In this document: positions 1 through 273 of the stretch, one piece after another
How the letters are laid out: each line of letters begins with the position of its first letter
Position numbering within the stretch: the first letter of the stretch is position 1
Origin: Escherichia coli
Lineage (GTDB): Bacteria > Pseudomonadota > Gammaproteobacteria > Enterobacterales > Enterobacteriaceae
NCBI RefSeq assembly: GCF_003334405.1
Contig: NZ_QOWM01000073.1
Direction: 5' to 3' (one strand)
DNA: 273 bases
The notes under the pieces: generated by a model
What the model was told of the DNA's origin: nothing
The model's database searches: none
Seen by the model: the letters and a program-made list of their open reading frames with translations, nothing else
Program-made: the position numbers and the translations under genes

Positions 1-88
1 TGCGGTCCGTCTTCTCCGTCAGCCTGCCGTATTCATCGTGGCGGTAGACATAGTGCGCATCCTCCGCGATGCGGTTAACCACCCGTGC
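1..88 (-). CDS. Rhs-family YD-repeat core, downstream segment in a frame offset by one nucleotide from the upstream segment; continues beyond position 1
   Basis: Reverse-complement frame whose codons include plus 74-76 (AAC, Asn) translates to ARVVNRIAEDAHYVYRHDEYGRLTEKTDR. It is closed on its 5' side by TGA (complement of 89-91). The HDEYGRLTEKTD motif is classic Rhs core. No ATG in this frame within the window; a GTG (complement of 80-82) exists but I see no Shine-Dalgarno-like sequence upstream of it, so independent initiation is unsupported. Confidence 0.7.
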
Positions 89-228
89 TCATCATACTGC
101 CACTGCTCTGCCGGGTCGCCGTTCACCGTCCGGTGCGTGATGCGGTCCGACGCATCGTAGTGCCAGAGGGTGATAAGCCCCTCATCTTCACTCTGCGTGA
201 GTTTTCCGGTCAGGTCATAATGATAACG
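11..228 (-). repeat. Tandem YD-repeat coding units (protein-level periodic repeat of the Rhs shell), about 60 nt period
   Basis: Asp codons of the successive YD/HD dipeptides lie at reverse-complement positions 58-60, 118-120, 181-183 and 237-239 (spacings 60, 63 and 56 nt; the last is not a multiple of 3 because of the frame switch). Short DNA-level echoes of the repeat are also visible, e.g. TGCGGTCCG at 1-9 and 141-149, and GATGCGG at 68-74 and 139-145. Confidence 0.6.
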
Positions 229-273
229 TTGCGTCCGCCCGTCAAAGCCGCCCTGCTGTACCAGCCGGTCCAG
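19..273 (-). CDS. Rhs-family YD-repeat core protein, upstream (N-proximal) segment; 5' end lies beyond position 273; Rhs-like through about position 73, then 17 aberrant codons and a TGA stop (complement of 19-21)
   Basis: Reverse-complement frame starting at plus 273 is open for 84 codons and translates to LDRLVQQGGFDGRTQRYHYDLTGKLTQSEDEGLITLWHYDASDRITHRTVNGDPAEQWQYDEHGWLT, then ASRRMRTMSTATMNTAG and stop. Repeated Y/W-x-Y-D-x-x-(G/D)-(R/K)-(L/I)-T motifs at about 20-codon spacing (plus 193-228, 133-168, 73-105) are the YD-repeat signature. Paralog cannot be assigned from 273 nt. Confidence 0.8.
   Translation of the reverse strand: MDRLVQQGGFDGRTQRYHYDLTGKLTQSEDEGLITLWHYDASDRITHRTVNGDPAEQWQYDEHGWLTASRRMRTMSTATMNTAG
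73..80. other. Perfect 8-bp palindrome GGTTAACC (contains an HpaI recognition sequence GTTAAC) located exactly at the point where the Rhs reading frame switches
   Basis: Read directly: plus 73-80 = GGTTAACC, which is its own reverse complement. The last Rhs-like codon of the upstream frame (ACC, Thr, complement of 73-75) and the first Rhs-like codon of the downstream frame (AAC, Asn, complement of 74-76) overlap within it. Confidence 0.9.

What the first reader, a model, noticed from the sequence alone, without database searches (positions are those of the whole stretch)
22..91. Rhs reading frame switches by one nucleotide inside the window
On the minus strand the Rhs-like translation is in one frame from 273 down to about 73 (…QWQYDEHGWLT) and in a frame offset by one nucleotide from 76 down to 1 (NRIAEDAHYVYRHDEYGRLTEKTDR…). 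Each frame hits TGA as soon as it leaves its Rhs-like part: the upstream frame at complement 19-21 after 17 aberrant codons, the downstream frame at complement 89-91. The YD-dipeptide spacing is 60 and 63 nt, then 56 nt across the junction. An intact Rhs core should be one uninterrupted frame, so this is either a genuinely inactivated or rearranged rhs gene, or an error in the sequence.
Basis: seen in the sequence. Interest (0 to 1): 0.7.

Follow-up and report, generated by a model that had tools for sequence, protein, structure and literature searches.

The report
622-bp deletion in dead rhsE gene
The apparent one-base frame switch is the scar of a 622-base deletion inside an already broken E. 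coli Rhs toxin gene, which is an ordinary pseudogene lesion; its left edge, however, sits at a small DNA palindrome where at least four other independent deletions, including the classic K-12 rhsE truncation, also end.

Summary
On the minus strand one Rhs frame runs from 273 to 73. A frame offset by one base runs from 76 to 1. TGA stops lie at complement 19-21 and 89-91.

The lesion is not a one-base indel. The window equals an intact rhsE-type core gene minus 622 bp (3x207+1, about 207 codons). A 5-bp TAACC is present at both breakpoints and one copy is kept (window 73-77). There is no other homology between the breakpoints, so this is neither YD-repeat recombination nor a repeat collapse.

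Among 5,426 complete E. coli genomes the junction occurs only in strain C1 (NZ_CP195942.1). There the gene has also lost its 5' end and vgrG to a Tn3/blaTEM-1 insertion. RefSeq already annotates it as a frameshifted, incomplete pseudogene. As a finding this is ordinary gene decay.

One extra result emerged. The left breakpoint lies at the centre of a perfect 16-bp palindrome, GGGTGGTT|AACCACCC, in the intact gene. Five mapped independent deletions (K-12 type, M37H, C1/window, FORC_081, F829) all have endpoint ranges that include that central bond. They extend leftwards or rightwards by 0.3-4.4 kb. Two control sites show none. This looks like a natural deletion hotspot. Its mechanism is inferred, not shown.

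The parts
78..273 (-). Rhs core segment upstream of the deletion. With the junction it corresponds to residues 665-731 of the intact 1407-aa RHS core protein WP_001547367.1 (L001 6001-6196).
   Evidence: 100% identical to the intact gene; translation; NCBIfam RHS_core and YD repeat matches.
73..77 (-). Deletion junction. One retained copy of the 5-bp direct repeat TAACC, which occurs at both breakpoints in the intact gene (L001 6197-6201 and 6819-6823).
   Evidence: Prefix and suffix identity overlap by 5 nt; 622 bp missing.
1..72 (-). Rhs core segment downstream of the deletion. With the junction it encodes residues 938-962 (NRIAEDAHYVYRHDEYGRLTEKTDR) in a frame offset by one base (L001 6824-6895).
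73..84 (-). Remnant of the 16-bp perfect palindrome GGGTGGTT|AACCACCC of the intact gene. The left arm GGGTGGTT (window 84-77) survives, followed by AACC. The former centre lies between window 77 and 76.
   Evidence: Palindrome verified in L001 6190-6205. Five independent deletions have endpoint ranges that include its central bond.
22..72 (-). 17 out-of-frame codons (ASRRMRTMSTATMNTAG) read by the upstream frame after the junction.
19..21 (-). TGA that ends the upstream frame.
89..94 (-). Two consecutive TGA codons (92-94 and 89-91) that close the downstream frame just upstream of the junction.
80..82 (-). GTG that opens the mechanical 472-aa downstream ORF in strain C1 (L002 8034-9452). That ORF holds the C-terminal core, the Rhs-associated core domain and a DUF6973 tip. 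There is no evidence that it is used.
   Evidence: The exact product is not on record elsewhere.

Best explanation
The window is the scar of a 622-bp internal deletion in the rhsE-locus Rhs core gene of E. coli. Shown: relative to intact alleles, nucleotides 2194-2815 of the 4224-nt coding sequence are missing (about 207 codons plus one base). One copy of a 5-bp direct repeat TAACC remains at the junction. The residual single base puts the downstream Rhs sequence in a different frame, so the upstream frame runs 17 junk codons into a TGA. The only complete genome with this junction is strain C1. There the same gene has also lost vgrG and its first 875 nt to a Tn3/blaTEM-1/ISKpn26 insertion, so it is a non-functional relic and the deletion is neutral decay. 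Inferred: the deletion is an illegitimate event, either microhomology-guided joining or a strand switch, that started at the centre of a 16-bp perfect palindrome (GGGTGGTT|AACCACCC). The left side was preserved up to the centre, 622 bp to the right were lost, and the ends joined where TAACC recurs. The same central bond is compatible with the endpoint of at least four other independent deletions in this gene. My confidence is 0.85 that the deletion is real and 0.6 that the palindrome started it.
For: The window matches intact genes at 100% identity in two pieces spanning 895 bp. Base-level mapping gives 201 nt plus 77 nt with a 5-nt overlap and 622 nt missing. The NCBIfam RHS_core profile is covered at positions 297-736 by the upstream ORF and 941-1261 by the downstream ORF, so about 204 positions are absent; the intact protein covers 1-1261 at 2767 bits. 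There is no homology around the breakpoints: 24% identity in register and a best local match of 11 nt. The junction is contiguous in 1 of 5,426 genomes, and the window is an exact substring of L002 7843-8115. RefSeq flags the gene as a pseudogene, and the Tn3 truncation is visible there. The flanks align to the intact allele with no gaps over 7.4 kb, so the assembly is not prone to indel errors here. For the hotspot, the palindrome was verified. Endpoint ranges for K-12 (6195|6196 to 6198|6199), FORC_081 (6197|6198 to 6198|6199), F829 (6196|6197 to 6198|6199), M37H (6197|6198 to 6198|6199) and C1 (6196|6197 to 6201|6202) all include bond 6197|6198. Asymmetric probes find 5 of 2,083 genomes broken just right of the centre, and 413 of 2,646 just left of it, 410 of them K-type. 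Two control sites give 0 of 3,502 and 0 of 1,086.
Against: Only one assembly carries the junction, and no reads were available. None of 60 metagenomic contigs with the left flank shows it, and no protein with the junction-specific tail is on record. Independent confirmation of this particular allele is therefore lacking. For the hotspot inference: the palindrome's single-strand hairpin is only modestly stable (-6.6 kcal/mol, z = -2.0). About 10% of codon-shuffled versions of the gene contain a palindrome as long. My probes can only detect alleles in which one flank is preserved up to the centre. Two left-only and about two right-only genomes were not identified. The first control site is partly masked by paralogs. 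Known SbcCD-dependent palindrome breakage involves much longer palindromes.
Confidence: 0.85

Rival explanations
1. Assembly artefact: the 622 bp are present in the real chromosome of the source strain and were dropped by the assembler or during polishing.
For: The junction is a singleton among 5,426 genomes and is absent from 60 metagenomic contigs. rhs genes are repeat-rich and are often misassembled.
Against: Collapse errors need extended near-identical repeats, and here only 5 bp are shared. The surrounding 7.4 kb has no indels relative to an intact allele. Comparable deletions at the same site exist in the exhaustively verified K-12 genome and in three other assemblies from different sources.
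Confidence: 0.08
2. Single-base sequencing error or a genuine 1-nt indel in an otherwise intact Rhs core.
For: The two frames differ by exactly one base.
Against: The two Rhs parts are separated by 622 bp and about 207 residues in every intact homologue. Adding or removing one base would produce a fusion that no Rhs protein has.
Confidence: 0.005
3. Unequal homologous recombination or slippage between two YD repeat units of the core. Such an event would delete a whole number of repeats.
For: The YD-type spacing across the junction (56 nt) is close to the normal 60-63 nt. Another deletion in FORC_081 does use a 12-nt imperfect repeat.
Against: The breakpoints are not in register. The left one follows GWLT at the end of a repeat, and the right one lies inside WPDNRI. 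Identity in register is 24%, the deletion is not a multiple of 3, and shared sequence is limited to TAACC.
Confidence: 0.03
4. Functional split or recoded gene: a programmed ribosomal frameshift, or an internally initiated C-terminal Rhs fragment (an orphan-like toxin module with its ydcD partner) expressed from the GTG at window 80-82.
For: A 472-aa ORF with the Rhs-associated core domain and a DUF6973 tip starts at a GTG at the junction, and it is followed by an intact ydcD. Orphan rhs fragments can be functional in Salmonella (PMC7043789).
Against: The arrangement is a singleton with no conservation. About 207 core residues are missing, so frameshifting would not give a normal shell. The delivery part and vgrG are gone. 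The exact product is not on record anywhere else. No slippery site or ribosome-binding site was identified.
Confidence: 0.03

Closest known systems
E. coli K-12 rhsE pseudogene (b1456)
   Same: Same chromosomal locus (yncG-yncH ... ydcD-yncO-ISAs1-ydcC-pptA), same Rhs lineage, and inactivated by deletion. Its deletion endpoint falls on the same palindrome centre as the window's left breakpoint. It is recognised as a pseudogene in the literature (PMC4786092).
   Different: K-12 lost 4.43 kb to the left (vgrG plus the first ~2.19 kb of the core) with TTA microhomology, and the allele is present in 410 genomes. The window's allele lost 622 bp to the right, is a singleton, and is additionally truncated by Tn3.
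Rhs pseudogenes, relics and orphan (dissociated) C-terminal tips (Jackson et al. 2009, PMC2935791; Poole et al. 2011, PMC3150448; PMC7043789)
   Same: A 5'-truncated rhs fragment that retains the C-terminal core end, a variable tip and the downstream small gene. Frameshifts and premature stops in such fragments are described as common.
   Different: Orphan tips arise by C-terminal displacement and start near the 3' end of the core. Here the lesion is an internal, out-of-frame deletion in the middle of the YD shell plus a transposon truncation.
Illegitimate deletion between short direct repeats, and palindrome-associated deletion or breakage hotspots (own knowledge: Albertini et al. 1982 on lacI; Glickman and Ripley 1984; SbcCD palindrome cleavage in PMC4245961 and PMC3315005; deletogenic slippage in PMC4948707)
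   Same: Short direct repeat at both ends with one copy retained, and an endpoint at a perfect palindrome. Endpoints recur at the same site in independent lineages.
   Different: The palindrome is only 16 bp, whereas SbcCD work used palindromes of hundreds of bp. Microhomology is 1-5 nt in the five mapped events. Deletions extend in either direction from the centre. No enzyme dependence was tested.
Programmed ribosomal frameshifting (for example IS1 insAB', dnaX, prfB)
   Same: Two overlapping frames that both encode parts of one protein family.
   Different: There is no conservation of the frame change and no slippery motif, and homologues show that 207 codons are missing at the switch.

Membership tests
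RHS element core protein (NCBIfam NF041261) / Rhs polymorphic toxin | YD repeats (TIGR01643 / PF05593) | tested here: met
   TIGR01643 E = 9e-52 on the upstream ORF and 2.7e-4 on the downstream ORF. YD/HD motifs are at window 219, 159, 96 and 40.
RHS element core protein (NCBIfam NF041261) / Rhs polymorphic toxin | Full-length match to the RHS_core profile above the curated cut-off (2000 bits) in one uninterrupted ORF | tested here: not met
   The fragments score 932 bits (profile 297-736) and 715 bits (941-1261). Profile positions 1-296 and 737-940 are absent. The intact allele scores 2767 bits over 1-1261. This is a relic of a family member, not an intact one.
RHS element core protein (NCBIfam NF041261) / Rhs polymorphic toxin | Rhs-associated core domain (TIGR03696 / PF03527) followed by a variable C-terminal tip and a small downstream partner gene | tested here: met
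   TIGR03696 E = 1e-24, PF03527 E = 6e-17 and a DUF6973 tip in the downstream ORF. ydcD (NF050020) is intact. All of these lie outside the window, in L002.
RHS element core protein (NCBIfam NF041261) / Rhs polymorphic toxin | Linkage to vgrG and an N-terminal delivery region | tested here: not met
   In strain C1, vgrG and the first 875 nt of rhs are replaced by Tn3-family sequences. They are present in the intact locus L001.
Microhomology-flanked (illegitimate) deletion | Short direct repeat at both breakpoints in the parental sequence, one copy left at the junction, and no extended homology | tested here: met
   TAACC at L001 6197-6201 and 6819-6823 with one copy in the window (73-77). Identity in register is 24%.
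Single-nucleotide frameshift (mutation or sequencing error) | Collinear with intact homologues except for one inserted or deleted base | tested here: not met
   622 nt are missing.
Programmed ribosomal frameshift | The frame change is conserved among homologues at a slippery site | tested here: not met
   The junction occurs in 1 of 5,426 genomes, and homologues are a single frame.
Palindrome-associated deletion hotspot | Independent rearrangements share an endpoint at the palindrome, in excess over control sites | tested here: met
   Five mapped independent deletions have endpoint ranges that include bond 6197|6198. Broken-only genomes number 5 of 2,083 and 413 of 2,646 at the palindrome, against 0 of 3,502 and 0 of 1,086 at controls. 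The sample is small and the test was post hoc.
Palindrome-associated deletion hotspot | Dependence on hairpin or cruciform formation, or on a nuclease (SbcCD or a GTTAAC-specific endonuclease) | not testable with these tools
   Indirect only. The hairpin is -6.6 kcal/mol with z = -2.0. The other GTTAAC site in the gene, which is not part of a longer palindrome, shows no broken alleles.

The most novel reading that the evidence does not exclude
The 16-bp perfect palindrome GGGTGGTT|AACCACCC inside the rhsE-type core is a natural chromosomal fragile site. Breakage or replication arrest at its exact centre starts one-sided deletions in either direction, which rejoin at microhomologies of a few bases. 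These events have repeatedly and independently inactivated this T6SS effector gene. They include the event that created the textbook K-12 rhsE pseudogene and the one seen in this window. I found no published description of this.
Probability: 0.6. Interest if true: 0.45.

Novelty: new member of a known kind. Interest (0 to 1): 0.3.

Why it matters
The flagged feature itself has little importance. It is one more decayed Rhs gene, already marked as a pseudogene in RefSeq. The main lesson is methodological: a one-base frame offset between two homologous stretches can hide a large deletion. The breakpoint hotspot could matter more. A short, naturally occurring palindrome whose exact centre is the endpoint of five or more independent deletions in wild and laboratory E. 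coli would be a convenient natural system. It could be used to study how short palindromes cause illegitimate deletions in vivo, and it would explain the origin of the K-12 rhsE truncation and the recurrent loss of this T6SS effector.

Tried and rejected
(1) 81-nt junction probes for the FORC_081 and MSB1_8G alleles were uninformative. Intact genomes are reported as joined two-piece matches when the gap is under 540 nt. I replaced them with 40-nt probes.
(2) An exact-product look-up of the 472-aa downstream ORF found no second carrier of the junction. Neither did a protein search with the junction-specific tail. That search did turn up P0038, a different frameshifting deletion that ends in the same out-of-frame tail.
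(3) A metagenome scan with the left flank found 60 contigs, all intact at the site. A genome-contig scan with the right flank found 2 hits, both intact. Neither adds an allele.
(4) I considered hairpins at both deletion ends. Small inverted repeats lie near the right endpoints of the C1 and FORC_081 deletions, but they fold no better than shuffled sequence (z = -0.03 and -0.8), so I dropped the idea.
(5) I considered GTTAAC as a general restriction-type break site. The only other GTTAAC in the gene (L001 5760) has no broken alleles, and the other mapped endpoints are not at palindromes. This is not supported, though it is not excluded for this one site.
(6) IS-mediated adjacent deletion was rejected. 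No IS end lies at any of the five junctions, and F829 joins to the middle of the ISEc5 transposase gene.
(7) The order of the Tn3 truncation and the 622-bp deletion in C1 could not be determined, because both junctions are singletons.

Full report
OBSERVATION. I read the window on both strands and translated all three minus-strand frames. From window 273 the frame reads ...QWQYDEHGWLT, then 17 aberrant codons (window 72-22), then TGA at complement 19-21. The frame offset by one base reads NRIAEDAHYVYRHDEYGRLTEKTDR from 76 to 2 and is closed upstream by TGA at 89-91 (and another at 92-94). The YD codons start at 219, 159 and 96, and the next H-D starts at 40. That gives spacings of 60, 63 and 56 nt.

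WHAT THE LESION IS. A megablast of the window against 5,426 complete E. coli genomes gave hundreds of 100% matches. Each was in two pieces spanning 895 bp of an annotated 'RHS element core protein'. I used the intact locus of strain 720632 as reference (L001; yncG-yncH-vgrG-rhs-ydcD-yncO-ISAs1-ydcC-pptA, the rhsE locus). Base-level mapping shows that window 273-73 equals L001 6001-6201 and window 77-1 equals L001 6819-6895. The two parts overlap by the 5-nt TAACC, and 622 nt are missing.

In the intact 1407-aa protein the window encodes residues 665-731 and 938-962, and roughly residues 732-937 are deleted. NCBIfam confirms this independently. In the genome that carries the junction, the upstream ORF covers RHS_core profile positions 297-736 and the downstream ORF covers 941-1261. 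The intact protein covers 1-1261.

The breakpoints share nothing beyond TAACC (GGTTAACC against GGATAACC). Identity in register over +/-100 nt is 24%, and the best local match between the flanks is 11 nt. This is therefore not recombination between YD repeats in register, and there is no repeat that an assembler could collapse. The near-normal 56-nt YD spacing is a coincidence.

WHERE IT OCCURS. A junction-spanning probe is contiguous in only one genome, NZ_CP195942.1 (strain C1, wastewater, Panama). The window is an exact substring of it (L002 7843-8115). In C1 the rhs gene is annotated as a pseudogene ('frameshifted; incomplete; missing N-terminus'). vgrG and the first 875 nt of rhs are replaced by Tn3-family sequences carrying blaTEM-1 and ISKpn26. 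The Tn3/rhs junction is also a singleton, so the order of the two lesions is unknown. Apart from the 622-bp gap, 7.4 kb around the junction aligns to the intact allele with only substitutions and no gaps. That argues against an error-prone assembly.

I found no second carrier. The exact downstream ORF product is not on record, and no protein has the junction-specific tail. All 60 metagenomic contigs with the left flank continue with the intact sequence.

FUNCTION. The gene is dead. It has no delivery region and no vgrG, about 207 residues of the YD shell are gone, and it is out of frame. Two mechanical ORFs remain. A 506-aa ORF is fused to transposon sequence and ends in the junk tail. A 472-aa ORF starts at a GTG at window 80-82 and contains the Rhs-associated core domain and a DUF6973 tip, and it is followed by an intact ydcD. 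Nothing indicates that the second ORF is expressed, so I treat an orphan-toxin reading as a low-probability rival.

A RECURRENT BREAKPOINT. The only other alleles in the collection with a deletion between the two probe halves were FORC_081 and MSB1_8G/MSB1_1A. FORC_081 has a 301-nt out-of-frame deletion whose left endpoint is within the same few bases as the window's. MSB1_8G has a 276-nt in-frame deletion whose right endpoint lies 2 nt from the window's.

K-12 MG1655's rhsE pseudogene equals the intact locus minus L001 1767-6195, with TTA microhomology. Its right endpoint therefore falls at the same site. In the intact gene that site is a perfect 16-bp palindrome, GGGTGGTT|AACCACCC (L001 6190-6205). 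It is the longest perfect palindrome in the 12.9-kb locus.

To count alleles I used 42-nt probes placed asymmetrically over the centre. The probe with 28 nt to the left and 14 nt to the right matched 2,083 records, of which 2,078 were intact, leaving five genomes broken just right of the centre. Three of them were identified: C1, FORC_081 and F829. F829 has a 4.15-kb deletion that joins the centre to the middle of the downstream ISEc5 transposase gene, with TA microhomology, and it is a singleton.

The mirror probe matched 2,646 records, of which 2,233 were intact, leaving 413 right-only genomes. Of these, 410 are K-12-type. One more is M37H, which has a 3.44-kb deletion from inside vgrG to the centre with 1-nt microhomology.

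All five mapped endpoint ranges include bond 6197|6198, the exact centre, which is also GTT|AAC. The alleles cannot be derived from one another by simple deletion, because they retain different segments.

The same probe design at two control sites found no broken alleles. The other GTTAAC in the gene gave 0 of 3,502, although that site is partly masked by paralogs. A matched site 150 nt to the right gave 0 of 1,086. Other deletions in this locus (FORC_081's two further deletions, L013, L033, L050, P0038) end elsewhere and not at palindromes.

MECHANISM (inferred). The pattern has three features. One flank is preserved to the centre of a perfect palindrome. Loss on the other side is variable, in either direction. 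Rejoining uses 1-5 nt of microhomology in the five mapped events. This fits a break or replication arrest at the palindrome centre, followed by resection or strand switching and illegitimate joining.

Several caveats apply. My probes can only see alleles that preserve one flank, so the one-sidedness is partly a selection effect. The hairpin is only modestly stable (-6.6 kcal/mol, z = -2.0). About 10% of codon-shuffled genes contain an equally long palindrome. SbcCD-type cleavage has been demonstrated for far longer palindromes (PMC4245961, PMC3315005). The nuclease or polymerase involved was not, and could not be, tested here. Small inverted repeats near the right-hand endpoints are no better than chance.

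COMPARISON WITH WHAT IS KNOWN. Rhs pseudogenes, relics and degenerate fragments with frameshifts are well documented in Enterobacteriaceae (PMC2935791). K-12 rhsE is a recognised pseudogene (PMC4786092). Deletion between short direct repeats and palindrome-associated deletion are classical mutational mechanisms (own knowledge). The window is therefore a new allele of a known kind of lesion. My literature searches found no mention of a shared palindromic breakpoint in rhsE. That absence is weak evidence, because the older Rhs papers are not in the searchable library.

VERDICT. The finding itself is ordinary (interest about 0.15). The recurrent palindrome-centred breakpoint raises the overall score modestly, to 0.3.

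Noticed in passing
Window 73-84; L001 6190-6205: A perfect 16-bp palindrome, GGGTGGTT|AACCACCC, in the intact rhsE-type core is the shared endpoint of five mapped independent deletions. K-12 type and M37H extend leftwards. C1/window, FORC_081 and F829 extend rightwards. Control sites show none. Two left-only and about two right-only genomes remain unidentified.
   Followed up: partly
L004 6391|6392 (NZ_LR890603.1 MSB1_8G; also MSB1_1A): An in-frame 276-nt deletion (L001 6550-6825, 92 codons, no microhomology) leaves a 3948-nt rhs CDS that is annotated as intact. Its right endpoint is 2 nt from the window's right breakpoint. I did not examine whether a shell shortened by 92 residues is functional, or whether this second coincidence of breakpoints means anything.
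   Followed up: no
L003 (NZ_CP029057.1 FORC_081) 5004-6040: The same rhsE relic carries three separate deletions. One removes about 3 kb (vgrG plus the 5' end of rhs). One removes about 372 nt between imperfect 12-nt repeats TACCC(C)GGACGG. One removes 301 nt at the palindrome. This shows stepwise deletional decay of the locus.
   Followed up: partly
P0038 (136-aa E. coli hypothetical protein): Another frameshifting internal deletion, in an rhs core closely similar to this one. It jumps from ...LTGKL into the out-of-frame reading of the region upstream of the window's right segment, and it ends in the identical junk tail ASRRMRTMSTATMNTAG.
   Followed up: no
L002 1-6726 (NZ_CP195942.1 1610768-1617493): A chromosomal Tn3 with blaTEM-1, an ISKpn26 copy and a second partial Tn3-family transposase gene replace vgrG and the 5' end of rhsE in strain C1. 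The Tn3/rhs junction is unique among 5,426 genomes.
   Followed up: partly
L067 (SFDX01000073.1, labelled as an Akkermansia muciniphila MAG): A 3.6-kb contig in an Akkermansia MAG carries an Escherichia-type vgrG/rhs sequence, including the intact palindrome region. This is most likely binning contamination.
   Followed up: no
L033 and L050 (metagenome contigs), L001 coordinates about 2483-2496: Two metagenomic contigs have deletions whose left endpoints fall within about 13 nt of each other inside vgrG. They could share ancestry, reflect another preferred breakpoint, or be assembly chimeras.
   Followed up: no
L066 (E. albertii NBRC 107761); 14 of 60 metagenome loci: The palindrome is imperfect in some lineages. 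E. albertii has GGGTGGCT|AACCACCC, and some E. coli-like contigs have ...AACCACCA. These natural variants could serve as controls for palindrome dependence of the hotspot.
   Followed up: no

What the first reader, a model, noticed from the sequence alone, without database searches (positions are those of the whole stretch)
73..80. Junction looks like an internal deletion joining two non-adjacent parts of the Rhs core, not a simple 1-bp indel
From memory of enterobacterial Rhs cores, a motif like …WQYDE(R/H)GWLT… is followed by a different sequence, and a motif like …DNRIA(E/R)DAHY-x-YR-x-D-x-x-GRLTEKTD… lies well over a hundred residues further downstream. Here the two abut. The upstream frame is Rhs-like up to and including WLT, and the downstream frame is Rhs-like from NRIA onward. 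That pattern is what a deletion with its join inside the shared AACC (at most the full GGTTAACC) would produce. A 1-bp indel in contiguous sequence would instead predict Rhs-like sequence on both sides in one corrected frame. A join at a short identical sequence fits microhomology-mediated or repeat-mediated deletion. Because the site is GTTAAC (HpaI), an in vitro restriction-ligation deletion is also formally possible if the source is a construct.
Basis: partly seen in the sequence, partly recalled or inferred. Interest (0 to 1): 0.65.

Follow-up and report, generated by a model that had tools for sequence, protein, structure and literature searches.

The report
Microhomology deletion in broken Rhs gene
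The window is a piece of an already broken E. coli Rhs toxin gene in which 622 bases were lost between two copies of the 5-base sequence TAACC, an ordinary gene-decay event; the only mild curiosity is that both ends fall at spots where other strains' deletions also end.

Summary
The minus strand of the window encodes an Rhs core. The reading frame changes at GGTTAACC (73-80), and the two flanks are non-adjacent parts of the core.

Against an intact gene at the same locus (L001), the reverse-complemented window matches 5001-5201 and 5819-5895. That is a 622-bp deletion (3x207+1) with one retained copy of TAACC (window 73-77). The progenitor sequences are GGTTAACC and GGATAACC, a 7/8 match. The NCBIfam RHS_core profile places the two translated pieces at positions 669-735 and 941-965.

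The window is 100% identical to the chromosome of E. coli strain C1 (NZ_CP195942.1), where PGAP already flags the gene as a frameshifted, incomplete pseudogene. The same gene is also split by an 18.2-kb Tn3-family resistance island. The junction occurs in 1 of 5,426 complete genomes.

An HpaI restriction-ligation origin is excluded, because the right breakpoint has no GTTAAC.

A split-probe survey found about 25 other independent deletions in Rhs cores, so this kind of decay is common.

One lead remains. The left breakpoint lies at the centre of a perfect 16-bp palindrome used by two other independent deletions. The right breakpoint lies at a site used by two others. This clustering has P~0.001.

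The finding is ordinary and of low interest.

The parts
78..273 (-). Upstream Rhs core segment (YD repeats). It equals intact gene L001 5001-5196, residues L665 to about W729/L730, reading ...WQYDEHGWL(T).
   Evidence: 100% identity to L001 5001-5201. RHS_core profile 669-735 and YD_repeat TIGR01643 at 18.4 bits against a cutoff of 15.8.
73..77 (.). Deletion junction. One retained copy of the 5-bp microhomology, TAACC on the coding strand and GGTTA on the + strand. The break can lie anywhere within it.
   Evidence: The prefix match ends at L001 5201 and the suffix match starts at L001 5819, overlapping by 5 bases. 622 bp are deleted.
1..72 (-). Downstream Rhs core segment. It equals L001 5824-5895, (N)RIAEDAHYVYRHDEYGRLTEKTDR, residues 938/939-962, now out of frame with the upstream part.
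   Evidence: 100% identity to L001 5819-5895. RHS_core profile 941-965.
73..80 (.). Residual 8-bp palindrome GGTTAACC (HpaI site at 74-79). It is what remains of the perfect 16-bp palindrome GGGTGGTTAACCACCC of the intact gene (L001 5190-5205).
   Evidence: Palindrome scan of the intact CDS: this is the only perfect 16-bp palindrome and the best one in the gene.
77..84 (-). Retained left half (GGGTGGTT on the coding strand) of the 16-bp palindrome, kept exactly up to its centre.
56..73 (.). Small hairpin CGCATC-N6-GATGCG (L001 5823-5840), immediately 3' of the right breakpoint on the coding strand.
19..21 (-). Premature stop codon (TGA on the minus strand), reached 17 out-of-frame codons after the junction.
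   Evidence: ORF 19..126 minus strand...WLTASRRMRTMSTATMNTAG*.

Best explanation
The window is the minus strand of the Rhs (YD-repeat, T6SS-associated) core gene at the vgrG / rhsE / ydcD locus of an E. coli chromosome. It is identical to strain C1.

The gene has lost 622 bp of its beta-cocoon-encoding middle. The loss lies between two copies of TAACC (GGTTAACC ... GGATAACC), and one copy is kept with no filler DNA. This is the signature of a RecA-independent short-homology deletion. Because 622 = 3x207+1, the frame shifts and translation would stop 17 codons later.

The gene was dead or dying anyway. In the same strain it is cut in two by an 18.2-kb Tn3-family multiresistance island with a 5-bp target duplication. 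The order of the two events is unknown.

The most likely mechanism is inferred, not shown. It is replication slippage, or template switching. A nascent 3' end ...GGTTAACC, stalled in the perfect 16-bp palindrome GGGTGGTTAACCACCC, re-pairs with GGATAACC 622 nt ahead. That second site sits in the short linker between two small hairpins. The secondary structure would explain why this 5-bp pair was used among thousands of equal ones.

What is shown: the deletion, its exact endpoints, the microhomology, the pseudogene state and the reuse of both endpoint sites by other strains' deletions. What is inferred: slippage, and the role of the hairpins.
For: - Identity: the reverse-complemented window matches NZ_CP195942.1 (L002 7843-8115) at 100%. 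The gene there is annotated 'RHS repeat-associated core domain-containing protein; frameshifted; incomplete'.
- Breakpoints: L001 5201 | 5819 with the 5-bp overlap TAACC, 622 bp deleted and no filler.
- Intact copies, including RhsD-annotated ones, keep the two flanks 622 bp apart at 100% identity in thousands of genomes.
- Family: RHS_core profile positions 669-735 and 941-965.
- The contiguous junction is found in 1 of 5,426 complete genomes.
- The gene is split by an 18,223-bp island carrying aph(6)-Id, aph(3'')-Ib, tet(B), TEM-1, Tn3 and ISKpn26, with the target duplication TATCC.
- About 25 other independent deletions in Rhs cores have the same character. About half lie between 9-17-bp direct repeats and the rest have <=5 bp of microhomology.
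- 5-bp direct-repeat pairs within 1 kb number 7,657 in this gene, so homology alone does not pick this pair.
- The left breakpoint is at the centre of the gene's best palindrome. FORC_081 (del 301, keeps the left half) and CFSAN061772 (del 535, keeps the right half) break at the same centre.
- The right site (5818-5826) is reused by MSB1_8G/1A (del 276) and NWU_1/3/4 (del ~613).
- Breakpoint clustering: 6 cross-event pairs within 3 bp against 1.08 expected, P~0.001.
- The hairpin-plus-direct-repeat slippage model, including slippage by E. coli Pol III in vitro, is summarised in PMC4134008.
Against: - The classical slippage model puts the pause at the base of a hairpin. Here the left breakpoint is at the centre of the palindrome, which fits a centre-directed break at least as well.
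- In events found after the hairpin list was fixed, the general association of breakpoints with hairpins is weak: 5 of 32 against 2.1 expected, P~0.05. Three further events from offset probes did not hit hairpins.
- The stems are short (6-8 bp), and the folding z-scores of the regions are unremarkable (-0.6 to -2.4).
- No read-level data were available to confirm the C1 assembly.
- No second independent occurrence of this exact junction was found.
Confidence: 0.8

Rival explanations
1. Same deletion, different mechanism. A double-strand break or nick forms at the exact centre of the 16-bp palindrome (GTT|AAC). It could come from hairpin or cruciform cleavage (SbcCD-type) or from attack by a GTTAAC-specific restriction enzyme in vivo. 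The break is then repaired by microhomology-mediated end joining to a resected or invaded site 622 bp away.
For: Three independent deletions (C1, FORC_081, CFSAN061772) are all compatible with a break at the same phosphodiester, 5197|5198. One side is kept exactly to the centre, on either side of it, and two of them have only 1-2 bp of microhomology. The centre is also the HpaI cut position.
Against: A 16-bp palindrome is far shorter than those known (from my own knowledge) to be SbcCD substrates. End joining after RecBCD resection would normally nibble both ends, but here one end is untouched. The right-hand hot spot (GGATAACCGC) has no restriction site or palindrome centre, yet behaves similarly. 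The other GTTAAC site in the gene (4760) was not a breakpoint in any event found.
Confidence: 0.15
2. The join is an artefact of the genome assembly of strain C1 (or of the source of the window), and the real gene is intact here.
For: The junction is seen in only one assembly and in no metagenome contig. Rhs genes are multi-copy and hard to assemble. Reads could not be inspected.
Against: Assemblers collapse long repeats and do not join at 5-bp identities. The flanks are 100% identical to the locus-specific allele. About 25 analogous deletions occur in independent complete genomes from many laboratories, and some are shared across projects, for example del 155 in F5, LT838200 and LT838196.
Confidence: 0.04
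3. In vitro HpaI (GTT^AAC) restriction and religation in a cloned construct.
For: GTTAAC sits on the junction, and HpaI would cut at the palindrome centre.
Against: The right breakpoint in the progenitor is GGATAACC, with no HpaI or HincII site. The only sites in the gene are at 4760 and 5195, so a drop-out would be 435 bp upstream and not 622 bp downstream. The sequence lies in a natural chromosome with native flanks.
Confidence: 0.01
4. A simple 1-bp frameshift in contiguous Rhs sequence, or a natural shorter functional Rhs length variant.
For: The frame changes at one point. Natural small length variants between Rhs paralogues do exist (15-18 bp differences).
Against: The flanks are 622 bp apart in intact genes. 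622 is not a multiple of 3, and a stop follows after 17 codons.
Confidence: 0

Closest known systems
Rhs element core genes of E. coli (RhsD/RhsE clade; the vgrG-linked rhsE locus next to ydcD, ydcC and pptA)
   Same: The sequence is 100% identical to the core of intact copies on both sides of the junction. It matches the RHS_core and YD-repeat profiles. The locus in strain C1 has vgrG upstream and ydcD downstream, as described for rhsE in EHEC (PMC7216683).
   Different: It is not a functional member. About 207 codons of the shell are missing, the frame is shifted, a premature stop follows, and the gene is separated from its 5' end by an 18.2-kb transposon island.
Spontaneous deletions between short direct repeats, helped by palindromes or hairpins (replication slippage: the Albertini/Miller lacI deletions and Glickman-Ripley from my own knowledge; the Viguera/Canceill/Ehrlich model as summarised in PMC4134008)
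   Same: One copy of a short repeat is retained, there is no filler DNA, and inverted repeats lie at both endpoints. Other deletions in the same gene use 9-17-bp direct repeats.
   Different: The classical picture has one hairpin bracketed by the two repeats, with the pause at its base. Here each endpoint has its own small structure 622 bp apart, and the left break is at the palindrome centre.
Microhomology-mediated (alternative) end joining in E. coli (Chayot et al. 2010, from my own knowledge)
   Same: Short microhomology at the junction, and a deletion of hundreds of bp.
   Different: One flank is preserved exactly to the palindrome centre in three independent events, which is not what two-sided RecBCD resection predicts.

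Membership tests
RHS element core protein (NCBIfam NF041261) / YD-repeat proteins | Sequence match to the RHS_core profile | tested here: met
   Piece 1 matches at E 3.5e-40 (profile 669-735) and piece 2 at E 1e-10 (profile 941-965). The intact reference scores 2766.9 bits against a cutoff of 2000. The fragments are necessarily below the whole-protein cutoff.
RHS element core protein (NCBIfam NF041261) / YD-repeat proteins | YD repeats (TIGR01643) | tested here: met
   18.4 bits against a cutoff of 15.8, in residues 19-58 of the upstream piece.
RHS element core protein (NCBIfam NF041261) / YD-repeat proteins | Uninterrupted reading frame through the core, encoding a complete shell | tested here: not met
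   A 622-bp deletion, a frameshift and a stop after 17 codons. PGAP flags the gene as frameshifted and incomplete. It is therefore a pseudogene remnant of the family and not a functional member.
RHS element core protein (NCBIfam NF041261) / YD-repeat proteins | Rhs-associated core domain (TIGR03696) followed by a variable toxin tip and an immunity gene | tested here: inconclusive
   This lies outside the window. It is present in the intact reference (residues 1181-1258). The C1 locus aligns to that reference at 99.6% from L001 5816 through ydcD, but it is out of frame with the upstream part.
Short-homology (slippage-type) deletion | The same short sequence at both progenitor breakpoints, one copy kept, and no inserted bases | tested here: met
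   TAACC is at L001 5197-5201 and 5819-5823, and the junction carries one copy.
Short-homology (slippage-type) deletion | Secondary-structure-forming inverted repeats at or next to the endpoints | tested here: met
   A 16-bp perfect palindrome is at the left endpoint. The right endpoint lies between hairpins 5790-5817 and 5823-5840. Whether they are causal is not shown.
Short-homology (slippage-type) deletion | RecA independence and dependence on replication | not testable with these tools
   Needs genetics.
Restriction-ligation (HpaI) construct deletion | Recognition sites at both progenitor breakpoints | tested here: not met
   GTTAAC occurs only at L001 4760 and 5195. The right breakpoint reads GGATAACC.

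The most novel reading that the evidence does not exclude
Two specific sites act as structure-dependent deletion hot spots in E. coli Rhs cores. They are the centre of the perfect 16-bp palindrome GGGTGGTT|AACCACCC and the linker GGATAACCGC between two small hairpins. A third candidate is the foot of hairpin 3777-3796. At each site one flank is preserved to the nucleotide, while the partner site varies and needs almost no homology. That would point to a centre-directed break or arrest at very short palindromes in natural chromosomes, rather than classical repeat slippage.
Probability: 0.3. Interest if true: 0.3.

Novelty: already known. Interest (0 to 1): 0.12.

Why it matters
In itself it matters little. 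It is one more decayed copy of a multi-copy toxin gene, already flagged as a pseudogene in the public annotation.

It also documents that Rhs cores shed internal segments often, with about 25 independent events among roughly 5,400 complete genomes.

If the reuse of breakpoints at the short palindrome holds up in larger data, Rhs genes would offer a natural population-scale spectrum for studying structure-driven deletion in E. coli.

Tried and rejected
- An exact scan of metagenome contigs for the 36-nt junction gave 0 hits, so there is no independent occurrence.
- I searched for the transposon/rhs junction of C1 in other genomes to order the two events. It is unique to C1, so the order is undetermined.
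- General test of 'breakpoints sit at hairpins', on events found after the hairpin list was fixed: 5/32 against 2.1 expected, P~0.05. Three more events from offset probes added no hits. I therefore do not claim a general rule, only reuse of specific sites.
- A longer imperfect homology between the two breakpoint regions (for example YD repeats in register) is rejected. Identity in register is 23/85, which is background level, apart from GG-TAACC.
- The many 'shortened' places at spans 795, 794 and 792 are natural 15-18-bp length differences between diverged paralogues and not deletions (L026). They were excluded.
- The + strand ORFs of the window (38-160 and 69-140) are antisense by-products of the Rhs frame and were not pursued.
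- Breakpoints in diverged paralogues (F5446, 120899, KSC64, right end of NWU) are approximate, because L001 is not their progenitor.

Full report
**What is in the window**

The 273-nt window carries its coding information on the minus strand. Frame 0 of the reverse complement reads LDRLVQQGGFDGRTQRYHYDLTGKLTQSEDEGLITLWHYDASDRITHRTVNGDPAEQWQYDEHGWLT. It then degenerates into ASRRMRTMSTATMNTAG and a stop. Another frame reads (V)NRIAEDAHYVYRHDEYGRLTEKTDR from the AAC inside GGTTAACC (window 73-80) onward.

NCBIfam's RHS_core model (NF041261) places the first piece at profile positions 669-735 (E 3.5e-40). That piece also has a YD-repeat hit above cutoff. The model places the second piece at 941-965 (E 1e-10). 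The pieces are about 205 profile positions apart, so they are not adjacent.

At the DNA level, megablast against 5,426 complete E. coli genomes finds both halves at 100% identity in thousands of Rhs cores. These include copies annotated RhsD, and the two halves always span 895 bp rather than 273.

I took an intact gene at the same chromosomal locus as reference (L001, NZ_CP025842.1, CDS 3009-7232, 1407 aa, vgrG upstream and ydcD downstream). Reverse-complemented window positions 1-201 equal L001 5001-5201, and positions 197-273 equal L001 5819-5895. The overlap is TAACC, and the missing stretch is 622 bp = 3x207+1. The progenitor contexts are GGTGGTTAACC|ACCCTC and GGCCGGATAACC|GCATCG, so the 8-mers match 7/8. 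In the protein, residues 732 to about 937 are gone.

**Where it comes from**

A 76-nt probe across the junction is contiguous in exactly one complete genome, E. coli strain C1 from Panama City wastewater (NZ_CP195942.1). The whole window is 100% identical to it (L002 7843-8115). PGAP annotates the gene there as 'RHS repeat-associated core domain-containing protein; frameshifted; incomplete; missing N-terminus'.

The missing N-terminus is 18.2 kb upstream. The gene is split at L001 3885-3889 by a Tn3-family composite island with inverted terminal repeats and a 5-bp target duplication, TATCC. The island carries aph(6)-Id, aph(3'')-Ib, tet(B), TEM-1, ISKpn26 and ISVsa5.

That transposon junction is also unique to C1, so the order of the two lesions cannot be told. 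The junction was absent from the metagenome contig collection.

**The HpaI idea**

The intact CDS has GTTAAC only at L001 4760 and 5195. The right breakpoint is GGATAACC. A restriction drop-out cannot give this junction, and the sequence sits in a natural chromosome.

**How common such events are**

I tiled the conserved core with split probes: two anchors more than 600 bp apart in the intact gene, so that only copies with a shortened interval are reported as one place. I mapped the junctions of the distinct variants. About 25 independent deletions of 63 to about 3,000 bp emerged.

Roughly half lie between direct repeats of 9-17 bp:
- GCAGGGCGG gives del 117.
- CCGGACGGGCKGGAGA gives del 63.
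- CGCTACCGCTACGAYGA gives del 447.
- The triple repeat GCCGCTGCYGCCG at 3380, 3490 and 3611 shows all three pairwise deletions, in strains 1303, SW0716xx and SCU-104.

The rest have 0-5 bp of microhomology, like the window. FORC_081 alone has three deletions in its copy. Internal deletion is thus a routine way for Rhs cores to decay, and the window's event is one instance.

**Why these two TAACC copies**

The gene contains 7,657 pairs of 5-bp direct repeats within 1 kb, and there is no extended homology in register (23/85). Homology therefore does not explain the choice.

A scan for perfect inverted repeats (arm >=6, loop <=6) finds only seven in the 4.2-kb CDS. The best is the perfect 16-bp palindrome GGGTGGTTAACCACCC at 5190-5205. 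The left breakpoint (5196|5197 to 5201|5202) covers its centre. The right breakpoint (5818|5819 to 5823|5824) lies in the linker between a hairpin at 5790-5817 and the hairpin CGCATC-N6-GATGCG at 5823-5840.

Both sites are reused by independent events:
- FORC_081 del 301 keeps the left half of the palindrome (break 5197/5198|5199, 1-bp microhomology).
- CFSAN061772 del 535 keeps the right half (break 5196-5198, 2-bp microhomology).
- MSB1_8G/1A del 276 ends at 5825|5826 with no microhomology.
- NWU_1/3/4 del ~613 starts at about 5819|5820.

A third site, the 5' foot of hairpin 3777-3796, is the right end of both the LD27-1-type del 382 and the large FORC_081 deletion.

I ran a simulation that re-places each low-microhomology deletion within the range its probe could detect. 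It gives 1.08 expected cross-event breakpoint pairs within 3 bp against 6 observed (P~0.001).

The broader claim that breakpoints prefer hairpins is only weakly supported in the events found after the hairpin list was fixed (5/32 against 2.1 expected, P~0.05). Three later events did not add to it.

**Mechanism**

The features shown are one retained repeat copy, no filler DNA and structured DNA at both ends. These fit RecA-independent replication slippage or template switching between short repeats on hairpin-bearing templates. That process is documented for E. coli Pol III in vitro and summarised in PMC4134008. I commit to this as the most likely route.

One caveat applies. The break at the palindrome centre, with one flank kept to the nucleotide in three events, is not the textbook pause at the hairpin base. 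It leaves room for a centre-directed break followed by microhomology joining. Neither route can be told apart from sequence alone.

**Consequence**

No function is gained. The upstream reading frame would end 17 codons past the junction (stop at window 19-21). About 207 residues of the Rhs shell are missing, and the fragment has no promoter-proximal 5' end. The downstream toxin tip and ydcD remain 99.6% identical to the reference but are not in frame with anything upstream.

**Comparison and verdict**

By sequence this is a remnant of the RHS core family (rhsD/rhsE clade, vgrG-linked as in PMC7216683). By state it is a pseudogene. The lesion is a member of the long-known class of short-homology deletions.

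Novelty is 'already known', and interest is low (0.12). The only item worth a follow-up is the recurrent use of the short palindrome centre and of the GGATAACCGC site as deletion endpoints.

Noticed in passing
L001 5190-5205 (window 73-84 holds the remnant); L003 ~4040; L007 ~1693: Three independent deletions are all compatible with a break at the exact centre (GTT|AAC) of the gene's only perfect 16-bp palindrome. They are C1 del 622, FORC_081 del 301 and CFSAN061772 del 535. Two keep the left half and one keeps the right half.
   Followed up: partly
L001 5818-5826 (window 68-77 region); L004 ~4391; L012 ~1579-1585: The right breakpoint site GGATAACCGC, a linker between two small hairpins, is also an endpoint of the in-frame del 276 in MSB1_8G/1A and of the del ~613 in NWU_1/3/4.
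   Followed up: partly
L005 9270 / L002 6726 (NZ_CP195942.1 1,599,270-1,617,494): The same rhs gene in strain C1 is split by an 18.2-kb Tn3-family multiresistance island with a 5-bp target duplication, TATCC. The island carries aph(6)-Id, aph(3'')-Ib, tet(B), TEM-1, ISKpn26 and ISVsa5. The insertion is unique to C1 among complete genomes.
   Followed up: yes
L001 3380-3392, 3490-3500, 3611-3623 (L013, L014, L016): A triple direct repeat, GCCGCTGCYGCCG, lies in the N-terminal part of Rhs. All three possible pairwise deletions (231, 105 and 123 bp, all in frame) exist in different strains and are annotated as intact proteins.
   Followed up: partly
L003 (FORC_081) 2999-4040: One Rhs pseudogene carries three separate internal deletions (about 3 kb removing vgrG and the 5' end, about 372-384 bp at a 12-bp imperfect repeat, and 301 bp). 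This shows stepwise erosion at the rhsE locus.
   Followed up: partly
L004 1851-5798 (MSB1_8G, WP_201522831.1): An Rhs protein lacking 92 residues of the shell (in-frame del 276, no microhomology) is annotated as an intact protein. Whether such a shortened cocoon can fold or function is unknown.
   Followed up: no
L009 (strain F5, same Panama wastewater project as C1), also LT838200 and LT838196: A different frameshifting deletion (155 bp, L001 6018|6173, 1-bp microhomology) at the same locus is shared by genomes from unrelated projects. This suggests a circulating lineage with that allele.
   Followed up: no
L001 3776-3783 (L015 ~1099; L003 ~3004): The 5' foot of hairpin GAAGAGG-N6-CCTCTTC is the right end of two independent deletions. 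One is the LD27-1-type del 382, present in about 10 or more genomes. The other is the large FORC_081 deletion.
   Followed up: partly
window 38-160 and 69-140, + strand: Two short + strand ORFs (40 and 23 aa) lie antisense to the Rhs frame. They are most likely by-products of the GC-rich coding strand.
   Followed up: no

What the first reader, a model, noticed from the sequence alone, without database searches (positions are those of the whole stretch)
1..273. Window lies in the conserved YD-repeat shell of an Rhs polymorphic-toxin gene
Translation shows successive YD-repeat units (RYHYDLTGKL, LWHYDASDRI, QWQYDEHGWL, YRHDEYGRLTEKTD). In the Rhs family these repeats build the shell that encloses a variable C-terminal toxin, and the genes sit with cognate immunity genes and often with T6SS components (VgrG/PAAR). 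The variable toxin tip and immunity gene, where the real diversity resides, would lie beyond position 1 on the minus strand and are not in this window.
Basis: partly seen in the sequence, partly recalled or inferred. Interest (0 to 1): 0.45.

Follow-up and report, generated by a model that had tools for sequence, protein, structure and literature searches.

The report
Deletion scar in dead Rhs gene
The window is ordinary E. coli Rhs toxin "shell" sequence, but it spans the scar of a 622-base internal deletion that shifts the reading frame, so it comes from a dead copy of the gene.

Summary
The minus strand does encode Rhs/YD-repeat core sequence: NCBIfam RHS_core local E 7.6e-41 and 6.2e-11, Pfam RHS_repeat 2.2e-4.

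The four YD units are not successive and not in one frame. In intact E. coli genes the window aligns at 100% identity as two pieces 622 bp apart. These are Rhs nt 1993-2193 and 2811-2887, joined at a 5-bp microhomology TAACC (window 73-77). The deletion removes about 207 residues of shell, shifts the frame and gives a TGA at window 19-21.

The junction occurs in 1 of 5,426 complete E. coli genomes: strain C1, at the rhsE locus, where it is annotated as a frameshifted, incomplete pseudogene. In C1 the same gene is also split by an 18.2-kb Tn5393-like resistance transposon. The junction also occurs on a stand-alone 229-nt contig of an independent draft assembly.

The window's ends fit a complete k=77 assembly contig. 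A 119-nt copy-specific stretch is flanked by 77 nt shared with the rhsD paralogue.

In C1 the gene is preceded by vgrG. The PIQVIDPMGL core end, a DUF6973 toxin tip and the ydcD immunity gene follow it intact.

Verdict: a known family and an ordinary pseudogene allele, of low interest.

The parts
73..273 (-). Left (5') piece of the Rhs core: nt 1993-2193 of the intact 4224-nt gene, aa 665-731. It carries three YD units in minus frame 0.
   Evidence: 100% identical to L001 6001-6201 inside the intact 'RHS element core protein' CDS. RHS_core model positions 669-737, E 7.6e-41. Pfam RHS_repeat E 2.2e-4.
1..77 (-). Right (3') piece of the Rhs core: nt 2811-2887 of the intact gene, aa 937-963. It carries the fourth YD unit (YRHDEYGRLTEKTD) in minus frame 2.
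   Evidence: 100% identical to L001 6819-6895. RHS_core model positions 941-965, E 6.2e-11. An identical 77-mer is also present in C1 rhsD and K-12 rhsE.
73..77 (-). Deletion junction: the 5-bp microhomology TAACC (GGTTA on the + strand) shared by both breakpoints. 622 bp of the intact gene are missing here, which is not a multiple of 3, so the frame shifts.
   Evidence: The prefix match of 201 nt and suffix match of 77 nt overlap by 5 nt. The flanks of the two breakpoints are otherwise unrelated, 23/85 identical.
19..21 (-). Premature stop codon TGA. It ends the shifted reading frame after 17 out-of-frame residues (ASRRMRTMSTATMNTAG).
   Evidence: Translations.
78..196 (-). Copy-specific stretch of 119 nt. 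It is bounded by the junction on one side and by the first base that differs from the rhsD paralogue on the other. With 77 nt of paralogue-shared sequence on each side (window 1-77 and 197-273) it makes the 273-nt contig.
   Evidence: C1 rhsD is identical to minus-strand positions 1-77 and 197-273 of the window, and differs at positions 78 and 196. The independent 229-nt contig L004 equals minus-strand positions 23-251, i.e. 119 + 2x55.
80..82 (-). GTG that mechanically opens a 472-aa ORF (L002 9014-10432). The ORF runs through the rest of the core, the PIQVIDPMGL motif and the DUF6973 toxin tip. No evidence that it is used.
   Evidence: ORF list. No good Shine-Dalgarno sequence upstream on reading the sequence.

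Best explanation
The window is the scar of a 622-bp internal deletion in the beta-shell (YD-repeat core) region of the vgrG-linked Rhs toxin gene at the E. coli rhsE locus (yncG-yncH-vgrG-rhs-ydcD-yncO-ISAs1-ydcC-pptA).

Shown:
- The deletion joins Rhs nt 2193 to nt 2811 at a 5-bp microhomology (TAACC).
- It removes about 207 residues of the shell and shifts the frame.
- Translation stops 17 codons later, so this copy cannot make a closed Rhs container carrying its toxin.
- In the one complete genome with this allele (strain C1) the same gene is also split near its 5' end by an 18.2-kb Tn5393-like multiresistance transposon.
- The 3' part of the gene and the ydcD immunity gene remain intact in C1.

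Inferred:
- The deletion arose by microhomology-mediated illegitimate recombination or replication slippage.
- The 273-nt length is an assembly effect. The window is a whole k=77 de Bruijn contig, made of a 119-nt copy-specific stretch plus 77 nt on each side shared with another Rhs paralogue (rhsD).
For: Two-piece match. The window matches 2,471 genomes over at least 80% of its length, and in all 30 records listed it does so at 100% identity as two pieces spanning about 895 bp inside annotated RHS core genes. The RHS_core profile positions jump from 737 to 941 between the two frames.

Loss of function. Frame shift and stop.

Distribution of the junction. A 41-mer across the junction is found in only 1 of 5,426 complete E. 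coli genomes, strain C1. The whole window matches there exactly, at L002 8823-9095. It lies in a CDS annotated 'frameshifted; incomplete; missing N-terminus'.

Independent occurrence. The junction peptide P0001 sits on the 229-nt contig NLLK01000130.1 of GCA_002228565.1. That contig is identical to minus-strand positions 23-251 of the window.

Contig-boundary arithmetic. It was predicted in advance (note) and then confirmed on C1 rhsD.

Transposon. Terminal inverted repeats and a 5-bp TATCC target duplication.

Intact allele. RHS_core 2766.9 bits against a 2000-bit cut-off, and YdcD_fam for the downstream gene. Homology to solved Rhs containers: Tse5 8cp6 at 3e-123, and 7q97.

Literature. Rhs pseudogenes and relics are common across E. 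coli strains (PMC2935791).
Against: The source genome of the window is unknown. It may or may not also carry the transposon lesion seen in C1.

The deletion mechanism is inferred only from the 5-bp microhomology.

Megablast with a 41-mer would miss junction alleles that carry a nearby SNP, so '1 of 5,426' is a lower bound.

Raw reads were not available to confirm the junction directly.
Confidence: 0.9

Rival explanations
1. The window is a continuous piece of an intact, functional Rhs shell. This is the first reader's reading, and the frame change would then be only a sequencing error of one base.
For: All four peptides are true Rhs core sequence. Single-base indel errors are common in some assemblies.
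Against: The discontinuity is a 622-bp gap relative to intact genes, not a one-base indel. The profile positions jump by 204. The same junction is present in a complete genome and in an independent draft.
Confidence: 0.01
2. The junction is an assembly chimera: a false join between two parts of the repetitive Rhs gene family, with no such molecule in the cell.
For: Rhs paralogues break short-read assemblies into small contigs. The window and L004 are stand-alone contigs of 273 and 229 nt. The junction is absent from the metagenome, species-representative and plasmid collections.
Against: The breakpoints share only 5 bp, far too little for a k=55 or k=77 graph to join falsely. The same junction appears in three separate assemblies, apparently built with different k, including a closed chromosome. 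The contig ends fall exactly where real branch points are expected.
Confidence: 0.04
3. The deletion allele is functional in a new way. The GTG at the junction starts a 472-aa C-terminal fragment (partial shell, autoproteolysis motif, DUF6973 toxin) that is expressed with YdcD. It would act as an orphan-like toxin/immunity module or as a recombination reservoir.
For: The ORF L002 9014-10432 is open and 99.9% identical to the intact gene, and ydcD is intact. Silent dissociated rhs tips beside a main gene are described in the literature (PMC2935791).
Against: The ORF list is purely mechanical, and no recognisable ribosome-binding site precedes the GTG. The fragment lacks the N-terminal region that mounts Rhs on VgrG and more than half of the shell, and vgrG is separated from it by 18 kb of transposon. 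The allele is rare.
Confidence: 0.04

Closest known systems
Intact E. coli 'RHS element core protein' at the rhsE locus (e.g. WP_001547367.1, strain 720632; NCBIfam NF041261 RHS_core)
   Same: 100% nucleotide identity over both pieces of the window. The locus is the same (vgrG upstream; ydcD, yncO, ISAs1 and pptA downstream).
   Different: The intact gene has 622 more bases between the two pieces and a continuous 1407-codon frame. The window allele is frame-shifted and truncated.
E. coli K-12 rhsE (b1456), the annotated pseudogene at the same locus
   Same: Same chromosomal locus and same downstream ydcD. It is also a dead copy, and it contains the identical right-hand 77-mer.
   Different: K-12 rhsE is dead through a different, independent lesion. 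It has lost vgrG and roughly the first 2.2 kb of the gene, so it lacks the window's copy-specific left stretch. It has no 622-bp internal deletion.
Structurally solved T6SS Rhs containers (Tse5 8cp6, P. protegens RhsA 7q97, Tse15 8uy4, S. bongori Rhs 8qjb; PMC8636562, PMC8765631, bioRxiv 10.1101/2024.02.26.582050)
   Same: The intact allele aligns with these beta-cocoon cores across residues about 290-1072, which includes the window and the deleted part. The C-terminal aspartyl-protease/PxxxxDPxGL region also matches.
   Different: Those are complete, closed containers. Here about 207 shell residues are deleted and the frame is lost. The toxin tip (DUF6973) is uncharacterised.
Dissociated/orphan rhs C-terminal fragments (Jackson et al. 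2009, PMC2935791)
   Same: A partial core plus a full tip and an immunity gene remain downstream of the lesion, without an obvious start. Such fragments often carry frameshifts.
   Different: Orphans arise by C-terminal displacement next to a live main gene. Here the remnant arose from an internal deletion, plus a transposon insertion, in the main gene itself.

Membership tests
Rhs / YD-repeat polymorphic toxin (Pfam PF05593, TIGR01643, NCBIfam NF041261) | YD-repeat units matching the family profiles | tested here: met
   Pfam RHS_repeat E 2.2e-4. TIGR01643 18.5 bits against a 15.8-bit cut-off. RHS_core local matches at E 7.6e-41 and 6.2e-11.
Rhs / YD-repeat polymorphic toxin | Whole-protein match to the RHS_core equivalog above its curated cut-off (2000 bits) | tested here: not met
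   The window fragments score 139.9 and 40.9 bits. Only the intact allele from another strain reaches 2766.9 bits. The failure is expected for a 273-nt fragment, and the deletion allele also cannot encode the whole core.
Rhs / YD-repeat polymorphic toxin | Rhs-associated core ending in PxxxxDPxGL, followed by a variable C-terminal toxin domain | tested here: met
   Not in the window. Present downstream at the locus: PIQVIDPMGL at aa 1249-1258 of the intact protein and in the C1 remnant ORF. TIGR03696 E 9.4e-24. The tip matches Pfam DUF6973 at E 7.3e-12. Toxic activity was not tested.
Rhs / YD-repeat polymorphic toxin | Small cognate immunity gene immediately downstream | tested here: met
   ydcD overlaps the rhs stop in L001, C1 and K-12. 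YdcD_fam E 4.3e-64. The immunity function is inferred from position only.
T6SS-delivered Rhs effector | Genetic linkage to vgrG/PAAR | tested here: met
   vgrG lies directly upstream of the gene in strain 720632 and in C1. In C1 an 18.2-kb transposon now separates vgrG and the 5' 881 nt from the rest of the gene.
Functional Rhs toxin gene (as opposed to pseudogene) | One uninterrupted reading frame from the N-terminal domain through the shell to the toxin | tested here: not met
   A 622-bp deletion shifts the frame and gives a TGA at window 19-21. RefSeq flags the C1 gene as 'frameshifted; incomplete'.

The most novel reading that the evidence does not exclude
The deletion is not mere decay. 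It would create, at the junction GTG (window 80-82), a 472-aa stand-alone C-terminal Rhs fragment carrying the self-cleavage motif and the DUF6973 toxin. This fragment would be expressed together with YdcD and retained in a lineage, either as an internal toxin-immunity (addiction-like) module or as a donor for toxin-tip swapping with the live rhsD paralogue.
Probability: 0.03. Interest if true: 0.3.

Novelty: already known. Interest (0 to 1): 0.08.

Why it matters
Biologically it matters little. Rhs cores are among the best-known repeated genes of E. coli, and dead copies are common. This allele is already in RefSeq and flagged as a pseudogene.

The practical lesson concerns the scan. A tiny window from a repeated gene family can be a whole assembly contig whose ends are set by paralogue branch points. 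A change of frame between recognisable motifs can hide a large deletion rather than a one-base error.

The C1 locus also gives a clean example of a chromosomal multiresistance transposon landing inside a T6SS effector gene.

Tried and rejected
1. Exact scans for the junction found nothing in the species-representative genomes, JGI metagenome contigs or PLSDB plasmids. The allele is therefore rare and is not on plasmids.

2. An Rfam scan of both strands at E<=1 gave no hit. No RNA element is present.

3. The + strand ORFs (40 and 23 aa) are antisense to rhs and have no support. Rejected.

4. An exact look-up of the window's own 84-aa partial product found it absent from the protein collection. 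The source assembly could not be identified.

5. The literature search for rhsE/ydcD was mostly noise.

6. Repeat-mediated, in-register recombination between YD units was considered as the cause of the deletion. It was rejected because the breakpoint flanks are unrelated beyond 5 bp (23/85 identical) and the deletion is out of frame.

7. Programmed frameshifting was considered and rejected. The discontinuity is a 622-bp gap, not a slippery site.

8. Locus L006 could not be read by the Python sandbox. The paralogue comparison was done with the DNA search and DNA alignment instead.

Full report
**What the sequence shows**

The minus strand carries recognisable Rhs core sequence, but in two frames.

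- Frame 0 reads LDRLVQQGGFDGRTQRYHYDLTGKLTQSEDEGLITLWHYDASDRITHRTVNGDPAEQWQYDEHGWLT. It then continues as unrelated residues (ASRRMRTMSTATMNTAG) to a TGA at window 19-21.
- Frame 0 matches Pfam RHS_repeat at E 2.2e-4 and scores 18.5 bits on TIGR01643, above the 15.8-bit cut-off.
- Frame 0 matches NCBIfam RHS_core positions 669-737 at E 7.6e-41. Frame 2 matches positions 941-965 at E 6.2e-11.

The family assignment is therefore sound. The profile coordinates nevertheless jump by about 204 positions inside a 273-nt window. The + strand holds only short antisense ORFs, and there is no Rfam match.

**The discontinuity is a 622-bp deletion**

- Against 5,426 complete E. coli genomes, the window matches 3,724 genomes. 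In 2,471 of them one place covers at least 80% of it.
- In all 30 records listed, the match is 100% identical but falls in two pieces spanning about 895 bp inside annotated 'RHS element core protein' genes.
- In strain 720632 (L001; intact CDS 4009-8232, 1407 aa) the pieces are L001 6001-6201 and 6819-6895. They overlap by 5 bp (TAACC; window 73-77).
- 622 bp are missing, which is not a multiple of three.
- The two breakpoints share nothing else: 23 of 85 flanking positions are identical. The event looks like microhomology-mediated illegitimate deletion, not in-register recombination between YD units. This mechanism is inferred.
- The deleted segment is aa 732-937, which is shell. The intact protein aligns with solved Rhs containers across residues about 290-1072 (Tse5 8cp6 at E 3e-123, and 7q97).

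**Where the allele occurs**

- A 41-mer that can match only across the junction is found in a single complete genome. This is E. coli strain C1 (NZ_CP195942.1), from wastewater in Panama.
- The whole window is present there exactly, at L002 8823-9095. It lies inside a CDS that RefSeq flags 'frameshifted; incomplete; missing N-terminus'.
- The locus is yncG-yncH-vgrG-rhs-ydcD-yncO-ISAs1-ydcC-pptA. This is the K-12 rhsE locus.
- K-12 rhsE is itself an independently 5'-truncated pseudogene. It keeps the right-hand 77-mer but lacks the left stretch.
- The junction is absent from the species-representative genomes, JGI metagenome contigs and plasmids.
- A protein search with the junction peptide found P0001. 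This 76-aa 'RHS repeat protein, partial' sits on the stand-alone 229-nt contig NLLK01000130.1 of draft assembly GCA_002228565.1.
- That contig equals minus-strand positions 23-251 of the window exactly.
- The junction therefore recurs in independent assemblies. It is very unlikely to be a chimera, because 5 bp of shared sequence cannot mislead a k>=55 assembly graph.

**Why the window is 273 bases long**

The window is 22 nt longer than L004 at each end. I predicted that both are whole de Bruijn contigs, built with k=55 and k=77. Each would consist of one copy-specific stretch plus k bases of paralogue-shared sequence on each side.

The test was the second Rhs gene of strain C1, rhsD (L006 17554-21834).

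- rhsD is identical to minus-strand positions 1-77 of the window and first differs at position 78 (G versus A).
- rhsD is identical to positions 197-273 but is preceded by GGCCGGA instead of GGGTGGT.
- Hence 119 + 2x77 = 273 and 119 + 2x55 = 229.

The window is most likely an entire contig of a short-read draft of a C1-like strain.

**State of the gene in strain C1**

- vgrG and the first 881 nt of rhs are intact.
- They are followed by an 18,223-bp insertion that carries aph(6)-Id, aph(3'')-Ib, Tn10-type tet(B), Tn3 with blaTEM-1 and ISKpn26.
- The insertion has terminal inverted repeats of about 80 bp (GGGGTCGTTTGCGGGAG...) and a 5-bp TATCC target duplication at Rhs nt 876-880. From memory these ends resemble Tn5393; that identification was not tested here.
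- The gene then resumes and runs to the 622-bp deletion.
- Downstream of the deletion the sequence is 99.9% identical to the intact allele and open to the natural stop. It includes PIQVIDPMGL, a C-terminal domain matching Pfam DUF6973 at E 7.3e-12, and the overlapping ydcD gene (YdcD_fam, E 4.3e-64).
- Both lesions look recent: the target duplication is intact and there is no further decay.
- A mechanical ORF of 472 aa starts at a GTG right at the junction, but it has no convincing ribosome-binding site and no support.

**Interpretation**

Shown:
- The window is Rhs core.
- It spans a frame-shifting 622-bp deletion.
- The allele is rare, recurs in independent assemblies and is annotated as a pseudogene.

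Inferred:
- The deletion arose by slippage or illegitimate recombination at TAACC.
- This copy can make neither a closed container nor a delivered toxin.
- The retained ydcD may still give immunity against kin that carry the live toxin.

Rhs pseudogenes and relics are frequent in E. coli (PMC2935791). The shell/container model comes from published structures (PMC8636562, PMC8765631, bioRxiv 10.1101/2024.02.26.582050).

**Verdict**

The claim of a conserved, continuous shell segment is not. This is a known family and a known kind of decay, and it is already annotated in RefSeq. Interest is low.

Noticed in passing
L003 14271-32493 (NZ_CP195942.1 about 1599271-1617493), upstream of the window's gene: An 18,223-bp composite multiresistance element is inserted in the 5' part of the same rhs gene at nt 876-880. 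It carries strA/strB, Tn10-type tet(B), Tn3 with blaTEM-1 and ISKpn26. It has terminal inverted repeats of about 80 bp (Tn5393-like, from memory) and an intact 5-bp TATCC target duplication.
   Followed up: partly
window 1-77 and 197-273; L004 1-229; L006 19546-19622 and 20364-20440: The window's ends coincide with paralogue branch points: identity with rhsD stops exactly 77 nt in from each end. An independent draft contig shows the same pattern with 55 nt. The window is therefore probably a complete k=77 assembly contig rather than a slice of a longer sequence.
   Followed up: yes
L002 9014-10432 (GTG at window 80-82, minus strand): The deletion leaves an open 472-aa frame. It starts at a GTG on the junction and runs through the core end (PIQVIDPMGL) and the toxin tip. 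No ribosome-binding site is evident, and expression is unknown.
   Followed up: partly
L001 7783-8229 (aa 1259-1407 of the intact protein) and L001 8216-8698: The toxin tip of this Rhs lineage matches only Pfam DUF6973 (E 7.3e-12), so its activity is uncharacterised. The overlapping downstream gene is ydcD (YdcD family), presumably the immunity protein.
   Followed up: partly
L002 about 8279-8661 (Rhs nt 1448-1830), upstream of the window: All 9 differences between the C1 fragment and the strain 720632 allele cluster in a 383-bp patch, while the 1417 bp downstream of the deletion have only 1. This may be a gene-conversion patch from a paralogue.
   Followed up: no
L007 5891-7939 (K-12 rhsE, b1456): The same locus in K-12 is dead through a different lesion: loss of vgrG and of about the first 2.2 kb of rhs. 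This locus has therefore been inactivated independently at least twice.
   Followed up: partly

What the first reader, a model, noticed from the sequence alone, without database searches (positions are those of the whole stretch)
19..72. Upstream frame would yield a truncated Rhs ending in a 17-residue out-of-frame tail
If the sequence is correct, translation from the upstream part terminates at TGA (complement of 19-21) after ASRRMRTMSTATMNTAG. The product would lack the remainder of the YD shell, the autoproteolysis region and the C-terminal toxin, so it would not be a functional Rhs effector. The downstream segment has no obvious start signal (only an unsupported GTG at complement 80-82), so it is more likely an untranslated remnant than an independently expressed fragment. 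I found no slippery heptamer at the junction that would suggest programmed frameshifting.
Basis: inference. Interest (0 to 1): 0.45.

Follow-up and report, generated by a model that had tools for sequence, protein, structure and literature searches.

The report
Deletion scar in a dead Rhs gene
The window is the scar of a 622-base deletion inside an E. coli Rhs toxin gene, which leaves an ordinary dead gene; the only unusual point is that one end of the deletion sits at the centre of a 16-base palindrome where four other independent E. coli rearrangements also end.

Summary
On the minus strand, an Rhs YD-repeat frame runs to ...YDEHGWLT, then reads ASRRMRTMSTATMNTAG and stops at TGA (complement of 19-21).

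The cause is a 622-bp deletion (3x207+1), not a small indel. It removes nt 2194-2815 of an intact 4224-nt RhsE-locus gene and has a 5-bp TAACC overlap at window 73-77.

The junction occurs in 1 of 5426 complete E. coli genomes (strain C1). RefSeq already annotates that gene as a frameshifted, incomplete pseudogene. It also occurs on an independent 229-bp NCBI draft contig, so it is not a sequencing artefact. In C1 the same gene is also split by an 18.2-kb resistance transposon.

The GTG at complement 80-82 has no Shine-Dalgarno support, there is no slippery heptamer, and the frame break is not conserved. The finding is ordinary.

Side observation: the left deletion end is the centre of a perfect 16-bp palindrome, GGGTGGTT|AACCACCC. 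Five independent rearrangements, including the one that made the K-12 rhsE pseudogene, have an endpoint compatible with that centre. This suggests a palindrome-driven breakage hot spot. The mechanism is inferred, not shown.

The parts
78..273 (-). Rhs YD-repeat coding segment upstream of the deletion. With 73-77 it equals nt 1993-2193 of the intact 4224-nt RhsE-locus CDS (L001 6001-6201). It is read in the native frame: LDRLVQQGGFDGRTQRYHYDLTGK...WQYDEHGWL.
   Evidence: Exact 201-nt match to L001; translation; NCBIfam RHS_core and YD_repeat hits for the fragment in strain C1.
73..77 (-). Deletion junction. The 5-bp microhomology TAACC is present at both ends of the deleted 622 bp in the intact allele (CDS nt 2189-2193 and 2811-2815).
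   Evidence: The prefix (201 nt) and suffix (77 nt) matches overlap by 5 nt; deleted length is 622, which is 1 mod 3.
73..84 (-). Remnant (GGGTGGTTAACC, 12 of 16 nt) of the perfect 16-bp palindrome GGGTGGTT|AACCACCC of the intact allele. The palindrome centre (CDS 2189|2190) is the left deletion endpoint.
   Evidence: the repeat finder I5: 8-nt arms, 100% complementary, 0 nt apart, at L001 6190-6205. DNA fold gives a 6-bp stem with a TTAA loop.
22..72 (-). The 17 out-of-frame codons (ASRRMRTMSTATMNTAG) read from the upstream frame. In its own frame this DNA encodes the downstream Rhs segment (N)RIAEDAHYVYRHDEYGRL.
   Evidence: Exact 77-nt match of window 1-77 to L001 6819-6895, which is CDS nt 2811-2887.
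19..21 (-). TGA stop that ends the upstream frame.
   Evidence: ORF 19..126 on the minus strand; translation.
1..72 (-). Start of the downstream Rhs core segment (CDS nt 2816-2887), in the -1 frame relative to the upstream part. In strain C1 this frame stays open for 472 codons to the native stop.
   Evidence: ORF L002 9034..10452. NCBIfam RHS_core positions 941-1261 plus Rhs_assc_core.
80..82 (-). GTG, the first start-like codon of the downstream frame. It is preceded by TGA TGA and has no ribosome-binding site.
   Evidence: Anti-SD duplex energy is -2.1 kcal/mol against a strand mean of -4.4; 83% of the windows on the strand pair at least as well.
56..73 (-). Small inverted repeat CGCATC-GCGGAG-GATGCG, whose 5' base abuts the right deletion endpoint.
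   Evidence: the repeat finder I16, L001 6823-6840. The fold is not better than shuffles, z = 0.1 to 0.3, so this is only a positional note.

Best explanation
The window is the junction of a 622-bp internal deletion in the rhs gene of the E. coli RhsE locus (yncH - vgrG - rhs - ydcD - ISAs1). The deletion joins core nt 2193 to nt 2816 across a shared TAACC. It removes about 207 codons of the YD-repeat shell and shifts the frame by one base. Ribosomes reading the upstream part therefore add 17 unrelated residues and stop at TGA. The downstream shell, the autoproteolytic Rhs-associated core domain and the toxin are left in another frame without a usable start.

The gene is a pseudogene. In the one complete genome that carries the junction, it is also cut in two by an 18.2-kb Tn5393-type resistance island, so the upstream part has no native start either. 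The downstream ydcD gene, generally taken to be the immunity gene, stays intact.

How the deletion arose is inferred. The left end is the centre of a perfect 16-bp palindrome. A hairpin or cruciform there probably caused a break or a replication template switch, which was then resolved by short-homology joining 622 nt downstream.

The confidence given (0.9) is for the deletion and pseudogene reading. For the palindrome mechanism alone it is about 0.45.
For: Shown:
- The window splits into two exact matches to an intact allele, 622 bp apart, with a 5-nt overlap.
- The window is 100% identical to strain C1, where PGAP labels the gene 'frameshifted; incomplete; missing N-terminus'.
- The C1 fragments cover RHS_core profile positions 297-736 and 941-1261 of 1261, scoring 932 and 716 bits against a 2000-bit cut-off.
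- The same junction is on the independent NCBI draft contig NLLK01000130.1 (229 bp, equal to window 23-251, seen in 3 samples). Its partial protein is WP_172818024.1 / MBB9097252.1.
- Only 1 of 5426 complete genomes has the junction in one piece. None of 60 metagenome contigs that carry the left flank is broken there.
- There is no SD sequence and no slippery site.
- The transposon ends flank a 5-bp duplication, TATCC, at CDS nt ~877-881, with vgrG and the 5' 881 nt of rhs on the far side.
- ydcD is intact.

For the mechanism:
- The palindrome is perfect and has no spacer between its arms.
- Five different junctions are each compatible with a break at its centre. These are K-12 rhsE (410 genomes), Z1323HEC0011 (ansP|rhs), ET881/SW071610 (vgrG|rhs), the FORC_081 300-bp deletion, and C1/the window.
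Against: - The genome the window comes from is not known. It may or may not carry the transposon seen in C1.
- No reads, RNA-seq or proteomics were available, so 'untranslated' is an inference.
- A 16-bp palindrome is far shorter than the 246-460-bp palindromes shown experimentally to be cleaved in E. coli (PMC4245961). The DNA hairpin is only modestly stable, -6.6 kcal/mol, z = -2.3.
- The small hairpin at the right end is not statistically notable: there are 31 inverted repeats of 6 nt or more in the CDS, and the fold z-score is about 0.
- The palindrome centre is also an HpaI-type site, GTT^AAC, so a restriction break fits the positions equally well.
Confidence: 0.9

Rival explanations
1. 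Sequencing or assembly artefact. On this reading the junction is a chimeric short contig or an indel error, and the real gene is intact.
For: The window is only 273 bases and is probably a whole short contig from a draft assembly. A nested 229-bp NCBI contig exists. Rhs paralogues are repeats that break short-read assemblies (median 3 places per genome).
Against: The difference from the intact gene is 622 bp, not a base or two. The identical junction is embedded in a closed chromosome (strain C1). It also appears in independent draft assemblies under different accessions.
Confidence: 0.03
2. Programmed -1 ribosomal frameshifting at the junction yields a shortened but functional Rhs protein.
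For: The downstream frame is -1 relative to the upstream frame. It is open from complement 88 onward, so the two frames overlap by about 70 nt.
Against: There is no X XXY YYZ heptamer in any frame and no homopolymer run of 5 or more. No stable downstream structure is predicted (z = 0.3). The arrangement occurs in 1 of 5426 genomes, while intact alleles have one continuous frame. Even a fused product would lack about 207 shell residues and, in C1, its N-terminus.
Confidence: 0.01
3. The downstream fragment is kept as an orphan toxin module. It would be expressed at a low level from an internal start, or serve as a recombination reservoir, together with the intact ydcD immunity gene.
For: A 472-codon frame stays open to the native stop, with internal ATGs that have moderate SD pairing (L002 9262 at -6.4 and 9307 at -6.3 kcal/mol). 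ydcD is intact. 5'-truncated rhs fragments followed by ydcD are common: the K-12 type is in 410 genomes. Partial cores with C-terminal tips are proposed to contribute to rhs variability (PMC3032704).
Against: The GTG in the window has no SD. A fragment without the N-terminal domain and a closed shell cannot be loaded on VgrG as Rhs effectors are (PMC8765631). Openness of the frame is expected for a recent deletion. No expression data exist.
Confidence: 0.08
4. Alternative origin of the deletion. A restriction-type double-strand break at GTT^AAC (HpaI/HincII specificity) is repaired by end joining, instead of a hairpin-driven event.
For: All five junctions are compatible with a blunt cut between T2189 and A2190, with that end unresected.
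Against: A second GTTAAC (within GGTTAACC) at CDS nt 1752 is not an endpoint in any allele examined, 0 against 5. I know of no such enzyme common in E. coli (own knowledge, not tested).
Confidence: 0.12

Closest known systems
E. coli K-12 rhsE pseudogene (b1456) and other decayed rhs genes
   Same: It sits at the same chromosomal locus (yncH ... ydcD - yncO - ISAs1 - pptA) with the same C-terminal toxin region and ydcD. It is an rhs gene inactivated by deletion. The K-12 deletion ends at the same palindrome centre. Frameshifted rhs pseudogenes are reported in E. coli W and K-12 (PMC3032704).
   Different: K-12 lost everything upstream of nt 2188, including vgrG. This allele keeps nt 876-2193 and loses nt 2194-2815, and in C1 it carries a transposon split. 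The two arose from different events with different partner sites.
Functional T6SS Rhs effectors (for example P. protegens RhsA, PDB 7q97; P. aeruginosa Tse5, PDB 8cp6)
   Same: The intact allele aligns with solved Rhs cocoons at E = 3e-123 and 2e-89. [quoted passage not shown]
   Different: The function of these effectors depends on a closed cocoon sealed by an N-terminal plug, with N- and C-terminal autocleavage (PMC8765631). This allele has lost about 207 shell residues and its reading-frame continuity, and in C1 its N-terminal third is detached.
Palindrome-associated deletion and rearrangement in E. coli (Glickman and Ripley 1984 for short palindromes, own knowledge; SbcCD cleavage of long palindromes, PMC4245961, PMC3315005)
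   Same: A deletion endpoint lies at the symmetry centre of a perfect palindrome, short homology is found at the joint, and the site is used repeatedly.
   Different: The palindrome is only 16 bp and lies inside a coding sequence (GWLTT). The evidence comes from natural alleles, not an assay, and dependence on SbcCD or replication is untested.

Membership tests
Rhs element core protein (NCBIfam NF041261, equivalog) | Full-length match to the 1261-position core profile above the 2000-bit cut-off | tested here: not met
   The intact allele scores 2767 bits over profile positions 1-1261. The C1 fragments score 932 bits (positions 297-736) and 716 bits (positions 941-1261).
Rhs element core protein (NCBIfam NF041261, equivalog) | YD repeats | tested here: met
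   TIGR01643 YD_repeat_2x matches the upstream fragment at E = 9e-52 with 6 stretches. The window translation contains the YD motifs YHYD, WHYD and WQYD.
Functional T6SS Rhs effector | One continuous reading frame from the N-terminal VgrG-binding or plug region through the shell, the Rhs-associated core (autoproteolysis) domain and the toxin | tested here: not met
   The frame breaks at window 72/73 and stops at 19-21. The Rhs_assc_core domain is found only in the downstream, out-of-frame fragment. In C1 the 5' 881 nt are separated by 18.2 kb of transposon.
Functional T6SS Rhs effector | Cognate vgrG upstream and immunity gene downstream | tested here: met
   vgrG lies upstream of the locus and ydcD is intact downstream (YdcD_fam, E = 4e-63). 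The immunity role of ydcD is assumed from its position and was not tested.
Programmed -1 ribosomal frameshift site | Slippery heptamer X XXY YYZ in the overlap of the two frames | tested here: not met
   None was found in any frame of the window.
Programmed -1 ribosomal frameshift site | Conservation of the two-frame arrangement among homologues | tested here: not met
   The junction is present in 1 of 5426 complete genomes and 0 of 60 metagenome contigs. Homologues have a single frame.
Palindrome-associated illegitimate deletion | Endpoint at or in a perfect or near-perfect palindrome | tested here: met
   The left endpoint interval, CDS 2188-2193, contains the centre (2189|2190) of the 16-bp perfect palindrome.
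Palindrome-associated illegitimate deletion | Recurrent, independent use of the same site | tested here: met
   Five junctions with different partner sequences share the site.
Palindrome-associated illegitimate deletion | Dependence on hairpin formation or processing (SbcCD, replication) | not testable with these tools
   This needs genetics. Only a predicted DNA hairpin is available, -6.6 kcal/mol, z = -2.3.

The most novel reading that the evidence does not exclude
The perfect 16-bp palindrome GGGTGGTT|AACCACCC inside the RhsE-type core (encoding GWLTT) is a true mutational hot spot. Hairpin or cruciform formation at a palindrome this short would repeatedly cause breaks or template switches at its centre in natural E. 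coli populations. It would have generated the classic K-12 rhsE pseudogene and at least four other independent rearrangements, including this one. That would be an unusually clean natural record of short-palindrome fragility.
Probability: 0.45. Interest if true: 0.4.

Novelty: already known. Interest (0 to 1): 0.15.

Why it matters
The finding itself matters little. It is one more decayed rhs gene, already flagged as a frameshifted pseudogene in RefSeq. It has no sign of recoding or of an independently expressed product.

It has some practical value. A short 'RHS repeat protein, partial' contig of this kind is a deletion junction, not a novel protein.

The side observation could interest people who study genome instability. 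Five independent natural rearrangements end at the centre of one 16-bp palindrome, and this can be tested with a simple reporter and sbcCD or replication mutants.

Tried and rejected
- **Small-indel frameshift or sequencing error.** Rejected: the two halves lie 622 bp apart in intact alleles.
- **Programmed frameshift.** Rejected: there is no slippery site, no structure and no conservation.
- **Independent start at the GTG.** Rejected: no SD pairing. The single promoter-like match, at minus 245-217, lies inside the coding sequence far upstream and is only a 9/12 consensus hit.
- **Structured RNA in the window.** No Rfam match at E <= 1.
- **Metagenome scan for the 34-nt junction.** Returned 0 hits.
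- **Exact-sequence look-up of ten candidate ORF products of the C1 pseudogene.** None of the products that end in the frameshifted tail is in the collection, apart from the 76-aa partial protein. I therefore could not tell whether other carriers also have the transposon (two earlier attempts failed because the service was busy).
- **Junction queries for the FORC_081 and MSB1_8G alleles.** Uninformative: intact alleles are joined into two-piece hits.
- **Breakpoints of the O157-type and MARGA_3 truncations.** These turned out to be IS-bounded (ISAs1, IS3) and unrelated to hairpins.
- **Site near GTCGAC upstream of vgrG as a HincII-type cut.** Rejected, because the K-12 left block extends past the would-be cut.

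Full report
**1. The observation**

The minus strand of the window encodes Rhs YD-repeat sequence. Frame 1 reads LDRLVQQGGFDGRTQRYHYDLTGKLTQSEDEGLITLWHYDASDRITHRTVNGDPAEQWQYDEHGWLT. It then reads ASRRMRTMSTATMNTAG and stops at TGA.

The tail is 17 codons, at complement 72-22, and the stop is at complement 21-19. Frame 3 carries the continuation VVNRIAEDAHYVYRHDEYGRLTEKTDR. A GTG lies at complement 82-80, just after TGA TGA.

**2. What the discontinuity is**

Megablast against 5426 complete E. coli genomes places the window in rhs genes at 100% identity, but in two pieces spanning 895 bases of the record.

I compared the window with an intact allele: strain 720632, 'RHS element core protein' WP_001547367.1, 1407 aa, CDS at L001 4009-8232, with vgrG upstream and ydcD downstream.
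- The first 201 nt of the minus strand equal CDS nt 1993-2193.
- The last 77 nt equal CDS nt 2811-2887.
- The two matches overlap by 5 nt, TAACC, at window 73-77.

The window is therefore the junction of a 622-bp deletion. Because 622 = 3 x 207 + 1, the frame shifts. This is not a small indel, so no corrected base call could restore one frame.

**3. Context**

A 76-nt query across the junction is contiguous in only one of the 5426 genomes. That genome is strain C1 (NZ_CP195942.1, wastewater, Panama), which matches all 273 bases exactly.

The locus is the one that holds the rhsE pseudogene in K-12: yncG-yncH ... ydcD-yncO-ISAs1-pptA. PGAP annotates the C1 gene as 'RHS repeat-associated core domain-containing protein; frameshifted; incomplete; missing N-terminus'.

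The gene in C1 carries a second lesion.
- vgrG and the first 881 nt of rhs lie 18.2 kb upstream.
- They are separated from the rest by a Tn5393-type island carrying aph(6)-Id, aph(3'')-Ib, tet(B) and TEM-1.
- The island's terminal inverted repeats flank a 5-bp target duplication, TATCC, at CDS nt ~877-881.

The remaining pieces cover RHS_core (NF041261) profile positions 297-736 and 941-1261. They score 932 and 716 bits against a 2000-bit cut-off. The Rhs-associated core domain is only in the downstream piece, and ydcD is intact.

The only open frame enters from inside the transposon end.

**4. Real or artefact, and how common**

A protein search with the junction peptide found the NCBI partial protein 'RHS repeat protein, partial [Escherichia coli]' (76 aa; WP_172818024.1, MBB9097252.1). 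It lies on a 229-bp contig of draft assembly GCA_002228565.1 that was seen in 3 samples. That contig equals window 23-251.

The window, whose source is 273 bases long, is therefore most likely a whole short contig itself. The unique junction would assemble alone between repeated rhs sequence; this is inference.

The same junction thus appears in independent drafts and, in C1, inside a closed chromosome. That argues against a chimera. The allele is rare:
- 1 of 5426 complete genomes carries it.
- A metagenome scan found no copy of the 34-nt junction.
- None of 60 metagenome contigs carrying the left flank is broken at that point.

**5. Translation signals**

The GTG at complement 82-80 has an anti-SD duplex energy of -2.1 kcal/mol. 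83% of the 20-nt windows on the strand pair at least as well.

There is no X XXY YYZ heptamer in any frame and no homopolymer run of 5 or more. The junction region does not fold better than shuffled sequence, z = 0.3. Rfam finds nothing.

A frameshifted product would still lack about 207 shell residues. Solved Rhs effectors need a closed cocoon, an N-terminal plug and two autocleavages (PMC8765631). The intact allele aligns with such structures.

A weak alternative remains. The 3' fragment plus the intact ydcD might persist as an orphan module, as truncated rhs fragments commonly do (PMC3032704).

**6. How the deletion probably arose (partly inferred)**

In the intact allele the left endpoint lies in GGGTGGTT|AACCACCC. 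This is a perfect 16-bp palindrome with no spacer between its arms, at L001 6190-6205, with its centre at CDS 2189|2190. About 0.06 palindromes of this kind would be expected by chance in 4.2 kb (4224 x 4^-8, my arithmetic). As single-stranded DNA it folds into a 6-bp stem with a TTAA loop, -6.6 kcal/mol, z = -2.3.

While comparing orthologous loci I found four further rearrangements with different partner sequences. Each has an endpoint interval that includes that centre.

| Allele | Junction | Overlap at the joint | Frequency |
|---|---|---|---|
| K-12 rhsE pseudogene | yncH-vgrG intergenic region joined to CDS 2188-2191 | TTA | 410 genomes |
| Z1323HEC0011 | ansP joined to CDS 2189-2191 | TA | 1 genome |
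| ET881 and SW071610 | vgrG joined to CDS 2189-2191 | TA | 2 genomes |
| FORC_081 | 300-nt deletion whose left block ends at CDS 2189/2190 | A | 1 genome |
| C1 / the window | 622-bp deletion whose left block ends at CDS 2188-2193 | TAACC | 1 genome |

K-12 was chosen as a reference, not for its breakpoint. The other alleles turned up in searches that did not require a shared endpoint. Such a pile-up in a 4.2-kb gene is very unlikely by chance.

The simplest reading is palindrome-associated breakage or template switching, followed by short-homology joining. This phenomenon is known for short palindromes (Glickman and Ripley 1984, own knowledge) and for long ones (PMC4245961, PMC3315005).

Four caveats apply.
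- 16 bp is very short compared with the palindromes tested experimentally.
- The centre is also a GTT^AAC site, so a restriction-type break fits as well. However, the second GTTAAC in the gene, at nt 1752, is not used in any allele examined.
- The small hairpin at the right endpoint (window 56-73) is not statistically notable.
- Five-base direct repeats are abundant: 11,203 pairs lie 100-2000 nt apart in the core. TAACC alone therefore does not explain the choice of site.

**7. Comparison with known kinds**

This is an rhs pseudogene. It has YD repeats and an rhs locus context. It fails the full-length core criterion and the continuity criterion for a functional effector.

Decay of rhs genes is common and takes several routes.
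- Frameshifted rhs genes are reported in E. coli W and K-12 (PMC3032704).
- IS-bounded truncations occur in an O157-type allele and in MARGA_3.
- A chimeric, frameshifted class lies near yafV and made up 7 of 60 sampled records.
- Internal core deletions occur in 4 of 60 metagenome contigs.

It is not a programmed frameshift site: both defining features that I tested failed.

**8. Verdict**

The object is already annotated as a pseudogene, so the finding is ordinary.

The one thing worth keeping is the recurrent breakpoint at the palindrome centre. I found no paper in the searched library linking Rhs with palindrome breakpoints. A systematic breakpoint survey and a reporter assay would settle it.

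Noticed in passing
window 73-84 (minus strand); L001 6190-6205; also L006 ~3904, L067 ~3001, L072 ~4011, L003 ~4040: Five independent rearrangements have an endpoint compatible with the exact centre of the perfect 16-bp palindrome GGGTGGTT|AACCACCC in the rhs core. They are K-12 rhsE, Z1323HEC0011 (ansP|rhs), ET881/SW071610 (vgrG|rhs), the FORC_081 300-nt deletion, and C1/the window.
   Followed up: partly
L071 19271 to L002 7726 (NZ_CP195942.1 ~1599271-1617493): In strain C1 an 18.2-kb Tn5393-type multiresistance island (strAB, Tn10 tet(B), Tn3/TEM-1, ISKpn26) is inserted in the chromosomal rhs gene, with a 5-bp target duplication TATCC. It splits vgrG and the rhs 5' end from the rest of the gene.
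   Followed up: yes
L004 1851-5798 (NZ_LR890603.1, strain MSB1_8G; also MSB1_1A): This rhs allele has an in-frame 276-nt deletion (CDS nt 2542-2817) and is annotated as an intact 1315-aa protein. Its right end lies 2-7 nt from the right end of the window's deletion, inside the same small inverted repeat. Whether a cocoon lacking 92 residues is functional is unknown. ydcD is frameshifted there.
   Followed up: partly
L003 3014-5773 (NZ_CP029057.1, strain FORC_081): This is a triply damaged allele. The first lesion is a 5' deletion from the yncH-vgrG spacer to CDS nt 770, whose left end is 21 nt from the K-12 left end. The second is a deletion of about 380 nt between two ...PDG... YD repeats. 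The third is the 300-nt deletion that starts at the palindrome centre.
   Followed up: partly
L068 3075-6735 (NZ_CP128590.1); metagenome loci L013, L036: A common class made up 7 of 60 sampled records. It is a frameshifted, chimeric rhs pseudogene near yafV/ivy. Its 5' part is only about 75% identical to the RhsE-locus core, and it is joined at about nt 2294 to nt 2858 of an RhsE-like 3' part plus ydcD. It looks like recombination between divergent rhs paralogues, with loss of about 565 nt in the same region as the window's deletion.
   Followed up: partly
L069 1853-4752; L070 1815-4557: The O157-type and MARGA_3 rhs/ydcD fragments start directly after an ISAs1-family and an IS3-family element (at CDS nt 2470 and 2668). 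These truncations are IS-mediated, a different route to the same kind of remnant.
   Followed up: partly
window 1-273 versus L005 (NLLK01000130.1, 229 bp = window 23-251): The window extends the NCBI 229-bp contig by exactly 22 nt on each side. This fits the same junction unitig assembled with a different k-mer size. The window is therefore probably a complete contig of another draft assembly, not an excerpt.
   Followed up: no
metagenome loci L019 and L021: Further internal rhs core deletions occur in metagenome contigs: nt 2969-3158 (190 nt, frameshifting) in L019, and nt 307-1494 in L021. This shows that internal deletions of the YD-repeat core are frequent in nature.
   Followed up: no
window 217-245 (minus strand): There is a single sigma-70-like match (TTGACG, 17-nt spacer, CATTAT; 9 of 12) inside the coding sequence. 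About 0.2 such matches are expected in shuffles. There is no reason to think it is used.
   Followed up: no

Follow-up and report, generated by a model that had tools for sequence, protein, structure and literature searches.

The window, by which we mean the whole 273-base stretch of DNA analysed here, lies within an rhs core gene. A megablast search of 5,426 complete E. coli genomes found related sequence in 3,724 of them, nearly always on the chromosome, the median number of places per genome being 3; 422 records matched with at least 99% identity, and the matched features were named 'RHS element core protein' or 'rhsD'. Both halves of the window are 100% identical to annotated E. coli genes, of the rhsE locus as well as rhsD, with coding on the minus strand. 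A sequence-only reading had previously taken the window for an rhs core, and this assignment is borne out by the 100% DNA identity to annotated RHS core genes together with the profile matches described below. The same reading considered that the host could not be identified from the window; here it was mistaken, as identical E. coli chromosomal genes identify the host, and hence the G+C contrast between core and host becomes measurable rather than an expectation.

As the reference for mapping we used the locus of strain 720632 (L001), which has an intact RHS core gene of 4224 bases encoding a protein of 1407 aa. The gene order in L001 is ydcD - rhsE - vgrG - yncH, with two ISAs1-family copies on the ydcD side; this locus is the classical rhsE position, and the window belongs to the rhsD/rhsE subfamily. 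The two ISAs1-family transposase genes (an intact ISEc5 and a frameshifted one) are located directly downstream of ydcD, at 3650-6016 in L001 and at 4601-6967 in L002, the locus of strain C1 considered below, and these copies beside ydcD are the H-rpt, a classical constituent of Rhs elements.

Against the NCBIfam model NF041261 (RHS_core, cut-off 2000), the intact L001 protein reaches 2766.9 bits. The same model is matched by both peptides of the window, the first at profile positions 669-735 with 137.8 bits (E 3.5e-40) and the second at 941-965 with 40.1 bits (E 1e-10), these fragments being too short for the whole-protein cut-off. In the first peptide, the YD-repeat model TIGR01643 is matched at residues 19-58 (18.4 bits against a cut-off of 15.8) and Pfam PF05593 (RHS_repeat) at residues 19-52 (i-E 1.3e-4), with a second, weaker repeat also present. 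In the intact L001 protein the Rhs-associated core domain TIGR03696 spans residues 1181-1258 and ends in PIQVIDPMGL at 1249-1258. This PxxxxDPxGL motif is followed by a 149-aa tip matching DUF6973 and then by ydcD, all of which belong to the parent locus and lie outside the window; strain C1 likewise keeps motif, tip and ydcD. No RNA family was found when the window was scanned on both strands against Rfam at a permissive threshold. Open reading frames on the plus strand (40 aa and 23 aa in the window, 341 aa in strain C1) were considered and set aside as unsupported antisense frames of a G+C-rich gene.

The features of the window are as follows.

1-72, minus strand: rhs core segment B, minus frame 3, NRIAEDAHYVYRHDEYGRLTEKTDR, corresponding to residues ~939-963 of the intact protein and not in the frame of segment A.
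78-273, minus strand: rhs core segment A, minus frame 1, LDRLVQQGGFDGRTQRYHYDLTGKLTQSEDEGLITLWHYDASDRITHRTVNGDPAEQWQYDEHGWLT, residues ~665-731 of the 1407-aa RhsE-type protein, with YD repeats (xYxYD signature).
73-77, no strand: deletion junction, a 5-base microhomology GGTTA common to both flanks; 622-base deletion, with L001 8078-8694 missing.
19-21, minus strand: premature stop TGA, 17 codons past the junction, after the frameshifted tail ASRRMRTMSTATMNTAG.
73-80, no strand: palindrome remnant GGTTAACC, left from GGGTGGTTAACCACCC, a 16-base perfect palindrome in the intact core, with the deletion breakpoint in its TTAA centre.
1-77, no strand: 77-mer present without mismatch in the rhsD paralog of the same genome, one k=77 assembly-graph boundary.
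197-273, no strand: 77-mer likewise present without mismatch in this rhsD paralog, the other k=77 assembly-graph boundary.

In all top matches, the 273 bases align not as one block but as two pieces spread over 895 bases. Window positions 1-77 correspond to L001 8001-8077 and positions 73-273 to L001 8695-8895, both at 100% identity, so that ~206 codons of the YD-repeat shell are lost and the RHS_core profile positions leap from 735 to 941. Due to the fact that 622 is not a multiple of three, the reading frame changes from minus frame 1 to minus frame 3 at positions 73-77 and runs into the stop codon at 19-21. Thus, what the window holds is a frameshifting deletion junction and not a continuous piece of core, a point that had been missed in the sequence-only reading; an uninterrupted reading frame through the core is absent in this allele.

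A join of this kind, located in a repeated gene, could in principle be a chimera, made from two parts of that gene during assembly or in the library, rather than a deletion allele. Several properties of the window are in line with a chimera: as a contig it is very short and has repeat k-mers at its ends, chimeric artefacts typically show short microhomologies, and the junction is missing from 5,425 of the 5,426 complete genomes and from two large collections. The one remaining genome, however, speaks for the deletion. A 56-base probe over the junction was contiguous in the chromosome NZ_CP195942.1 of strain C1 (wastewater, Panama), which holds the whole window (273/273), and the sequences flanking it are collinear with the intact locus at 99.1-99.3% identity; an identical junction within a complete chromosome, with such flanks, speaks against a chimera. 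RefSeq labels the strain C1 copy as 'frameshifted; incomplete; missing N-terminus', and a 506-aa open reading frame of this strain ends at the stop codon induced by the junction. Moreover, a protein search with the tail ASRRMRTMSTATMNTAG retrieved P0001, a 76-aa 'RHS repeat protein, partial' with the same tail, which lies on the 229-base contig NLLK01000130.1 (GCA_002228565.1), recorded in 3 samples that are possibly one clone. The junction thus also occurs in a draft assembly that was deposited separately, used another k and is reported from 3 samples. Finally, a de Bruijn unitig requires consistent read support over every k-mer of the junction. We thus regard a chimera as highly improbable, and conclude that the junction is a real, heritable deletion allele.

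This allele is rare. An exact 24-base junction pattern gave zero matches in JGI metagenome contigs and zero in GTDB species-representative genomes, from which, as from the single occurrence among complete genomes, its rarity follows. The window marks a rare pseudogenised rhsE allele, which could serve as a lineage marker.

The ends and the length of the window can be explained by assembly. Strain C1 also carries an intact rhsD (L012 20555-24835), and when its rhsE remnant is compared with this rhsD, a run of exact identity (positions 192-277 of the compared context) covers the first 77 bases of the window on one side and stops there; on the other, the two genes agree again from the microhomology onwards, over at least 277 bases. 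The last and the first shared 77-mers coincide exactly with the window ends (bases 273 and 1). The same rule at k=55 yields exactly the 229-base contig NLLK01000130.1, which is shorter than the window by exactly 22 bases on either side. The window is thus the de Bruijn path at k=77 that belongs to the deleted rhsE copy alone, in a short-read assembly of a C1-like strain. Since both ends enter sequence common to rhsD, the contig is not extendable, and since ends and length were set by the assembly, they have no biological meaning. The practical value of this observation lies in annotation, as a tiny G+C-rich contig becomes recognisable as an assembly-graph fragment of an rhs paralog.

With respect to known genes, the closest relatives of the window are E. 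coli rhsE and rhsD (RhsD-E subfamily, clade I of Jackson et al. 2009, PMC2935791), to which both halves are 100% identical at the nucleotide level. It shares with rhsE the chromosomal position beside ydcD, the ISAs1 (H-rpt) copies and vgrG, and the same mosaic of core and tip G+C content; in contrast to these genes, the window copy has lost 622 core bases and is frameshifted, and in strain C1 it is also truncated at its 5′ side by a Tn3-family insertion. In strain C1, the 5′ part of rhs together with vgrG, which lies directly upstream of rhs in intact loci, has been replaced (L002 10341-18056) by a truncated Tn3-family transposase, ISKpn26, TEM-1, a resolvase, a Tn3 transposase and an ISVsa5 fragment. 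A chromosomal beta-lactamase transposon has thus been inserted in a T6SS effector locus in this strain. The rhsE gene of K-12 is also a truncated pseudogene, through a different truncation.

Intact members of this family are PAAR-Rhs effectors of the T6SS, in which a YD-repeat shell encloses a variable C-terminal toxin; they are delivered by VgrG, and an immunity gene lies downstream. The YD-repeat cocoons of the Tc-toxin components TcB/TcC are related to these effectors. The intact parent gene of the window would, by what is established for the family, encode a PAAR-Rhs effector delivered via the adjacent VgrG and neutralised by the product of the downstream immunity gene. Judged from its sequence, this parent resembles both PAAR-Rhs effectors and TcB/TcC in having the full RHS_core, the domain ended by PxxxxDPxGL and the variable tip, with vgrG upstream; in contrast, the allele of the window has lost ~206 shell residues and is predicted to form no closed cocoon. 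The deletion of 622 bases between two GGTTA sequences removes these ~206 shell codons, shifts the frame and brings in a stop codon 17 codons further on. A rare deletion that breaks the frame in this way points to a dead gene, and the window allele is a pseudogene, predicted to be unable to act as an intact effector.

It may be argued that the deleted copy is still alive, in that its distal 472 codons (the end of the core, the DPxGL motif and the DUF6973 tip) are expressed from a GTG codon on the junction in the manner of an orphan toxin. A 472-aa open reading frame does start from this GTG (L002 7615-9033, minus strand; the GTG at 9033 corresponds to window positions 80-82), and it spans PIQVIDPMGL and the tip, with an intact ydcD behind it. 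However, the listing of this frame was purely mechanical, direct reading of the sequence shows no obvious ribosome-binding site before the GTG, the PAAR N-terminus and the vgrG needed for delivery are missing in strain C1, and NCBI annotates the whole gene as a pseudogene. Expression of an orphan-like toxin from this copy is thus quite unlikely, and we keep to the pseudogene. Taken as a whole, we are highly confident in the account of the window as a fragment of a core of the rhsD/E subfamily at the rhsE locus, of ordinary composition, carrying a 622-base deletion and with ends set by assembly at k=77.

As for the composition, a direct recount of the 273 bases (A 42, C 91, G 74, T 66) gave 165 G+C, or 60.4%, so that the earlier count of 165/273 (about 60%) was exact; in sliding windows of 60 bases the local G+C ranges from 52 to 65%. 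As the host sample we used 150 kb, consisting of three 50-kb regions of the chromosome of E. coli strain C1; this strain and strain 720632, both carrying identical sequence, serve as proxies for the host. Overall G+C of this sample was 51.5%, its 273-base windows had a mean of 51.5% (sd 5.5%), and only 1.6% of 149,184 such windows reached at least 165/273 G+C. The G+C enrichment of the window therefore exceeds chance relative to the host. Windows of 273 bases inside the intact rhs core had a mean of 64.3% (sd 2.7%, minimum 55.7%), among which the studied window stands at the 7.5th percentile, that is, on the low side for an rhs core. The claim of the sequence-only reading that rhs cores are markedly richer in G+C than their host is confirmed by these values (window 60.4%, core 63.9%, host sample 51.5%). 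It had further proposed that the window be compared with its flanks and with the variable toxin tip, and along L001 a contrast was found between core (63.9%), tip (40.9%) and flanks (~45%), as given in the following values.

Core of the intact rhsE-type gene, L001: G+C 63.9%.
Toxin tip, L001: G+C 40.9%, with 28% at third codon positions.
ydcD (immunity gene), L001: G+C 27%.
Chromosomal flanks, L001: G+C ~45%.
vgrG, L001: G+C 55.6%.

The copy in strain C1 has similar values, with 62.5% in the core remnant and 40.9% in the tip.

A comparison of codon usage, also proposed earlier, showed that synonymous choices differ sharply between core and host. G+C at codon positions 1/2/3 was 67/37/75% in the 91 in-frame codons of the window and 66/49/77% in the whole intact core, against 63/41/58% in 14 host genes. 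Relative synonymous usage in the core versus the host was 2.1 versus 0.21 for Arg CGG, 1.25 versus 0.33 for Gly GGG and 2.02 versus 0.76 for Thr ACG, and the correlation of relative synonymous codon usage was 0.62 between core and host and -0.39 between tip and host. The G+C excess of the rhs core is thus mostly synonymous and concentrated at third codon positions. These data bear directly on the possibility that the high G+C is merely a by-product of the amino acids in which YD repeats are rich (Gly, Arg, Asp, Ala and Thr), with no distinct nucleotide composition or origin behind it. Second-position G+C is indeed higher in the whole core (49%) than in host genes (41%), so protein composition contributes something. 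However, the second positions of the window itself have only 37%, the excess is largest at third positions, which are synonymous sites (core 77%, window 75%, host genes 58%), and the choices of CGG, GGG and ACG are strongly unlike those of the host. Since the excess is mainly synonymous, amino-acid composition is ruled out as the sole cause, and we give this explanation very little weight compared with a nucleotide composition that is distinct from the host. That the source organism is itself of high G+C, which would make the composition unremarkable, found no support beyond the lack of a host label on the window alone, and is practically dismissed by the 100% identical matches in E. coli chromosomes at a conserved locus, the 422 records mentioned above and the sampled host G+C of 51.5%, well below the 60% at which the sequence-only reading would have given up the contrast.

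Since the 1990s, E. coli Rhs elements have been defined by a G+C-rich core with an A+T-rich tip. The 60% G+C of the window is ordinary for rhs cores, whose composition lies ~12 points above the E. coli chromosome. The compositional finding is hence correct but already known, due to the fact that the measured pattern is the classical published rhs mosaic: a G+C-rich core with an A+T-rich core extension, as well as the subfamilies rhsABCF, rhsDE and rhsGH, are described in PMC2935791. What is added here is the identification of host and locus, the recognition of a rare deletion-junction contig of a decaying rhsE, and the explanation of its boundaries by assembly. With regard to origin, horizontal acquisition of rhs is a hypothesis of Wang, Zhao & Hill 1998, as cited in PMC2935791, and a horizontal origin of the rhs core drawn from composition likewise has the status of a hypothesis. 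PMC2935791 argues that the rhs family is ancient in Enterobacteriaceae and that some E. coli loci predate the species; the composition cannot, for this reason, be read simply as the mark of a recent import.

The position of the breakpoints suggests how the deletion may have arisen. The 4224-base gene has a single perfect palindrome of 16 bases, GGGTGGTTAACCACCC at L001 8691-8706, and the single-stranded form of this sequence folds into a hairpin whose stem has 6 bp and whose loop is TTAA (-6.9 kcal/mol, z -2.4). Of the two breakpoints of the 622-base deletion, the right one falls in this loop and the left one at a second GGTTA. The simplest account, and the most likely one from the junction sequence, is that the deletion arose where a small palindrome can form a hairpin, either by slipped mispairing or by joining through the microhomology. 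Deletions at short homologies stimulated by palindromes, through slipped mispairing, have been described for lacI and for plasmid systems. The present case is similar to those in its perfect 5-base microhomology and in having one endpoint in the loop of a hairpin with a 6-bp stem; it differs from them in that there are only two natural events with a common endpoint, known from their sequence.

The second of these events is seen in the rhsE remnant of strain FORC_081, where a putative 300-base deletion ends at L001 8697/8698 (L003 ~6348), the centre of GGGTGGTTAACCACCC. It is conceivable, but in our judgement doubtful, that GGGTGGTTAACCACCC in cores of the rhsD/E type is a recurrent deletion hot spot, with two independent endpoints at its TTAA centre; a coincidence of two endpoints does not suffice to establish one. 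If such a hot spot did exist, E. coli would regularly inactivate or remodel its rhs cores through slippage promoted by a hairpin, and the possible palindrome-centred hot spot is a small lead on the decay of repeated toxin-carrier genes.

Other candidate junctions were also inspected. The contig JANDDI010000087.1 (GCA_024717985.1; L009 1-233) has an independent, in-frame deletion of 618 bases with a 7-base microhomology, which takes out almost the same part of the core, displaced by ~40 bases, and is suggestive with regard to a hot spot; it is a short contig of 233 bases of the k=77 type, with one 77-base arm and its other end at L001 8895, like the window. P0003 (ending in ...HGWLRE, on a 251-base contig) was considered as a third junction at the palindrome and rejected, as its sequence is contiguous in ordinary rhsD and it is a normal paralog variant. 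P0004 and P0007 were likewise rejected as deletion junctions, being fragments with single-base frameshifts. In strain FORC_081, the rhsE remnant (L003 6348-7389) is a patchwork, in which the putative 300-base deletion is accompanied by a putative deletion of 372 bases (~12-base microhomology), and a putative larger deletion of ~3 kb takes out the 5′ core together with vgrG.
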